Origin: Acidobacteriota bacterium
GTDB lineage: Bacteria > Acidobacteriota > Thermoanaerobaculia > Multivoradales > JAGPDF01
Assembly: GCA_039933785.1 (NCBI GenBank)
Contig: JBDTNL010000007.1
Span: forward strand, 5,466-69,465
Direction: 5' to 3'
DNA length: 64,000 nt
In this document: positions 1-64,000 of the stretch, piece by piece
How the letters are laid out: every line of letters begins with the position of its first letter
Numbering within the stretch: position 1 is the first letter of the stretch
The notes under the pieces: model-generated
The model's input: only the letters and a program-made list of their open reading frames with translations
Databases searched by the model: none
Told to the model about the DNA's origin: nothing
Made by a program: the position numbers and the translations under genes

Positions 1-1648
1 TGATGTAGCCCAGCGACTTCAGGTGTTCCAGGCGCACGGCGCGCTCCTCGACCGTCAGATCGTCGAGAGCTGGATCCTCAACGTGCTCCGCCTGATTGCC
101 AGTGGCAATCTGTGGCTGCTCCCAGAACGCGAAGCGCTCAGCGGCGCCGGGAGGCGACGAGACCTCGACGCAGAGTCGCACCGTCTGAAGCGCGTAGCCC
201 TCGAGCGAGAGCGAGCGCTTTCGCCAGGCCTCGCTGCCGGCGCCGATTTGATCGTTGAGCAGCTCCACGGGGGCGGCGGAGCCTCGATTGGATTCGGAGC
301 CGAGTTTCTCCACCCGCACGGTGAATACCGGCGAGGGCAAGTCGGTCTTGGGCTCCCGCGTGCGATCCACCCCATAGGCCACATCGAGCCGGGCAGCAAG
401 AGGCAGCAGGACTTCGCCGCAGCCACCGTCTCCCGCGAGTACCGTATGCGGCTGGCCGTCGATGAGGACATTCTGGCGCGCGCCCCGGCGAGCGAACCGG
501 TAGGCGTCGGGATCGACAAAACGGTAGCCCTCCGCTGGCGTGACAGCGCGCTCAGGCTGAGGAGCAAGCGCCGCCAGCTGAGGGCAGGCGTTTTTCGCGA
601 CCCGCAGGGCACGCACCGGCTCGTAGGGTGGCGCCCATTCCCATGCCAGCTCGCCTTGGTGATCGATCTCGAACACTCGGCCGCCGCGAGTCGACGTGAT
701 CAGAATGTTGCCATTCGGCAGCGCCTGTTGGAGACCCGAAGTCGGACTGAAAAAACCCGGCGCCTTGTAGCGCCACACTACCTTGTCAGTACTGGGGGCG
801 ATCTCGAGGATCTCGCTCTGGCGATCCGAGCGGAAGGCCGCCGGCCGGTTGTTGAAGATCTGGATGTGGCCCTGGCGCGGCTCGCCCGTGGCGTTCATAT
901 GCGCCTCGTGCTGTCGATCCAGACCCTGGTTGAACCACCAAACCACGTCGCCGCTCGGGCGTTCGACCACGAAGACGAGATTCAAGTTGCGCGCCGAGAG
1001 TAGAAGGCTCCCGGGTCTGAACCGCCGGTCACCCGCGGTGTACCAGGGATTCTCAGGCAGCTCCTGGAGCGAGTTGATGTGCGTGAGATCGCTCGGGTGG
1101 GCGGGCTTCTTCGGCAGCAGCGCACCGAGATGCTCGGCGGCGCGCCAGCTCCAGACGACCTTGCCGGCGCGATCGACCTCGAGCAAGGTGTCATCGCCCT
1201 CGCCATTGCGGAGCAGGAGAACCAGGGTGTTCCCGTTCGCCAGTCGCAGCACGTCGTGGTGCGGAATGGCGTCGGGAGTCGCGAACTCCCAGGTCTTGTT
1301 CCCGTCCCAGTCGTACTCGACGACTTGCCGCCCGAGCCCGATACCGAGGATCGAGCCGTCGGGGAGGAGGCGCACCCGCGACTTGATGCGCGCCCGCGGC
1401 CAACCGTGGACCGGCCGGCCGTTCATGTCGAGCAGGACCGGAATGCGCGATTCGTGGAGCGTCAGCGTGTAGCCGTTGGAGGCCCGCTGCGGGTCATAGA
1501 TAGTGACCCACTCCGGGCGCACCGGCCGGATGGCGTTGGCCTCGCGAGCGGCCTTGGCCGCGGTCGCCTGATCTGGCGTTGCGCGGCAGGCAAGGGCGCC
1601 GAGCGCGGCGAGGGTCAGCAGGACCTGCGCCTGGAGCGGGTGTCTCAC
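1..1648 (-). CDS. Partial CDS (start in window, 3' end beyond window start): secreted protein/possible lipoprotein with arylsulfotransferase (ASST)-like beta-propeller region; distal gene of the wzm-wzt operon
   Basis: Absent from supplied ORF track. Manual minus-strand translation in the frame with codons on + coords 1646-1648 down to 2-4 is open for 549 codons with no stop; GTG start 1648..1646 overlaps the wzt TGA stop (GTGA). N-term MRHPLQAQVLLTLAALGALAC = signal peptide ending in Cys; internal motifs DAIPHHDVLRLANGNTLVLL, WWFNQG, NGNILITSTRGGRVFEID resemble ASST-type propeller blades; strong GC3 bias in this frame. Confidence 0.6.
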   Translation of the reverse strand, partial: MRHPLQAQVLLTLAALGALACRATPDQATAAKAAREANAIRPVRPEWVTIYDPQRASNGYTLTLHESRIPVLLDMNGRPVHGWPRARIKSRVRLLPDGSILGIGLGRQVVEYDWDGNKTWEFATPDAIPHHDVLRLANGNTLVLLLRNGEGDDTLLEVDRAGKVVWSWRAAEHLGALLPKKPAHPSDLTHINSLQELPENPWYTAGDRRFRPGSLLLSARNLNLVFVVERPSGDVVWWFNQGLDRQHEAHMNATGEPRQGHIQIFNNRPAAFRSDRQSEILEIAPSTDKVVWRYKAPGFFSPTSGLQQALPNGNILITSTRGGRVFEIDHQGELAWEWAPPYEPVRALRVAKNACPQLAALAPQPERAVTPAEGYRFVDPDAYRFARRGARQNVLIDGQPHTVLAGDGGCGEVLLPLAARLDVAYGVDRTREPKTDLPSPVFTVRVEKLGSESNRGSAAPVELLNDQIGAGSEAWRKRSLSLEGYALQTVRLCVEVSSPPGAAERFAFWEQPQIATGNQAEHVEDPALDDLTVEERAVRLEHLKSLGYI

Positions 1649-2925
1649 TTCGAGCGCACGATCGCAACGCCGCGTGAGAACTCCCACCGGTGCTCGGGCG
1701 CGTAGACCCCAACGCCGGGCTGGTCCTCGGTGACCGTGAAGGCAAGGAGACTGCGCCGGTAGTCGTAGGGCTTGCCGTCCCGCGCGTGCACCGCCAGGTC
1801 GAGCTCGTACTCGCCGGCGGCCAGGCGAAGCGCTGGACAGACGATGCGCACCACCACCTCGCCTTCGAGTCGCTGCGCTTCGAACCCGTCCACACTGGTG
1901 TTGGTGCCCCAGCATTCGACCCCGCGAGGTGTGGAGATCGCGACGCCGAAGACGAAATCGTCGAGCGGGCGCGCGGCCCGCGCGGCGACCTCGATCGCCA
2001 CCGACTCGCCGCTCGAGAGGACGTAGCGCTCCTCGGCTGCGTCGCCGCAGAGCAGGCGCGCGCCGGTGATCTCGGCCTCGCGCGAGCCCCAGCGCAGGGG
2101 GTTCGCGACGCCTGCCCCGTTGGGGGCCTGATTCTGCTCGCGCTGCTCTTCCGCGTGCTCCCGGCCTTCTTCCTCGGCGACCGCCAGGCGGTAGGCGTCG
2201 ATCACGCGTCGGGGTTCACCGAGCAAGCGGGGCGTTCCGTGGTCGAGCCACAGCACACGGTCGCAGATGTCCTCCATCAAACCGAGCGAGTGGCTGACCA
2301 GGAGCAACGTGCGCCCGGCGGCGAGCATCTCCTCGATCCGGCGGAGGCCGCGATGCGCGAAGGCCTCGTCGCCGACCGACAGCACTTCATCGACCAGCAG
2401 GATGTCGGGATCGGTGTGAACAGCGACCGCGAACCCCAGCCGTACGTACATGCCCGAGGAGTAGTTCTTGACCGGCTCGTCGATGAATTCGGCGAGCCCG
2501 GAGAACTCGACGATCTCGTCGAAGCGACGGTTGACTTCGGCGCGCGTGAGGCCCAGAACCGCGGCGTTGATGTACACGTTCTCGCGGCCCGATATCTCGG
2601 GATGGAAACCGGCGCCGAGCTCGATCAGGGCGGAGACGCGGCCATCGACCACCACCCGTCCGCCGCTCGGTTTGAGAATGCCGGCGACCACCTTGAGCAG
2701 CGTCGACTTGCCCGAACCGTTGCCGCCGATCAAGCCGAACGCCTCGCCGCGAGCGACGGTGAACGAAATGTCGTGGAGTGCCGAGATCGCTTCCTCGGGC
2801 TTCAGTCCTTGGACGAGACTGCGATCGAACAATGCGCTCTTGAGCGTGCGCAAGTGGTGACCGGGCGCCGAGCGCCGGTAGAGCTTGCTCAGGCCTTCGA
2901 CGGTGATCGCCGGAGGGCCACTCAT
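1645..2925 (-). CDS. wzt: ABC transporter ATP-binding protein, polysaccharide/O-antigen export type (Wzt/TagH-like) with C-terminal Wzt_C-like carbohydrate-binding domain
   Basis: Real start at internal Met (cat at 2923-2925): MSGPPAITVEGLSKLY...; Walker A GGNGSGKST, signature YSSGM, Walker B ILLVDE; about 170-aa C-terminal non-ABC extension. 5' part of the listed 619-aa ORF is out-of-frame junk overlapping wzm. Confidence 0.88.
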   Translation of the reverse strand: MSGPPAITVEGLSKLYRRSAPGHHLRTLKSALFDRSLVQGLKPEEAISALHDISFTVARGEAFGLIGGNGSGKSTLLKVVAGILKPSGGRVVVDGRVSALIELGAGFHPEISGRENVYINAAVLGLTRAEVNRRFDEIVEFSGLAEFIDEPVKNYSSGMYVRLGFAVAVHTDPDILLVDEVLSVGDEAFAHRGLRRIEEMLAAGRTLLLVSHSLGLMEDICDRVLWLDHGTPRLLGEPRRVIDAYRLAVAEEEGREHAEEQREQNQAPNGAGVANPLRWGSREAEITGARLLCGDAAEERYVLSSGESVAIEVAARAARPLDDFVFGVAISTPRGVECWGTNTSVDGFEAQRLEGEVVVRIVCPALRLAAGEYELDLAVHARDGKPYDYRRSLLAFTVTEDQPGVGVYAPEHRWEFSRGVAIVRSK

Positions 2926-2930
2926 TGGGC

Positions 2931-3734
2931 TCACGCTGCCTCCACCAGGGTGTCGCTCAAGCGGTCGAACAGGCTGGCGCCGAGCACCCAGCCGAGCAGC
3001 GAGACCAGGATCATCTGCAGCCACAGCGAGACGTCCGGCACCGTGCTGAAGAACAGCAGCTGTTGGTAGGCGAGAGTGAACGGCGTGAAGGGATTGATGC
3101 GAACCAGTACCCACAAAGGCTTGATGCCGACCGCGGCCAGCGGATAGATCACCGGTGTCATGAAGAACAGCAGAGTCAGCAGATTGTTGAGAATGTCCTT
3201 CACGTCCTTGAAATGAACGTTGAGCGCCGCGAGACCGAGCGCCAGCCCGCAGACCAGGGGCAGCTCGAGCAGGATCACCACCGGCAGCAAGAGCACCTCG
3301 AAGCCGCCGACGGGATAGCCCATGGCGCGCCCGACGAAGAGCGCTGTCAGCAGCACTGGCAACGCGAGCAGGAAATGCACCAGATTCGAGAACACCGCCA
3401 CGATGGGCAGCAGCGCGGCGGGAAATACGGCCTTGCGAATAAGACCCGCGTTGCTGATCAGGGACATCGCCCCCTCGAGCAGCGAGCTCGAGAGCCAGAT
3501 CCACGGGAACAACCCGGTGATGAGGAACAAGGCGTACGGATCGGTCCCCCCGGCGTGTTGGGGCCGGAAGACGTAACCGAAGACGAAGCTGTAGACCGCG
3601 AGCAGCAGCGTGGGGTTCACCAACGACCAGAAGAACCCGAGCACGGATCCCCGGTAGCGCGCCTTGAGCTCACGCCCGACCAGCGCGAACAGCAGGCTCT
3701 TAAACTGCAGGATCTGGCGGGCGATTCGCAACAT
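2931..3734 (-). CDS. wzm: ABC-2 type polysaccharide export permease (Wzm/KpsM/TagG-like)
   Basis: 267 aa, six TM segments, typical ABC-2 N-terminus LRELKARYRGSVLGFFWSLVNP; 6 bp upstream of wzt. Confidence 0.85.
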   Translation of the reverse strand: MLRIARQILQFKSLLFALVGRELKARYRGSVLGFFWSLVNPTLLLAVYSFVFGYVFRPQHAGGTDPYALFLITGLFPWIWLSSSLLEGAMSLISNAGLIRKAVFPAALLPIVAVFSNLVHFLLALPVLLTALFVGRAMGYPVGGFEVLLLPVVILLELPLVCGLALGLAALNVHFKDVKDILNNLLTLLFFMTPVIYPLAAVGIKPLWVLVRINPFTPFTLAYQQLLFFSTVPDVSLWLQMILVSLLGWVLGASLFDRLSDTLVEAA

Positions 3735-3770
3735 GGAGGGCGCGGGCGGCGGAGCGGCGAAACGCCCGCT

Positions 3771-4391
3771 CTAGCCGTGCAGGTGGTTGAGAAACTGCTC
3801 GTGAATCTGAGCCCGCAAGGCCGCAAGTCGGGCGGGCTGGGGCGCGCTCTTTTGCGCCTCGCGAATGATCACGTGCGGCAGGCCGGGCTCGTCCTTGTAC
3901 TGCTCGTGGCGCTCGATACCGCGGAAGACTTCGAGTGCGCTCTCGCCGTAGTCGCATGCGCGGACCGGTGCGAAGCCGCAAGAGGTCAGGGTCTCGTCAA
4001 GAAATTCAGGATTCCAGATGAACTGATGCCCCCAGCCGTGGAAGGCTCGGTTGGCGGCGATCGCCATCTCGCGCTTTTCCTCTGCCGTCGCCTTCTGGCG
4101 ATAGTGGGTGGCCCACACCCAGTCGAGGTTGGGCGTCGAAAGGCGAATCCAGGCCCCGGGCGCGAGCACGCGGTGCGCCTCGAGCAAGAAGGCAATCGCG
4201 TCGGTGACGAACAGGTGCTCGAGGAAATGCTCGGCGAACACCGCGCTCGCGTTCTCGAACTTCAACCCCTTGGTGACGTCCGCGACCACGTCGACACCCG
4301 GGATGTCCTGAAAGTCGACGTTCACCCAGCCTTCGAGCCGTTTGTTGCCTGAGCCGATATGGAGCCGGGATCCGGCGGGATAGCGCGTCAT
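3771..4391 (-). CDS. Class I SAM-dependent methyltransferase (Methyltransf_11/23-like), first gene of polysaccharide export operon
   Basis: 206 aa; HIGSGNKRLEGWVNVD glycine-rich SAM motif region, ...IRLSTPN post-II motif; GC3-rich frame. Confidence 0.7.
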   Translation of the reverse strand: MTRYPAGSRLHIGSGNKRLEGWVNVDFQDIPGVDVVADVTKGLKFENASAVFAEHFLEHLFVTDAIAFLLEAHRVLAPGAWIRLSTPNLDWVWATHYRQKATAEEKREMAIAANRAFHGWGHQFIWNPEFLDETLTSCGFAPVRACDYGESALEVFRGIERHEQYKDEPGLPHVIIREAQKSAPQPARLAALRAQIHEQFLNHLHG

Positions 4392-4394
4392 AGA

Positions 4395-4449
4395 CCGTCA
4401 AGTCTACGAGATTGGGAGCGAGTCGCGGCGGCCGCTTTCAATAGACTGC
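4395..4449. promoter_or_regulatory. Divergent promoter region with TAGAC-N6-GTCTA inverted repeat plus a third TAGAC half-site
   Basis: atagaccgtcaagtctac ... aatagactgcg between MTase (-) start 4391 and membrane protein (+) start 4459. Confidence 0.35.
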
Positions 4450-4458
4450 GTCGCAGCC

Positions 4459-6750
4459 ATGCACGAGCCGCTCGCGTCAGTAGCTCCCGGGATGCTCGTC
4501 CTAGTGGTCTTTGTCCTCATGGCCGGCGCTCTGCGCCGCTGGTGGGATCCGGTTCCGTGGCGAATTTGCGGCCTGTTTGGATTGGTCCTCGTGGCCTTCT
4601 TGGGGCGGGCCCTCTTCGCTGGCGCGACGCTGTTGCCGATCGACGGTCTGCGAGGCCGCGCGCCGTTTCTTGCGGTGGCTCCGGCCATGCCGCACGCGAA
4701 CCCGCTGCAGGGCGACCTCCTCCAGCTGGTGGCGCCGTCCTTGACCGCTGTGCAAACGGCCTACGCCGCGGGGGAGTGGCCCCTGTGGAACGACCGTGTC
4801 GGCGCCGGCATGCCTTTGCTTGCCGATCCGCAAGCGCAGGCGCTCCAGCCGCTCGCGGTGCTCGGCCTCCTCTTGCCGATGACAGCTGCCGCGGGGGCTC
4901 TGGCGGCACTTCGCATGCTGACGGCTTTCGTGTTCACCTTCCTGCTCTTGCGCCGGATGCAATGTGGCGAGATCGCCGCCGTTACCGGGGCACTCGCCTG
5001 GGGATGCGGTGGCTTTGTCCAACTCTGGCTTGGCTGGCCACTGGCGAACGTGGCGGTGCTGTTGCCGTACGTGCTCTATGGCGTCGCGATGCTCGATGAG
5101 CGAGGTACGCGACGCGATGAGTTCCTGCTGGTGATGGCGCTTGCTACCTTCCTGCTCGCCGGGCATCCGGAAGCGATTCTCTATGGCTCTGTGTTGACGC
5201 TTGGCTTCGCGCTGTCGCGCTGGGCCGCGCGCTCACGGCCTCGGCGTCTGGAGTTGACTCTGCGGTTGACGCGGTCGGTGATCGTGGCGGCGCTTCTCGC
5301 CGCTCCCGCCCTTCTGCCTGCTGCCCAGTTGCTGCCGCGGAGCGCCCGCGCTCAGGCTTTGCGCAGCTCCTCGCTCCGCCACTCGGAACGCGCCGCGGTT
5401 GAGCTTCCGGGGCACGATGCTTCGGCTGCTGTGAGCTTCTCGCCGATTGCCCTTCGCCTCGTGCCACTTGCCGCGCCGAACGCCTTCGGCAACGGGCGGT
5501 ACGCCGATCCATCGGGCATCGAGTACTGGGGCTGGAGCAACACCAACGAGGATGCGAGCGGATTCGTGGGCTCGGGGATGCTATTGCTCGCGCTCCTCGC
5601 GCTGCGCCCTTGGGGAGCCGTAAGGCGTAGGGCGGAGGAGCGGCTCTTTGCCGCGGCGCTCCTGATTTCAGTCGCAGTGTTGGCGCTGCCGCCGTCTTGG
5701 CCCGCCCGCCTGCCCTTAGTCGGACAAGGCCAACGGGTGCTCCTGATCGCAGGTCTTTCCTGCGCGGTGCTCGGGGCCTGCGAGCTCGATCGGCGCCTTC
5801 AAGGCGGTCCGGCGGCCCGCGACCTGCTGGTGGGAGCGGTCCTGCTCGGCGGTTTTGTCGTGTGGGCGACTCTTGCCCACGCGCACCCGCAGCACCCCGA
5901 GGCGATGGCCGTCGTGCGTCTTGGATCCATGAAGCTCGAGCTCAAGGTGCTGGCAGCGAGCGTCCTTTTTCTGGCGTTCGTTCGACGGTACAAGGTGGCT
6001 CGAGTTGGAGTCGCCGCGGCTCTTGTATGGGAGCTGCTGATGCTGCATGGCCCGGCCAATCCAGCGGCCGAGCTCGCACTGCCGCGAACTCCGGCGGTCG
6101 TGTACCTGAGCTCCCGCCTGGGGACGTCCCGCATGGTGGCGCTGGGCCGGGCGTTTCCCGCCAACCAGCCGGCGCTATTCGGCCTCGCCGACGCGCGCCT
6201 CTACAATCCCTCGCAGCCGGCCGCCGAGGATGCGCTGCTGGCGCCGCTGCTGGTCGTGCCGCGCGGCAACGTGCCTGAAGTTCTTCGCCCGGACGACCCG
6301 CTACTCGATCGCCTCGCCGTTCGATATGTCCTGACCGAACGGGGAGCTCCGATGCCGGCGGCCCTGCGAAGAGCGTTCGAGGACGATACGTCGACGGTCT
6401 ACGAGCGCGCCTCGGCGAAGTCGCTGGTGTCGATCGAGCCGCCGCAGGACTCCACGTGGAACGGCGTTCGCGTCGCACCCGAGCATTGGCGCGTGATCAC
6501 GCAGCTGGCCGGCGCGCGCGCGGTCGCCGCGGGGATTTTCCAAGACGGCAATTGGTTGACGCTGGCTGACCGAACCGCGGTCGAGACTGCGCCAGGACCC
6601 TGGGTGGGAGCCTCGGTCCCGGCGAAGGCCGAGCGGGTCGACCTGATCTACCGACCGCTCGCGGCCCTCTTCGGATTCCTGCTCGCCGGATTGGGAATCG
6701 GTTGGCTTCTGGCGATGCTGGGCAGACCTCGCTACACTGGGGACCCCTAA
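4459..6750 (+). CDS. Large polytopic integral membrane protein (about 12 TM N-terminal domain plus periplasmic C-terminal domain), YfhO/polymer-glycosyltransferase-like; function unknown
   Basis: 763 aa, ATG at 4459; many hydrophobic helices, C-terminal soluble region; divergent from O-PS operon. Confidence 0.6.
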
Positions 6751-6770
6751 ACGACGAGGAGATTGATCCT

Positions 6771-6797
6771 ATGAAGCCCATGAAGCCCATGAAGCCC
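6771..6797 (+). repeat. Perfect 9-bp tandem repeat x3 (ATGAAGCCC) encoding MKPMKPMKP at the FKBP start
   Basis: atgaagccc atgaagccc atgaagccc atg aac read directly. Confidence 0.9.
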
Positions 6798-7262
6798 ATG
6801 AACTACAGTCGGACTGCACTCGCGGTCGCCGCTCTTGTGGCGGTCGCTGCCCTGACGACCTCCGTCCACGCCGAGGACGCCAAGAAGGCAGCCACCGCGG
6901 AGACCAAGAAAGTGAGCAATGTCGTGACCACTGCCAGCGGATTGAAGTACGAAGACTTGAAGGTCGGCGACGGCCCGACGGCCCAGGTCGGAAGCACCGT
7001 CGGCATGCGCTACACCGGCACGTTTCCCGACGGCAAGATCTTCGACTCGAACGCCGGAGCCAACGGGCAGCCGTACGTACTCAAGGTCGGGGCGCACGAG
7101 GTCATCAAGGGTTGGGACGAAGGCATTCCCGGCATGAGGGTAGGCGGCAAGCGCAAGCTCACAGTTCCGCCGGAGCTCGCCTACGGAGAGCGCGGCTATC
7201 CGGGCGCCATCCCGCCGAACGCGACGCTGATCTTCGAAGTCGAGCTTTTGAGCGTCAAGTAA
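6771..7262 (+). CDS. FKBP-type peptidyl-prolyl cis-trans isomerase, secreted (FkpA/FklB-like)
   Basis: GAGGAG RBS 10 nt upstream of ATG 6771; signal peptide ...[15 protein letters not shown]; FKBP motifs [46 protein letters not shown]-track 5' extension (from 6702) overlaps upstream gene. Confidence 0.85.
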
Positions 7263-7295
7263 CCGCGTCTCGCGGCCAGCGAAGTCGAACAGAGG

Positions 7296-7320
7296 GCGAG
7301 CTCTCGGGCTCGCTTTTTTT
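7296..7320 (+). terminator. Rho-independent terminator after FKBP gene
   Basis: GCGAGC-tctcgg-GCTCGC perfect 6-bp stem followed by TTTTTTT. Confidence 0.8.
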
Positions 7321-7345
7321 CTTGCTCTCGAAATATGGAGGATGC

Positions 7346-8926
7346 ATGACCCAGAGCTTCTCGCGCCCCATGTTCGTCGCGTCTTTGACTCTCGCGTCTT
7401 TGATCGTGGTGCGCGACGCTGCCGGCGCCTCAAATTCCCCGCGGCTGGATCAGATTCGCGCCTGGACGAACGCGCACCAGCGCGACCTGATGACGGAGTT
7501 CACGACGCTCCTCGCCATCCCCAACGTCGCTTCGGACTCGACCGGAATCGAGCGCAACGCCGAGACGATCGCTTCGATGATGGAGCGCCGGCAGCTCTCG
7601 CCGCGCCTCCTTCGCCTGACGGGTGAAACGACGCCACCACTGGTGGTCGGAGAGTGGAAGCGCCCGGGCGCCAAGGCCTGGCTGACGTACTACGCCCACT
7701 ATGACGGTCAGCCGGTCGATCCCAAGCAGTGGTCGACACCTCCTTGGGAACCTGTTCTCCACGGCGAAGACGGGAAGACTCTCGATTGGCGAACGGCACT
7801 CTCCACTCCGGCGGCGGTGCTGCCGCCGGAGGCCCGGCTCTATGCCCGCTCGACGGGAGACGACAAGGCCGCGGTCTTCGGACTCCTGGCGGCCGTTGAT
7901 GCGTTGCGCGCCGCCGGCGGCATGCCGGGCGTCAACCTGCGCTTCGTGTTCGAAGGCGAGGAAGAGGCCGGATCTCCGCACTTGGCCGCACTGCTCGATC
8001 AACACTCGGCAGAGTTGCGGACTAACGCCTGGATACTCTGCGACGGCCCGCTCCATCCGAGCCGACGCCCCGAAGTCTTCTTCGGCGCGCGCGGTGTCGT
8101 GGGGCTCGAGCTCACGGTGTACGGCGCCAACCACGGGCTGCATAGCGGGCACTACGGCAATTGGGCTCCCGATCCCACGGCGATGCTCGTGCACCTGCTC
8201 GACGGCATGCGCGATGAAGAAGGCGCGATCACTATCGACGGCTTCTACGACGAGGTCCGCCCGCTCTCGGCGTCCGAGCGCGCGGCATTGGCCGAGGTGC
8301 CCGATGTGGACGACGCGCTACGCAAAGAACTTGGCATAGCGCGCAGCTTGGGATTGCCGGAGCGTCTGGCAGAGAGGATTCAACGACCCGCCCTCAATCT
8401 GCACGGCCTCGAGGCCGGACGCGTCGGCGCACTCGCTTCGAACACCGTGCAAGCTGAAGCCCGCGCCTCGATCGATTTTCGCCTGGTGCCCGATCAGACG
8501 CTCGCAGGCCTGCGCAAGGCCGTCGAACGCCACCTGGAGCGGCGCGGTTGGTTTCTGGTCAGCGCTGCGCCCGATGCGGCGATTCGTCTGGCGCACGCGC
8601 GCATCGTGCGACTCGAATGGGGCGCCGGATACCCGGCGGCCCGCACGGCGCTCGACCTGCCGCTCGCGCAGCAGCTGGTCGCCAGCGTCTCGGCAGCAGC
8701 CGGCGTGCCAGTGGTGCGGATGCCCATGCTCGGCGGCAGCATCCCGATGGTGATCTTTCAGGGCAAGGATCACCAAATCCCGGTGGTCGGATTGCCGATT
8801 GCCAACCACGACGACAATCAGCACACGCAAGACGAGAACCTGCGCCTGCAGAACCTGTGGGACGGAATCGCCGCCTATGCTGCCGCGTTTGCGGGCATCG
8901 ACGAGCACGCGTTTACCGGTCGCTAG
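7346..8926 (+). CDS. M20 family metallopeptidase (dipeptidase, ArgE/DapE/CPG2-like), secreted
   Basis: GGAGGA RBS then ATG 7346; signal-like N-term; HYDGQP..., STGDDKAAV, EGEEEAGS, and C-terminal HTQDENL motifs typical of M20 peptidases. Upstream part of listed ORF (from 7112) overlaps FKBP. Confidence 0.8.
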   Translation: MTQSFSRPMFVASLTLASLIVVRDAAGASNSPRLDQIRAWTNAHQRDLMTEFTTLLAIPNVASDSTGIERNAETIASMMERRQLSPRLLRLTGETTPPLVVGEWKRPGAKAWLTYYAHYDGQPVDPKQWSTPPWEPVLHGEDGKTLDWRTALSTPAAVLPPEARLYARSTGDDKAAVFGLLAAVDALRAAGGMPGVNLRFVFEGEEEAGSPHLAALLDQHSAELRTNAWILCDGPLHPSRRPEVFFGARGVVGLELTVYGANHGLHSGHYGNWAPDPTAMLVHLLDGMRDEEGAITIDGFYDEVRPLSASERAALAEVPDVDDALRKELGIARSLGLPERLAERIQRPALNLHGLEAGRVGALASNTVQAEARASIDFRLVPDQTLAGLRKAVERHLERRGWFLVSAAPDAAIRLAHARIVRLEWGAGYPAARTALDLPLAQQLVASVSAAAGVPVVRMPMLGGSIPMVIFQGKDHQIPVVGLPIANHDDNQHTQDENLRLQNLWDGIAAYAAAFAGIDEHAFTGR

Positions 8927-8932
8927 GCTGCC

Positions 8933-9793
8933 TTACCACCCGATCGGGTGCCAGGTGGTCTTGATCTCCAGCGTCGGCCGGATCCAGTCGAGGCCCTGTG
9001 CTTCGGCGGCGGTGTAGTCGGCTACCGCGTAGCGCCGGCTGCGCTTGACGTTGACTGCCGCGTCTTGGAGCGCCGCGATCTCGAGCTCTGCAGGTAGTCC
9101 GGCGAGTGCCAGCGCGTTCACGTCCATGTGGCGCGCGAGCTGCGGGACGAGTTCGTCCTTGTGTCCCGACACGAGGTTCACCACGCCGGCAGGGAGATCC
9201 GAGGTGGCGAGAATCTCTCCGAGCTCGAGACCCGGGATTGGGTGGGCTTGAGAGAGCAGAGCGACGACCGTATTGCCGGAGACGATCGCTGGCGCGAGGT
9301 GCGACACCAGGCCGAGTAGCTCGGGAGTCTCGGGCGCGACGAGGCCGACCACGCCGGTGGGCTCGGGGGCGGAGAAGTTGAAGTACGGAGCGGCGACGGG
9401 GTTCACCGTCGAGAGCAGCGCCTGGTATTTATCGGCCCAACCGGCGTAGTGCACCAACCGGTCGATGCTGGCGCGAACTTCGGCGCGCGCTGCCGCCGGC
9501 GTGGTCTTTTTCGTCGCGCGCAGCAGAGCGATGAAGTCTTCCTGACGGCTTTCGAGCATTTCGGCCATGCGATAGAGGATCTGGCCACGCAGGTACGCCG
9601 TCTTACTCGCCCATCCCGGTTGCGCCTCGCGCGCCTTGCGGACGGCGTCGCGGATGTCCTTGCGCGAGCCGCGCGAGACGTTGGCGAAGAAGGCACCCTT
9701 GGCGTCGGCCAGGGGGTCGTAGCGACCGGATTCGCTGCGCACGAACTCGCCGCCGAGGTAGAGCTTGTAGGTCTTGCGAACGGGCAGGTTCAT
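8933..9793 (-). CDS. Truncated aldehyde-dehydrogenase-like protein (N-terminal NAD-binding half only; lacks catalytic Cys/Glu region)
   Basis: 286 aa from MNLPVRKTYKLYLGGEFV (cat at 9791-9793); aligns to ALDH N-terminal/cofactor domain (GNTVVAL, GVVNLVSG) but ends about 200 aa short of a full ALDH; ATGA overlap with upstream ALDH stop. Confidence 0.65.
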   Translation of the reverse strand: MNLPVRKTYKLYLGGEFVRSESGRYDPLADAKGAFFANVSRGSRKDIRDAVRKAREAQPGWASKTAYLRGQILYRMAEMLESRQEDFIALLRATKKTTPAAARAEVRASIDRLVHYAGWADKYQALLSTVNPVAAPYFNFSAPEPTGVVGLVAPETPELLGLVSHLAPAIVSGNTVVALLSQAHPIPGLELGEILATSDLPAGVVNLVSGHKDELVPQLARHMDVNALALAGLPAELEIAALQDAAVNVKRSRRYAVADYTAAEAQGLDWIRPTLEIKTTWHPIGW

Positions 9794-11301
9794 CCGACCA
9801 TCTCCAGGTACGCCTCGAGCCCGTGCGCTCCGCCCTCGCGGCCGAATCCCGACTCCTTGTAGCCGCCAAACGGTGAGGTGGGATCGAACTTGTTGAACGT
9901 GTTGGCCCACACCACTCCGGCACGGAGCCGCCGGGTGAGCGCGAAGATCTTGGCGCCCTTGTCGGTCCATACGCCCGCCGACAACCCATAGGCGAGATTG
10001 TTGGCTTTCTCGAGCGCCTCGTCGGGGGTGCGGAAGGTCATCACCGCGAGTACGGGACCGAAGATCTCCTCGCGCGCGATGCGGTGCGATTGCGCCACAC
10101 CGGTGAACCAGGTTGGCGGGAAGAAGTAGCCCTTCTTGGGGAGAGGGCACGCGCTCTGGTGAAGCTCCGCGCCCTCTTCCACTCCGCAGGCCACCAACTC
10201 GCGGATCTTGTCCAACTGTTGCTTGGAGTTGATCGCGCCGACGTCGGTGTTCTTGTCCAGGGGATTTCCCACCCGAAGCGTTTCGATACGGTGCGCGAGC
10301 TTCTGGAGCAGCGTGTCGGCGACCGACTCCTCGACCAAGAGGCGCGAACCGGCGCAGCACACGTGGCCTTGATTGAAATAGATGCCGTTGATGATGCCCT
10401 CGACCGCCTGATCGAGCGCCGCATCCTCGAACACGATGTTCGCGGCCTTGCCGCCGAGCTCGAGCGTGAGTCGCTTGCCGCTCGCGGCGGTCGCGCGTTG
10501 GATGAGCTTGCCGACGTCGGTCGAGCCGGTGAAGGCGATCTTGCGCACTCGCGGGTGGTTGACGATGTGGGCGCCAGTTTCGCCGGCTCCCGGCACGATG
10601 TTGACGACTCCGGGAGGCAAGTCGGCTTCCTGCAGGATCTTGGCGAGGTGCATGGCGGTGAGCGGGGTGGTTTCGGCCGGCTTCAGCACCACGGTGTTGC
10701 CGCAGGCGAGCGCCGGCGCGATCTTCCACGCCGCCATCAGGAGCGGAAAATTCCACGGGATGATCTGCCCGCAAACCCCGATCGGCGCCGCCGACTTACC
10801 GGGAAACGCATACTCGAGCTTGTCGGCCCAGCCGGCGTAGTAGAAGAAATGCGCCGCCGCGAGCGGCACGTCGACGTCACGCGACTCCTTGATCGGCTTG
10901 CCGCCGTCGAGAGTCTCGAGAATGGCGAACTCGCGGGCCCGCTCTTGCAGCAATCGAGCGATGCGGTAGATGTACTTGCCACGCTCCGCCGGCTTCATCT
11001 TCGACCACACCTTGCGATAGGCCGTTTCAGCGGCGAGGACCGCCGCATCGACGTCGGCCTCTCCGGCCTCCGCGACCTCCGCGAGGGTCTCTTCTGTCGC
11101 CGGATTGACGGTCTCGAACCACTTCTTCGACTTGGGCGCCACGAATTGGCCATTGATGAACAGGCCGTAGCGCTTGTCGATCCGCACGTGGTCGGTCGAT
11201 TCCGGGGAGGGTGCGTATTCCCAGGCCGAGCCGAACTCGAGCACCGGGCGCTCGGTGGCGAATTTGCTGGGGGACGAGGAGGGGTCCAGGGTGGTGCTCA
11301 T
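9790..11301 (-). CDS. Aldehyde dehydrogenase (NAD(P)+) family protein, full length
   Basis: Start MSTTLDPSS preceded by GGAGG RBS; ALDH motifs IPWNFPL, GNTVVLKPAE, ELGGK, catalytic HVCCAGSR, C-terminal EIFGPV; 503 aa. Confidence 0.88.
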   Translation of the reverse strand: MSTTLDPSSSPSKFATERPVLEFGSAWEYAPSPESTDHVRIDKRYGLFINGQFVAPKSKKWFETVNPATEETLAEVAEAGEADVDAAVLAAETAYRKVWSKMKPAERGKYIYRIARLLQERAREFAILETLDGGKPIKESRDVDVPLAAAHFFYYAGWADKLEYAFPGKSAAPIGVCGQIIPWNFPLLMAAWKIAPALACGNTVVLKPAETTPLTAMHLAKILQEADLPPGVVNIVPGAGETGAHIVNHPRVRKIAFTGSTDVGKLIQRATAASGKRLTLELGGKAANIVFEDAALDQAVEGIINGIYFNQGHVCCAGSRLLVEESVADTLLQKLAHRIETLRVGNPLDKNTDVGAINSKQQLDKIRELVACGVEEGAELHQSACPLPKKGYFFPPTWFTGVAQSHRIAREEIFGPVLAVMTFRTPDEALEKANNLAYGLSAGVWTDKGAKIFALTRRLRAGVVWANTFNKFDPTSPFGGYKESGFGREGGAHGLEAYLEMVG

Positions 11302-11802
11302 GAGGGGGCCTCCGAAACCTGGAGTATCGCATGGCACCTCACCGGCACCTCTCGGGTGCCTGGCTGCTCCGCGATCTAGAAGAAAGAGAACCCGGAATGC
11401 GTCTTATGGTGCTGGGAGGAGACTCATGCGCATGGAATCGCCAGGGGTATCGAAGACTTGGATCGAGCGCTGGAGCGAAGAGCTCGGCGCTGCCGTCCGG
11501 AGATTGGAGGCAATGCCGGAGCGGCTGCCGGAGCTCGTTGTCCTGGAGACGACGCCGGCCGGACGACGGCTGACGGCTCGCGAGACCGGGAGTCGCCGAT
11601 GGCGGTCTCCTGCTCGACTGCGCTGGCCCTCGGATTGAGGTCGCTTCGCGCGACGTCGGGCTCAGGGCCCCGATTCAGGCGTCTTGCCGCGTGACTGGAT
11701 CGAGCGCAGCGTCTCTCGAAGAACGGGGAGCATGGCGCGATCCTTGGGTCGATCGGCGAATTCCTTGGCCTCGATGATCGCCGGCCAAGGATCTCTAGCA
11801 GC

Positions 11803-12003
11803 TCAGCCGCGTTGAGTGGAGGCGTAGGCACCGCGCAGCTCGAGGATTCCCGCGCCAAAGACCCTGAGTCGTTCTAGACGCTCGTCGACCGTCATCGCCA
11901 GCGCCACCAGGATCAGGGAGCGGTCCACGCCCTCGGGGGTGTAGCAGTGTTCGAGCACGTAGGCGTCGTCATACTCGGGGTCGCGGACTTCGCTTTCGAT
12001 CAC
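11803..12003 (-). CDS. Hypothetical small protein (66 aa), GTG start
   Basis: Moderate GC3 bias; no recognisable family; lies in 790-bp gap between ALDH operon and patatin gene. Confidence 0.3.
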   Translation of the reverse strand: MIESEVRDPEYDDAYVLEHCYTPEGVDRSLILVALAMTVDERLERLRVFGAGILELRGAYASTQRG

Positions 12004-12089
12004 TTAGACATTGTAGTCCTCGCGGGAGCATCCCGACGAACTGAAGAGTAGTCTCAGCCTCAGCATCAAGAAGGCCAGGAGGTTTTCCG

Positions 12090-14132
12090 ATGTTGGCATG
12101 GGTGCAACGGCTGTGGCGCTCCTGTAGGGGCATGGGGCGCGTGCTCGGGCTCTGTCGATTCGCGTTGGCGACGCTGCTCCTAGTTGGCTTCGCGATGATC
12201 GGCGTCCCCCAGGGCCAGGACCTCCTGCGGTTCGTGAACGAATCGCTGGGCGGCGACTACGCGACCATGCAGCCGGCGATTTGGTTTCTGCTGGCGCTTT
12301 GGATCTGGGCCACCTCTGCTTGGTATTTCTCGCGCTTCATTTTGGCGGTGCTGTTGCGCCCGCACCTGCCGGCCCAGAAATGGTTCGTGCTCTGGCTACC
12401 TAGGGGCATTGGTGCGGCCTGCTTTCTGGCCCTGACGGTAGGTTTGCTGCGGGTCGAGGCATGGGGTCTTGCGGCGATCGCCGGAAGCGGAGCGGTCGCC
12501 TTCGTCGTCTTCGCGGTCTGGGGCGGCGCCTGGATGCGCCGGGTCGGCGCGGTACCCACCGAGGAGCATTCGGGCCTTGGCGTGCGTGCCCAGCCCAAGG
12601 CGGCGCGCGGGTTGGCGTTTCTGTTCGCGCTCCTTGCCGCGGCGCTCTTCGTGGCCTTCGCGGTGTCGCGCGTCGACTTGCCGCAGAGATTGGGGTCGGC
12701 GGCGATCGTGATGCTCGCAGCCTCGACCTGGATCCCGTTCGGGACGCTCCTGGTCTATTTCGGCCACCGCCTGCGGCTGCCTCTGCTCACTCTGTTCTTC
12801 GCCGCCGTAGCGGTCTTCAGCTTCTGGAACGACAATCACGCGCTGCGCTTGGCTCCCGCCAGCCCGCTCCCTCCCTCGACCGAGAGTTTGCGCGACAACC
12901 TGGGCCGTTGGGTCGCCGAACGGGAGGTGCCAGGCGATTCGTTAGCGCCGATTCCGCTGGTTCTCGTAGTCGCCGAAGGTGGCGGCGCCCGGGCCGCGTA
13001 CTGGACCGCGCACGTGCTCGCGACACTGGAAGAGCACGCTCCGGGATTCTCGCGCCGGGTGTATGCGATCAGCGGTGTCTCCGGCGGCGCCGTGGGCGCG
13101 ACGATGTTCGCCGCCCTGATGGCGGAACCCACTAGCTGGCCGGCGGATCTCGCCCCCTCGGCGTGCCACGCTCATGACGGTCGGGTTGGGCTGGGCGAGG
13201 CCGCGCGCTGCCTCGCCGGCGGCGACTTCCTGTCGCCGCCGCTCGCGGGCATGCTCTACGCGGACTTGATGGCCCACATGTCTCCTTGGCAGATTCCAGC
13301 CTTCGACCGCGCGCGGTCGCTCGAAAGCGCGTGGGAGGAGTCCTGGAATCGGGAAGTCCAGCCGCGAAACGGTCCGAGCTCGGACCGCCTGGCCGCTCCG
13401 TTCCTCTCGCTCTGGTCGGGACCCAGAACGCCAGCGGTGCCAAATCTGATTCTGGATGGCACTTGGGTCGAAACCGGCCAGCGCGCGATCACGACCAACC
13501 TGCGTCTGAGGCCCTCTCCCTTCGGCGGCGCGCTCGATGTTCTCGAGCTCATGAACAGCGACGTGCCGCTCTCCACCGCGGCCCACAGTGCCGCCCGGTT
13601 TCCTCTCGTCAGTCCCGCCGGTCGCGTCGATCACGCGGGTAAGACACTCGGCCACGTGGTCGATGGGGGGTACTTCGAGAATGCGGGAGCCACCGCGGCG
13701 CTCGAAGTGCTCGACAGCGCGATCTGGCTTCGCGACCTGCATCATCTACCGCTGCGGCTGATCGTGATCGCGATCAGCAACGACCCCGCTGTCCTGCCGC
13801 CGCCCAATTCCCAGTGCGCCGAGCCCGTCGTCGGGCTGGGCCCACCGCTGCGCGGCATGGAAGCCTTGGCGCCGGTGTCGGCTGTGCTCAACGCGCGCGA
13901 AGCGCGCAGCCAGTTCGCCTTGCGGGCTCTTCGCGACTACACGCTCGGCGATCGCGATCGTGACCACGACACGTGGTATTTCCGATTTGGGCTACGCCAG
14001 TCGGGTCCGGAGCCCCTCGGGTGGCAGCTTTCGCGGACTTCTCAGAAGGTCATTGCCGATCAACTCGAGGATCCCGCCGTGCCATTTTGCAACCGCCAAC
14101 GGTTAGAGGATGTGGTCGCGCTACTTCGCTGA
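12090..14132 (+). CDS. Membrane-anchored patatin-like phospholipase (N-terminal multi-TM domain plus C-terminal PNPLA domain)
   Basis: AGGAGG RBS 7 nt before ATG 12090; about 250-aa N-terminal region with about 6-7 hydrophobic helices; patatin motifs EGGGARAAYW (GGxR oxyanion), GVSGG (GxSxG nucleophile), VVDGGYFENAG (catalytic Asp DGG). Confidence 0.78.
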   Translation: MLAWVQRLWRSCRGMGRVLGLCRFALATLLLVGFAMIGVPQGQDLLRFVNESLGGDYATMQPAIWFLLALWIWATSAWYFSRFILAVLLRPHLPAQKWFVLWLPRGIGAACFLALTVGLLRVEAWGLAAIAGSGAVAFVVFAVWGGAWMRRVGAVPTEEHSGLGVRAQPKAARGLAFLFALLAAALFVAFAVSRVDLPQRLGSAAIVMLAASTWIPFGTLLVYFGHRLRLPLLTLFFAAVAVFSFWNDNHALRLAPASPLPPSTESLRDNLGRWVAEREVPGDSLAPIPLVLVVAEGGGARAAYWTAHVLATLEEHAPGFSRRVYAISGVSGGAVGATMFAALMAEPTSWPADLAPSACHAHDGRVGLGEAARCLAGGDFLSPPLAGMLYADLMAHMSPWQIPAFDRARSLESAWEESWNREVQPRNGPSSDRLAAPFLSLWSGPRTPAVPNLILDGTWVETGQRAITTNLRLRPSPFGGALDVLELMNSDVPLSTAAHSAARFPLVSPAGRVDHAGKTLGHVVDGGYFENAGATAALEVLDSAIWLRDLHHLPLRLIVIAISNDPAVLPPPNSQCAEPVVGLGPPLRGMEALAPVSAVLNAREARSQFALRALRDYTLGDRDRDHDTWYFRFGLRQSGPEPLGWQLSRTSQKVIADQLEDPAVPFCNRQRLEDVVALLR

Positions 14133-14135
14133 GCT

Positions 14136-14696
14136 CTACCGGAGTGGTTTCTCGGCGTGCTTGAGGACCTGGATCCGATCCGCCAGCACCAGGTAGCGAG
14201 TTTCGATCGCGACGGCGTTCTCGCCGGTAGCGAGCACGGCGCGAATCTGGATTTGGTTGCCGACGCGGTCCAGGCTCAGGCTTCGCCAGGAGGGGCCGTG
14301 CGCAGCTGGATCCGCGAATGCACCGCAGAGCGCGTCGAGTTTTCCGGCGGCGGCATCCGTGGCGTTAGCGGCAGAGAAATCAATCGGCGGCACGCCATCA
14401 CGAAACCACGTTCGCACCAGATCCACCTGCCCGGGCGAACACTGGCTGGCGAAGCCCAGCGCCGTCGACAGCGCGCAGCGCAGCGGGCCTTCGCTCGAGG
14501 CCCTCGCGCAGCCCGTCGAGCCGCGCATGGCATACAACGCGAGGATGGCTCGGAGCGCCTCCGGCATTGGCTGAATTGAACCGAGCCGAACGCTGGGCGA
14601 CGCCTTGACGTCGAAGATCGTCGACGCCTCTACCGCCGCAGCGCCCAGGGCCAGCAGCGAGACGACGAGCGCGCCGAAGCGAGAGGCCGGAGGCAT
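14136..14696 (-). CDS. Hypothetical secreted protein with signal peptide and several Cys
   Basis: 186 aa, N-term MPPASRFGALVVSLLALGAAAVEA; convergent with patatin gene (3-bp gap). Confidence 0.55.
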   Translation of the reverse strand: MPPASRFGALVVSLLALGAAAVEASTIFDVKASPSVRLGSIQPMPEALRAILALYAMRGSTGCARASSEGPLRCALSTALGFASQCSPGQVDLVRTWFRDGVPPIDFSAANATDAAAGKLDALCGAFADPAAHGPSWRSLSLDRVGNQIQIRAVLATGENAVAIETRYLVLADRIQVLKHAEKPLR

Positions 14697-14753
14697 GGTC
14701 CGGCCATGATGGCACGCCTGTCGCAGGATCGACGCGGGGTAGAATTGCCGTCA

Positions 14754-16256
14754 ATGGCCAGCAAGATGCTCGTCGAAAGCGACCCGCACCAGACCCGGAT
14801 CGCGGTGCTCGAAGACGACCGCCTGGTCGAGATCTTCGTCGAGCGCCATCGCCATCGCGGCCTGGTGGGCAACGTCTACAAGGGGCGGGTGACGCGCGTG
14901 CTGCCGGGAATGCAGGCGGCGTTCGTCGATATCGGTCTCGGACGCGACGCGTTTCTCTACGTGAGCGACGTGAGCGGCGATCTCGCGGCGCTCGAGGACA
15001 TGGAGCCCGCGGAGCACACCGAGGACATCACCGCGCCGGCAGAGTCCCCGCCGCCGCCCTCGATCGACGAGCTCCTGAAGCCTGGCCAGGAATTGATGGT
15101 GCAGGTCCTCAAGGATCCTCTGGCGAGCAAGGGTGCGCGCGTCTCGACTCAGGTGACCCTGCCCGGCCGCTATCTCGTGCTCCTGCCGACCGTGAGGCAC
15201 TTCGGCGTCTCGCGGCGCATCGAAGACGAGACCGAGCGCACGCGTCTGCGCGCCGAATTGGATGCTCTGTCGCCGGCCCCCGGCGGGCTGATCGTGCGCA
15301 CCGCTGGCGAGGGCAAGGGCCGCGAGGAATTCGAGGCCGATCGCGCGTACCTGCTGAATCTCTGGGAGCGCCTCCGCCTGCGGGCCGAGAAGGCCTCGAC
15401 GCCGACGCTCTTGCACCAGGATCTCGACCTCGCTCTGCGCGTGGTGCGCGATCTCTTCAACGCATCGTTCAACGTCCTCTGGGTCGACGGCGAGGAGACC
15501 TACGAGCGCATCGTCGAGTTCCTCGATCAGGTGCAACCGGCGTTGGTTCACCGCGTGCGGATCTTTCGACAAGAGCTCTCTCTCTTCGAACGATTCGGCA
15601 TCGAGGGCGAGATCGAGAACGCGCTGCAGAGCAAGGTCTGGCTCAAGTCCGGCGGCTACCTGGTGATCAACCCGACCGAGGCGCTGGTCGCCATCGACGT
15701 CAACACCGGCCGCTTTGTCGGTCAGCACAATCTCGAGGACACGGTCCTGCGCACCAACCTCGAGGCGGTGCGCGAGGTCGTACGGCAGATCCGCCTGCGC
15801 GATCTCGGCGGCATCATCGTGCTCGACCTGATCGACATGGTCGAGATCGAAAACCGCCAGCGCGTCTTCGCCGAGCTCGAGGGCGAGCTCAAGAAGGACC
15901 GGGCGAAGAACAAGGTGCTCAACATTTCCGACTTCGGCTTGGTCGAGATCACCCGCAAGCGGAGCCACGCCAACCTCGAACGCCTGCTGACCCAGACCTG
16001 TCCATACTGCGAAGGTAGCGGCCGGATTGATTCAGTGGCGACGGTTTGCCTTACGTTGAGGCGCGAGCTCCTGCGCCGGCGCGGGCGCCCGCAGTCGCGT
16101 GAGCTTCTGCTGCGCGTGCATCCGGAAGTCGCGCGGGCTCTGCAAGGCGAGGAACGCGCCATTCTCGACGAGCTCGAGCGCGCGCTCGGCACCACGATCC
16201 TCCTGCGCTCGGATCCCGAGCTTCATCACGAACGCTTCGACATCCTCGAAGTCTGA
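14754..16256 (+). CDS. rng: Ribonuclease G/E family (RNase G, CafA)
   Basis: S1 domain N-term (GNVYKGRVTRVLPGMQAAFVDIGL), DNase-I-like catalytic region (LIVRTAGEG, DVN), C-terminal Zn-link CPYCEGSG; start MASKML at 14754. Confidence 0.88.
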   Translation: MASKMLVESDPHQTRIAVLEDDRLVEIFVERHRHRGLVGNVYKGRVTRVLPGMQAAFVDIGLGRDAFLYVSDVSGDLAALEDMEPAEHTEDITAPAESPPPPSIDELLKPGQELMVQVLKDPLASKGARVSTQVTLPGRYLVLLPTVRHFGVSRRIEDETERTRLRAELDALSPAPGGLIVRTAGEGKGREEFEADRAYLLNLWERLRLRAEKASTPTLLHQDLDLALRVVRDLFNASFNVLWVDGEETYERIVEFLDQVQPALVHRVRIFRQELSLFERFGIEGEIENALQSKVWLKSGGYLVINPTEALVAIDVNTGRFVGQHNLEDTVLRTNLEAVREVVRQIRLRDLGGIIVLDLIDMVEIENRQRVFAELEGELKKDRAKNKVLNISDFGLVEITRKRSHANLERLLTQTCPYCEGSGRIDSVATVCLTLRRELLRRRGRPQSRELLLRVHPEVARALQGEERAILDELERALGTTILLRSDPELHHERFDILEV

Positions 16257-18440
16257 ATGAGCCGGGGCTTCGATCTCGGCGACCTCGACGGCGAGATTGC
16301 CGACGGCCTCGAGCTGCCCACTCTCGAAGCCACGGTGCGCCGCTTGATCGATCCTGCGAACGCTGTGCGCACCTTGCATTGGGGGCGCAACTACCTCTAT
16401 ACCATCGAGCTAGACAGCGCCGCGGGCCCCGTGCACGCGGTGGTCAAGCAGTTCCGTCACCAGGGTTGGCGCGAGCGCTGGCGTCGCCGCGTGCGGGGCA
16501 GCAAGGCAATGCGCAGCTGGCGCGCCGCCTACGCCGTGCGCGAGGCCGGGGTATTGACGCCGGCGCCGCTCTTGCTCGTCGAGTCCAAAGATCCAGCCGG
16601 ACCGGCCTGGTATGTCTCGGCAGCGATCGATCGAGCGCTCGAACTGCGCTATTTCCTGCGCGCTCTAAACGCCGGGACCGAGCGCTCGGACTATCCCGCG
16701 ATCGACGGGGAGAAGCTGGTGTCAGCGGTCGGACGCTTGGCTCGCCGTCTGCACGAAGCGAGCATCTGGCATCGCGACCTCACCGGGGGCAACCTGCTCG
16801 CGCCTTGGGACGAGGGCGCCATCGCCGAGACGGCGGGAGACCCCGCGCTCTTCCTACTCGATCTAAATCGCGCGCGCCTCGGAAAGCGCTTGTCGACGAG
16901 CGAGCGCATGCGCGATCTTGCGCGCTTCCCGGTGCTCCGCGCCGCCGATCAGGAACGCTTTCTCGCGGGCTACTTCGGGGAGCCGAGTGCGCGGCACAGA
17001 GTCTCCCGCGCGCTTTACGGCTGGTACCACCGCGGCTTCTTGTGGAAGAACCGGGTCAAGCCGAAGCTCCGCGGTGGGATGAAGTGGCTCCGCGATCTGG
17101 TCGTTCCGCGAAGCGCCCATGCGCACATACCGGCGGCTCCCGACGGTGCGGCCGCACGCGACCGGAGCGTGTGGGACGCGCTCTCCGATCAACCGCACCA
17201 GCACGCCAGCCGATGGCAAAAGCTGGGTGTTCGGGTCGCAGACTTGCCGGCGCATGCGCAGGCGCTGGCCAACGCCGGCTTTGTCGCACCGCGGATCTGG
17301 CGGCGCTACCGGGCGCTGAAACGACAGCTGTACTCGCAGCCAGTCGGGTTCGACGGCCTCGGTGTTTGCGTCCGGCCATGGCCCGCGAATCCCGAAGCCC
17401 TGCTCCAAGCGCTCGACGACCTCGGCGCACGGAAGGTTCTTCTGCGGCTGCACCCGTGGGAGGCCGACCACTCGAGCGAAGAAGACTTGGCGCGGACGCT
17501 CCACGGCCGAGGCTATGAGCTGGCCTTCGCGCTGCCGCAGAACCGCGATCTGGTTCGCGACCCGGCCCGTTGGCGTCGGTCCGTGGAAGAGCTCGCCGAG
17601 CGCTTCATTCCCTTCGGCAAGCATTTTCAGATCGGCCAGGCAATCAATCGGAGCAAATGGGGCGTTTGGACCCTGCGCGAATACGCCGCCCTCGCCGCGA
17701 GCGCCGCCGAGGTACTTCGACGCTATCCCGGTGTCGAGATCCTCGGCCCGGGAGTGATCGACTTCGAGTATCACCAGACCGCGGCGGCGCTCAATCTGGG
17801 CGGCGCCGGGTATCGCTTCGACGCGGTCTCTGCGTTGCTCTACGTCGATCGGCGGGGCGCTCCCGAGAATCGGCAGATGACGCTCGACACGGTCGACAAG
17901 GTCGTGCTCCTGCAGGCGATCGCAGAAACCGCCAAGAACTCTGCCGGCCGCACCTGGATCACGGAGGTCAACTGGCCGCTCTGGGAAGGGCCGCACTCTC
18001 CGGCCGGGCGCAGTGTCTCGGTGGACGAAGAAACGCAAGCCAACTACCTCGTGCGCTACTACCTCGAGGCGCTGGGTACGGGTTGCGTCGAGCGGGTGTA
18101 CTGGTGGCAGGTGGTGGCGCGCGGCTACGGCTTGATCGCGCCCGAGACCGGCGGCCTGAGGCGGCGGCCGGCATATCGTGCCCTGGCGACGCTAGTGAAG
18201 ATGCTCTCGGGCTCGAGCTTCCTGGGTCCGCTTCCCTCGCCGGCGGGCACTTGGATGTATCGCTTTCGCGACTCGGCTGGCGGTGAGCTTCTCGTCTGTT
18301 GGTGCCTGGAGGGGCGGACTCCGGTCGACCTTCCCGGGAGCGTGACGGCCACCATCGACCGCGATGGAACTCCCTTCGATCGAGGCGGCGCGCGGTTGCA
18401 GCTATCTCCATCGCCGATCTACCTGCGACTTGCGCCGTAG
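16257..18440 (+). CDS. Fusion protein: N-terminal lipopolysaccharide kinase (Kdo/WaaP/InaA) family domain plus C-terminal TIM-barrel glycoside-hydrolase-like domain
   Basis: ATG 16257 directly abuts rng TGA (TGAATG). N-term HWGRNYLYTIELD..., catalytic-loop-like IWHRDLTGGNLL, LLDLNRARL; C-term about 440 aa with WITEVNWPL (clan GH-A nucleophile-like ITE-N) and YWWQVV. Confidence 0.6.
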   Translation: MSRGFDLGDLDGEIADGLELPTLEATVRRLIDPANAVRTLHWGRNYLYTIELDSAAGPVHAVVKQFRHQGWRERWRRRVRGSKAMRSWRAAYAVREAGVLTPAPLLLVESKDPAGPAWYVSAAIDRALELRYFLRALNAGTERSDYPAIDGEKLVSAVGRLARRLHEASIWHRDLTGGNLLAPWDEGAIAETAGDPALFLLDLNRARLGKRLSTSERMRDLARFPVLRAADQERFLAGYFGEPSARHRVSRALYGWYHRGFLWKNRVKPKLRGGMKWLRDLVVPRSAHAHIPAAPDGAAARDRSVWDALSDQPHQHASRWQKLGVRVADLPAHAQALANAGFVAPRIWRRYRALKRQLYSQPVGFDGLGVCVRPWPANPEALLQALDDLGARKVLLRLHPWEADHSSEEDLARTLHGRGYELAFALPQNRDLVRDPARWRRSVEELAERFIPFGKHFQIGQAINRSKWGVWTLREYAALAASAAEVLRRYPGVEILGPGVIDFEYHQTAAALNLGGAGYRFDAVSALLYVDRRGAPENRQMTLDTVDKVVLLQAIAETAKNSAGRTWITEVNWPLWEGPHSPAGRSVSVDEETQANYLVRYYLEALGTGCVERVYWWQVVARGYGLIAPETGGLRRRPAYRALATLVKMLSGSSFLGPLPSPAGTWMYRFRDSAGGELLVCWCLEGRTPVDLPGSVTATIDRDGTPFDRGGARLQLSPSPIYLRLAP

Positions 18441-18465
18441 CGCGAATTGCACAAGGAGGAGAACA

Positions 18466-18951
18466 ATGCTCGAAGGTGCCTATCTCGCACTGCTGCTCAA
18501 GTCTGGAGGCGACGGTCCGGCGTGGCACGGCCCCGCGTTCGCGCCGCTGCTCGAGGGTCTCACCGCGCAACAGGCCGCGGCGCATCCGATCGCCGGTGGT
18601 CACAGCATCTGGGAGGTCGTTCTCCACGTCGCCGCGTGGCGTGGCGAGGTGGCTCGCCGCCTGGTGAGCGCCGAAGCCGCGGAGCCGCCCGATGGCGACT
18701 GGCCCGAAGTCTCTGTCGTCTCTGCTTCCGCCTGGTCAGCAGCCAAGGAGCACCTCAGCGCGACACTCACGGCTACTGCACGAGTGCTCGAAGCGATGTC
18801 GGAGAAGAACCTGCAAACTCGGGTCCGGGGCGAGTCCTCCGCTGGAGCGGACGTGTCGTTGGAAACCACGGTCCTCGGCCTACTCCAGCACGACGCCTAC
18901 CACGGTGGGCAGATCGCCCTGCTGCGGCGAATTCTCGGCCTGCCGGCCTAG
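18466..18951 (+). CDS. DinB/YfiT (DinB_2) family metal-dependent hydrolase-like protein
   Basis: AAGGAGGA RBS 5 nt before ATG 18466; His-rich motifs HSIWEVVLHVAAWR and LLQHDAYHGGQI. Confidence 0.7.
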   Translation: MLEGAYLALLLKSGGDGPAWHGPAFAPLLEGLTAQQAAAHPIAGGHSIWEVVLHVAAWRGEVARRLVSAEAAEPPDGDWPEVSVVSASAWSAAKEHLSATLTATARVLEAMSEKNLQTRVRGESSAGADVSLETTVLGLLQHDAYHGGQIALLRRILGLPA

Positions 18952-20051
18952 CGTTCTCCGACAGAATGCTGCGGCGCCCCGACCCCTCGTGCGTCGGTGG
19001 GTTGACCGGTTTCGAGCGCCAGCAGCCAGTGCTTGCGCCAGGGCCCGCCGCCGTAGCCACCGGGCCGGCCATCCTTCTTCACCACGCGATGGCACGGGAT
19101 GACGATCGCGATCCGGTTCTGGCCGTTGGCGGTGCCCACCGCGCGCTGTGCGCCGGGGGCGCCGATCGCGTCGGCCAGTCCCTCGTACGAGCAGGTCGTG
19201 CCGTGGGGAATGCGCAGCAGGGCGTCCCACACGCGGCGTTGAAACTCGCTTCCGGGAACATCGAGCGGCACGGTGAAGGCCGTCCGATCACCGGCGAAAT
19301 ATTCCCCAAGCTCGGTTTCGATCTGCTCGATGAAGCGATGCTTGCCGGGCACCAGGACGGCTTGAAAACGACGGCGCACGGTTTCAAACTGAGCCTCCAG
19401 CATGCGCCGATCGGTGTACTCCAAGAGACATAAACCGCGCTCGGTCGCGCCGGCGACCATGGGGCCAAGCGGTGTATCCACCCACGAGACGACGACGCGC
19501 TCGAGGTGACGGCTTTGTCCGGGCGTCGTGCCGAAGGCCTGGGCGAAGGCTTCGCGGAACCCGCTGTGCGATTCGTAGCCATTGCCGAGGGCCGCCTCGT
19601 CCAGACTCTCCCCGCGGCGAATCTGCTCGAGCGCACTGCCCAATCGCTTGCCTCGGGCGTACGCCTGGAAGGTCAGACCGTAGTGCTGCTGAAACCACCG
19701 TCGCGCTCGCGCCGGCTCGACGCCCATGCCACGGAGGTCGGCGTCGCGAAGCCGCAGCTCGGTGCACTGGTCGAGCCGATCGAGCAGGATCTTCACCCAA
19801 CCCGGAGCCCCAGGCTCCTCCAGGGGGTGACAACGCTTGCAAGCTCGGAGGCCCGCAAACAGCGCCTCCTTTAGCGAGCCGTAGTACTCGACGTTCTTCT
19901 CGAGCGGCCGTTTGGCCGGACACGACGGCCGACAAAAGATCCCCGTCGTGCGGACGCCGACGAAGAAGATCCCGTCATACGAACGATCGCGGGCCTGGAA
20001 GGCACGCTGCATCTCTGGGAGAGACGGTCGGAGGGCAAGTTGAGCGTTCAT
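18948..20051 (-). CDS. ada: Bifunctional Ada: methylphosphotriester-repair/AraC-type transcriptional activator fused to O6-methylguanine-DNA methyltransferase
   Basis: N-term Zn-Cys4 FCRPSCP...CKRCHP, AraC HTH, C-terminal Ogt active site IPCHRVV; start MNAQLALR (cat 20049-20051); 4-bp convergent overlap with DinB_2 gene end. Confidence 0.85.
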   Translation of the reverse strand: MNAQLALRPSLPEMQRAFQARDRSYDGIFFVGVRTTGIFCRPSCPAKRPLEKNVEYYGSLKEALFAGLRACKRCHPLEEPGAPGWVKILLDRLDQCTELRLRDADLRGMGVEPARARRWFQQHYGLTFQAYARGKRLGSALEQIRRGESLDEAALGNGYESHSGFREAFAQAFGTTPGQSRHLERVVVSWVDTPLGPMVAGATERGLCLLEYTDRRMLEAQFETVRRRFQAVLVPGKHRFIEQIETELGEYFAGDRTAFTVPLDVPGSEFQRRVWDALLRIPHGTTCSYEGLADAIGAPGAQRAVGTANGQNRIAIVIPCHRVVKKDGRPGGYGGGPWRKHWLLALETGQPTDARGVGAPQHSVGER

Positions 20052-20055
20052 GGCT

Positions 20056-20083
20056 GGAGGATAGGTCTCGATGCCTATCCTCC
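20056..20083. promoter_or_regulatory. Perfect 10-bp inverted repeat GGAGGATAGG-N8-CCTATCCTCC immediately 5' of ada start codon (candidate operator or SD-sequestering hairpin)
   Basis: Read directly: ggaggatagg tctcgatg cctatcctcc at 20056-20083; ada ATG at 20051..20049. Confidence 0.55.
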
Positions 20084-20303
20084 GCCACCGAAAAACGAAC
20101 GTCAAACTGGGGGCAGGTTTGACTTCGGTGCTGCGTTCCCACCGCCTGTGGAATCGACCGTCTGCGCACTCGGCTTCGCTGCTGAGCGCCGGAGCGCAAT
20201 CACGGACTCACGGACCGCGGCGGCGGCGTGGACCTTTTCGGCCCAGGAGCGCGAGCCTCGGTTCGCCTGCCACGCCGCTTGTTGCGTCAGGATCCGACGC
20301 GGA

Positions 20304-20813
20304 TCATCCATCGAGGAACCTCGCCGCGAATCTTTGCCAGGCCGAGCTCAGACCAAACCGATCCGCGAGCCGCGCGATCTCGTCCGCAGTCACGCATTCC
20401 GACTCGAGGAGCGCGAGAACGCGGGCGAAATCCTTCGACCGTCCGACGCTGAGTGCGATCACCGCGAGGTACGCCGGACGGACGACGCGGAGCGGAGCCC
20501 CCTCGAAATCAGCGGTATCGGCCTCGGTCATTGCGGCCACGGTGAGCTCGCTGAAGGCGGGCACGAATTGGACGGGCCAGGAGCCGACCCGGATGGCTTC
20601 TCCCTCGGCCTGGAAACCGCGATCGGCGCAAAAGCGGTAGATCTCGCTCAGAACGTCGATGCGATCAGACTCCGGAAGGCCCACGAGCACATCGACATCG
20701 AGCGTTGCCACCGCTTCGGTGTATCGCATCTGGGCGACGGCACCGAAGAGCGCGTAGTCGGTGACTGCGCCGGCGGCGCGCATCTCGTTGAGCAGGGGGG
20801 CGAGCGCCTTCAC
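20304..20813 (-). CDS. Nucleotidyltransferase-fold (Pol-beta/MNT-like) domain protein, function unknown
   Basis: 169 aa; NTase motif LFGAVAQMRYTEAVATLDVDVLV (G[GS]x9-13 D-h-D-h); starts GTG 20813 (or ATG 20783), 19 nt after helicase stop. Confidence 0.55.
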   Translation of the reverse strand: MKALAPLLNEMRAAGAVTDYALFGAVAQMRYTEAVATLDVDVLVGLPESDRIDVLSEIYRFCADRGFQAEGEAIRVGSWPVQFVPAFSELTVAAMTEADTADFEGAPLRVVRPAYLAVIALSVGRSKDFARVLALLESECVTADEIARLADRFGLSSAWQRFAARFLDG

Positions 20814-20832
20814 GATGGATGCCGGTCGCGGG

Positions 20833-22038
20833 CTAGAGCAGCCGTCGCCGTCGTCCGGACGGCTTGCTCGCCGCTTCCTTGTACGCTACGACCCCGGGCA
20901 CCGTGCAGCGCGGCAGCGGCTCGCCGAGCTTGGCTTCGAGCTCGCGGATGAGGACCTTGTCCTGCCAGGTAGCGATGCTCGAGACGATGCCGTGGGCGCT
21001 GCCGCGCGCGGTGCGGCCGGCGCGGTGGATGTAGTCCTCGACGCTCTCGGGAAGGTCGAAGTTGATGATGTGCTGAATGCCTGGCACGTCGATGCCGCGC
21101 GAGGCGACATCGGTGGCGACGAGAATCCGGTGCTGGCCCTCGCGGAAGCCCTGCAAAGCCTCGATGCGTTGCTTCTGCGACAGATCCGAGTGAATGCGTT
21201 CGACCGGATGGCCATCGCGGACCAGGGCGCGCGAAAGCCATTCGGCATCGGAGCGCCGGCGGATGAAGACCAGGGTCGAGCCGAGCTCCTGGTTGAGCAG
21301 GGCGGTGAGGCAAGCCTTCTTGTTCTCGAGCTCGACCATGTAGAGGCGGTGACTGATCCCGGCCGCGGCACCGCTCTCGGGCAGAATGTCGATGCGCTGC
21401 GGGGACTTTTGGAAGCGTTGCGTCAGGCGCTCGATGGCCGGCGGCATGGTGGCCGAAAACATCATGGTCTGGCGGCTGGTAGGCAGCAGGGTGAGGATGC
21501 GCTGCATCTGCGGCATGAAGCCGAGGTCGAGCATGTGGTCGGCTTCGTCGAGTACCAGCTGCTCGATCTTGTTGAGCTCGACGTTGCCGCGCTCGTGATG
21601 GTCGAGCAGCCGCCCGGGGGTCGCCACCAGGATATCGGGCTCGACACGCAGGGCGTCGGCCTGCGGCTTGATGCTCAGACCGCCGATCAGGCAGACGGTC
21701 AGCAGGTGGTGGTCTTCGCCGAAGATGTCGAGAAACGCCTTGGTCTGCAGGGCAATCTCCCGCGTCGGGGAGAGGATCAGCCCGCGCACGCCGCGGCCAT
21801 GGAGCAGCCGCTCGGCGAGCGGCAGGACGAACGCCGCGGTCTTGCCCGAGCCGGTCTCGGCCAGGCCGACGATGTCCTTGCCGGCTAGGGCCGGCGGGAT
21901 GACCGCCGCCTGGATGGGTGTCGGGTGCTCGAAACCGATTTCGTGGACCTTGCGCAGGATCTCTTCGGAGAGTCCCAACTGGCGGAAGGTGAGGCGGGTG
22001 GTTTCTACGGGATGCTGTGGAATCGCGCCGGTGAACAT
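20833..22038 (-). CDS. DEAD-box ATP-dependent RNA helicase (RhlE/DeaD-like)
   Basis: Q-motif FEHPTPIQ, Walker A AETGSGKT, DEAD (VLDEAD), SAT, HRAGRTARG. Confidence 0.9.
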   Translation of the reverse strand: MFTGAIPQHPVETTRLTFRQLGLSEEILRKVHEIGFEHPTPIQAAVIPPALAGKDIVGLAETGSGKTAAFVLPLAERLLHGRGVRGLILSPTREIALQTKAFLDIFGEDHHLLTVCLIGGLSIKPQADALRVEPDILVATPGRLLDHHERGNVELNKIEQLVLDEADHMLDLGFMPQMQRILTLLPTSRQTMMFSATMPPAIERLTQRFQKSPQRIDILPESGAAAGISHRLYMVELENKKACLTALLNQELGSTLVFIRRRSDAEWLSRALVRDGHPVERIHSDLSQKQRIEALQGFREGQHRILVATDVASRGIDVPGIQHIINFDLPESVEDYIHRAGRTARGSAHGIVSSIATWQDKVLIRELEAKLGEPLPRCTVPGVVAYKEAASKPSGRRRRLL

Positions 22039-22109
22039 TCAGCGTTCATTGTAGACCGGACGGGGTCAAGCAGGCGGGAGGGTATTCTTGAGGTCGAAGG
22101 GAGCTCTCC

Positions 22110-23132
22110 ATGGGCAGCAAAACTTGGTACGTCGCAGTTTCCGGTCGCCGCGAGGGGCCGATGAGCGCCGAGGACGTCATCGGCCGCATACGTGGCGGTC
22201 GCCTGTCGTCCAAAGACTCTGTATTCAACGAAGGCATGGCGACTTGGGAACCGGCAGGCAGCCGGCCGGAGTTCGCCGCCGCGTTCGGGCCGCTGGGCGC
22301 GAGCGCCGCCGTTCCGCCGCCGCCACCGGCGGGACAGGTGGCGCACGAGATCGACTACGAGATCGTCGGCGAGGAGATGCAGTTCGTCGAGATCACGCTC
22401 GACCCCAACGAAGCCTGCATCGCGGAGGCCGGGGCTTTCATGTACATGGACCCTGGTATCCAGATGGAGACCATCTTCGGCGACGGTTCTGCGCAGCAGC
22501 AGGGCGGCCTGATGGGCGCCTTGCTCGCCGCCGGGAAGCGAGTGCTGGTCGGCGAGTCGCTCTTCATGACCCTGTTCGGGAATACCGCGTCCACCCGCCA
22601 GAAGGTGGCGTTCGCGGCGCCCTATCCGGGCAGGATCGTGCCTATGGATCTGCGCCAGCTGGGCGGCACGGTGCTTTGCCAAAAGGACGCCTTCTTGTGC
22701 GCCGCGAAGGGAATCTCGGTCGGCATCGCCTTTCAAAAGAAGCTCGGCACCGGCCTCTTCGGGGGCGAGGGGTTCATCCTTGAGAAGCTCCAAGGCGATG
22801 GTCTCGCCTTCGTGCACGCGAGCGGCGCCATCGTCTCGCGCCAGCTCGGAGCGGGAGAGACTCTGCGTGTCGACACCGGCTGCCTGGTCGCCTTCGAGCC
22901 GCGGGTGAACTACGACATCCAGATGGTGAGCGGCATCAAGACCGCGCTCTTCGGCGGCGAGGGTTTGTTCTTCGCCACACTCACCGGTCCGGGCAAGGTC
23001 TGGATCCAGTCGCTGCCTTTCAGCCGCCTGGCGAGCCGCATCTACGCCGCGGCGCCGCAGGCGGGTGGCCATCGGCGCGAGGAGGGCTCGATTCTCGGTC
23101 CGCTCGGCAGCCTGCTCGGCGGTGACCGGTGA
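22110..23132 (+). CDS. DUF4339 (GYF-like) N-terminal domain plus AIM24/TIGR00266 family protein
   Basis: N-term [18 protein letters not shown]...; C-term [21 protein letters not shown]...[12 protein letters not shown] typical of AIM24/DUF124 family. Confidence 0.65.
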
Positions 23133-23452
23133 GCGATCTACCGGTCGCCTGCAGCCTGAGCGTGCCTGCGTTGCGCGAGCGCGAGGCCGGCCTGTTGCGG
23201 AGCCTGGCGGACCGCGTCGAGCAGCGCGAGGAGATCGAGAACGGGCTGCGTCTGCGCTTTCCCGCGGAGGAAATCGTCCTGGCCGACATTGCCGAGTTGA
23301 TCCGCCTCGAGCGCGCCTGCTGCCCGTTCTTGCGCTTCGAGCTCACCGTGGAGCCGTCGGGCGGTCCCCTTCACCTGCAGCTCTCCGGACCGCCGGGCAC
23401 GCGGGAGTTTCTCGCCGGCCTGCCGCTCGGCGCGCCGCCCCGCTCGCAGTGA
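23129..23452 (+). CDS. Hypothetical small protein (107 aa) with conserved-looking [12 protein letters not shown] segment
   Basis: GTG start overlapping upstream TGA (GTGA); strong GC3 bias. Confidence 0.45.
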
Positions 23453-23460
23453 GGGACGCA

Positions 23461-24597
23461 GTGAGCGACGAGATGCTGCGTCTGGTGGCGATCTGCGCCG
23501 CCGGCCTCGAGGAATTGCTCGCCGCGGAGCTCGAGACCCTGGGCGTCGAGCAGATCGAGCCCGAACGCGGCGCCGTGGTGTTCACTGGCCAGTGGGCCGA
23601 TTGCTGGCGGGCCAACTGGCGGCTGCGCACCGCGAACCGCGTACTGGTCGAGCTCGCAAGCTTCGACGCTCCCGACGGCGATGCCTTGCACGCCGCGGCT
23701 CGCGCCCTGGTCGCCGGCCCGCTGGGCGATCTCCTGGTGCCCGAGCGCACCTTCGCGATCGAGGCCACCAGCACCGCTTCGCAAGTGCGCGACACGCGCT
23801 GGGCGGCGCTGCGCGTCAAGGACGGTCTCGCCGACGGTCAACGCGATCGCTACGGCCGCCGCGCCTCGGTCGAGCGCGAAACACCCGACGTGCCGCTTCG
23901 CCTCCGCTTGCATCGCGATCACGCTACGCTGCTACTCGATACCTCGGGCGAGGCGCTCGATCGGCGCGGCTATCGTGAGCGCACGACCCTGGCCCCCTTG
24001 CGTGAGCAGCTGGCCGCGGCCTGTGTGCTGGCTTCGGGTTGGGACGGCCGCGGGCCGGTGGTCGATCCCATGTGCGGCTCGGGCACGTTGCTGATCGAAG
24101 CGGCGTGGTTCGCGCAGGGCGTAGCGCCGGGGGCGCTCCGCACAGAGTGGGCCTTCGAGCGCTTTCCGGGCTTCGACGCCGCGCGCTTCGACGAGATTCG
24201 CGGTGAATCGATTCCGGCTCCGGGAGCCGATGTGCAGCTCTTCGGTAACGACGTGTCGTCCGAGGCGTTGCGGGCAGCCGGTCTCAACCTGGCGAACGCC
24301 GGCCTTGACCACCGCGCCCGCCTGCGACGCGGTGACGCGCTGACCATGGCGCCGCCCGCGGCGGGCGGACCCGGGTTGGTCGTGGTCAATCCCCCCTATG
24401 GTGAGCGGCTCCCGAACGGCGACGACCCTTGGCGAGCCCTTGGGGACTGGCTAAAGCAGGGGTTCCGCGGTTGGAAAGCGGTCGTACTCGCGGGCGGCGA
24501 CGGTCTCGGCAAGACCATCGGCCTCAAGCCGAAACGACGCTGGCCGGTGCGCAACGGCGCCCTCGACGCGCGGATTCTGGTCTTCGAGCTTTACTGA
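23461..24597 (+). CDS. THUMP-domain class I SAM-dependent RNA methyltransferase (RlmL/RlmKL N-terminal-type, rRNA m2G methyltransferase-like)
   Basis: Motif I VVDPMCGSGTLLIEAA, motif IV NPPYGER; probable GTG start 23461 (ATG 23473 alternative). Confidence 0.75.
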   Translation: MSDEMLRLVAICAAGLEELLAAELETLGVEQIEPERGAVVFTGQWADCWRANWRLRTANRVLVELASFDAPDGDALHAAARALVAGPLGDLLVPERTFAIEATSTASQVRDTRWAALRVKDGLADGQRDRYGRRASVERETPDVPLRLRLHRDHATLLLDTSGEALDRRGYRERTTLAPLREQLAAACVLASGWDGRGPVVDPMCGSGTLLIEAAWFAQGVAPGALRTEWAFERFPGFDAARFDEIRGESIPAPGADVQLFGNDVSSEALRAAGLNLANAGLDHRARLRRGDALTMAPPAAGGPGLVVVNPPYGERLPNGDDPWRALGDWLKQGFRGWKAVVLAGGDGLGKTIGLKPKRRWPVRNGALDARILVFELY

Positions 24598-24656
24598 GCC
24601 GCGGGCTTGGGCAGTGCGTCCTGGGGGGTCGCTATGATACGGCCGAGGAGACACCC

Positions 24657-25868
24657 ATGCTCGAGTCAATGCCTCGGATCGGCTGGGCCGTGGGCCTTGT
24701 GCTGATGGCGATTCCGGTTGGCGCGGCTGCCGAAGAGGTCAGCCTGGCGTCCTACGGCGATGGCGCCACGTTGGTGCAGAAAGCCGACGAATACGGCGGC
24801 GGCTGGACGGGGGAATGGCTGCTCGACGAACGCCCACAATCCGGTTGGGCGTCTCCGGAGAAGCGGCTCGGCCCGCACGTGTTCGTGATTGCGCTGCCCG
24901 AGAAGAGCGCCGTGTCGCGACTCGAGTTCGACACCCAGAGCATCGACGGTGACGGTCGCGGCGCGAAGAACGTGCGGCTCGAGATCTCGGACACTAGCGC
25001 GTCGACGGGATTCGTACCGCTCGCCAGCGTGACGCTCCAGGACCGCGCCGATCGGCAATCCTTCCCGGTCGCCGCCACAGCCGCGGGTCGCTTCTTACGA
25101 CTTACCGTGCTCGACAATCATGGCGCGGCGGACTACACCGAGCTGATGGATGTGCGCGCCTATGGCAGACAGCTCACAAACTCCCCCATGGCCGATGTCA
25201 GCGGCACGTACGAGACCAACTTCAACGATTTTCATGTGCTCCAGCAGAGCACATCCTTGGTGGGGTGTTACGAATACAAGGAAGGCGTTCTCGTCGGCGG
25301 GCTCGAAGGACACGTGATGAAGCTCACTTGGCGGGAGGGTCCGGACCATGGCCCCGCATTGATGGTGTTCTCTCCCGACGGTAAGGAGTTCACCGGCTTC
25401 TGGGGCCGGGGCGAGGATGGCGTGTTCTCCGGCGGGCGCTGGGACGGCAAGAAGAAGAGCTCCGTGGTCGGTACTTGCCCGCACTGGAAGGGTGACGCCC
25501 AGACCCAGCTTCAGCACGATCTCGCGACCGAGGGCCACGTGCGTTTCTACGGCATCAATTTCGATTCCGATTCGGGAGTGATTCGCGACGAGTCCAAGCC
25601 GGCGCTCGATCGTCTGGCGGCCGTGCTGAAGGCGCATTTGGATTGGAAACTCACCGTCGAAGGGCATACCGACAGCCTGGCGGGCGCGGCGCACAACCAG
25701 ACCTTGTCGCAGGCACGCGCTGACGCCGTCAAGGCGTACCTGACCCGCGCGGGAATCGAGGCGGGACGCCTGCGGACGGTGGGCCTCGGTGCCACCAAGC
25801 CGGTCGCGAGCAACGACAGCGCCGCCGGCCGGGCCGAGAACCGTCGGGTCGAGCTGGTCAGGAACTGA
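24657..25868 (+). CDS. OmpA-family protein: signal peptide, discoidin (F5/8 type C)-like domain, C-terminal OmpA peptidoglycan-binding domain
   Basis: GAGGAG RBS; signal MPRIGWAVGLVLMAIPVGAAA; C-term VEGHTDSLAGAAHNQTLSQARADAV...NRRVELV. Confidence 0.75.
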   Translation: MLESMPRIGWAVGLVLMAIPVGAAAEEVSLASYGDGATLVQKADEYGGGWTGEWLLDERPQSGWASPEKRLGPHVFVIALPEKSAVSRLEFDTQSIDGDGRGAKNVRLEISDTSASTGFVPLASVTLQDRADRQSFPVAATAAGRFLRLTVLDNHGAADYTELMDVRAYGRQLTNSPMADVSGTYETNFNDFHVLQQSTSLVGCYEYKEGVLVGGLEGHVMKLTWREGPDHGPALMVFSPDGKEFTGFWGRGEDGVFSGGRWDGKKKSSVVGTCPHWKGDAQTQLQHDLATEGHVRFYGINFDSDSGVIRDESKPALDRLAAVLKAHLDWKLTVEGHTDSLAGAAHNQTLSQARADAVKAYLTRAGIEAGRLRTVGLGATKPVASNDSAAGRAENRRVELVRN

Positions 25869-25893
25869 GCCTCTCGTCCTCGAGCCAGCGGCC

Positions 25894-27249
25894 ATGACGT
25901 GGGCGTATCGCCTGGTGCGCGCGTTGGCGCGCGTTATTGCGGGCCTCTTCTATCGCGATCTCGGGTTGATCGGCGGCGAGCACTTTCCGGCGAGTGGGCC
26001 GGTGATCGTGGCCGCCAATCACCAGAACGCGCTAGTCGATCCCATGCTGATGGTCGCGGCCTTGCCGCGGGCGCTCCGGCCGCTCGCCAAGGCGCCCTTG
26101 TTCAAGCACCCGTTGATTCGCCCGTTCCTCTCCGCGGTTGGCGCGCTGCCCGTTCACCGCACCAAGGAATCGAGCGGCGATCCAAAACGCAACGACGCCA
26201 TGTTTCAGGCCGCCGCCAACGCCCTGCAGCGCGGCGAGGCGCTGCTCATCTTTCCCGAAGGCGTCGGCCACTTCGAGCCCATGCTGCAGCCGTTGCGAAC
26301 CGGCGCGGCGCGAATGCTGCTCAGTGCCGAAGCCCAGGGTGCGCCGCCGGTCACCTTGCTACCCGTCGGACTGGTCTTCCGCAAGCCCGGGCGATTTCGC
26401 GCCGGCGCCGGCGCCGTGCTGGTGGGCGAAGCGATCGAAACGCGCGACTGCGTCGTGCTGTTCGCCACCCAACCCGAAGCCGCCGTGCGCACCCTGACTA
26501 CCCGGCTGGAGGAAGGTCTGCGCCACCAAATCATCGAGGCCGACACTTGGCGGACCGAGCATCTCCTGCGGGTTGCCGAAGAAGTCTGGCGAGAAGAGCA
26601 TGGAACTGAGACCGCCGATGCGCCGCGCGACCCACTGGAGCGCACGCGCTGGCTGGGCCGCATCGCCCGCGGCTACCGCTTTCTGCTCTCGCGCGAGCCT
26701 GAACGCTTGCGCCGGCTGCGGCGCGGTCTCGAGGCGTATTCGGAAGTACTCGAACGCGCTGGCCTGCGCGGCCGCCATCTCGGGCAGTCGTATTCTTTCG
26801 CGGGAGTCGCGCGCTTCACCGTACGCGAGGGGCTCTTGCTTCTGATCACGCTCCCGTTGGCGGCCCTCGGAGTGATCCTGCACGGAACCGCGTTCTGGGC
26901 GACCGACACCGCGGTTCGTCTGGCGAATCCGAGCCCGGACACCGAGGCGACGTACAAGATTTTCGGCGGCCTGCTCTTCTACCCGCTGACTTGGGCGGTC
27001 GAGGCGTGGCTGGCATGGAACGTGGGTGGGCCGTGGGCACTTGCTGCCTTCATCGGTCTACTTATGCCCTGTGGCTTCTTCGCGCTCGGCTGGCGCGAGC
27101 GCGTCTCGCGCGGCGCGCGGGAGGCGCGCGGGCTCTATCGCTTCTTGCGGCATCCGGACCTACTCGCTCACCTCGCTCGCCGCCGCGAAGAGCTCGCGAC
27201 CGAGCTCGCTGCTCTGGCCGCCACGGTGCCCCCGGAGGTTCTCGAATGA
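25894..27249 (+). CDS. Lysophospholipid acyltransferase (PlsC/LPLAT family) with C-terminal membrane domain
   Basis: HX4D motif AANHQNALVDP, FPEG motif; start MTWAYRL (ATG 25894). Confidence 0.75.
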   Translation: MTWAYRLVRALARVIAGLFYRDLGLIGGEHFPASGPVIVAANHQNALVDPMLMVAALPRALRPLAKAPLFKHPLIRPFLSAVGALPVHRTKESSGDPKRNDAMFQAAANALQRGEALLIFPEGVGHFEPMLQPLRTGAARMLLSAEAQGAPPVTLLPVGLVFRKPGRFRAGAGAVLVGEAIETRDCVVLFATQPEAAVRTLTTRLEEGLRHQIIEADTWRTEHLLRVAEEVWREEHGTETADAPRDPLERTRWLGRIARGYRFLLSREPERLRRLRRGLEAYSEVLERAGLRGRHLGQSYSFAGVARFTVREGLLLLITLPLAALGVILHGTAFWATDTAVRLANPSPDTEATYKIFGGLLFYPLTWAVEAWLAWNVGGPWALAAFIGLLMPCGFFALGWRERVSRGAREARGLYRFLRHPDLLAHLARRREELATELAALAATVPPEVLE

Positions 27250-28487
27250 GGCGAATTCGCTCGGCTCCGGTGGCGCTGTCGCTGCTGAGCGGCCTCAACG
27301 TTTTGAACTATCTCGACCGCTACGTCGGGGCCGCGGTCTTGCCCCTCATGCTGGCGGCGTTCTCGCTCACCGACGCCCAGGGCGGCATGCTGCAATCGGC
27401 GTTCATCGTCGTCTATTCGCTCATGTCGCCCGTCGCGGGCTGGTTCGGGGACCGCCGCGCTCGACTCCCGCTCGCGGCGCTCGGCGTGCTGATCTGGAGC
27501 TTTGCGACGCTTGGCACCGCGGCGGCGCCGACCTTCGCGTTGCTCCTCTGCGCCCGCGCTCTGATCGGTGTCGGTGAAGCGAGCTACGGCGTGATCACGC
27601 CGGCCCTGGTGTCCGACTACTACCCGGCCGAACGTCGGGCGCGCGCCCTGGCGATTTTCTACGCCGCGATTCCTGTCGGTACGGCGCTCGGCTACGTGGT
27701 GGGCGGCTCCGTAGGTACCCATTGGGGATGGCGCCAGGCCTTCCTGGTCGCGGGCTTGCCCGGTGCGCTGCTCGGATTGTCGCTGCTGCTCCTCGAAGAG
27801 CCGCCGCGCGGGGGCAGCGATCGCGCCGTTCACGGCGCAGCGGCGGAGCCGGTGGGCCCGGGTCTGCGCGATACCTGGCGGGCCTTGAGCTCGCGCCGGA
27901 GCTATCTCTTCAACACGATGGCTCAGATGCTGTACACCTTCGCGATGGGTGGCCTCGCCACCTGGATGCCCACTTACTTCGTGCGTGTGCGGGGTCTGCC
28001 TCTCGAAACGGCGACCACCCGCTTCGGGCTCGCGCTGGTGCTGGCGGGGTTCGGCGGAACGCTGCTCGGCGGCTACCTGGCCGACAAGCTTCACCACCGC
28101 ATCCGCGCCGCGACCTTCATGATTTCCGGCCTTGGGCTGATCTTCTCGCTCGCCTTCACTTGCCTCGCGGTGCTCCACCCGGTGCCGTGGGTCTACTGGA
28201 CGGGCATGTTCGTCACGCTGCTGTTGCTCTTCCTGAACATCGGGCCGCTGAACGCAGCGCTTGCCAACGTCCTACCGGCCGGCCTGCGGGCCCGCGGCTT
28301 TGCCGTGACCACCATGCTCATGCATCTGTTCGGTGATGCCGCGTCGCCTTGGCTGATCGGGGTCGCGTCCGATCGCATCGGCTTGACCTTGCCGATTCTG
28401 GTGTGCGGAGTGCTGCTGGCGCTTGCCGGAGTCCTGCTGCTCGTCGGCCGGGGGGCGCTCGAACGCGACCTCGCCATTGCTGGATAG
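27246..28487 (+). CDS. MFS transporter, lysophospholipid transporter LplT-like (by context)
   Basis: ATGA overlap with acyltransferase; 12-TM MFS with LDRYVGAAVLP N-terminal motif. Confidence 0.7.
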   Translation: MRRIRSAPVALSLLSGLNVLNYLDRYVGAAVLPLMLAAFSLTDAQGGMLQSAFIVVYSLMSPVAGWFGDRRARLPLAALGVLIWSFATLGTAAAPTFALLLCARALIGVGEASYGVITPALVSDYYPAERRARALAIFYAAIPVGTALGYVVGGSVGTHWGWRQAFLVAGLPGALLGLSLLLLEEPPRGGSDRAVHGAAAEPVGPGLRDTWRALSSRRSYLFNTMAQMLYTFAMGGLATWMPTYFVRVRGLPLETATTRFGLALVLAGFGGTLLGGYLADKLHHRIRAATFMISGLGLIFSLAFTCLAVLHPVPWVYWTGMFVTLLLLFLNIGPLNAALANVLPAGLRARGFAVTTMLMHLFGDAASPWLIGVASDRIGLTLPILVCGVLLALAGVLLLVGRGALERDLAIAG

Positions 28488-28566
28488 GCAGCGGAGCCTG
28501 ATAGGTTCGCAAGAGCGAGTTGTTCGGCATCGATTTGCCCCGAAGAGGGCGACAAGGAGAAGCGTC

Positions 28567-29013
28567 ATGGGTTTGCTCGACGAATTGGCAGGTCAGGTCT
28601 TGGGCGGCGGTGGTGCCGCAACCGGTGCGAGCGCGGTGAACACCGCGGGAGTCGCCGAAGCGGTTCTGGGAATGCTGCACAATCACGGCGGCATCGGTGG
28701 CCTGGCGCAGGTCTTCCAGCAGAAGGGGCTGGGCGACTTGATGAATCACTGGATCAGCACGGGCCCCAATCCGGCCATGACACCCGACCAGGCGCACAGC
28801 GTGTTCGGGACCGCACAAATCTCGGCGATCGCCCAGAAGTTGGGAATCAATCCGCAGATGGCGGCTGGGGCAATCGCCGCGATGCTACCGACGATCATCG
28901 ATCACCTGACCCCGAACGGGACGATTCCAACTCCGCAGACGCAGCAGGCCTCAGGCGGTTCGCTGCTCGAACAGGGTCTCGGAATGCTCCGCAACAGCGG
29001 CTTGCTGGGCTAG
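28567..29013 (+). CDS. YidB family protein (DUF937)
   Basis: AAGGAGA RBS; MGLLDELAGQVLGGGG...LNHWISTGPNPAMTPDQ characteristic of YidB. Confidence 0.7.
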   Translation: MGLLDELAGQVLGGGGAATGASAVNTAGVAEAVLGMLHNHGGIGGLAQVFQQKGLGDLMNHWISTGPNPAMTPDQAHSVFGTAQISAIAQKLGINPQMAAGAIAAMLPTIIDHLTPNGTIPTPQTQQASGGSLLEQGLGMLRNSGLLG

Positions 29014-29034
29014 CAAACCGCGCAGGGCGTACGG

Positions 29035-29070
29035 GCGGCCCGCGGTTGCATACCGCGGGCCGTTTTCATT
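29035..29070. terminator. Bidirectional intrinsic terminator between convergent yidB-like and small secreted protein genes
   Basis: GGCCCGCGG-ttgcata-CCGCGGGCC 10-bp stem then TTTTCATTT. Confidence 0.75.
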
Positions 29071-29078
29071 TCCGCGCG

Positions 29079-29339
29079 CTACTTGGCGTCGATCGAGATG
29101 ACGATCATCCGGTAGTGCACCGTGACCTTGTCACCCGCCTTGGGCTTGGCGCCGGCGAAGCCGTCGGTCGAGAACTGCCAAACCTCTCCCTTGGTGTTCT
29201 CGACCACCAGCGTCGAGGCATCGACCGTCTTCACGTTGCCGGTGAACTGGTACTTGTTGGCGGCCGCGGCGTAGCCGAGCGAAGCGGCGGCGAGCAGGGC
29301 GACGACGAGAATTGCGGCTACGGTCAACCGGCGGTGCAT
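29079..29339 (-). CDS. Small secreted protein (86 aa), hypothetical
   Basis: Signal MHRRLTVAAILVVALLAAASLGYA; RBS aaggggaa; the ORF-track 371-aa ORF is mostly spurious upstream extension. Confidence 0.55.
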   Translation of the reverse strand: MHRRLTVAAILVVALLAAASLGYAAAANKYQFTGNVKTVDASTLVVENTKGEVWQFSTDGFAGAKPKAGDKVTVHYRMIVISIDAK

Positions 29340-29398
29340 GGGGTTCCCCTTTTCGGTTTGCCACCGGCGGAGATCGCCGCGGCATGAGGCATAGAAAC

Positions 29399-30745
29399 TC
29401 AATGGGCGATGTCGTCCCGCAGGGCGGTGCCGCGGGTCTCGATGACCCAGGGCAGGAACAAGAGTCCGGCGAGCGGAACGAAACCGACGAAGAACAACGC
29501 TTTCAGGACCGCACCCCGCGCTGCGACCGCACCCACCGCAAGGGGCCCGACGGCGGCGAGAATGCGCCCGGTGTTGTAGGTGAATCCGGCCCCCGTAGCT
29601 CGCAGACGGGTTGGAAAGAGCTCCGGCAGGTAGTACGTGAAGCTGCCGAAGACGCCGAAGACGGTCAACCCGATCAGAAACTCCATCGAGAGTCGAACCG
29701 GCGGCGAGAGGTCGAGTCCATGGGTGGCGAGGATGGCTGCGCCGGAAAGCAGGAAATACACCGCGAACATCGACCGCCGTCCGAAACGCTTGGCGATCGG
29801 GACGGTGAGCAAGGTGCCGATCAACCCGCCCCAGTTGAAGTACTTCGTGGCCGTGCTCTTCCAGTGCTCGATGAGCTGACGCGTGTCCTCCGGCGAAAGA
29901 CCCTGCGCCTGGGCGGTGCTCTGGGCGAGGTAGGCGGTCTTCACCGGCAGAAAGGCGTTGCAGCTCCACCATGTGATGAGCGCGACGAAGGCCATGGCCA
30001 AGCCGCTTCGAGTCAGACGCCAATGCTGCTCGTCGAAGAGCTCGCGCAGGCGCGGCGGCCGGGTAGTGGCCACCGCCTGTTTCCAACGTTCCGGCTCCTT
30101 GACAAATACGCGAACCAAGATCGCCACGGCCGCTGGCAAGAGCCCCGCCAGGAAGACGTAGCGCCACGAGGTCTCGGGACTGTTCTTCATCCACACCCCG
30201 GCGATCTGGAGATTCACCGCGGCGGCGAGAAAGATCCCGAGCGGCGCGGCGGTGTAGAGCAGGGCGCCGGCCTCGATGCGCCGGCGCTCGGGCATCACCT
30301 CAGCCACCATGGCCGCACCGGCTGCCCACTCGCCGCCGATGCCGAGGCTCGCGATGGCACGAAACAGGACCAGCATCCAGAGGTTCGGCGCCAGGGCACA
30401 GAGCGCCGTTCCGACCGAGTACATCAGCATGGTGAGGAGCAGGGTGCGCGAACGCCCGAGACGGTCGGCAATCTGGCCGAAGAGGATGCCTCCAACCGCC
30501 CAGCCCACGAGCAATAGAGACGTCAGAATACCCGTCCACTGCAGGGTCGCCGCCTTCGCCGCCGCCGAGCCGATGGGGAGCCCGAGTAGCGTCGGCACGC
30601 AGTTCGGCGCCACCCAATTGAAGATCAGCGCATCGAAACTGTCGAAGCCCCATCCGAGCCAGGCGGCGGCGAGAACCGCCCACTGGTAGCCCGTCATGTC
30701 GAAAAACGTGCGGGGCGCCGTGGGCGCGATCGCCGGAGCTTCCAT
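29399..30745 (-). CDS. MFS transporter
   Basis: 448 aa from MEAPAIAP (gaggga RBS); MFS motif GQIADRLGRSRTL. Confidence 0.75.
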   Translation of the reverse strand: MEAPAIAPTAPRTFFDMTGYQWAVLAAAWLGWGFDSFDALIFNWVAPNCVPTLLGLPIGSAAAKAATLQWTGILTSLLLVGWAVGGILFGQIADRLGRSRTLLLTMLMYSVGTALCALAPNLWMLVLFRAIASLGIGGEWAAGAAMVAEVMPERRRIEAGALLYTAAPLGIFLAAAVNLQIAGVWMKNSPETSWRYVFLAGLLPAAVAILVRVFVKEPERWKQAVATTRPPRLRELFDEQHWRLTRSGLAMAFVALITWWSCNAFLPVKTAYLAQSTAQAQGLSPEDTRQLIEHWKSTATKYFNWGGLIGTLLTVPIAKRFGRRSMFAVYFLLSGAAILATHGLDLSPPVRLSMEFLIGLTVFGVFGSFTYYLPELFPTRLRATGAGFTYNTGRILAAVGPLAVGAVAARGAVLKALFFVGFVPLAGLLFLPWVIETRGTALRDDIAH

Positions 30746-30858
30746 GGAGGATCCCTCGCGGCGAAATCTATCGGAAAGCGACCGTGCAGCCCACAGCGCG
30801 GCTCCGTGCATCCCGGCCACCGACTTGAGATGATGCGCACGCCGAAGTCCTTTTCACG

Positions 30859-32127
30859 ATGAACCCAGGCCCCACCCCAGGTAACCCCGAAGATTCGGCG
30901 CCAGACGCCTGGGCGGCGCTTCGCCTGCCGGTCGTGCGTGCGTTTGCCCTCGGTCGAATGGCCGCGGTCATGGGTTTCCAGGCGCTTTCGGTGGCGGTTG
31001 GGTGGCAGCTATACGAGCGCACGGGGAGTGCTTGGTCGCTCGGTCTGGTCGGGGCCTTCGAACTGGCCCCGGTGCTTCTCCTCATGCTCCCCGCGGGACA
31101 CGTGGCGGATCGTTTCCCTCGGCGTAACGTCGCCATGTTTGCCCATTTGCTGCTTGCGCTCGCGGCCCTCGGCTTGGCTTTGGTTTCGGCGCGCCAGGCG
31201 CCGGTGAGTTTCATCTACCTGCTGTTGATGCTGGTCGGTGCAGCGCGTGCGTTCGCTTCGCCGTCGGTGGCGACGCTCCTGCCGCAGCTCTTGCGTCCCG
31301 AGCAGTTCGCGAACGTAAATGCCTGGCTCTCCACCAGCTTCGAGCTGGCCTCGATCTCAGGGCCCGCCGTGGGAGGGTGGCTGATCGCGCTTTCCGGCAG
31401 TGCGACCGGAGCCTTCGTCGCCGCGGCCGTCGGGCAGCTGCTCTTTGTGCTCATGCTGCTCCGCTTACCGGCGCGGCTTCCGGCCCGTCCAGCTACCACC
31501 GGGGCGAGCGATCTCTTCGCCGGTTTCACCTTTATCCGCCGCCGGCCGGTGTTTCTCGCCGCCATCACGCTCGACCTTTTCGCCGTGCTGTTCGGCGGCG
31601 CAGTGGCTCTCCTGCCGATGTTCGCCAAGGACATCCTGCACGTTGGTCCGCTCGGGCTCGGCTGGCTGCGCGCGGCGCCTGCGCTCGGCGCGATGTGTAT
31701 GGCGTTGCTGATGACTCGGCTGCCGCCGTGGCGCCGGCCTGGGTACGCACTGCTCCTCACGGTCGCCGGCTTCGGCCTCGCGACCCTGGGCTTCGGACTC
31801 TCGCGCAGCATGATGCTGTCGATGATCTGTCTCTTTCTGACCGGAGTCTTCGACTCGATCAGCGTGGTGATTCGCCTCACGCTCGAGCAAATCCTCACCC
31901 CTGACATCCTGCGTGGACGGGTCTCGGCCATCCACTATGTGTTCATCGGATTCTCGAACGAGTTCGGAGCGTTCGAGAGCGGAGCGACCGCCGCCCTGGT
32001 GGGCCCCGTCCTGTCGGTCGCCGGCGGCGGCCTCGCCGCGCTGCTGGTGGTGGCGTTGGTCGGAGTCGTCTGGCCGGAGCTTGCCCGGCTGGGGCCGCTG
32101 GCGTCGCTCGAGCCGCTCGAGGATTGA
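30859..32127 (+). CDS. MFS transporter (DHA3/EntS-like)
   Basis: 422 aa, 12 TM, LPAGHVADRFPRRN motif; divergent from preceding MFS. Confidence 0.75.
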   Translation: MNPGPTPGNPEDSAPDAWAALRLPVVRAFALGRMAAVMGFQALSVAVGWQLYERTGSAWSLGLVGAFELAPVLLLMLPAGHVADRFPRRNVAMFAHLLLALAALGLALVSARQAPVSFIYLLLMLVGAARAFASPSVATLLPQLLRPEQFANVNAWLSTSFELASISGPAVGGWLIALSGSATGAFVAAAVGQLLFVLMLLRLPARLPARPATTGASDLFAGFTFIRRRPVFLAAITLDLFAVLFGGAVALLPMFAKDILHVGPLGLGWLRAAPALGAMCMALLMTRLPPWRRPGYALLLTVAGFGLATLGFGLSRSMMLSMICLFLTGVFDSISVVIRLTLEQILTPDILRGRVSAIHYVFIGFSNEFGAFESGATAALVGPVLSVAGGGLAALLVVALVGVVWPELARLGPLASLEPLED

Positions 32128-32222
32128 GGACTCAGACCATAGTCTTGGGACTTGCCGGCGGCTCGCAGTATCCTGCCGACTCGCGCTCGGCCTTGCAGCC
32201 GCCTGCCGGAGGAACCTTCGCA

Positions 32223-34724
32223 ATGCAGAAGACGACTTTCGCCTCGCTTGTCGCACTCTCCTTAAGCCTGTCGCTGGCCGCGCGGCCGGTGCGCTCCGCC
32301 GACGATGCCCCGGCACCCCCGCCGGGGGACGTCGTCACGTTGGAACGCATCATGGCCGACCCGGATTGGATGGGGAACAGCCCGGAAGGCGCCTATTGGG
32401 CCGACGACGGCAAGTCCGTGTTCTTCGCCCGCAAGGCCACCGGGAGCGATCATCGCGAGCTCTTCCGTCAGGCGATCGACGCCGGTTCGACGGCAGCGAA
32501 GGTCGCGGATGCGGCGCTCGGCCGGAGCGATCAACCGGGTGGCGCATTCAGTCCCGATTTCCGGCTCAAGGCCTATCTGCACGACGGAGACGTGTTCGTA
32601 AAGGATCTCGCGAGCGGTGACCTGCGCCAGCTCACCCGCACCTCCGAGGAGGAGAGCTCGCCTTTCTTCTTTGCTGACGGCAAGCGGGTCGGCTTCCGGC
32701 GCGGTGACGCGTGGCTGGTGCGCGACCTCGAGAGCGATCTCGAGTGGCAGGCGGTCGATGTTCGAACGGAGAAGGATCCCGAGAAGAAAGACGATCCGAC
32801 CTTCTTGACCGAGCAGCAGCAGCGCCTGTTCGAAGTCCTGCAACAGCGCACTTCGAAGCGCGACGCCGAGCGCGCGCGGGCCAAGGCCGAGCAGGCCGCA
32901 GACTCGACGCGACCGCCCTTGCCGTTCTTCGTCGGAGCGGATACCGAGATCACCGACTCGGCCCTGTCGCCGAGCGGGCAATACCTCCTGGCTGTCATCG
33001 CCAAGAAATCGCGCGATGACGGCAAGAAGGACAACATGCCCGATTACGTGACCGAATCCGGCTATGTGGACGTCAAGCAGGTGCGGCCCAGAGTCGGCAC
33101 GCCGAAGTATGAAACGCCGAAGCTGGTGCTGTTTGATCTTGCCGCCCACGCGCAGACCGAGCTCGACGCCGCGGTTTTACCGGGCATCACCGACGACCCG
33201 CTGAAAACGTTGCGCGAAGCTGCCGAGGTGGCGCGCAAGGCGAAGAGTGACAAGGCGAAGGCCGAGACCAAGGACGACAAGGCATCGACAGACGCCAAGG
33301 GCTCCAAGCATGCGAAGGACGAGAAGAAGCCCGCGTCGCGCGCCATCCTGTATGCCAACCTGCTCTGGAGCACCGACGGTAGCGGCGTGGTGCTGCAGGC
33401 CTTCTCGGTGGACAACAAGGATCGTTGGATCCTCACCGTAGATTTGGAGTCCAAGACGCTGGTGCCTCTCGAGCGCCTGCACGACGAGGCCTGGATCAAC
33501 GGAGCCTTTAATGAAATGGGATGGCTGCGCGACAGCAAACGCATCTGGTATCTCTCCGAGGAGACCGGCTATTCGCATCTGTACGTTCGTCCGGTGGCGC
33601 CCGGCGAGCACAAGCGACCGCTCACCAGCGGGGCGTTCGAGGTCTCGGATGTGGTGCTGACGCGCGACGGCTCGCATTTCTACGCCAGCGCCAACCGCGA
33701 GCACCCGGGCGTGAGGGAGGTCTATCGCATCGCCCTGCGGGACGGCGAGACCGAGCGGATCACGGCTCTCGAAGGCCAGACCGATTTTGTGCTCTCGCCC
33801 AGCGAAACGGATCTCGTGCTCACCGCGTCGTTTCGCACCCGGCCCCCTGAGCTCTATTTGCAGGCGGCCCAGCCCGGCGCTGCGGCGCGTCAGATCACCG
33901 ACTCGCTCTCGGCCGAGTACAAGGCCATCCACTGGCAGGAGCCCGAGATCGTCGCCGTGCCGTCATCGCACGTGAAGGCGCCGATCTACTCCCGCGTCTA
34001 CACCCCGGAGGGCTGGAGCGCCGATCGCAAGTGGCCGGCGGTGATCTTCATCCACGGCGCCGGGTACCTGCAGAACGCGACCAAGGGTTGGTCCTACTAC
34101 TTCCGCGAGTTCATGTTCGACAACCTCCTCGCGCGCCACGGCTACGTCGTGATCGACATGGACTACCGCGCCTCCGCGGGCTACGGGCGGGATTGGCGCA
34201 CCGCCATCTACCGCCAGATGGGCTGGCCCGAGGTCGAGGACCTGCAAGATGGCAAGGCGTGGATGGAACAGAACAAGTCGGTCGACGGAGCGCGCGTCGG
34301 CACTTGGGGCGGCTCGTACGGCGGCTTCCTCACCTTCATGTCGATGTTCCGCAAGCCCGACCTCTTTGCCTGCGGCGCGGCGCTCCGGCCGGTTACCGAC
34401 TGGTCGGCATACAACCACGAGTACACGGCAAATATCCTGAACACGCCGGAGATCGATCCCGAGGCGTACAACAAGAGCTCGCCGATCGAGTTCGCCGCCG
34501 GGCTCGAGAAGCCGGTGCTGATCTGCCACGGCGTCGAGGACGACAACGTGGTGTTCCAGGACACCGTGCGCCTCGTACAGCGCTTGATCGAGCTCAAGAA
34601 GACACGCTTGTTCGAGACCGCGATCTATCCTGTCGAGCACCATGGCTTCCGCGAGGCGTCGAGCTGGCTCGATGAGTACACTCGCATCTGGGAGTTGTTC
34701 GAGAGCAACCTGAAACCTCGATGA
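32223..34724 (+). CDS. S9 family serine peptidase (prolyl oligopeptidase/DPP-IV-like), secreted
   Basis: GGAGGA RBS, signal MQKTTFASLVALSLSLSLAA; catalytic GGSYGG nucleophile, C-terminal HGVEDDNV and EHHGF; K/D/E-rich low-complexity insert. Confidence 0.8.
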   Translation: MQKTTFASLVALSLSLSLAARPVRSADDAPAPPPGDVVTLERIMADPDWMGNSPEGAYWADDGKSVFFARKATGSDHRELFRQAIDAGSTAAKVADAALGRSDQPGGAFSPDFRLKAYLHDGDVFVKDLASGDLRQLTRTSEEESSPFFFADGKRVGFRRGDAWLVRDLESDLEWQAVDVRTEKDPEKKDDPTFLTEQQQRLFEVLQQRTSKRDAERARAKAEQAADSTRPPLPFFVGADTEITDSALSPSGQYLLAVIAKKSRDDGKKDNMPDYVTESGYVDVKQVRPRVGTPKYETPKLVLFDLAAHAQTELDAAVLPGITDDPLKTLREAAEVARKAKSDKAKAETKDDKASTDAKGSKHAKDEKKPASRAILYANLLWSTDGSGVVLQAFSVDNKDRWILTVDLESKTLVPLERLHDEAWINGAFNEMGWLRDSKRIWYLSEETGYSHLYVRPVAPGEHKRPLTSGAFEVSDVVLTRDGSHFYASANREHPGVREVYRIALRDGETERITALEGQTDFVLSPSETDLVLTASFRTRPPELYLQAAQPGAAARQITDSLSAEYKAIHWQEPEIVAVPSSHVKAPIYSRVYTPEGWSADRKWPAVIFIHGAGYLQNATKGWSYYFREFMFDNLLARHGYVVIDMDYRASAGYGRDWRTAIYRQMGWPEVEDLQDGKAWMEQNKSVDGARVGTWGGSYGGFLTFMSMFRKPDLFACGAALRPVTDWSAYNHEYTANILNTPEIDPEAYNKSSPIEFAAGLEKPVLICHGVEDDNVVFQDTVRLVQRLIELKKTRLFETAIYPVEHHGFREASSWLDEYTRIWELFESNLKPR

Positions 34725-35452
34725 ATGCGAAGGGGCGCGGTGTTACCATCGCGAACGTGACCCGCGCCCCACGCACGCTCTGCTTCGATATCGGCGGTAC
34801 CGGCATCAAGGGTTTGGTTGCAGACGTCAAGGGCAAGCCGCTTTCGGAGCGCGTGCGCATTGAAACGCCGCACCCCGCGATTCCAAAATCCTTGCTCCGC
34901 GTCCTCGGCGAAATCCACGCTCAGCAGCCGGCCTTCGACCGGGTGTCGGCTGGATTTCCGGGAGTCGTGCGGGAGGGCGTCGTCTACTCGGCGCCGAATC
35001 TCGACCCGTCGTGGGTGGGCGTGAACTTGGCCGGTGAGCTGACGCGCATCTGTGGCAAGCCGGCGCGGGTGGCCAACGACGCCGGCGTGCAGGGGATGGG
35101 CGTGATCGCGGGCAAGGGAACCGAGATCGTGCTGACTCTGGGCACTGGAATGGGCTTCGCGCTTTTTCGCGACGGGCGCTACGTACCGAACATCGAGCTC
35201 GGCCATCATCCGATCCGGGGCAAGAAGGTGTACGAGGATCTGGTCTGCGACCGCGAGCGCAAGAAGCACCTGAAACGCTGGAATCGGCGCGTGCAATTCG
35301 TGCTCTCGGTCCTCGAGCCGTGTTTCAACTACGACCATCTGTACATCGGCGGCGGCAACGCGGAGCGACTGAGCTTCAAGCTGCCGGGCAACGTCACGGT
35401 GGTCTCGAACGACGCCGGAATGCTGGGCGGCGTTCGATTGTGGGATCAATAG
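34721..35452 (+). CDS. ROK family kinase / polyphosphate glucokinase-like
   Basis: CFDIGGTGIKG N-terminal ATP motif; ATGA overlap with upstream gene. Confidence 0.7.
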   Translation: MNAKGRGVTIANVTRAPRTLCFDIGGTGIKGLVADVKGKPLSERVRIETPHPAIPKSLLRVLGEIHAQQPAFDRVSAGFPGVVREGVVYSAPNLDPSWVGVNLAGELTRICGKPARVANDAGVQGMGVIAGKGTEIVLTLGTGMGFALFRDGRYVPNIELGHHPIRGKKVYEDLVCDRERKKHLKRWNRRVQFVLSVLEPCFNYDHLYIGGGNAERLSFKLPGNVTVVSNDAGMLGGVRLWDQ

Positions 35453-35470
35453 CAGCGCCGCGCGGCGCGC

Positions 35471-36628
35471 TCAGCGATTGACGTAGCGGCGAAAGTCCAC
35501 GCCGAGCAGCAGGCCGGTGCTGGCGAAATTCAACAGCATGAACGACCCGCCGTAGGAAACGAAGGGCAGTGGTATGCCCGTGTTCGGCACCAGGCCGACC
35601 ACCATCGAGGTGTTGTAGAGGGCATGGAAGGCGAACAGCGAGAGCAAGCCGGTCGCCAGCAGGATCCCCGATCGATCGCGTGCCCGCATGGCGATAGTGG
35701 CGCCGTTCCAGAGATAGAACCCGAAGAGGGAGAGCGTCACCGCCACGCCGAGAAATCCCCATTCCTCGGCGAGTGCGGCAAAGATGAAATCGGTATGCCG
35801 GGCCGGCAGGAACCGCAGTTGGCTCTGTGTGCCTTGCATGTAGCCCTTACCCAGCAGGCCGCCCGATCCCACCGCGATCTTTCCCTGCTGGACCTGATAG
35901 CCCTTGCCCAGCGGGTCGCGATCCGGCTGCAGGAACGTGAGCACGCGCTGACGTTGGTACTCGCGCATGCCGAACGACCAGAGGGCTCCGCCCAGCACCG
36001 CCAGCAACAGCGCCCCGCCGAGCAGGATGCGCGGCCGCACACCCGCCACCAGCAGAACTCCGACGAGCATGGGCACGAACATGGCCGCGCCGCCGAGGTC
36101 GGGTTCGATGGCAACCAGAAGCGCCGGAGCCGCGACCACCAGGACCGCCGAGATCGCCTGGCGCGCACTCAAGCTGCGCCGGTTGGCGCCCGCGACCGTG
36201 CGCGCCAGCAACAGGCAGGTGGCGAGCTTGGCGAACTCCGAGGGCTGGCCACCGAAGGCGCCGATGCCGATCCAACTTCGCGCACCGCCCGCGCGGTGTC
36301 CGAGGAAGAAGATCAAGACCAGACCGACCAAGCCGACCAAGTAAAGCGGTATGGAGAGGCCGAGCAACACGTGGTAGTCGATGCTGAAGGCGATCACCAT
36401 CACGATGATTCCCATGCCCACCCACACCGCTTGCCGGGGCAAGAAATCGGTGCGGAGCTCCGAGCTCGCGCTATGCACCATCGCCAGACCGATCAGACAG
36501 AGCAACAGCGCCGCGACCAGCAGGCCCCAGCGGATCGCCGCCAGATGCCGCAGCGACGGCCGCCGCTCCTCCGCCAGGCCGGGGATCGGCAGGATGACCG
36601 AGATCGGACCGGTGCTGCCGCGAATCAT
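35471..36628 (-). CDS. rodA: Rod shape-determining protein RodA (SEDS family)
   Basis: FtsW/RodA motifs, position downstream of mrdA. Confidence 0.88.
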   Translation of the reverse strand: MIRGSTGPISVILPIPGLAEERRPSLRHLAAIRWGLLVAALLLCLIGLAMVHSASSELRTDFLPRQAVWVGMGIIVMVIAFSIDYHVLLGLSIPLYLVGLVGLVLIFFLGHRAGGARSWIGIGAFGGQPSEFAKLATCLLLARTVAGANRRSLSARQAISAVLVVAAPALLVAIEPDLGGAAMFVPMLVGVLLVAGVRPRILLGGALLLAVLGGALWSFGMREYQRQRVLTFLQPDRDPLGKGYQVQQGKIAVGSGGLLGKGYMQGTQSQLRFLPARHTDFIFAALAEEWGFLGVAVTLSLFGFYLWNGATIAMRARDRSGILLATGLLSLFAFHALYNTSMVVGLVPNTGIPLPFVSYGGSFMLLNFASTGLLLGVDFRRYVNR

Positions 36629-38436
36629 CGATCGACCTCTCCGGCGACTGCTGCGAGCACGTCCGGCTCCTCACCGGCCGGTCGAACGTGGAAGAAGGAT
36701 TCGTAGATCGCGCGGGCCACCGGTGCCGCGGCGTGGGAGCCCTTGCCGCCGTGCTCGACGAAGACCACCACCACGAGCTTGGGATCGTTAGCGGGAGCGA
36801 ACGATGCAAACCAGGCGTGGTCGCGCTGTTCAAAGGGCAGGGTCGTGCTGTCGAGCCACGACTTCTGGCCCACCACCTGCACGGTGCTGGTCTTCCCCGC
36901 GATGTCGACCCCCGGTACGCGCGCCTCCTTGCCGGTGCCGCCGTCGTTGACCACCGCCCACAGCGCATCGCGCACGGTACGAAGGATGGCGCCGTCGAGC
37001 GCCAGCGACTCACCCGGGGCCACCGGGGCGTCCTTCACGAGATGCGGGGTGACCCGAACTCCGCCGTTGGCGACCGTCGCCATCATCGCCGCCATCTGCA
37101 CCGGAGTCACCAGCAGGGGACCCTGACCGATGGCGACCGAAATGGTTTCACCTGGGTACCACGGCGTACCGCGGGCCTTGAGACTCCATCGAGGATCCGG
37201 CACCAGGCCGGACTTCTCGCCGCTGACGTCGATGCCGGTGGGCAGGCTAAAGCCGAACAGCCGGGCGTAGCGCGCGATGCGCTCGATGCCAAGCCTCTGG
37301 CCGAGCTGGTAGAAGTAGATGTCGCACGATCCGCGCAGCGCGTCGCGCAGGTTGACGCGTCCGTGACCCTCGCGTTTCCAGCAGCGATAGGGATGGTTGT
37401 AGAAGTTCGCCACTCCGTTGCAAAAGACGCTTTCCTCCGGCGTGACCACATTCTCGGACAGGCCGGCGATGGCGACGATGATCTTGAAGATCGATCCCGG
37501 CGAGTAGGTGTTCTGCAGTACGCGATTCTGCAACGGGTTGTTCGGCGCGTTCAGGATCTGCTGCCACTCGTCGGCTTGCAGCCGGCGCGCGAACAAGTTG
37601 GGGTCATACGACGGTGTGGAGACCAGGGCGAGAATCTCGCCGTTGCGCGGATCGAGCGCCACCACCGCGCCGACGCGATCGCCCATGGCGCGCTCGGCGG
37701 CCTGCTGGAGGTCGATGTCGAGGCTGAGCGTCAGGCTCTGACCGGGCTCGGCCGGCTGCATGTGCTTTTCTTCCAACAGACGGCCGCGGCTGTCAACCAC
37801 CACGACCCGGGCGCCGTTGCGCCCCCGCAGCTCGTTGTCATAGCGCGCCTCGACGCCCTTCTTGCCGATCATCTCGCCGGACACGCCGCCGGCCGCCAGC
37901 TCCTTCTCTGACGGCTCGCCCAGATAGCCGAGGACTTGCGCCGTTTGGTCGCTGTGGCGGTAGAGACGCAAATGTCCGACCTCGACCTCGAACTCCGGGT
38001 GCTCGAGGCTGCCGACTCCGAAGCGGGCAACCTGCGCCAGAGTGAGATTTTCGGCCAGCAAGACCGGCGCGTAGCTCGCGGTGGTCTTGTAGCGGCCCAG
38101 AGTCGACGTGAGGTCAGCGGCCGGCCGGCCGAGGATACCGGCAGCGTATTGGATGCTGGCGTCGATCAAGCTCGCCCGGCTCCGGTCGAGCTGCAAGTTG
38201 TAACTCGGGATGTTCTCGACCAGCAGTCGGCCCTGACGGTCGTAGATCAAGCCGCGCGGCGCCTTGATCGGCAGCTTGCGCAGGCGATTGTTGTCGGCGA
38301 GCTCCGAGTAGTAGCTGCCGCGCACGATCTGCACGAACCAGAAGAACGAGGCCACGACGACGACCGCGATCACCGCGACGCGGGCCAGTAGGCGCACGCG
38401 CCAGACCAGATCCTCGCGATGTTCTCCGACCCTCAT
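36625..38436 (-). CDS. mrdA: Penicillin-binding protein 2 (peptidoglycan D,D-transpeptidase MrdA)
   Basis: SxxK SPGSIFK, KTG(T) AGKTST, dimerisation domain; mreBCD context. Confidence 0.9.
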   Translation of the reverse strand: MRVGEHREDLVWRVRLLARVAVIAVVVVASFFWFVQIVRGSYYSELADNNRLRKLPIKAPRGLIYDRQGRLLVENIPSYNLQLDRSRASLIDASIQYAAGILGRPAADLTSTLGRYKTTASYAPVLLAENLTLAQVARFGVGSLEHPEFEVEVGHLRLYRHSDQTAQVLGYLGEPSEKELAAGGVSGEMIGKKGVEARYDNELRGRNGARVVVVDSRGRLLEEKHMQPAEPGQSLTLSLDIDLQQAAERAMGDRVGAVVALDPRNGEILALVSTPSYDPNLFARRLQADEWQQILNAPNNPLQNRVLQNTYSPGSIFKIIVAIAGLSENVVTPEESVFCNGVANFYNHPYRCWKREGHGRVNLRDALRGSCDIYFYQLGQRLGIERIARYARLFGFSLPTGIDVSGEKSGLVPDPRWSLKARGTPWYPGETISVAIGQGPLLVTPVQMAAMMATVANGGVRVTPHLVKDAPVAPGESLALDGAILRTVRDALWAVVNDGGTGKEARVPGVDIAGKTSTVQVVGQKSWLDSTTLPFEQRDHAWFASFAPANDPKLVVVVFVEHGGKGSHAAAPVARAIYESFFHVRPAGEEPDVLAAVAGEVDR

Positions 38437-38439
38437 GGC

Positions 38440-38955
38440 TTAGTTGAAGTGTACTCGCGCCGTGCGGTTGGTGCGCCAACTCGTGTAGCGCGAGCGCCAG
38501 AAACCGAGACCCGTCCACACCGCGAGACCGACGAACGCTGTGGTACCGACCCGCACCAGTGCCCAGGCCGGCTGTGGCAGGACAGGATCGGGGAAGACCG
38601 TCAAGGCCAGGAGCGCGAGAAGAACCTGCTGCGCCGCGGAGGCCAGGGTGAACGCGAGCATCACGCCGGTCGGGCGTTGGATCACTACCCGCTGCGCCAC
38701 CTTGGCGGTGGCGTAGCCCACGATCGTGTCGGTTACACCGTACAGGCCGTAGATGCCTCCCCCGAGCGTGTCCTGCACCAGACCGACGAGCACGCCGGCG
38801 AGGAGACCAGCCAGTGCGTCGCCCTCGAGTCCCTGGAAGACCAAGACGACCAGGAAGAGGTCGGTTGCCAGCGGAAACTGCGGCACCAGCCGCACGCCGA
38901 CGAAGTGGGTGAGGAGCGCCAGCCCCAAGCCGAGGAAGAACCTAAGGATGCGCAA
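38440..38955 (-). CDS. mreD: Rod shape-determining protein MreD
   Basis: 171 aa hydrophobic; TTG start with AGGAG 8 nt upstream. Confidence 0.8.
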   Translation of the reverse strand: MRILRFFLGLGLALLTHFVGVRLVPQFPLATDLFLVVLVFQGLEGDALAGLLAGVLVGLVQDTLGGGIYGLYGVTDTIVGYATAKVAQRVVIQRPTGVMLAFTLASAAQQVLLALLALTVFPDPVLPQPAWALVRVGTTAFVGLAVWTGLGFWRSRYTSWRTNRTARVHFN

Positions 38956-39781
38956 TCGGCGACTCCTTCAGGTTCTGCGGCAGTGCGACGTGATCGACCA
39001 GGTACGCTTGGTCGAGCAGGCCGAAGTCGACCGCCGGAGCCACCGCGATCGAGAGGAAGCCGCTCCCCGGCTCCACGCGCGAGACCGTGCCGATCGGCAG
39101 TCCGCGCGGGTAGACGCCGTCGATGCCGCTCGACAGCACGCGGTCGCCCACTTCCACCTGCGCTTGCAGAGGCACGTAGTCTAGAACCAGTCCACCCTGC
39201 CCGTCGCCGCGAATGATGCCCTGGCGCCGACCGCGTTCGAGCATGGCGCCGACACTGGCGGCACGATCCGTGATCATCTGGACCTTGGCGTAGGGGCCCG
39301 ACACGGCGATCACCCTCCCGATCAATCCGGAGGCGCTTACCACCGGCTGATTGACCGTGGTGCGCCCGATCGAGGCGCGCACCACGAGCGTGCGCAGCCA
39401 AGAGGCGTAGTCGACGTAGACGATGTCCGCAACCCGCAGCGTCGCGCCGCGATCGCGCTCGTAGTCGAGCGCCGCGGCCAGGCGTCGCGCCTCGTCATCG
39501 ACGTCTTGCAGACGCAGCAGCTCGAGACGCAGGTGCTCGCTCTCCGCGACCATGCGGCGGTTCTCTTCGACCAGGGCGGCGCGCTTGCGAAACTCGTCGC
39601 GCAACCCGACCACACCTGCGGCGCCCGAGTCGACGCTGCGCGCGATCGGGGCCAAGACCGCAAGCCCGATGTTCTCAGGTAGGCCGCCGCTCTTCGCCGG
39701 GTTGGGCACCTGCAGAGACAGCAGGATGATCTGCCCGAGCAGGATAAGGACGAAGAGATTGCGGATCTGCCTTTCGTTCAC
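38942..39781 (-). CDS. mreC: Rod shape-determining protein MreC
   Basis: N-terminal TM, coiled coil, beta-rich C-term; gene order mreB-mreC-mreD. Confidence 0.85.
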   Translation of the reverse strand: MNERQIRNLFVLILLGQIILLSLQVPNPAKSGGLPENIGLAVLAPIARSVDSGAAGVVGLRDEFRKRAALVEENRRMVAESEHLRLELLRLQDVDDEARRLAAALDYERDRGATLRVADIVYVDYASWLRTLVVRASIGRTTVNQPVVSASGLIGRVIAVSGPYAKVQMITDRAASVGAMLERGRRQGIIRGDGQGGLVLDYVPLQAQVEVGDRVLSSGIDGVYPRGLPIGTVSRVEPGSGFLSIAVAPAVDFGLLDQAYLVDHVALPQNLKESPIAHP

Positions 39782-39830
39782 CGCGTTGTCCGCCTGCTTC
39801 GACTGCGTTGCTCCGAAGTGGAAAGCGACC

Positions 39831-40904
<1,074 letters not shown>

Positions 40905-42338
40905 TTACAGACTCTCCACGAACACGCGATGGCGGCGCATCGTTTCGACACCTTGCGCGTTGCGCGCCCGTACCTCGACGAAACTCCAGCCCTCGGCGGC
41001 AACCTGCACGGTCTTGGTGAACGATCCGTCGGCCTCGACGGTGACCGCTTCGCCGTTCACCTGCACCGTGCACCCGGGTTGCGTGCGGCCGGCGACGATG
41101 AACAAGCTGCCGTACGATTTGACGTCCTCGAGATCCAGGGTGGGCGGCGCCTTGTCGCTGCTGTCGACTCCGACCTCATGGGCCGATAGACGCAGTTCGC
41201 GCGCCGCGCTCCAAGCGCCCGGAAGGCCGTCCTTGCTGAGCGCGGCGACCCGCCAGAGGAAGGTTCCTTCGCCGCGCACTCCGAGGCTAGCACGGGTCTT
41301 CGTGCGGTTGTCGACGTCGATGATGTTGTCCACGAACAGTCGATTGCGCGAGACCTGCAGCGCGTAGCGAACGGCGCCGGGCACGGCGTCCCAGGCGAGA
41401 TCGAGCTGCTTGGTCGAGGCCGGGTTGAGCTCGACGCCGTCGCCGGGGGCGAGCAGGGTGGGTGCCGCCGCGACCGCCTTCGCTTCCGAGATCTTCGCCC
41501 CGGCTCCCACGACCTGTTGCATGGCCTGCAGGCTCCGCGTAGTGCCGCTCGAGGTCGCCACCTCCATGGCACCGCGCAATGCGGCGAAGCGCGAGGCGGA
41601 CGTGGACTGATCGTAGGAGACCGAAGCCTCCGACTGTTGATCGACGCGGGCCTCGGCGACGGGTGTGCTCACCGTGCCGGAGCGCTGCGAGGTGTTCAAG
41701 TTCACCCAGCCGTATTCCATGCGGATCGACTGCTCGCCGGCGCCGCCCGCGCTGTTGCGCGTGCGCGTCACCACGAACAACGTGTTGGGTCGCACGGTGT
41801 AGAGCGTGCCGTCGAGGAACATCAATTCCGCGGAGCCACTCGAGCCGGTCTTCACGTAATCGCCGGACCGCAGGCTGACGCGGGCCCGCGCCGACTCCCA
41901 TTCGCCGCTTTCACCGTTCCTGAACTCGACCCCGCCTTGGACGGAGATGAATTGCGCCTCGCCTGCGGCGCCATGGTGCCCGAGTGCGTCGAGCACCGAG
42001 ACCAGCAGTGCTCGGCTGCGACGCGCGAGGTCGAGCGCGGTGCGGAACTCGCCGCCCGCAAAGTGCGTGCGTGCCTGCTGCAGCCCTTCCGTTGCGCTGG
42101 TGTATTCGGTGCGGTAGACCTCGGCGCCGCTTTCGGTCTGCAGGCGTTGCGAGAGGACCAGGACTTCGTCGATAACTGCGGCGGCGTCGTGCTCGGCGTT
42201 GTACTGGTTCCATTGCCGGAACCCGAAGTACCCGAGGGCAGCCGCTCCGGCCAGCACAAGAAGGATCGCCCACCCGCGCAGGGTGTCGACAGAGATGCTG
42301 TACCAGTCTGAAGCCTTGGTCTTAGACGTTGGGGCCAA
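40905..42338 (-). CDS. Membrane-anchored FecR-domain protein with C-terminal Ig/FN3-like region
   Basis: N-terminal TM; FecR-like SGDYVKTGSSGSAELMFLDGTLYTVRPNTLF; TTG start with GAGG upstream. Confidence 0.6.
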   Translation of the reverse strand: MAPTSKTKASDWYSISVDTLRGWAILLVLAGAAALGYFGFRQWNQYNAEHDAAAVIDEVLVLSQRLQTESGAEVYRTEYTSATEGLQQARTHFAGGEFRTALDLARRSRALLVSVLDALGHHGAAGEAQFISVQGGVEFRNGESGEWESARARVSLRSGDYVKTGSSGSAELMFLDGTLYTVRPNTLFVVTRTRNSAGGAGEQSIRMEYGWVNLNTSQRSGTVSTPVAEARVDQQSEASVSYDQSTSASRFAALRGAMEVATSSGTTRSLQAMQQVVGAGAKISEAKAVAAAPTLLAPGDGVELNPASTKQLDLAWDAVPGAVRYALQVSRNRLFVDNIIDVDNRTKTRASLGVRGEGTFLWRVAALSKDGLPGAWSAARELRLSAHEVGVDSSDKAPPTLDLEDVKSYGSLFIVAGRTQPGCTVQVNGEAVTVEADGSFTKTVQVAAEGWSFVEVRARNAQGVETMRRHRVFVESL

Positions 42339-42542
42339 CTGCGGCGCCTCTATTCAGAGTCGTCAATATAGCACCAAAGCGGCAAAAAATGGCTGCTTTT
42401 GTGGGTGACCAAGGGAAGTTCGCCTTGTTCGTGGAGGAAGCGATTGCTAGAATCCGCGTCCTGCCGCCGGTCGTTCTCGACCGCGGCGCAGTGCCCGGAT
42501 CACCCCCATCGAGATCACCCCCGGGAAACAGAGGGAGTTTCA

Positions 42543-44506
42543 TGCTCAAGATCATTCGCACGAATCTTCAATATCTCCGCTGGATCCTCTGGCTGGTGGT
42601 AGCGATTTTCATCCTGTACATCTTCGCCGATTTCGGCGGCGGTCTCTCGGGCATGGGGCGCGGATCGACCTACGCCGCCAAGGTGGGCGATCAAACTGTT
42701 TCGATGGCCGAGTTCAAGGCCGCGAACCAACAGCTCGAACAGCAGTACCGGCAGATTTACGGCGAGCAGTTCAACGCCGACACCGCCAAGCAGATGCGGC
42801 TGCCGGTGCAGGCGCTCGACCGAGTGATCGCGCAGAAGATATTGCTCGCCGAAGCCCGGAAGATGGGCCTCGCGACCAGCGATCAGGAACTACGGCATTC
42901 GATTCTTTCGATGGCGGCCTTCAAGGACGAGTCCGGCGCCTTCATCGGCGACCAGGCCTACCACGATCTCCTGGTTTCCAATGAGCGCAATCCGGAGATC
43001 TTCGAGCGCGAGATGCGCGATCAATTGACCATCGAGAAGCTCACCCAGGCCTTGCAGGAAACGGTGCGGATTGCCGATGTCGACGTCGAGAAGGCGTATC
43101 GCGAGCAAAGCGACAAGGCCAAGATCCGCTTCATGGTCCTCGCGGCGACGCGTTTCCAGCCCGTCGGCGCGCCGGCGACCGCCGAGCAGGCCAAGGCGTA
43201 CTTCGAGGCGCACAAGGAGTCGTTCCGGCTGCCCGAGCAGCGCATCGTCGACTACGTCCTGGTCGATGGCCAGAAGACCATGGCGACGACAGTGGTGAGC
43301 GACGCCGACGCCAAGGCCTACTACGACCAGAACACCGCGGAGTTCGCCCAGGAAGAGCAGGTTCGGGCGCGCCACATTCTCCTCCAGGTGAACGACAAGC
43401 GCACCGAGGCCCAGGCGATGAGCCAGGCGCAGGCACTCCTCGCTCGCTTGAAGAAGGGCGAGGACTTCGGCAAGTTGGCGGCTGAAGCGTCGGAAGACCC
43501 CGGCAGCAAGACCCGCGGCGGCGACCTCGGGTTCTTCGGTCGCGGCCGGATGATCAAGGAGTTCGAAGAGGCCGCGTTCGCCGCCCAGCCGGGCGAGGTC
43601 GTGGGTCCGGTCAAGACCTCGTTCGGAGTTCACCTCATCCGCGTCGAAGAAAAGAAGCCAGGTGGCCAGCTGACCTTCGAGCAGGCGAAGCCGCAGATCC
43701 TCAACCGCCTGCGCTCCGAGCGGGCGCAGGCGGCGACCGAAGCCAAGGCCAAGGAGCTGGCGGCCAAGCTGGGCAAGGAGAGCGATCTCGACGCTGCGAA
43801 GCTCCGCAGCGCGATCGCTGCCGACAGCGCGGTCGCCACGGTCGAGACCACGGCGCCCTTCGGCCGTAGCGAACCCGTGCCGGGAATCGGCGCCGGATCG
43901 CCGTTCGCGAGCGCGGCGTTTGCGCTCGAGAAGGGCAAGCTCTCGGAACCCGTCCGCATTCCGCGCGGCTTCGCCCTGCTGACCGTGCGCGAGGCGCGCC
44001 CGAGCCGGTTGCCCGATTTCGCCGAGGCGGAGACCAAGGTGCGCGCGGCGATCGAAAATGAGCGCCGCAACGATCTCGCCATGCAGCAAGCGCGAGATGC
44101 GCGCGCCCAGCTTGGCGATGGCAAGACGCTCGATGAGGTTGGCAAGGGACTTGGTATCGACGTTCGCGACAGTCCCGAGTTCGGCCCGACCGGCTTCATC
44201 GCCGGTCTGGGCCTCAACCCGCAGGTGAACGAGGCCGTCTTCGCCCTCAAGCAGGGCGAGTTCGGTGGCCCGGTGGCAACGCCGCAAGGCCCGGTGATCT
44301 TCCAGGTCGCCGAGCGCAAGGGCTTCGACCCCACGGACTTCGCCAAGCAGAAGGAACAGCTGAGCACGAATTTGCAGCGCGAGGCGGCCAACAAGCTGCT
44401 CGCGTCGCTGGTGGAGCAACGCCGGCAGGAACTCAAGGTTTCCTACGACCGCCAGCTCCTGCAACAATTCGGAGTGCTCGACGACGAGGGCAAGGCGAAG
44501 GGCTAG
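42543..44506 (+). CDS. Periplasmic chaperone PpiD-like (N-terminal TM, SurA-N-like domain, parvulin PPIase domain)
   Basis: GAGGGAG RBS; N-terminal TM ILWLVVAIFILYIF; parvulin segment ARHILL...GGDLGFFGRGRM...GVHLIRVEE. Confidence 0.8.
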
Positions 44507-44606
44507 CCCTCCCGGTGCGGATCCCGCGCCGTCGAACACCTCGTTCGACGGCGTCACCTTCATCGAGCTGCGCTTCAAACTCCCGGCCGAGGACTAGAAT
44601 CGGCGC

Positions 44607-44915
44607 ATGGCCAATTCCCGCAAGCTCCAGTTGCGCTGCCCGGACTGCGGCAGCGACTTGACGATCGACGCCGAGACCGGCGAGATCCTCTTCCACAAGA
44701 AGCCGAAGCAGGCCCCCGCCGAGGGCAAGACCTTCGACGAGCTCTTCGCCGGCATGAAAGCCGAGCGCTCCCGCGCCGACGAAATCTTCGAACGCGAAAA
44801 AGCCGCCTTCAAGGATCGCGACCGCCTGCTGGACGAAAAGTTCAAGGAAGCGGTGAAGCGGGCCGAAGAAGATCCGGACACCGGCCGGCCGATTCGGCCA
44901 TTCGATCTTGACTGA
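44607..44915 (+). CDS. Small Lys/Glu-rich zinc-ribbon protein (CPDCGS), hypothetical
   Basis: 102 aa, very strong GC3 bias; overlaps antisense the tail of the disrupted vapC frame. Confidence 0.6.
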   Translation: MANSRKLQLRCPDCGSDLTIDAETGEILFHKKPKQAPAEGKTFDELFAGMKAERSRADEIFEREKAAFKDRDRLLDEKFKEAVKRAEEDPDTGRPIRPFDLD

Positions 44916-44926
44916 AGGTTCGCCGA

Positions 44927-45190
44927 GTGATCAGGTCCCGGAGCGATGACCCGTGCGGCAGGCCGCCCGACGAGCGCCTGGCAGAACGCGAGTGCCGTTG
45001 GCAGCGCCGAAGGCTCGCGGAAGACTCGGCCATTGGTCACGATGCGAACAAACCCGCCGAGCGTCAAGACGGATAGGGCGAAGGGCTCGCGACCGGTCGC
45101 CAGGTTCGAGAGCCACTGCGCGTAGCGGGAATGCTCTTGCGCATCCCTGCGATGCGCATGGACGAGCACATTGACGTCCGGGGCGAGCAT
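44927..45190 (-). pseudogene. vapC: vapC (PIN-domain toxin) remnant: first about 88 codons intact, C-terminal half of PIN domain missing
   Basis: MLAPDVNVLVHAHRRDAQEHSRYAQWLSNLATGREPFALSVLTLGGFVRIVTNGRVFREPS matches the VapC N-terminus (Asp5, Glu35); frame then reads through into the Ser/Arg-rich antisense of the 44607-44915 gene with no further PIN acidic residues. Confidence 0.6.
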
Positions 45191-45192
45191 CC

Positions 45193-45348
45193 TCAGCGCT
45201 CTCCGGGCTCTCTTTTGTAGGTCGCCTCGTCCTCCGCGACGAGCAATTCCGAGGAGCGATTCAGATCGACGCCGGCGTGGGTTCCTCCCCGCCCCGCGGT
45301 GATCAAGCGAAAGGGTGGCGGCTTTGCGGCCGAGGGCTCAGCGACCAA
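45193..45348 (-). pseudogene. Possible vapB antitoxin remnant (no ATG; TTG only), stop overlaps vapC RBS
   Basis: Frame ...LITAGRGGTHAGVDLNRSSELLVAEDEATYKREPGER* ends TGAGGATG; same frame continues directly from htrA stop; no canonical start. Confidence 0.25.
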
Positions 45349-45369
45349 CCGTTGGAGAGCCCGCTTGAC

Positions 45370-46662
45370 TCAAAGCGGAAAGCTCAAGTTGTACGCATAC
45401 CTTCCCCGCTGAACGACGAGCAGCAGTCCACCCCGGTCGATGCCCCGCAGCACTTCCCGGCCGAGCGCCTCGACGGTGGTGATCTCCTGCCCATTCGCTC
45501 CGAGCACCACGTCGCCTCTGCGAAGCCCGCGCTCGGCCGCGGCGCTGCCGGTTACGACCGAGGTGATGAGCAGACCGCCGCGCTGACTCTCCACCCGCAG
45601 GCCGATGCCGCGCTCGAGAAGTCCGAGGCCAAGGTCTTGGGGTGGGCTCTCGGGACGCAGCTGCACGCTCAGCGTCTGATCGCCGCGACGCAATTGCAGA
45701 GGAATGGCGCTGCCGACAGCGACCGAATACACCGCGGTGGTTACGTCCTCGCGCGCCGCGATCGGCAGACCGTTGACGGAAACGATTGCATCGCCGTCCT
45801 TGAGGCCGGCGCGGAAGCCGGGCGACCCCGGATAGACCTTGGTGACCAGAGCGCCGCGTTGGAGACTCATCTCGTTCTCGCGGGCGGTCTCGGCGTCTAG
45901 GGTTTGTAGCCGCAGTCCCGTCCACACCGGGCGCAATTCGCCGAAGCGCAGCAAGTCGCCGACAACGCGTTGCGCGCGATCGGAGGGGATGGCGAAGCCG
46001 ATGCCGTTGGCGCCCGAGATGATCGCGGTGTTGATGCCGATCACGTCACCGGCCAAATTGACCAGCGGGCCGCCGGAATTGCCGGGGTTGATCGAGGCGT
46101 CGGTCTGCAGGAAATCGGTGAAGACCCGCTGGCCGTTCTCGGACGGCACCGCGCGCCCGCGCGCCGACAGCACGCCGGTGGTGACGGTATGCGAGAGACC
46201 GAACGGGTTGCCGATCGCGACCACGGTCTCGCCGATCATGAGATCCGCGCTCTTGCCGAGGGGCCGTGCCGGCAGGCCTTTGCCTTCGACCTTGAGCACG
46301 GCGAGGTCGGCGTCGCGGTCCGAACCCAAGACGTCGGCCTCGAGCTCGCGGCCGTTGAGCGTCGTGACCACGATGCGCGAGGCGCCCTCGATCACGTGTG
46401 CGTTGGTGAGCACGATGCCGGTGGCGTCGATGATCAAGCCGGAGCCGAGCGATTGGGTGCGGCGGCCCCGGCTCTGTCCGAGCAGGCTGCCGAAGAAGGG
46501 GTCGACGTCGCGCACCATCGACTCGGCGGAGACGTTGACCACGGCGGGTGAGATCTTGTCCACGACTTCGACGACCGGAGTCCGGCGCAGCGAAAGCTGT
46601 GCACCGGCGACCGCGGGAAGAGCGAACAGGAGAAGGACGGGGAGTGAGATGGGGCGCTTCAT
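45370..46662 (-). CDS. HtrA/DegP family periplasmic serine protease with two PDZ domains
   Basis: Signal MKRPISLPVLLLFALPAVAGA; catalytic triad context TNAHVI, DLAVLK, GNSGGPL; two PDZ-like regions. 166-codon upstream extension in ORF track is non-coding. Confidence 0.85.
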   Translation of the reverse strand: MKRPISLPVLLLFALPAVAGAQLSLRRTPVVEVVDKISPAVVNVSAESMVRDVDPFFGSLLGQSRGRRTQSLGSGLIIDATGIVLTNAHVIEGASRIVVTTLNGRELEADVLGSDRDADLAVLKVEGKGLPARPLGKSADLMIGETVVAIGNPFGLSHTVTTGVLSARGRAVPSENGQRVFTDFLQTDASINPGNSGGPLVNLAGDVIGINTAIISGANGIGFAIPSDRAQRVVGDLLRFGELRPVWTGLRLQTLDAETARENEMSLQRGALVTKVYPGSPGFRAGLKDGDAIVSVNGLPIAAREDVTTAVYSVAVGSAIPLQLRRGDQTLSVQLRPESPPQDLGLGLLERGIGLRVESQRGGLLITSVVTGSAAAERGLRRGDVVLGANGQEITTVEALGREVLRGIDRGGLLLVVQRGRYAYNLSFPL

Positions 46663-46843
46663 GAAGCGCTTGGGATGCAAGGACGATACCGACTCGCGAC
46701 ACGCATCCGCAATTGCTACACTGATTGTAGTGTCCCAACCGTTACCTCGCAACAGTGGTTCGGTCGCGGTGCTCGCCCCGCCTGAGGCGGCGCTGCCCGC
46801 GGCGGCGTCCGACTTCCCTCGTCGGATCTTGACCGTCGCCTGG

Positions 46844-47416
46844 ATGTCGATCCTGCTCGGTTTCGCCATCGAGGCGTTGCTCCTCGCCGTGGCGACGGGG
46901 ATGAGCGGCGGCCTAGTACAACCGGCCCCATTCGTTGCCGACCTGGTGCAGAAAGTCTCTTGGTCATTCTTGGTTTGCCTCGGACTCGGCATCGGCACAT
47001 CGGTCGTCAAGGCGCGTCCGGCGGCCATGGGCGCGCTTGGCTTCGTCGCCGCGCCGGTCGCCTTCTCGATCGCCAAGGCACTGCACAAGGGCATGGGCGC
47101 GGCCCTCGGCGTGGCGGGTGTAGTGGCCGGCCCCTCGACGTTTCTGATCGCCCTGCTCAAGGCCGTCGAGTACGGTGTGTTTGGCGTCGTGCTCGGACGG
47201 GTCAGCCAGAAACCGGGTGCGGGTCTCGGCCTCTACACGGTGATTGGTCTCGCAATCGGTGTGGTGTTCGGCGGGGCGATCACCGCGCTCATCGCACAGG
47301 CCGGAGCGACAGGCTCGGGTCTCGCCACCAAGGCGATCAACGAGCTGATCTTTCCGCTTGGCTGCTCGCTGGTCCTGTACGTGGCCGACGCGCTCGGTCG
47401 AAACACCGCTTCATAA
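46844..47416 (+). CDS. Small hydrophobic membrane protein (about 190 aa, 4-5 TM), hypothetical
   Basis: Strong GC3 bias from ATG 46844; start uncertain. Confidence 0.5.
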   Translation: MSILLGFAIEALLLAVATGMSGGLVQPAPFVADLVQKVSWSFLVCLGLGIGTSVVKARPAAMGALGFVAAPVAFSIAKALHKGMGAALGVAGVVAGPSTFLIALLKAVEYGVFGVVLGRVSQKPGAGLGLYTVIGLAIGVVFGGAITALIAQAGATGSGLATKAINELIFPLGCSLVLYVADALGRNTAS

Positions 47417-47428
47417 GCAACAAGGTCT

Positions 47429-48175
47429 CTAAAGGTCGAAGGTCGCGACCAGTGGCGCGTGGTCGCTGGTGCCGTAGTCGGCGTGGACGCGAGAACTCGT
47501 TGCCTTGCGCCCGAGTGCCTCGCTCGCCAGCACGTAGTCGATGCGCCAGCCGATGTTCTTCTGCCGGAGGCTCCTCCACGGAGCCCACCAGGTGAACAAG
47601 CCGTCGTTGTCGGGATCGAGCTCCCGTCCGACGTCTACCATGCCGGTGGCGAGGATCTCTCCCAGGAGAGAACGCTCCTCGGGACGCGCGCCGACTTGAC
47701 CAGGCTTCCGTTCCTTGGGATGGATGTCGCGCTCCGAGCGCGCCACGTTCAGGTCACCGCAGACGATGCGCATCGCCGGCGGACCGCCCAACCAGTCGCG
47801 CACGGCGCCGAGGAAGCGCATCTTGGCGTCGAAGTCCTTACCGCCATTCGGGACGTAGAGCGAGGCGAACTCGATCCCGGCCACCGTCGCGGTAAGCGCG
47901 CGGGTTTCGAAATCGAAGTCCGGATGCAGCCAGGCGGGCGGCTGCTCCGAAACGTCGCGCCGTACGCCAAGTGCGACACCCGAATAGCCGCCGGCCCCAT
48001 GCCAGGCTACGTGGTATCCCTCGAGCGCCAACAGCCCCTGGGGAATCTGCTCGGGCTTCGCCTTGATCTCCTGCAGGCAGAAGACCTCAGGCCGATGCGC
48101 GTCGAGCCACTCGCGGACCTGAGCTTCCCGAGCCCGGATGCCGTTTACGTTCCATGTCGCGACCGAAATCGTCAT
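47429..48175 (-). CDS. xthA: Exodeoxyribonuclease III
   Basis: MTISVATWNVNGIRAR..., LQE, GDLN, SDHAP motifs of the EEP AP-endonuclease family. Confidence 0.9.
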   Translation of the reverse strand: MTISVATWNVNGIRAREAQVREWLDAHRPEVFCLQEIKAKPEQIPQGLLALEGYHVAWHGAGGYSGVALGVRRDVSEQPPAWLHPDFDFETRALTATVAGIEFASLYVPNGGKDFDAKMRFLGAVRDWLGGPPAMRIVCGDLNVARSERDIHPKERKPGQVGARPEERSLLGEILATGMVDVGRELDPDNDGLFTWWAPWRSLRQKNIGWRIDYVLASEALGRKATSSRVHADYGTSDHAPLVATFDL

Positions 48176-48242
48176 GCGGGGAATGCTATGGCGGGAATGG
48201 GGTCGCGAGGCAGCACGCGACTACTCATATAAGCTAGTGCGC

Positions 48243-50372
48243 ATGCGCGCACACTTCAGTCAAACCGTCCGTATTCTGTCGCTTGCCAGCTTGATTGCTG
48301 TGTCCTCGCACGTTTCGAATGCCGCCTCCTTGCCGGGTGGATTCACCCAAGCGGTGCTGACTTCGGACCTCTCCAGCCCCACGGCCATGGCGCTCGCCCC
48401 GGACGGCCGGATCTTCGTCGCCGAGCAAGGCGGCGATCTGCGCGTGGTCAAGAACGGAGCGCTGCTCGCGGTGCCCTTCGTCTCGCTGCCGGTCAACTCG
48501 GACGGCGAGCGCGGCCTCCTCGGCGTCACCTTCGATCCGGGCTTCGCCAGCAACCATTTCGTCTACGTCTACTACACGTCGAACTCGCCGACTCTGCACA
48601 ACCGCGTGAGCCGCTTCATCGCCGGTGGTGATGTGGCCGCACCGGGCAGCGAGACTGTGATCTTCGATCTCGACGACCTCTCGGATGCCACCAATCACAA
48701 TGGCGGCGCCATCCATTTCGGCCCCGACGGCAAGCTCTATGTGGCCGCGGGCGAGAACGCCAACGGCGCGAACTCCCAGAGCCTCGCGACCGTACTCGGC
48801 AAGCTCCTGCGGCTGAACGCAGACGGCTCGGCGCCGAGCGACAATCCGTTTTTCGGCAGCACCACGGGCAAAAACCGCGCGATCTGGGCGATCGGCTTGC
48901 GCAATCCATATACCTTCAGCTTCCAGCCCGGCAGCGGCCGGTTGTTCATCAACGATGTCGGGCAGAGCACGTGGGAGGAAGTCAACGACGGCATCGCCGG
49001 CTCGAACTATGGCTGGCCGACCAGCGAGGGCGTTACGGCGAACCCCTCGTTCCGTTCCCCTTTGCTGGTCTACGACCACGGCCAGGGGTGCGCGATCACT
49101 GGCGGCACGTTCTACAATCCGGCGACGCAGCAGTTTCCCATCGGCTACGGCGGCAAATATTTCTACGCCGATTTCTGCGGCGGCTGGATTCATCGTTTCG
49201 ATCCCGCCACCCACGCGGTCTCGAGCTTTGCCACCGGCATCGACGGCCCGGTCGATCTATTGGTCGAGCCGTCAGGCGCGCTGCTCTACCTGGCGCACGG
49301 CTCGGGGTCGTTGGTTCGCGTCTCGTCTCGGTTGCCGAGCCCCGTCGGTGCCGGCCTCGGCCTGATCGGTTCCTACTTCGACAATCTCAGTCTCTCGGGT
49401 CCCTCGACGACGCGCCTGGATTCGCAGGTGAACTTCGACTGGGCGAATGGGATTCCTATCAAAGGCATCGACGGCGACACTTTCAGCGTGCGCTGGACCG
49501 GCCAAGTCCGGGCCAAAGTCTCGGGACCGCATACCTTCACTACTCGCAGTGACGACGGAGTCCGGCTGTGGGTGAACAACCGCAGGATCATCGATGACTG
49601 GACCGACCACTCGCCTCTGGAAGACCGCGGTGCGATCACTCTCGTTGCGGGTCAGCTCTACGACATCCGCCTGGAGTTCTACGAGGACTTTGGCACCGCG
49701 GTGATCCAGCTCTTCTGGAGCGCACCTGGCCTGCTGCGGCAGATCATTCCGCAGGCAAATCTGTTCCCCTATGCGTTGCTCTTGACCGGCGAGCCGCCGA
49801 CGACCGCGGCCGACGGCGCGATTCGCGATCGCCTGCTGCGCGACGGCATGGCGCCTGTGGTGGCCCGGGCCGCGACGGCGTCGGTGAACGATGCCAAGGG
49901 CAAGGCGCTGATCTTGTTGTCCTCGACAGTCGACCCCGCCACGGTGCGGGGGCGTTTCCGCACCACGCCTGTTCCTTTGTTCAGCTGGGAGCCCGGTTTG
50001 TTCGGTGACCTCGGCATGACCGGCTCGGTTGCCGGGTCCGACTTCGGTACCGTGCCGGCGCAGAACCGGTTGCAGATCACGGCCGCGGGTCGTGCATTGG
50101 CCGCGGGTCTGAGCGGAACGATTACGGTGGGCGCCGCACCCTCGGCTTTCTCCTTCGGCGTGCCGGGTACCGCGGCGCTGGTGGTCGCCCGCCAGGTCGG
50201 CGGCGCGGCACGTCCGGTGCTGTTCGCCTATGAACGAGGAGCGGCGATGCACGGACTCGCGGCGCCGGCCAGACGACTGGGACTGTTCCTGGGCAATACC
50301 ACGGCGGGGTTACTGACCGATCAGGGCTGGGCCTTGTTCGACGCCGCCGTGAAGTGGGCGGTGAAGAAGTAG
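48243..50372 (+). CDS. Secreted PQQ-dependent sugar (glucose/sorbosone) dehydrogenase-like beta-propeller fused to PA14 domain and C-terminal domain
   Basis: Signal MRAHFSQTVRILSLASLIAVSSHVSNA; GSDH motifs HNGGAIHFGPDGKLYVAAGE; PA14 stretch GSYFDN...FSVRWTGQV...VRLWVNNRRIIDDW...YDIRLEFYE. Confidence 0.7.
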   Translation: MRAHFSQTVRILSLASLIAVSSHVSNAASLPGGFTQAVLTSDLSSPTAMALAPDGRIFVAEQGGDLRVVKNGALLAVPFVSLPVNSDGERGLLGVTFDPGFASNHFVYVYYTSNSPTLHNRVSRFIAGGDVAAPGSETVIFDLDDLSDATNHNGGAIHFGPDGKLYVAAGENANGANSQSLATVLGKLLRLNADGSAPSDNPFFGSTTGKNRAIWAIGLRNPYTFSFQPGSGRLFINDVGQSTWEEVNDGIAGSNYGWPTSEGVTANPSFRSPLLVYDHGQGCAITGGTFYNPATQQFPIGYGGKYFYADFCGGWIHRFDPATHAVSSFATGIDGPVDLLVEPSGALLYLAHGSGSLVRVSSRLPSPVGAGLGLIGSYFDNLSLSGPSTTRLDSQVNFDWANGIPIKGIDGDTFSVRWTGQVRAKVSGPHTFTTRSDDGVRLWVNNRRIIDDWTDHSPLEDRGAITLVAGQLYDIRLEFYEDFGTAVIQLFWSAPGLLRQIIPQANLFPYALLLTGEPPTTAADGAIRDRLLRDGMAPVVARAATASVNDAKGKALILLSSTVDPATVRGRFRTTPVPLFSWEPGLFGDLGMTGSVAGSDFGTVPAQNRLQITAAGRALAAGLSGTITVGAAPSAFSFGVPGTAALVVARQVGGAARPVLFAYERGAAMHGLAAPARRLGLFLGNTTAGLLTDQGWALFDAAVKWAVKK

Positions 50373-50411
50373 CGCCGGCACGCGCCAGGAGCACAGCGGA
50401 CTCGCGGGCGC

Positions 50412-51719
50412 TTGCTACACTGGCCGCGCACCGTGCCTGAGCCTTCGCCTTCGTTTTCAGCGCTCGCCCCGCGGCCGCTCCCGATCGTCGTCGTGGGCGG
50501 GGGCGCCGCCGGCTTGATGGCCGCGATCCACGCGGGACGGATGTCCGCTGGACGGCGTCCGGTGCTTCTCCTCGAGCGCACCCGAGACGGTGGGCGCAAG
50601 ATCCTGGTCAGCGGAGGCGGACGCTGCAACGTGCTGCCCGCGGTCCTCGCGCCCGACCGGTTCGTCACCGCTTCGTCGCCGAACACGCTGCGCAAGATGC
50701 TCACCGCCTGGCCGCTGGCGGAGCAGCTTGCGTTCTTCGTCGATGAGGCGCGAGTGCCGCTCAAACTCGAGACCGAATCCGCCAAGTACTTTCCCCAGTC
50801 TGACAAAGCGCGCGACGTCCGCGAGGCACTCCTGCGGCTCGCGCACGAGGCCGCAGTGCGGATCCAATTCGAGGCCCGCTTGGTCGGTCTTGCTCGGGAT
50901 GGCGACAGCTGGCGGCTCGATCTCGAGAGCGGCGAGTCCTTGGCAGCGTCGGCGGTCATCGTTGCCAGCGGCGGAATGTCTCTTCCGGGCACCGGCAGCG
51001 ATGGCGGCGGTTTGGCGCTGTTGCAGGGCCTTGGGCACACGGTGGAGGCGACCTATCCGGCGCTCACCCCCCTGCTCGCCAATCCCCCTGTTCACGCCGG
51101 ACTGGCGGGCGTCTCTCGAGAGGTGACCTTGCGCGCGCCCGGCGCCGGGCCCAAGGGGCGACCATTGCTGGCGCGCGGCGGGTTCTTGTTCACCCATCGC
51201 GGCTACAGTGGTCCGGCAGTGCTCGATGTGTCGCACCTCGCGGTGACCACTCGCAACGCCGAATCGCCCCAACGGCTGGAAGTGCAGTGGACCGATGCCG
51301 ACGAGGCAACCTGGGATCAACGCCTGCATGCGAGCGGTGGTACGAGCTTCGTCGGCCCGCTGCTCGAGCGTCACCTCGAGAGTCGTCTTGCTGCACGCTT
51401 GCTCGAAGAGTGTGGCATCGATCCTCGCCTGTCGCTCGCGCGTCTGCGCCGCGAGGACCGGTTGAATCTCGCGGCCGCGCTGGCGAGGTATCCGCTGCCC
51501 TGGACCGGCGACGAGGGCTATGCCAAGGCCGAGGTCACCGGCGGCGGAGTGGCGCTCTCGGAGATCGACGCCCGCACGCTCGAGAGCCGGCTGCATCCGG
51601 GGCTCTTCCTCTGCGGCGAGCTTCTCGATGCCTTTGGACCGATCGGCGGCCACAACTTCGCCTGGGCGTGGGCCACTGGACGCGCAGCGGGAATCGCAGC
51701 GGGAGCGAAGTTTGTCTGA
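50412..51719 (+). CDS. FAD-dependent oxidoreductase, HI0933/BaiN-like (TIGR00275) family
   Basis: VVVGGGAAGLMAA dinucleotide motif; start uncertain (TTG 50412 or GTG 50433). Confidence 0.7.
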   Translation: MLHWPRTVPEPSPSFSALAPRPLPIVVVGGGAAGLMAAIHAGRMSAGRRPVLLLERTRDGGRKILVSGGGRCNVLPAVLAPDRFVTASSPNTLRKMLTAWPLAEQLAFFVDEARVPLKLETESAKYFPQSDKARDVREALLRLAHEAAVRIQFEARLVGLARDGDSWRLDLESGESLAASAVIVASGGMSLPGTGSDGGGLALLQGLGHTVEATYPALTPLLANPPVHAGLAGVSREVTLRAPGAGPKGRPLLARGGFLFTHRGYSGPAVLDVSHLAVTTRNAESPQRLEVQWTDADEATWDQRLHASGGTSFVGPLLERHLESRLAARLLEECGIDPRLSLARLRREDRLNLAAALARYPLPWTGDEGYAKAEVTGGGVALSEIDARTLESRLHPGLFLCGELLDAFGPIGGHNFAWAWATGRAAGIAAGAKFV

Positions 51720-51735
51720 GGCGATCGACGGCGCA

Positions 51736-52614
51736 GTGACGCTGGTCTGTCCGGTGCGTGGTTGCAGCGAGGCCTTGGTGAGCTACGGAGAGGGCGGCGA
51801 GGACTTGCGTTTTCAGTATCGAGCGTCAGCACCCGCGCGGTCACTACGCTGCTCGCGCGGGCACTCCTTCGATCGCGCCCGCAGCGGCTATTGGAATCTC
51901 CTGCAACCTCAAGATCGCCGATCGGTGGCACCGGGAGACCGCAAGGTCATGGCTCTAGCGCGTCGCCGTCTGTTCGCGGGCGGTTTGCAGGAACGGTTGG
52001 TCGAGGCCCTGTCCACGCGAGCGCGAGAGGCGATGCCTGCCTGTCGAGCCGTGCTCGATGTCGGGACTGGCGAAGGGTCGCTCGCGGTTGCGGTCGCCAG
52101 AGGCCTCGACTTGCACGGGGTCGACCTCTCGGCGCCCTCGATCGAGCTTGCCGCGCGCGCGTTCCCTGACGCCACGTGGGTGGTGGCGAACGCGGATCGC
52201 GCCCTGCCGTACGCCGCCGGTTCGTTTGACGTCGTGCTCTCCGTTGCAGCACGGCGGCCTGGGGCGGAGCTACGTCGTGTCCTGCGGCCCGCGGGGACGT
52301 TGCTCGTGGCGGTTCCGGGGCCCGCCGACCTGTCCGAGCTGCGGCAAGCGGTGCTCGGTGCGAGCGCGCCGCTCCCGGGCGCCGCCGCAGTCGCCGAGGA
52401 GCTCCGGCCGTGGTTTCAAACCCTGGCCGTCGAAGACGTCGAATGCCGGCTCGAGCTCGACCGGCAGGGCCTCGAGGACCTCTTGCTCTCGACGTATCGC
52501 GGCCAACGGGCGAGCTCGGCTGAAAAACGCGCCCGCCTCGACGGGCTCGAAGTGACCGCGGCGCAGCAGATCCTGGTCCTACGGCCTCGCCAGGAGAACT
52601 CGCCCCCCGGTTGA
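51736..52614 (+). CDS. rlmA: 23S rRNA (guanine-N1)-methyltransferase RlmA-like
   Basis: N-terminal Zn finger LVCPVRGC...LRCSRGHSFDRARSGYWNLL, SAM motif VLDVGTGEGS; GTG start inferred. Confidence 0.7.
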   Translation: MTLVCPVRGCSEALVSYGEGGEDLRFQYRASAPARSLRCSRGHSFDRARSGYWNLLQPQDRRSVAPGDRKVMALARRRLFAGGLQERLVEALSTRAREAMPACRAVLDVGTGEGSLAVAVARGLDLHGVDLSAPSIELAARAFPDATWVVANADRALPYAAGSFDVVLSVAARRPGAELRRVLRPAGTLLVAVPGPADLSELRQAVLGASAPLPGAAAVAEELRPWFQTLAVEDVECRLELDRQGLEDLLLSTYRGQRASSAEKRARLDGLEVTAAQQILVLRPRQENSPPG

Positions 52615-52661
52615 TTTCGTGACGCCCTGTGGCAGTATGACCAAAGCTTCGAGGTATCGCC

Positions 52662-53174
52662 ATGAGCGAAACAACCCCTGCTGAAGACTTCCGTCAGGCG
52701 ATCCACCTATGCCGCGCGGAGCGCTGGCGCGAAGGGCTCGAACTGCTGACCAAGGTCGCCCAGGTCGCCGAGCGCCGCGGCAACCTGCCCGGTCTCTACT
52801 ATTCGTATCTCGGCCGTGCCATGGCCCGGTGCCAGGGGCAGCGCGCCGAGGGACTCGAGCTTTGCAGGCACTCGGTGCGGATCCAGCCCGAGGAATCGGA
52901 CAACCATCTCAATCTGGCGTACGTGTACCTCTCGCTTGGGCGGCGCGCGAGCGCGGTCCTCGCCATGCACCGAGGCCTCGAGCTGCATCCGGCGAACGAG
53001 CGCCTGGTGGCGCTGCACGAGCGCCTGGGCTTCCGCCGCAAGCCCGCACTGCCCTTCGTCTCGCGTTCCAATCCGCTCAACGTGCTGGCAGGGCAGGCTC
53101 GGCACTGGTGGGTGAGCCGGCGCGAGGCGAGCCGTGTGCGCCGTGAGGAGGAGCAGGATCTGATCGGGGGCTGA
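52662..53174 (+). CDS. Small TPR-like repeat protein
   Basis: 170 aa, GAGGTA RBS, helical repeat composition. Confidence 0.5.
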   Translation: MSETTPAEDFRQAIHLCRAERWREGLELLTKVAQVAERRGNLPGLYYSYLGRAMARCQGQRAEGLELCRHSVRIQPEESDNHLNLAYVYLSLGRRASAVLAMHRGLELHPANERLVALHERLGFRRKPALPFVSRSNPLNVLAGQARHWWVSRREASRVRREEEQDLIGG

Positions 53175-53205
53175 TTCGCACGGGGGGCCGGGTGCCCGCG
53201 CTACG

Positions 53206-53616
53206 ATGCCTGATATGCGAGCCCCGCTGCGCGGCTCCAGCGGCCGGCGTCATGACGCTGCGTTCACGCTGGTCGAAGTTCTGATCGCGCTGCTGGTTCT
53301 CACGCTCTGCTTGTTTCTCGCCCTCGGCCTGCACCTCCAGCAAAGGCGGATCCTCTCGCGCCTGGCGGCTCAGGGCGAGGCCTTGCGTGCGCTCGAGGGA
53401 ACGATCGAAGCACTGCGCGCCGGCGCAATACCGCTCGAGTCGGAAACCGTGCCGGCGCCATTCGCTACCGACGCGCACGGACTGGTGGTCACGGTGGTGG
53501 TAACCGGAACGGACGTCTCCGCGTTGTTCGACGTCAAGGCCGAGGCCCGCTTTGTGGTCGCCGGAGAACCGCGCCGCCGTGGCCTCGAAACACTGATCTG
53601 GGCGCCGCCCCCGTGA
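53206..53616 (+). CDS. Prepilin-type N-terminal cleavage/methylation domain protein (minor pseudopilin/pilin-like)
   Basis: AAFTLVEVLIALLVL prepilin signal-anchor motif. Confidence 0.65.
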   Translation: MPDMRAPLRGSSGRRHDAAFTLVEVLIALLVLTLCLFLALGLHLQQRRILSRLAAQGEALRALEGTIEALRAGAIPLESETVPAPFATDAHGLVVTVVVTGTDVSALFDVKAEARFVVAGEPRRRGLETLIWAPPP

Positions 53617-54182
53617 CCACGCGGACACTTCGCCCAGTAAGGCCGGTAAGGCCGGCAGGGACTACCGCCGGGTTCGCACTCCTCGAGTTGGTGATCGGCA
53701 TACTGGTCGCGGCGCTTCTGCTGACGCTCGCCGCCCAGCTGCTCCGCGAGGTTCACCTGATCTTCGTCGACACGACGCGAGAAACCTGGGAGCCCGAGCC
53801 CCGGCTGGCCGCGGTTTTCCTCCGTCGCGATGTACATGCGGCGCTCGGCTTCGCGAGCGGCGCTTTCGGGTACTCGAGCGATCCGCTGGTCCTCTATGCC
53901 CAGGACTCGGCGCAGGTGAAATATCTCTTCGCGGATCGCCGGATTTACCGCGTGTTGACGGACGTTTTCGGTAGCGAAATCAGCCGCCAAGTCGTGCTCC
54001 AGCCCGCCGAGAGCTGGCGCTGGCGCGCGCTCTCGAGCGGCCTGCTCGAAATCGAATACGTGGTCGCGGAAAACACTTCCCGCAGCCTGCTGGCCGCCAA
54101 TCCGGAGCGTCTGCAGGCGAGCCTGCGCCCCCGAACGACGCATCTGCTGATCGGGCAGCGCCTGGGGCGTTCCGGATGGTGA
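53613..54182 (+). CDS. Prepilin-type domain protein (GspJ/PilW-like minor pseudopilin)
   Basis: GFALLELVIGILVAALL motif; GTG start overlapping previous stop. Confidence 0.65.
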   Translation: MTTRTLRPVRPVRPAGTTAGFALLELVIGILVAALLLTLAAQLLREVHLIFVDTTRETWEPEPRLAAVFLRRDVHAALGFASGAFGYSSDPLVLYAQDSAQVKYLFADRRIYRVLTDVFGSEISRQVVLQPAESWRWRALSSGLLEIEYVVAENTSRSLLAANPERLQASLRPRTTHLLIGQRLGRSGW

Positions 54183-54562
54183 GGGTCCGCGGCCGCCAAG
54201 GCGGCTATGCCCTCCTCACTGCGCTGGTCGTGCTTTTGCTGGTCGCCGAGGCGGCAACGTTGATCGGCGGCTCGCTGTCCGTGCGCATGCGAGTGGCGCG
54301 GGAAGATGCCGAGCGCGTGGAGCTCGACGTGCTTTCGGATGCCGCACTCGCCGATGCCCTGGCGCGGCTCGCTCAGGACCCCGACTTTCTCGGCTCTCCC
54401 GAACGCCCGTTGAGCGCGGGCGCCGTGTGGAGCGAGGTCACTCCCATCGGCAGCGGGCATTGGGAAATCCGCGCCGGCGCGGCGTTCAGCGGCGTCCGGC
54501 GCGTGGTCGAGGCGAGGGTCGCGGCGACCGAGGCGGGCCTCCGCGTCACCTCATGGCGTTGA
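54176..54562 (+). CDS. Pseudopilin-like protein (GspK/PilX-like N-terminus)
   Basis: GGYALLTALVVLLLV N-terminal hydrophobic segment; overlaps previous gene by 7 nt. Confidence 0.55.
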   Translation: MVRVRGRQGGYALLTALVVLLLVAEAATLIGGSLSVRMRVAREDAERVELDVLSDAALADALARLAQDPDFLGSPERPLSAGAVWSEVTPIGSGHWEIRAGAAFSGVRRVVEARVAATEAGLRVTSWR

Positions 54563-54568
54563 TTCGGG

Positions 54569-55846
54569 CTACATGGTCTCCAGCATCGATTTCGCCGAAG
54601 GAATGTCGGGGTCATTCGCCGGGGCGAGCTCGAGAAACTGCTTGAGCAGCTCCTTCGCCTTGGCGCTGTCGCCGAGGTTGGCGTACACCATACCCAGAAG
54701 ATAGTGGGCACGCGCATGCTTGGGGTCGAGCTCTAGAACCCTCTCGAACGTTGCCTTGGCGTCTTGGATGGCATTGGCGTTGAACTGCGTCACGCCCTGG
54801 TTGAAGAGCGCGGCTGGGCCCTGATCGGTCTTTGCCGCCTTGAGCGCCGCGTCGGCCTCCTTCGTTTTGACCTTGTCTCCGAGCCCCTTGAGCGACTCGT
54901 AGCGCACCGTCAGGCCCTCGAGGTTGCCGGGCTCGATCGCGAGCAGTCCCTCGGCCGCTGCGAGAGCGTCTTTGTAGTTGCGGCGCGATACGTAGATGCT
55001 GGCGAGAGCCGAATAGGCGGGGGCGAGTGTGCTGTCGGTCGCGATCGCGGTCTTCAGGCCGACGATGGCGTCGTCGACACGGCCGGTACGCGAAGCCTCC
55101 GCGGCGGCGTTGAATTGGCGCACGGCGATGTCCCGGGGAGACACCAGCGGCCGCATGGCCTCGAGCGCAGCCTTCGCCTTTTCGGTGTCGTGCATGCCCT
55201 CGTAGGCATCGTAGCGACCGGTCGCGACGTGCGCGTCCTTGGGGTCGAGCGCCGCCGCCCTATCGAGCGCCGCGGCCGCTTCGGAAAACTTCTTCTGATC
55301 CAGCCGCACGGCGCCGAGCGCCGCCCAGGCGGGCTCCAAGGTCGAGTCTTGCTCGGCGGCGGCGGCAAATTTCGTGGCCGCCGTCTCGAGGTCATTCGCC
55401 TGCAGCGCGGTGACCGCCTCGTTGTAGACCGTGATCGCGACGTTCTTGCCCTCGAGGGCCTTGATCTTGGCTTCGTCCTCGGGATTTGGCGCTTGCGCCT
55501 GTTGCGTCTGCAGATGCGGCAGCTGATAGCTGAGGTGCTTGGTGGCGCCGAGCTCGACCGGGAACTCCCCCTCGAACGGCGCGAAGCCTTCCTTCTCGAG
55601 CTTGATCGCATACTTGCGCGTCGCGTCGATGACCGTGGCGGTGAACTTGCCGTCGGCACCCGAGGTGTACCGTTTGTTGTACTTGAACTCCGGGCTGGTG
55701 ATGGTGACCGTGGCACCCGCGATCGGGGCATTGGCCTCGTCGACGATGGCGCCGATGATCCGTCCTTCGGAGCCGGCTTCGGCGCGCTGGACGAACAGCG
55801 CGGAGGCGAAGAGGAGGAGCGAGAGAATTTTGCGCGATGTGATCAT
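54569..55846 (-). CDS. Secreted carboxypeptidase-regulatory-like (CarbopepD_reg) domain plus TPR repeat protein
   Basis: AGGAG RBS, signal MITSRKILSLLLFASALFVQRAEA; GATVTITSPEFKYNKRYTSGADGKF; multiple TPRs. ORF-track N-terminal 96 codons are spurious. Confidence 0.75.
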   Translation of the reverse strand: MITSRKILSLLLFASALFVQRAEAGSEGRIIGAIVDEANAPIAGATVTITSPEFKYNKRYTSGADGKFTATVIDATRKYAIKLEKEGFAPFEGEFPVELGATKHLSYQLPHLQTQQAQAPNPEDEAKIKALEGKNVAITVYNEAVTALQANDLETAATKFAAAAEQDSTLEPAWAALGAVRLDQKKFSEAAAALDRAAALDPKDAHVATGRYDAYEGMHDTEKAKAALEAMRPLVSPRDIAVRQFNAAAEASRTGRVDDAIVGLKTAIATDSTLAPAYSALASIYVSRRNYKDALAAAEGLLAIEPGNLEGLTVRYESLKGLGDKVKTKEADAALKAAKTDQGPAALFNQGVTQFNANAIQDAKATFERVLELDPKHARAHYLLGMVYANLGDSAKAKELLKQFLELAPANDPDIPSAKSMLETM

Positions 55847-56124
55847 GGTGACTCCTGGTTGTGGAATTCGAAACGGACCCGAACGCGGCCGCCGTGCGCG
55901 TCGAACTGCTTCTCGACCGGCCGCGAGCCGCGTTCGAGGAGCTGCTCGGCGTAGAGCGCGACCCGCTGATTGAGCCGTGGCCATCCGAGGTCGCCCCGGG
56001 TGTGCCCGGCTTTCCAGATCAGCATCCGAGCACCCTCCCCGGGGCCTTCGGTGACGGTAGCCAGCGCAACCGGCTCGCGCCGCTCGCCCGACTGCTGGAT
56101 CGCGACCTCCAGATCGTCGCTCAT
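55843..56124 (-). CDS. Small XdhC/CoxI N-terminal-domain-like protein (93 aa)
   Basis: PVALATVTEGPGEGARMLIWKAGHTRGDLGW...VRVRFEF resembles XdhC_CoxI N-domain; ATGA overlap with downstream CarbopepD-TPR gene; strong GC3. Confidence 0.55.
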   Translation of the reverse strand: MSDDLEVAIQQSGERREPVALATVTEGPGEGARMLIWKAGHTRGDLGWPRLNQRVALYAEQLLERGSRPVEKQFDAHGGRVRVRFEFHNQESP

Positions 56125-56168
56125 CGAGGGTCAAGCCTAGCGCACCCGGCTGCGACTATGCTCCGGGC

Positions 56169-56555
56169 ATGTCGATCCGGATCGTCCAGCTGGGAACGCC
56201 TCGCGCCGTCGACGAAGGTCTGCGGTTAGGCACCGTGCGCCGCCCGCCCCGCGGTGTTCCGAAGAGCGAATTTGCTCGGCGGAACTATTACGACATCTGG
56301 CTGCCGCAGCTCTCACCGAGCGCAGGGCTGGTCCAGCAGGCGCTCCGTGCGGAGGACGCCGCCGAGTGGAAGCGCTTCGTACGTGCCTTTCGCGGCGAGA
56401 TGAAAGGAGGCGACGCGAGCCGTTTGCTCGATCTTCTGGCTGCGCTTTCGCAAACCACCAACTTCTCGCTCGGCTGCTATTGCGTCGACGAGCAGCACTG
56501 TCACCGCTCCGTCCTGCGCGCGCTCCTGATTGAACGGCACGCACGGCTCGCATGA
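56169..56555 (+). CDS. DUF488 family protein
   Basis: RIVQLGTPR...PRGVPKSEF...LSPSAGL...CYCVDEQHCHRSVL matches the DUF488 signature. Confidence 0.7.
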   Translation: MSIRIVQLGTPRAVDEGLRLGTVRRPPRGVPKSEFARRNYYDIWLPQLSPSAGLVQQALRAEDAAEWKRFVRAFRGEMKGGDASRLLDLLAALSQTTNFSLGCYCVDEQHCHRSVLRALLIERHARLA

Positions 56556-56649
56556 CTCGCGGCGTCTCGGGAAGCCCGCAACAGCCAGGATCAAGCGATC
56601 GCGGGGATCGCCTGGATCGGTGGCACGGCGACGGTCATCAGGTAGCGCT

Positions 56650-57378
56650 CTACTCGGAGTTGTGGCCGAGGTCCGCGAGGGAGCTGCCGCTCTGCCTCTC
56701 TTCGGCCTTGAGGCCCGGCCGAAACACCCGCCCAGCCGGCCGGCCGGTTGTTGATTGACCGCCAAGGACAACGCTCTCGCCCTCTCGGCGAATCCAGCAG
56801 CCCTCGCGCAATCCAACGACTGGGGTTTCGTTTTCCTCGAGGAACTGCTCCAAGCGCTCCTCGCGGGTCTCGCCCATGTGCCTAGACTCGGGGTTGGCGT
56901 CGAGGTAGTGGGGATTGATTTGGAAGGGCACGAGTCCGAGCGCCACGTAGTCTCGCGGCATCACGATCGGCATGTCGTTGGTGGTCTTGATCGTCGGGCC
57001 GGCCAGGTTGGTGCCCGCGCTGCTGCCGATGTAGGGCAGGCCCGCGAGGGCGCGCTCGCGCAACGGTGCCAGCAGCCCAAATTCCTGAAGCGTGGCGAGA
57101 AGCCGGAACGTATTGCCGCCGCCGACGAATACCGCTTCGGCGACCTGGAGCGCACGCTGGCCCGAGGCATCGGCGGTGAGCTCGACCACGGTGATTCCGA
57201 GCTCGGCGAGCGCGGCGCGAACCTTCCCGGTGTAGCCCGCGCGATCCTTCAGGGCGAAAGGCGCGAAGAGGAGAGTGCGAACGGACCCGAGAAAGTCTCG
57301 GAGCTCGGCTAGGCCATGCGCCAGATAACGACTGCCGTGGTTGGTCGAATTCGAGAACAGCAGCGCCCGCAGCGGCAT
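56650..57378 (-). CDS. pepE: Dipeptidase E (S51 peptidase, alpha-aspartyl dipeptidase)
   Basis: LLFSNST, VGGGNTF, GSSAGTNLAGPTIKTTNDMPIV, QINPHY closely match the PepE signature; ATG 57378 two nt after apaG stop. Confidence 0.85.
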   Translation of the reverse strand: MPLRALLFSNSTNHGSRYLAHGLAELRDFLGSVRTLLFAPFALKDRAGYTGKVRAALAELGITVVELTADASGQRALQVAEAVFVGGGNTFRLLATLQEFGLLAPLRERALAGLPYIGSSAGTNLAGPTIKTTNDMPIVMPRDYVALGLVPFQINPHYLDANPESRHMGETREERLEQFLEENETPVVGLREGCWIRREGESVVLGGQSTTGRPAGRVFRPGLKAEERQSGSSLADLGHNSE

Positions 57379-57380
57379 GA

Positions 57381-57762
57381 TCAATTGACGACGTGCGGTA
57401 GCGCCAGCGCGAAGGCGCCGATGTCGGCAGCGAAGCTCTCGCCGGCCCGCGAACGCATCCCGTACTCACCATGCATGGTGCCGAACGACGTGGTGAGCGG
57501 GCAGAAGCTGGTGTACTCGAAGCCTTGTCCGGGCTCCAGCACCGGCTGCTCGCCGACAACGCCGGGTCCGCGCACGTGTTCGACGTCGCCGTTGGCGTTG
57601 GTGATCACCCAATGCCGGTCGATGAGCTGCACGACCTCAGCGCCGATGTTGGTGATCTGCACGGTGTAGGAAAAGAAGTACTGGTTCTCTTGCGGAGAGC
57701 TTCGATCCGGCAGGTATTCGCTCTCGACCTGCACACGGACGCCGCGGGTGGTGGTGTCGCTC
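57381..57762 (-). CDS. apaG: ApaG (DUF525) protein
   Basis: GTG start giving MSDTTTRGVRVQVESEYLPDRSSPQENQYFFSYTVQITNIG...VQLIDRHWVITNANGDVEHVRG, matching the ApaG signature. Confidence 0.8.
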
Positions 57763-57832
57763 ACGAGGGGATTATCGCATCGCGGGCGCCATGCGTCGGC
57801 CTTGTCCGGCGGGATTTTGGTAACGTCTTCGG

Positions 57833-58639
57833 ATGCCGAGCCCACGTCTGTGTTCGCTAGTCGTTGTTGCCCTTGCCCTAGCCTCTCTGGTCGAGATGCC
57901 CGCCCGGGCCTGGGGTCCGATCGGTCACCGCACCGTCGCGAAAGTCGCCGAGAATCATCTGACCGCGAAGACGCGTCGAGAAGTCGCCAAGCTCATCGGG
58001 CCACAGACGCTCCCGGAGATCGCCTACTGGGCGGACGAAATACGCTACTTGCCGGAGCGCAAGATCTCGGACACTTGGCACTACATCTCGATCGATGACA
58101 CCGAGTCGATCACGTCCACGGTGCGCAATCCGGCCGGCGATGTGCTCGATGCGATCGAGCGCATGGAGAAGACGCTGCGCGATCCTGCATCGTCGCGCGA
58201 CCAGAGGGTGGAGGCGCTCAAGTTCTTGGTCCATTTCGTCGGTGACGTGCACCAGCCTCTCCACGTCGGGCGACGGGCCGATGCCGGTGGCAACAAGATC
58301 GACGTCATCCTCAACGGACAGAAGGAGAACCTCCACTGGGTCTGGGACGCCATCATGCTCAACGACATGGGCATGAGCTACACCGAGCTCGCGCACGCGA
58401 TCGACCACCCCAGCGCGCAAGACGTCGCGAGCTGGCAGCGCGCCAAGCCGGTCGACTGGGTGAGCGAAGTCTTCGCCCTGCGCCCGCAGGTCTACGACGG
58501 TGTGCCCGAGGACGGCAAGCTCAGCTACCTGTACAGCTTCAAGAACTGGCCGCTGCTGCGCGCGCAGCTCCTCAAGGCGGGAGTGCGGCTCGCCGGCGAG
58601 CTCAACGCAATCTTCGATCCCCGCCACGCCGGCCGCTGA
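57833..58639 (+). CDS. S1/P1 family zinc-dependent nuclease, secreted
   Basis: Signal then WGPIGHRTVA; HYIS, FLVHFVGDVHQPLHVG motifs. Confidence 0.85.
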   Translation: MPSPRLCSLVVVALALASLVEMPARAWGPIGHRTVAKVAENHLTAKTRREVAKLIGPQTLPEIAYWADEIRYLPERKISDTWHYISIDDTESITSTVRNPAGDVLDAIERMEKTLRDPASSRDQRVEALKFLVHFVGDVHQPLHVGRRADAGGNKIDVILNGQKENLHWVWDAIMLNDMGMSYTELAHAIDHPSAQDVASWQRAKPVDWVSEVFALRPQVYDGVPEDGKLSYLYSFKNWPLLRAQLLKAGVRLAGELNAIFDPRHAGR

Positions 58640-58677
58640 GGGCGGTCGGCTGCCAGGGGCTCTGCTAGGATCCTTTT

Positions 58678-58712
58678 ACGCGGCGCCCAGGACCGGCGCC
58701 GCGTTTCTCTTT
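58678..58712 (+). terminator. Rho-independent terminator after S1/P1 nuclease gene
   Basis: ACGCGGCGCC-caggacc-GGCGCCGCGT perfect 10-bp stem followed by TTCTCTTT. Confidence 0.8.
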
Positions 58713-58725
58713 CAGCCTGAGACCA

Positions 58726-60333
58726 ATGACCGCCCTTCCGGTGACCACCCTTCCCGACGCGATTGCCCGCCGGCGCACGTTCGCGATCATTTCGCACCCC
58801 GACGCGGGCAAGACGACGCTCACCGAGAAGCTGTTGCTCTTCGGCGGCGCCATTCAGCTCGCGGGGGCGGTGAAGGCGCGCGGTGACGCTCGCCGGGCGC
58901 ATTCGGACTGGCTCAAGGTCGAGCAGGAGCGCGGCATCTCGGTCACCGCGTCGGTGATGACGTTCGAGCACGGCGAGCGCACCTTCAACCTGCTCGACAC
59001 TCCGGGCCACCAGGATTTCAGCGAGGACACCTACCGCACCCTTACCGCGGTCGACTCGGCGGTCATGGTGCTCGATGCGGCCAAGGGCATCGAGACGCAG
59101 ACCCGCAAGCTCTTCGAAGTCTGCCGGCTGCGCGACATGCCGTTGCTCACCTTCGTCAACAAGCTCGACCGCGATGGCAGGGATCCGTTCTCACTACTCG
59201 AGGAGATCGAGCGCGACTTGCAGCTTGAGGTGACGCCGGCGACCTGGCCGATCGGCATGGGCCAGTCCTTCCTCGGCTGCTACGACCTGCTGCGCGATCA
59301 GCTGAGGCTCTTCGGGCGGGCGCGCAAGGACGCCAAGGGAACCGCGGAGATCGAACGCACCTCGGGACTCGACGATCCCAAACTCGACCGCTTGCTGCCC
59401 GAGGCCGCGGTGGCCAAGCTCCGGGAAGAGGTCGAGATGGTCCGCCACCTTTGCCCGCCGTTCAATCGCGAGACCTACCTCGGCGGTCACCAGACTCCGG
59501 TGTTCTTCGGTAGTGCGATCAACAACTTCGGCGTCGCCGACTTGCTCAGCGGGCTGGGAGAGTTCGCACCCCCACCGCGCTCACGTCCGACGCTGCAGAG
59601 AATCGTCGAGCCTGGTGAGAGCAAGGTCACCGGCTTCGTCTTCAAGATCCAGGCGAACATGGATCCGCGGCATCGCGACCGCATCGCGTTCGTGCGCCTG
59701 TGCTCGGGAAAATTCGAGCGCGGTATGAAGCTTCGCCATGTGCGCAGCGGCAAGGACATGGCGGTGCGGAGCCCCGTGCTCTTCCTGGCCCAGGACCGCG
59801 AGCTCGCGGAGGAAGCCTGGGCGGGCGACATCATAGGCATTCCGAACCACGGTGTGCTGCGCATCGGCGACGCGCTCACCGAGGGCGAGACGCTGACCTT
59901 CACCGGGATCCCGAGCTTTGCCCCCGAGCTACTGCAGAAGGTGCGCGCCGAGGATCCGCTACGCTCCAAGCACCTCGGGCGCGCGCTCCATCACCTCGCC
60001 GAGGAAGGTGCGGCGCAGGTGTTCAAGACCCTGGTGGGCGGCGAATGGATCGTCGGCGTCGCCGGCGCTCTGCAGTTCGACGTGCTGGCCAGCCGGATCA
60101 AGAACGAGTACGACCTGCCAGTGCGCTTCGAGGGCACCACGCTGCACACGGCGCGCTGGGTGGACGGTCAACCCGACGAGCTCAAGCGCTTCTTGCGGGC
60201 GCACGAGCTGTACGTCGGCGAGGACCACAACGGCGCGCCGGTCTATCTCGCACCCAGCGCGTTTCGCTTGAAGGCCACGGTCGAGGATTGGCCAAAGATC
60301 CGTTTCTCGGCAACCCGCGAGCACGCCGAGTGA
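58726..60333 (+). CDS. prfC: Peptide chain release factor 3
   Basis: AIISHPDAGKTTLTEKLL G1, DTPGHQDF G3, NKLD G4 motifs; 535 aa. Confidence 0.93.
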   Translation: MTALPVTTLPDAIARRRTFAIISHPDAGKTTLTEKLLLFGGAIQLAGAVKARGDARRAHSDWLKVEQERGISVTASVMTFEHGERTFNLLDTPGHQDFSEDTYRTLTAVDSAVMVLDAAKGIETQTRKLFEVCRLRDMPLLTFVNKLDRDGRDPFSLLEEIERDLQLEVTPATWPIGMGQSFLGCYDLLRDQLRLFGRARKDAKGTAEIERTSGLDDPKLDRLLPEAAVAKLREEVEMVRHLCPPFNRETYLGGHQTPVFFGSAINNFGVADLLSGLGEFAPPPRSRPTLQRIVEPGESKVTGFVFKIQANMDPRHRDRIAFVRLCSGKFERGMKLRHVRSGKDMAVRSPVLFLAQDRELAEEAWAGDIIGIPNHGVLRIGDALTEGETLTFTGIPSFAPELLQKVRAEDPLRSKHLGRALHHLAEEGAAQVFKTLVGGEWIVGVAGALQFDVLASRIKNEYDLPVRFEGTTLHTARWVDGQPDELKRFLRAHELYVGEDHNGAPVYLAPSAFRLKATVEDWPKIRFSATREHAE

Positions 60334-60472
60334 ACAAGCCGCGGTCGCTCCTGGCCGCCCTGGCGGCGGCCGGCTGTGTCGTTTCAGCGTGCGGCTCGAC
60401 TTGGAGCGCGCCGCGAGTTCCCTGATCGAGCCTCGCCGGGCCCACGGCTGAGGCTCGCGCTTGAGCAGGCGC

Positions 60473-61600
60473 TCATCGGGCCGCCGCGCCTTCTCTCCCG
60501 ACGCCGTATGCGCAAAGGATGAGCAGGCCCAAGAGAGGCATGGTCGCGAGCAGGCCGCGCACGCTTTCCGGCCAGGTTTGCGGGGCGGTGCCGGCGCCAC
60601 TCTGCCCTTCGATGCTGATCACCGCGGCGCCAAGCAGGCAGAGCAGGAGCACCCGGCGGATCCCGAGGAACCGCTCATCGCGCAGGCCATGCTCGATCGC
60701 GAGCACCTGCACCGGAAACGTGATCAAAAAGGTGTGCGCCCAGACCACCGGCAGACTGACCACCGAGGCCGTGATCACTACGGCCTGGAGGCCTCGCGTT
60801 GTCGAAGGCCGCAAGAAGAGGTAGAGCGCGGCTCCGCCGGCCACCAGCGCGAAGATCAGCATCGCCCGCGGTTCGATTCCAAGGGAACGGAGCGCTCGTG
60901 CAATCGAGAGCTCGTACTCGGAGGGCGCGGGGACATTGGCGCGGGCGAGCATTTCCGGGAGATAGCGCGAAGCCACGGTGCTGAGCGTGACGGTCGCCGT
61001 GAGGGCCGCGGCCACCGCGGTCGGGAGCGCCCATCGCGCCTGACGATCCGGGCGCAGTCCGAGCGCCCCCAGTGGCGGCACCATGGCGGCTGCCAGTGGC
61101 TTGAGAGCAATTCCAGCGCCCAGGAGGAGCCCGGCCAGGATCGGGTTCGCGGGCGCCGCCGCGAGCGAGACCAGGGTCATTGCTTGCAATATCGGCGAGA
61201 CATTGCCGCAGTTCAGTGCATTGGCCACCGGGTGAGCGAAGACCACCATCGCCAGTGCCACGGACCACCGGACGCTCGTGCGCCAACTCGCCGCGACCAC
61301 TCCGAGCCATGCCACGACACACACCCCGAGCAGCTCGAGATGGCGCGCCGTGAGGAGGAAGGCCCGCTCGCCCAGCGCATACCAGAGAGCGGTGCCGAGC
61401 ACCGCGAATGGCGGCGGGTAGTTGAAGGTCGGTGCGGTGTACGGCGACTGCCCGGTGTGCACGGCGGCGAACGCGCGCGCAAAGACCGCCTCGTCGAAGT
61501 GCGACTCGAGAGCATGAAGATCATCGTGATGAAAATAGAGACCGACCGCGAACAAGCCGGCGATGGCCAGCGCGTGGAGGAGAATCGGACGCACCTTCAC
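60473..61600 (-). CDS. Glycosyltransferase family 87/DUF2029 integral membrane protein
   Basis: 375 aa polytopic, GTG start overlapping GNAT stop (GTGA). Confidence 0.65.
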   Translation of the reverse strand: MKVRPILLHALAIAGLFAVGLYFHHDDLHALESHFDEAVFARAFAAVHTGQSPYTAPTFNYPPPFAVLGTALWYALGERAFLLTARHLELLGVCVVAWLGVVAASWRTSVRWSVALAMVVFAHPVANALNCGNVSPILQAMTLVSLAAAPANPILAGLLLGAGIALKPLAAAMVPPLGALGLRPDRQARWALPTAVAAALTATVTLSTVASRYLPEMLARANVPAPSEYELSIARALRSLGIEPRAMLIFALVAGGAALYLFLRPSTTRGLQAVVITASVVSLPVVWAHTFLITFPVQVLAIEHGLRDERFLGIRRVLLLCLLGAAVISIEGQSGAGTAPQTWPESVRGLLATMPLLGLLILCAYGVGREGAAAR

Positions 61601-62127
61601 GACGCGAGCGGCTTGCTCATCAGGCGATCGCTCTGGACGTCGTCGCCGAGGCGAAACTCATGAGTTCCGATGTCGATGAAGCCGCATTTGCGATAGAAGG
61701 CGATCGCCCGGTGATTGCGTTCCCAGACGCCGAGCCAGAGCGTCCGCCCGCCCTGTTGCCTAGCCGAGGTCTCCGCCGCTTGCATGAGGGCCTGAGCCAC
61801 GCCGACGCCTTTCCAGGCGCTGCCGACGTAGAGACGCTGAAGCTCGACGGGATGGGCGCCCGCGAGCTGGCCGGAATCTTCCCCGCCGAGCCGGATCATC
61901 GAGTAGCCAGCGAGCTCGCCTTCCAACTCGGCAAGCATGGTCGTGATGCCGGGCGTCGTGATCTCGCGGCGCTGGATCTCCTCACTGAAAGACTGTTCGA
62001 GATAGGCCGCCATGTCCGCCGCGGTGTTGTCCGCGGCGAAGGTCTCGGCGAAGGTGTTGGCGGCGAAGCGAGCTAGTTCCGCGGCATCCTCGGCCACGGC
62101 GAGCCGCAGGTCGAAGGCTCGCGACAT
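61597..62127 (-). CDS. GNAT family N-acetyltransferase
   Basis: Acetyl-CoA motif QRLYVGSAWKGVGVAQALM and NHRAIAFYRKCGF. Confidence 0.8.
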   Translation of the reverse strand: MSRAFDLRLAVAEDAAELARFAANTFAETFAADNTAADMAAYLEQSFSEEIQRREITTPGITTMLAELEGELAGYSMIRLGGEDSGQLAGAHPVELQRLYVGSAWKGVGVAQALMQAAETSARQQGGRTLWLGVWERNHRAIAFYRKCGFIDIGTHEFRLGDDVQSDRLMSKPLAS

Positions 62128-62131
62128 CGGT

Positions 62132-62596
62132 TTACTTAACCGGCGGGTTCGGGCTGACCGCGACGCTGGCGGCGATCTGCTTGGCGACCTCCGCCAGGGC
62201 GTCGCTCTTGAACGTGATCTGCCCGGTGCACGGGCCGAGCGGACCGGGCACCGAGACGTACCAGTCCGTCTTCCCGACGCTGTTGCCGTAGGCGAACCAG
62301 AGACGCTCCGGTGAATCCTCGAGAACCGTCGTCGGTGCCATGACGTGTTGCGCCATGCTCTTCGAATCCGCCCAGTCCTTGGCCGGCAGGAGATGGATCG
62401 ACGCCCGTCCGGAGTGGTCCTCGGGACTGGCGGCGCTGGTGTCGCCCTTCCAATCGGCGGGTACTTGCATCTGGCAATTGCCTTTGTGGTCCTTGACTAC
62501 CCTCCAGCCCGCCGGCGCCGTCCCCGCCGCCAGTGCGGCGACGGCGAGCGCCGGGGCCCAAGCCCCGAGCGCAATGACGAGCCCCTTGCGATCCAT
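62132..62596 (-). CDS. Hypothetical secreted protein
   Basis: Signal MDRKGLVIALGAWAPALAVAALAAG; no family recognised. Confidence 0.5.
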   Translation of the reverse strand: MDRKGLVIALGAWAPALAVAALAAGTAPAGWRVVKDHKGNCQMQVPADWKGDTSAASPEDHSGRASIHLLPAKDWADSKSMAQHVMAPTTVLEDSPERLWFAYGNSVGKTDWYVSVPGPLGPCTGQITFKSDALAEVAKQIAASVAVSPNPPVK

Positions 62597-62616
62597 GGCG
62601 ATTTCGCTCCGACGGT

Positions 62617-63786
62617 CTACATCCCGTGCTGGTGCGCGAGCTTGGTGAGCTCGAGGAACGCCGGGTCCTGGTGCAGGGAGGCGAACATGAAGTCGTCGCG
62701 CGCCTCCTTCATCTCCATGGCGCGCACGGCATCGAAGCGCTCGTACTCGTAGAAGTGCCGGCGCAGAAGCTCCATCGCCTTCGCCTGATTGCCCGTCTGG
62801 GCCCAGATGGCGGCCAGATTGTAGCTCGCCGCGAGCACCTGTTCGTTGGCCTGGGCGATCGCCGTGGCTTCGTCCTTGTGCCCCGCCGCCGCGAGGTAGA
62901 CCGCGGCGAAGATCTGGTTGTAGCGATCCTCGGGCTGCAGTGCGACGGCCTGGCGCATGTAGCCGGTGGCCTTGTCGGCTTGGCGCTCCGAGAACCAGTA
63001 GACCGCAAGATTGCGGTACGTGATCGCGAGCGGGAATTCCGTCAACGAACGCTCGAAGAGTGCCAGACCGTCCGCGTATTTGCCCTCATGAATGGTCATC
63101 TTACCCAGACCGTGCATCGCGACCGCGCGGGCGATCGGATCGGAGGGCTGAGCGAGGATGCGGTCGAACACCGCGCGCGCCTTGTTCCAGTCGCCGGTTT
63201 GGTGGCGGTAAAGCTCACCGAGGAAGCGCAGAGCGGTGCTGTCGGCGGGGTCGAGCGTCGAGGCCTGCTGGTAGAGCGCCTCGGCCTGGGGATACTTCGC
63301 CGAGAGCTCGGCGTCCAGACCCTGGCGGAGTAAACCTGCGACGCGCTCGCCATTCGCGCCCGCGACTTGCGGTTCAGGCAACCCCTCGGGTCCGAGCTGG
63401 CGGAGCATCGCCTCCTGAACTGGAGCACCGAGCTTTTTCAGCGCCTTCGCCGCCTTCTTGCCGTAGCTCGGAACGAGGCAGCGCTCCGCCCAGATCTTCT
63501 GGTAGGTATCGATAGCCGCCGTCTTGTCGCCGCTCGAGGCCTTCCTCTCGGCCTGCTTAAGTGCTGCCTCGGCGCTGTCCTCGCGCTTTTCGAGCTCGGC
63601 CTTCACCGACTTCTCGACCGATCGAACGTCGAGCTTGCCGTCCTGAGCGGTAAAGCGGGTCACTTCGGTGCCGTCGACTTCCGCGAGCACGAGGAGCTGG
63701 TCGCTCTCCGGCGCGCTGTACTTGGTGCGGATGGTCTTGTTGTCTGTGGGCACGATGGTGGGCGCCACGCAGCGCTCGCTGGCCAT
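62617..63786 (-). CDS. TPR repeat protein (start uncertain; may begin upstream or beyond window end)
   Basis: GC3-rich coding begins near MASERCVAP (cat 63784-63786); ORF remains open to 64000 but the 5' 60 codons have poor GC3. Confidence 0.6.
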   Translation of the reverse strand: MASERCVAPTIVPTDNKTIRTKYSAPESDQLLVLAEVDGTEVTRFTAQDGKLDVRSVEKSVKAELEKREDSAEAALKQAERKASSGDKTAAIDTYQKIWAERCLVPSYGKKAAKALKKLGAPVQEAMLRQLGPEGLPEPQVAGANGERVAGLLRQGLDAELSAKYPQAEALYQQASTLDPADSTALRFLGELYRHQTGDWNKARAVFDRILAQPSDPIARAVAMHGLGKMTIHEGKYADGLALFERSLTEFPLAITYRNLAVYWFSERQADKATGYMRQAVALQPEDRYNQIFAAVYLAAAGHKDEATAIAQANEQVLAASYNLAAIWAQTGNQAKAMELLRRHFYEYERFDAVRAMEMKEARDDFMFASLHQDPAFLELTKLAHQHGM

Positions 63787-63961
63787 CGAAAGTCCGCGCG
63801 AGGTGATCAGGGGTGAATTGCGGGCTTCGGCCGGCGAAGTCGGGAACCAGTACAAGATTAGCTGGGCTTCGGCAGGCAGATCGTGGCCCGCGTCCAGCAC
63901 CTTCCACCCCACGAAATAGGTGGTGGGCGCGCCGCCCATATCGGGGGCCGCCCCGCCCATC

Positions 63962-63979
63962 CCGCCGCCGCCGCCGCCA
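63962..63979. repeat. (GCC)6 trinucleotide simple repeat
   Basis: gccgccgccgccgccgcc near window end. Confidence 0.85.
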
Positions 63980-64000
63980 CCACAGGTGGCGCCGATCGGC

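Follow-up and report, generated by a model that had tools for sequence, protein, structure and literature searches.

A putative periplasm-facing patatin-type lipase with a seven-helix membrane domain in an Acidobacteriota bacterium

The controlled breakdown and remodelling of bacterial membrane lipids are poorly understood, and few inner-membrane lipases that face the periplasm are known, PlaF of Pseudomonas aeruginosa being the main example. PlaF is an inner-membrane phospholipase A1 with an N-terminal anchor and a periplasmic catalytic domain, and it acts on the glycerophospholipids of its own membrane (PMC9132575). PlpD of the same species is an Omp85-patatin, a membrane-bound lipase that faces the periplasm (PMC11116518). 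Here we describe a 680-aa patatin-like protein, hereafter the lipase, that is encoded in a 64,000-nt stretch of Acidobacteriota DNA, the whole of which is called the window. PlaF is the best functional analogue of this protein, as both combine an N-terminal anchor in the inner membrane with a periplasmic catalytic domain, features that are predicted in the case of the lipase. However, the two are unrelated in sequence; one membrane helix anchors PlaF, whose fold is that of an alpha/beta-hydrolase, whereas the lipase combines a patatin fold with seven helices that carry conserved polar residues. PlpD is held in the outer membrane by a C-terminal POTRA domain and 16-strand barrel, in contrast to the N-terminal helical bundle of the lipase, which is predicted to lie in the inner membrane. 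Unlike the polytopic lipase, CapV and CapE are soluble and about 300-350 aa long; cyclic nucleotides activate them, and their genes lie beside that of a CD-NTase. No CD-NTase or other cyclic-nucleotide synthase was found beside the lipase gene in the window or among 129 ORFs flanking its homologues. In Lnt and other polytopic periplasmic lipid transferases, a multi-helix lipid-handling membrane domain is topped by a periplasmic catalytic domain; the catalytic domain of Lnt, though, is nitrilase-like and uses a Cys nucleophile, so that folds and chemistry are unlike those of the lipase and there is no homology. Eukaryotic patatins of the PNPLA6/NTE type are membrane-anchored by a single N-terminal helix and have cyclic-nucleotide-binding domains and a cytosolic catalytic domain. 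They share with the lipase a patatin domain on an integral membrane protein, but the membrane domains are unrelated. On the best reading of these comparisons, the lipase would resemble PlaF or Lnt in its design and not a CBASS-type effector.

The lipase ORF starts with ATG (Table 1), and scans for promoters and terminators around the gene gave nothing above chance. Its product is 100% identical to the NCBI entry 'MAG: patatin-like phospholipase family protein [Acidobacteriota bacterium]' and has more than 300 full-length homologues. Patatin (PF01734) is the sole Pfam match (aa 294-538; 35.4 bits against a cut-off of 27.7), with no match to POTRA, barrel or alpha/beta-hydrolase families; about half of the homologues score under the PF01734 threshold and carry no Pfam label. 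The GGGxR, GVSGG and DGG motifs are all invariant in a family alignment of 54 homologues, and together with the Pfam score this upholds the view in the preliminary description that the patatin apparatus is intact. The Ser-Asp dyad S331/D525 is present, in keeping with the G-x-S-x-G and D-G-[GA] signature of the patatin superfamily, and the protein has the patatin alpha/beta fold. Among solved folds the closest is plant patatin (1oxw), and later matches include the CBASS effectors CapE and CapV. The last 117 aa form a small alpha/beta extension.

Table 1. Features of the lipase locus, in coordinates of the window.
Feature	Position	Strand	Basis or remark
Segment of 2.8 kb replaced by 290 bp of unrelated sequence in a related genome	11332..14150		blastn of locus L090 vs window
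Shine-Dalgarno-like AGGAGG	12077..12082	+	7 nt 5' of ATG; read from sequence
Lipase gene, 680-aa membrane-integral patatin-like protein	12090..14132	+	ORF list; stop codon included
Amphipathic Arg-rich N-terminal helix, aa 2-21, predicted on cytoplasmic face	12093..12152	+	AlphaFold helix 2-21
Seven-helix membrane domain, aa 23-246, family-invariant Q41, R105, G108, P231	12156..12827	+	
W-N-D-N-H motif, aa 246-250, outer end of last membrane helix	12825..12839	+	Two alignments
Patatin catalytic domain, aa 294-538	12969..13703	+	Pfam Patatin PF01734 match
Oxyanion-hole motif G297-G-G-A-R301	12978..12992	+	G297, G298, G299, R301 invariant (54-sequence family alignment)
Nucleophile elbow G329-V-S331-G-G333, catalytic serine 331	13074..13088	+	S331, G332, G333 invariant (54 sequences)
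Loop between C359 and C374, predicted disulfide	13164..13211	+	Cysteine co-occurrence
Catalytic aspartate motif D525-G-G527	13662..13670	+	D525, G527 invariant (54 sequences)
C-terminal alpha/beta extension, aa 564-680, invariant P642-L-G-W645	13779..14129	+	Alignment and AlphaFold model
Convergent 186-aa predicted secreted protein, 4 cysteines	14136..14696	-	ORF list

Kyte-Doolittle hydropathy and the AlphaFold model place about seven membrane helices within aa 23-246, and the fusion to a polytopic membrane domain proposed earlier also stands. The model of the whole 680-aa protein is confident (pLDDT 90.4, pTM 0.91), and this pTM suggests that the membrane bundle and the catalytic domain are held in a fixed arrangement. 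The last membrane helix is short, at about 15-16 residues, and in the motif at its outer end N247, D248, N249 and H250 are invariant in the family alignments. The seven-helix domain has no Pfam match and no relative among solved structures. From its sequence, the lipase is a patatin-type enzyme fused to a predicted seven-helix membrane domain without an earlier description. The membrane domain stands N-terminal of the patatin domain in the best 150 of the 2,950 clusters returned by a profile search. Versions lacking the membrane domain but having a signal peptide were also sought; all five short matches that were read are fragments of the full architecture, still with the last helices and WNDNH. 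The preliminary description had called the design unusual. That holds when the lipase is set beside characterised bacterial patatins (CapV/CapE, ExoU, VipD, PlpD), none of which is alike, but the architecture itself is common: clustering at 50% identity gives 2,950 clusters, and the genomes of at least 556 species encode it. About half of the family members are annotated only as hypothetical proteins, and the family is not described in the full-text literature that we searched for polytopic or periplasmic inner-membrane bacterial patatins, nor in that searched for patatin together with defence islands.

We then asked what the surroundings of the gene might reveal. Recurrent neighbour partners, a possibility raised in the preliminary description, were not seen: no neighbour cluster occurs at more than 11 of 89 lipase loci, and the 133 Pfam families matched by the 129 flanking ORFs each occur beside no more than three members. 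Synteny is lineage-specific only (8 annotated contigs, 89 clustered loci and 129 flanking ORFs scanned), and the three closest homologues occupy three different gene contexts. Envelope lipoproteins and a DUF900 hydrolase adjoin the Verrucomicrobiota loci, and FtsX-like, ABC and GDSL-lipase genes adjoin some of those in Proteobacteria; such neighbours offer no shared functional clue. In the window the neighbours are aldehyde dehydrogenases, RNase G and a Kdo-type kinase. The window does encode the PlsC/LplT-like pair to which the lipase had been linked (25789-28487), but 12 kb with unrelated housekeeping genes separates the two; the pair does not recur beside homologues, and the link finds no support. 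The convergent 186-aa ORF, also reported earlier, is borne out by the ORF list, and 3 bp (14133-14135) separate it from the lipase ORF. Its product begins with a signal-peptide-like N-terminus, MPPASRFGALVVSLLALGAAAVEA/S, as read from the sequence, and is a near-orphan with one homologue (53% identical) among 5.8 billion proteins. As a partner of the lipase it was ruled out, because that sole homologue belongs to a genome with the same flanking genes and no lipase, and because the 186-aa protein is missing at the 88 other loci that have a lipase homologue. On the best reading of these gene orders, the lipase would work alone and not as part of a multi-gene system.

The gene shows presence/absence polymorphism. 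In a related genome without the lipase, RNase G and aldehyde dehydrogenase still flank the site, with protein identities of 89% and 90%; what is replaced there is the lipase gene together with 750 bp upstream of it and the 3' end of the convergent ORF. The existence of so close a relative with the same flanking genes marks the lipase gene as accessory. The segment has no meaningful flanking repeats and no composition anomaly that would mark it as a mobile element. No phage copies of the lipase were found, and the plasmid-borne homologues are distant relatives only. Homologues occur in cultured bacteria as well, among them Massilia frigida CCM 8695 (locus L085, 5773-8082), Azospirillum lipoferum 4B with plasmid AZO_p2 and a Nostoc with plasmid pNPM2. 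An interrupted 113-aa ORF upstream of the gene has no Pfam match and no plasmid match.

The explanation that we favour, to which we give an even chance, is that this accessory gene codes for a serine acyl hydrolase of patatin fold that is integral to the inner membrane, acts alone, faces the periplasm and remodels or scavenges envelope lipids. The seven-helix bundle would anchor the enzyme with its N-terminus in the cytoplasm and its catalytic domain on the periplasmic face, where one or two predicted disulfides would stabilise it, and bundle and catalytic domain would form a single rigid unit. At the outer-leaflet boundary this bundle has invariant polar residues, Q41 and the W-N-D-N-H motif, and most likely it binds a membrane lipid or presents it to the Ser331/Asp525 dyad. 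The substrate would be an envelope lipid, namely a phospholipid or lysophospholipid of the inner membrane's outer leaflet, and by cleaving one of its acyl esters the enzyme would remodel or scavenge such lipids. The gene would be gained and lost between close relatives. A lipid is the presumed substrate, and hydrolysis over acyl transfer is a tentative choice. Enzymes of patatin fold can be transacylases too, which makes hydrolysis by the lipase a putative activity. An unlikely alternative of the same topology is a periplasmic transacylase, in which Ser331 would take up an acyl chain from a membrane phospholipid and hand it on to a second envelope component, be it a lipid, a lipoprotein or a polysaccharide, as with Lnt or PagP where activated acyl donors are absent. 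A polytopic lipid-binding domain with a periplasmic catalytic domain does resemble the periplasmic lipid transferases Lnt, EptA and LtaS, some enzymes of patatin fold are known transacylases, and the invariant WNDNH and Q41 at the outer membrane boundary could hold an acceptor. However, no conserved acceptor-related gene lies nearby (89 loci, 129 flanking ORFs), and the sequence does not separate transfer from hydrolysis.

Both readings place the catalytic domain outside the cytoplasm, and two features of the family bear on this orientation. In a positive-inside analysis, in which K+R were averaged per loop segment across the family, the N-terminal segment has a mean of 4.9 (net charge +2.8) and loops 2, 4 and 6 have means of 2.3, 4.4 and 1.65; the alternate loops have 2.1 (net charge -1.1), 0.28 and 0.57. 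This distribution points to an N-in, C-out protein of seven helices. One subfamily, judged by eye, apparently has four extra N-terminal helices; as the number is even, its in/out parity would stay the same. Of 222 members, 187 have an even number of cysteines in the part after the membrane domain, as do 91 of 107 representatives at most 50% identical (binomial p 6e-14), statistics that, like the loop charges, depend partly on phylogeny. The count in the membrane part is near 50:50 (101 even, 121 odd), as are the counts of the control residues W, H, M, Y and F. Furthermore, two pairs of cysteines co-occur in the catalytic part. C359 and C374 are both present in 94 of the 222 members and both missing in 95 (Fisher p 7e-31), and the two closest relatives retain both. 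C576 and C667, in the C-terminal extension, would form the second disulfide of this lineage, and other members have a pair at q636 and q667 instead. Together, the loop charges and the even, paired cysteines indicate a periplasmic, disulfide-bonded catalytic domain; we infer with some firmness that this domain most likely faces the periplasm. Such a topology, a point that the preliminary description did not take up, changes what 'membrane lipid turnover' would mean. The reverse orientation, with the lipase as a housekeeping phospholipase or lysophospholipase acting from the cytoplasm on the inner leaflet, seems improbable to us. The shortness of the last hydrophobic helix would suit it, most characterised bacterial patatins act in the cytoplasm of their own cell or of a host, and the orientation is drawn from sequence statistics and not from coordinates. 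Yet the charge bias is consistent across all seven loops, the last helix is essentially uncharged family-wide, the even-cysteine bias and the paired cysteines are confined to the catalytic part, and the gene is accessory and not core.

It is quite doubtful that the lipase is a single-gene defence or suicide effector or toxin, whose membrane domain would sense a perturbation of the envelope (e.g. phage entry) and free the enzyme to destroy the membrane, although its distribution is patchy and accessory with insertion or deletion between close relatives, one homologue lies amid toxin-antitoxin and type I restriction-modification genes, a distant plasmid homologue adjoins a large SIR2-family gene, and CapE and CapV are among the nearest solved folds after 1oxw. 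The lipase has no match in PADLOC-DB 2.0 at E up to 1 and reaches 10 of the 200 bits that the NCBIfam equivalog model CBASS_lipase requires. The 129 flanking ORFs show no enrichment, their PADLOC matches being three generic protein kinases only, the context is housekeeping in this window and in Massilia frigida, and no phage copy and no conserved immunity gene nearby was found. The membrane-disrupting effector of the preliminary description, taken as a defence effector, gains no support, with no cyclic-nucleotide or other sensor partner and with mixed neighbourhoods, and the lipase seems not to represent a new defence system.

The family is large and spans many phyla, and in it a catalytic fold that is well understood is joined to a membrane domain without described relatives. 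We can tentatively imagine, at somewhat short of an even chance, that many phyla of soil and sediment have a large class of envelope enzymes that has been overlooked, in which a seven-helix fold not described before extracts lipids from the outer leaflet of the inner membrane or presents them to a periplasmic patatin domain stabilised by disulfides. Such enzymes would be patatin-based counterparts of Lnt or PlaF that remodel lipids independently of ATP or possibly transfer acyl groups to an envelope acceptor. If the periplasmic topology and the lipid substrate are true, the family would constitute a new enzyme class in the envelope lipid homeostasis of Acidobacteriota, Verrucomicrobiota and Proteobacteria, and thousands of genes would gain a better annotation.

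By all of the sequence and fold criteria that were tested, the 680-aa product of the lipase gene belongs to the patatin superfamily. The Pfam search (PF01734) suggested in the preliminary description returned a match at aa 294-538 with 35.4 bits (cut-off 27.7), and the three catalytic motifs (G297-G-G-A-R301, G329-V-S331-G-G333 and D525-G-G527) are invariant in an alignment of 54 sequences in which the homologues are 32-69% identical. The assigned start is sound, because an AGGAGG lies 7 nt before the ATG (12090) and the homologues align from residue 1. Hydropathy analysis placed about seven hydrophobic stretches within aa 20-246. The open reading frame, the intact patatin motifs, the N-terminal membrane helices and the 3-bp convergence with the neighbouring gene, all read earlier from the sequence alone, were confirmed.

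Features in the window discussed in the text
Feature	Position	Strand	Description
Lipase gene	12090-14132	+	680-aa ORF
Convergent gene	14136-14696	-	186-aa ORF, 3-bp gap to lipase gene
Interrupted frame	11640-12003	-	113-aa product, in the 750-bp region upstream of the lipase gene
Aldehyde dehydrogenase	9790-11337	-	full-length, 515 aa
ORF directly after aldehyde dehydrogenase	8933-9793	-	~286 aa
PlsC-type acyltransferase	25789-27249	+	ORF
MFS transporter	26991-28487	+	ORF overlapping the end of the PlsC-type ORF

An identical protein from an Acidobacteriota metagenome-assembled genome is already in NCBI as 'patatin-like phospholipase family protein', and more than 300 full-length homologues (~700 aa, 95-100% of the query covered) were found. 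The family is under-annotated, since about half of these homologues fail the Pfam patatin threshold, carry no Pfam label and are named only as hypothetical; the copy of Massilia frigida (locus L085, 5773-8082) is one such protein. Relatives are encoded in at least 556 species genomes of the Verrucomicrobiota, Acidobacteriota, Burkholderiales, Gammaproteobacteria, Desulfobacterota, Planctomycetota, Nitrospira and Gemmatimonadales, M. frigida being a cultured isolate among them, and distant relatives of the same architecture occur on plasmids of Nostoc, Azospirillum, Rhizobium and Acaryochloris; a search for relatives in phages found none. When a profile of the membrane domain alone (aa 23-246) was run against 1.84 billion representatives, it matched 2,950 clusters with E no higher than 1e-3, and 580 with E no higher than 1e-30, and in the best 150 of the 2,950 the domain is N-terminal in proteins of 650-880 aa. 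Five shorter homologues that we examined are truncated fragments that still hold the last helices and the junction motif (W-N-D-N-H, aa 246-250). Residues kept across the family are Q41, R105, G108 and P231 in the membrane domain, N247-D-N-H250 immediately after its last helix and P642-L-G-W645 close to the C-terminus. Judged from these comparisons, the joining of a patatin to a polytopic membrane domain is uncharacterised, yet not rare. Among cultured carriers, a single defence-like pairing was seen: on the Azospirillum lipoferum 4B plasmid AZO_p2 (locus L092, 1-6377), a very large SIR2-family gene immediately precedes that of an 824-aa distant member, whose junction motif is altered to GHDHHE.

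To orient the protein in the membrane, the family alignment was cut at the modelled helices and Lys+Arg were averaged per segment. The means are 4.9 for the N-terminus and 2.3, 4.4 and 1.65 for loops 2, 4 and 6, with several further Lys/Arg at the adjoining helix ends; loops 1, 3 and 5 average 2.1 (net charge -1.1), 0.28 and 0.57. Read by the positive-inside rule, this distribution gives an N-in, C-out protein with seven spans, and therefore the patatin domain would be periplasmic. Extracytoplasmic domains with disulfide bonds are marked by cysteines that are paired and even in number. Of 222 full-length members, 187 have an even number of cysteines after the membrane domain, as do 91 of 107 representatives no more than 50% identical (binomial p 6e-14); the counts in the membrane part (even in 101 members, odd in 121) and those of W, H, M, Y and F, taken as controls, lie close to 50:50. 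The cysteines at query positions 359 and 374 are present or absent together (Fisher p 7e-31), as are those at 636 and 667 (p 5e-26), both values being inflated by shared ancestry; C359, C374, C576 and C667 are kept in the query and its two closest relatives. From charge and cysteine statistics, with the shortness of the last membrane helix as a caveat, the patatin domain is probably periplasmic. A subfamily of ~870-940 aa (P0063, P0066, P0175, P0220, P0254) carries ~170 additional N-terminal residues that gave no match in a Pfam search and appear by eye to make up four additional membrane helices plus a loop that holds two cysteines; provided that this is what they form, the same topology parity is suggested.

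The best-supported reading is that of a stand-alone patatin acyl hydrolase, its activity putative, integral to the inner membrane and facing the periplasm. The seven-helix domain would anchor the enzyme and probably present an envelope lipid to the Ser331/Asp525 dyad. In overall design the lipase recalls polytopic periplasmic lipid transferases such as Lnt, and a periplasmic transacylase is conceivable though unlikely. Closest in working principle is PlaF, a phospholipase A1 that remodels membrane lipids; it is anchored by a single helix and its catalytic domain is in the periplasm (PMC9132575). There is a likeness to PlpD too, although its periplasmic patatin domain is tethered to the outer membrane (PMC11116518). 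The protein belongs to none of the CapV/CapE, PlpD or PlaF families; for CapV/CapE, the score with the CBASS lipase model was 10 bits (cut-off 200). The architecture is unusual among characterised patatins, as the preliminary description held; a PlsC/LplT link, an effector role and a partnership with the 186-aa protein are wrong or unsupported.

The neighbours in the window are housekeeping genes: two for aldehyde dehydrogenases and those for an M20 peptidase, RNase G and a Kdo/WaaP-type kinase, with RodA, PBP2, SurA and RlmL farther off. A housekeeping lipase facing the cytoplasm, at odds with the charge and cysteine patterns, is improbable. The ORF that follows the full-length aldehyde dehydrogenase matches positions 1-214 of 461 only in the aldehyde dehydrogenase profile, and may be either a paralogue of half the length or a truncated copy. 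The pair noted earlier as resembling lysophospholipid repair genes, a PlsC-type acyltransferase and an MFS transporter, is present at 25789-28487, but 12 kb away, and its link to the lipase is unsupported. Neighbours differ between eight annotated contigs; when every ORF within 5 kb was clustered at 89 loci, no cluster occurred in more than 11 loci, and recurrent clusters were each limited to single lineages. The 129 largest flanking ORFs at 74 loci gave 133 Pfam families, none in more than 3 members, and their only PADLOC matches were three generic protein kinases; no cyclic-nucleotide synthase and no enrichment of defence genes emerged among them. A single-gene defence or suicide effector is decidedly doubtful: the lipase itself has no PADLOC match and fails the CBASS model.

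The lipase gene of Verrucomicrobiota comes after a local cluster of genes for predicted envelope proteins, whose signals and lipoboxes were read from the sequences. A conserved gene pair encodes a 147-aa protein whose N-terminus is lipoprotein-like and a helical protein of 112 aa; it lies upstream in eight loci (L007, L008, L009, L010, L017, L019, L026, L047), but in L043 downstream. A DUF900 alpha/beta hydrolase, likewise lipoprotein-like at its N-terminus, is frequent, and a 660-aa protein with a signal-like N-terminus occurs in three loci (L010, L017, L047). This cluster fits an envelope role of the lipase, but is lineage-specific. In one proteobacterial lineage (L005, L006, L011, L014, L053), an FtsX-like permease (832 aa), an ABC ATPase and a GDSL-type lipase lie downstream, a neighbourhood that we take to resemble the E. 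coli ybbP-ybbA-tesA locus. In two of these loci (L005 2478-2762, L006 1528-1812), the lipase gene is preceded at 20 bp by what appears to be the remainder of a gene, a 94-aa fragment similar to the N-terminal end of a Tle1-like (DUF2235) phospholipase.

Among 5.8 billion proteins, only one homologue of the 186-aa protein was found (53% identity); its gene lies between those for RNase G and aldehyde dehydrogenase, whose products are 89% and 90% identical to their counterparts in the window. In that related genome (L090) no lipase gene lies between the two, so the 186-aa protein is a lineage-specific neighbour and not a partner. In L090, 290 bp stand in place of window positions 11332-14150 (2.8 kb); close relatives therefore differ in whether they have the lipase gene and its 750-bp upstream region. 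The nearest homologues of the lipase (68% and 62% identity) lie in other gene contexts, and neither flanking repeats nor a composition anomaly was found around the 2.8-kb segment. The 113-aa frame upstream, with a single stop between MTVDERLERLRVFGAGILELRGA and IIEAKEFADRPKDRAMLPVLRETL, had no Pfam or plasmid match and may be a decayed small gene that arrived together with the lipase gene. What is new here is the size of the family and a membrane domain without a described relative, together with the probable periplasmic orientation of the lipase and the accessory nature of its gene.

Follow-up and report, generated by a model that had tools for sequence, protein, structure and literature searches.

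A probable vapBC pseudogene remnant between a conserved 102-aa protein gene and htrA in an Acidobacteriota genome

Layout of the locus and its resident genes

The window, that is, the whole 64-kb stretch of DNA analysed here, has a GC content of 66.5% and carries a gene for a conserved 102-aa protein (the CPDC protein) that is convergent with an htrA gene, with an interval of 454 nt (44916-45369) between the two. A minus-strand ORF of 198 aa starts with an ATG at 45190 and runs to 44594; its product begins with MLAPDVNVLV and has D5, E35 and VTNGRVF (residues 51-57) as landmarks. The features of the locus are listed below.

42542-44506, plus strand: gene for a ppiD/SurA-like peptidyl-prolyl isomerase, the upstream context gene
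44607-44915, plus strand: gene for the conserved 102-aa CPDC protein (product begins MANSRKLQLRCPDCGS), a resident flanking gene
44594-44914, minus strand: continuation of the 198-aa ORF, codons 93-198 and stop, a non-coding shadow frame antisense to the CPDC gene
44915-45190, minus strand: vapC′, codons 1-92 of a VapC/PIN toxin gene (TIGR00028/VapC43-like), with ATG start
45188-45195, minus strand: vapB′-vapC′ junction TGAGGATG, comprising the antitoxin stop, 2 nt and the toxin ATG
45193-45369, minus strand: vapB′, 58 codons (45369-45196) and stop (45195-45193), corresponding to positions 30-82 of an RHH-type VapB
45370-46869, minus strand: htrA/degP-type serine protease gene (Trypsin_2 and two PDZ domains), a resident flanking gene

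Over this 1.2 kb, four contigs that had been assembled independently, from four sequencing runs, show 100% identity, indicating that the toxin-antitoxin (TA) remnant is not an artefact of metagenome assembly. The annotation pipeline of the source assemblies called no gene in the 454-nt interval. The overall GC content of the remnant equals that of the window and the host, and its GC3 is 0.76 compared with 0.82-0.85 in host genes. No tRNA, tmRNA or Rfam family reached threshold across the whole 64-kb window; the spacer showed no Rfam match, terminator or unusual RNA structure, and no promoter-like site was found in 44400-45600.

The family of the CPDC protein has more than 200 members, nearly all of them 101-105 aa long; it occurs only in Acidobacteriota (Thermoanaerobaculia, Holophagales and Pyrinomonadaceae MAGs) and has no Pfam or NCBIfam model. 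An earlier sequence-only reading of this DNA had regarded the 102-aa frame at 44607-44915 as a well-coded gene, and it is indeed real and conserved. Its invariant residues include C11, P12, C14, H30 and a C-terminal R-P-F-D-x-D. A zinc ribbon has two zinc knuckles that supply four Cys/His ligands on a three-stranded sheet. The label of zinc ribbon given to the protein in that reading is unproven, since the only zinc-ligand candidates invariant in 26 homologues are C11, C14 and H30 (one CxxC and one His) and the Pfam zinc-ribbon matches of the protein, at E = 0.003-0.2, are all below the cut-off. In an AlphaFold2 model (pLDDT 78), a helix of 45 residues comes after a three-stranded sheet, and a fold search with this model against the PDB gave no significant match. 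As a well-conserved and unannotated family of Acidobacteriota without a known fold relative, the CPDC protein is the more useful by-product of this analysis. Among the relatives examined (L005-L092), its gene is often convergent with htrA.

Both flanking genes, which are of housekeeping type, are complete. The CPDC C-terminus RPFDLD is invariant in 26 aligned members, indicating that this gene has kept its full length up to the native stop, and HtrA ends in the conserved ...YAYNLSFPL*, htrA being intact to its native C-terminus. In relatives where the two genes are adjacent, they are convergent and separated by only 0, 4, 7, 22, 33, 34 or 47 nt, without a TA module. This conserved spacer of 0-47 nt indicates that the TA piece is an addition, not a TA locus into which the CPDC gene was inserted. 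The history proposed in the sequence-only reading, in which a vapBC locus was interrupted by the small gene, is therefore reversed: CPDC and htrA are the conserved residents, and no vapC C-terminal sequence lies beyond the CPDC gene or elsewhere in the window, as tblastn of the 64 kb with seven family members gave only noise for the missing VapC C-terminus and VapB N-terminus. Nor did we find any VapB or VapC sequence adjoining the CPDC gene in 80 species-representative genomes, or an intact orthologue at the CPDC-htrA junction in these 80 genomes, in 80 metagenome loci or in close relatives reached by exact-protein look-up. As to the suggested check on the spread of the CPDC gene, it is widespread in Acidobacteriota and is not specific to this locus. 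In L005, L013, L045 and L074, relatives with a longer spacer, the inserts consist of ABC-transporter genes or others, without any TA module. It appears that, in these compact acidobacterial genomes, the junctions between convergent genes act as slots of variable content.

Truncated toxin and antitoxin genes

The 198-aa ORF had been proposed to start with a VapC/PIN N-terminus resembling the mycobacterial VapC family, and profile and structure comparisons bear this out. Residues 1-92 matched positions 2-92 of 143 in TIGR00028 (Mtu_PIN_fam, 'TA system VapC family ribonuclease toxin', NCBIfam) with E = 4.2e-20; the score of 72.4 bits falls slightly below the curated cut-off of 73.6 because the PIN domain is truncated. 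The Pfam PIN model gave no match to the ORF. Residues 1-88 aligned colinearly with residues 1-88 of M. tuberculosis VapC43 (PDB 7VWO; E = 3.6e-18), which is the sole relative with a solved structure and to which a full-length family member aligns from end to end. A search of a large protein database confirmed the PIN similarity with 246 matches; these are essentially all PIN proteins or VapCs of 139-160 aa, cover only the first 44-56% of the ORF and include intact family members with identities of up to 59-66% among the best. We then used a family HMM of 143 positions, derived from 70 complete VapC members of 141-159 aa from metagenome contigs. ORF residues 1-92 matched its positions 1-92 with 124 bits (E = 2e-40), and the tail of the ORF (residues 89-198) scored -2 bits.

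The end of the similarity is sharp. In a column-wise comparison, 47-67% of positions agree with the family as far as H88; beyond it agreement drops to 19% in a stretch in which the family itself is 74% conserved, and the Asp that is 99% conserved in the family motif 'VADAQHAA' is a Gly in the ORF. The stop codon of the CPDC gene marks the end of PIN homology (44915-44927); the earlier observation that this homology is lost after about 88 residues, where the frame continues as the antisense of the 102-aa gene, thus holds, given the HMM match to residues 1-92 and the negative score of the tail. With 92 homologous codons, as compared with 141-159 aa in the 70 complete members, the complete domain is absent, the missing part being the C-terminal ~50 residues (profile positions 93-143). 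Tests for a complete domain therefore place the sequence in the family as a truncated member only. Of the four acidic active-site residues of PIN domains, VapC′ has the first two, D5 and E35, and comparison with the family columns shows that the third and fourth are missing (the Asp of 'VADAQHAA' and the later Asp of T.D.DF). As these last two catalytic residues are absent, the toxin should be inactive, and both RNase activity and growth inhibition by VapC′ are predicted from the sequence to be absent. What remains of the N-terminus is well preserved, scoring 126 bits; the corresponding part of 114 intact members scores 133 ± 6.7, which places VapC′ at the 21st percentile.

The remaining 106 codons of the ORF are a non-coding shadow ORF antisense to the CPDC gene. 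At the three codon positions their GC content is 0.42/0.64/0.84, a mirror image of the 0.65/0.40/0.84 in the CPDC gene, the third positions of the two frames coinciding. Among 42 relatives without PIN, this antisense frame has no stop at all in 22 and a single one in 17. The 198-aa ORF would thus exist only because the antisense frame of a GC-rich gene chances to be free of stops. ORF length alone is uninformative in a genome of 66.5% GC, as illustrated by two further shadow ORFs in the window, of 562 aa antisense to ppiD (42890-44578, minus strand) and of 525 aa antisense to htrA (45839-47416, plus strand). The sequence-only reading had kept open a genuine fusion, that is, a real 198-aa protein in which the N-terminal half of a PIN domain is joined to a novel Ser/Arg-rich C-terminal domain overlapping the CPDC gene in antisense. 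The uninterrupted ORF with its ATG start speaks for such a protein, but we give it virtually no credence, and the results above refute it: the homologues of ~140-160 aa cover no more than the first 44-56%, the tail is conserved in none of them and no protein with the 198-aa architecture occurs among the 246 database matches. The mirrored codon-position GC of the tail and the frame being open in relatives that have no PIN sequence also count against it, as do the half domain lacking two of four catalytic residues and the fact that the source assemblies called no gene here. For annotation, the ORF should not be called a PIN protein, and the interval should be recorded as a vapB′-vapC′ pseudogene remnant.

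Upstream of the toxin start lies the vapB′ frame, VKRALQRLVAEPSAAKPPPFRLITAGRGGTHAGVDLNRSSELLVAEDEATYKREPGER, which at 58 aa is shorter than the intact partners (79-97 aa); of the earlier description of an 'antitoxin-sized' frame, the antitoxin homology stands and the size does not. The frame had no Pfam or NCBIfam match. An exhaustive HMMER search retrieved 18 proteins, mostly of 80-100 aa, which aligned via their C-terminal halves and carry an N-terminal RHH_1/VapB_antitoxin domain at residues 1-40; the best match, P0241, had E = 1e-11 (query 2-56 vs 31-85). We also made an antitoxin HMM of 84 positions from 31 antitoxins encoded directly upstream of VapC homologues in metagenome loci. Residues 1-53 of vapB′ matched its positions 30-82 with 47 bits (E = 1e-16), and adding the HtrA C-terminus to the frame did not extend the match. 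By this alignment, vapB′ runs from the end of RHH helix 2 through the linker to the toxin-binding C-terminus. It shares the linker and C-terminal region, PFRLxT...G.DLDR...L.AEDE..Y, of RHH-type VapB antitoxins of 80-100 aa but, unlike these, is without the beta-strand and helix 1 (positions 1-29), a start codon and a promoter.

The remaining statements on this frame were verified: TGAGGATG forms its end, neither ATG nor GTG occurs in it, and the htrA stop is in frame with it. Its 58 codons include TTG codons, no convincing ribosome-binding site was seen, and the frame directly abuts the htrA stop codon at its 5′ side. The antitoxin stop 2 nt before the toxin ATG is an arrangement typical of translational coupling. 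The RHH domain binds DNA and also mediates antitoxin dimerisation. Without the RHH part, a start codon and a promoter, no autoregulation would be possible and VapB′ is probably not made.

Diverged vapB in a related lineage

In L010 and L011, contigs of a closer relative, the CPDC protein is 98% identical to that of the window (88-89% for the gene in nucleotides), and the similarity stops one base past the CPDC stop. The end of a minus-strand vapB (...PVFRLVTAGRGGARPGIDLVRSSDSLVAEDQAFYNNKPRKH*) follows, with its stop 25 nt beyond the CPDC stop and in the same orientation as the window copy. No vapC was found at this site in either relative, and both contigs end before the vapB start.

L011:491-723, minus strand: apparently orphan vapB, vapC absent
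L010:949-1151, minus strand: apparently orphan vapB, vapC absent

In the synteny check that had been advised for an intact vapBC in relatives, no intact module was found, and a diverged vapB without vapC occupies the site in L010 and L011. The 25-nt gap in these two may keep the first ~6 codons of vapC (13/22 nt match). The L011 vapB is 58% identical to vapB′ and reaches further into the RHH domain; vapB′, the L011 vapB and P0241 have a TAGRGG motif in common and are mutual nearest relatives. A word-indexed protein search with the L011 VapB fragment returned no candidates.

Divergence between the window and L011 is uneven along the locus. The 3′ end of ppiD has about one mismatch in 62 nt, and the ppiD-CPDC intergenic DNA is still alignable for the most part, with one indel of 16 nt. 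For the CPDC gene (44607-44912 vs L011:182-487), dS is 0.35 and omega 0.02, whereas for vapB (45196-45369 vs L011:519-722) dS is 1.14, dN 0.33, omega 0.29 and third-position identity 45%. This uneven synonymous divergence suggests mosaic recombination or allele replacement at the junction. Since dS of vapB far exceeds that of the CPDC gene and omega is 0.29, most of the vapB divergence arose under protein-level constraint and predates the split of the CPDC genes. These results point to distinct vapB alleles at a variable slot, by replacement or repeated acquisition, and not to simple shared descent of one insertion; the two lineages may not share one ancestral insertion. L010 and L011 themselves, with a dS of 0.03 in the CPDC gene, differ upstream (L010:470-560 vs L011:1-90), where L010 has a cytochrome c gene and L011 has ppiD. 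The breakpoint lies just past the ppiD stop, and either a real rearrangement or a chimeric short contig is possible.

Origin and fate of the remnant

We propose, with a probability of roughly 0.85, that 44916-45369 is the pseudogene remnant of a type II TA operon, consisting of an RHH-type VapB and a VapC PIN RNase of the TIGR00028/VapC43 subfamily, and that a complete vapBC was there earlier. The surviving part is the operon middle, VapB positions about 30-84 and VapC positions 1-92. The idea of a decaying TA module with a truncated toxin put forward in the sequence-only reading is thereby supported, and the antitoxin proves to be truncated as well (RHH positions 1-29 missing). The word 'degenerate' used there fits the truncations and not the retained parts, as the retained 450 nt contain no frameshift and no internal stop and their family scores are within the range of intact members. 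With the truncations as the only lesions and family scores near normal, the truncations are probably recent. The vapB′-vapC′ remnant is almost certainly non-functional.

Set against known systems, the locus is an ordinary dead gene remnant from the VapBC43-like type II TA family (TIGR00028) rather than a novel fusion protein. It resembles VapBC43 and TIGR00028 members in the colinear residues 1-88, D5, E35, the VTN motif and an RHH-type antitoxin abutting the toxin start, but it is without profile positions 93-143 and is not an intact gene, and its host is an acidobacterium, not an actinobacterium as for VapBC43. Like other chromosomal TA pseudogenes and orphan antitoxins, it has a lost toxin active site, vapB-only counterparts (L010/L011) and a position in a variable 'islet' between conserved genes; unlike those, both genes here are cut from the outside inwards, flush with the stop codons of their neighbours, and the internal junction is untouched. 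The locus is a clean, datable example of a chromosomal TA module eroded from its outer ends with the neighbouring genes intact, although its significance beyond correct annotation is small.

In the proposed course of events, a complete vapBC would once have occupied the CPDC-htrA junction as a TA 'islet' at a recombination-tolerant convergent site. A deletion that began inside vapC and reached the CPDC stop would have removed the C-terminal third of the toxin with the third and fourth acidic active-site residues. Once the toxin was disabled, a second deletion could have removed the antitoxin promoter, the start codon and the RHH DNA-binding domain up to the htrA stop. A toxin can be lost harmlessly as long as its antitoxin is made, and its loss is known to release the antitoxin from selection; were the antitoxin to go first, an active toxin would be set free. 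What is left is most likely a passive passenger on transcripts that read through the 3′ end of htrA, and should behave as no more than htrA 3′ untranslated sequence. Against this model, no intact vapBC module was found at the site in any relative. Further, the distance from either truncation point to the flanking stop codon is only about 0-12 nt, which is tidy for two independent deletions and is a point against a two-deletion model. Deletions entering the flanking genes would be selected against, and the spacers are kept at 0-47 nt, which may explain end points near the stop codons.

The intact 450 nt and the near-normal VapC′ score may leave room for selection on the remnant. It is very improbable, in our estimate, that a function has been retained, with the toxin-binding peptide of VapB′, translated from the htrA transcript by a TTG start or stop read-through, acting as an orphan antitoxin or 'anti-addiction' factor against incoming VapC toxins of related type, or with the VapC′ fragment acting as a decoy. 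Besides the intact frames and near-normal family scores, such a role would agree with the retention of vapB after vapC loss in L011 and with the omega of 0.29 in the vapB comparison, but that omega mostly reflects divergence older than the truncation. The lack of an ATG or GTG, a convincing ribosome-binding site or a promoter-like site argues against expression, the missing RHH domain is also the dimerisation domain, and the truncated form is seen nowhere else among the 246 protein matches and 80 metagenome loci. We place equally little weight on the speculation that VapBC43-like modules have repeatedly landed at this junction within the Thermoanaerobaculia lineage, and that toxin-less leftovers such as the orphan vapB of L010/L011 and, here, the toxin-binding VapB′ peptide are kept to neutralise incoming related VapCs, with vapB′ expressed from the htrA transcript.

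The flush ends could also be explained if an internal fragment of ~450 nt from a foreign vapBC had been pasted between the two stop codons in a single event, for example as filler DNA during double-strand-break repair or by illegitimate recombination, in which case a complete module was never here; the fragment would be equally non-functional. We consider this unlikely, though less so than a retained function. A single capture is the simpler account of the flush ends, since one event would yield both boundaries and the absence of internal damage, and it accords with the lack of an intact copy at this site in any relative. Against it stand L010 and L011, where an antitoxin of the same TAGRGG subfamily occupies this site and has the orientation of the window copy, with another part of the operon preserved; independent random captures would hardly produce such a pattern. 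A 10-nt direct repeat (9/10) lies on both junctions, CTTGACTGAA at 44907-44916 and CTTGACTCAA at 45364-45373, each copy including the flanking stop codon, and could be taken as a trace of such a capture. However, the repeat may be due to chance, which would give about 20 of this quality in 1.2 kb, and recombination between the copies recreates no viable ancestral junction, so the repeat is not taken as a target-site duplication or crossover site; nor is there significant similarity beyond the junctions. Microhomology-mediated deletion is likewise not proposed, because the family HMMs score nothing positive beyond the junctions. In BLAST, the alignments run slightly past the junctions, with VapC 'GATGKLVAD' facing antisense 'GRIGRPVSG' and VapB 'GLSFSAL' facing HtrA 'NLSFPL*'.
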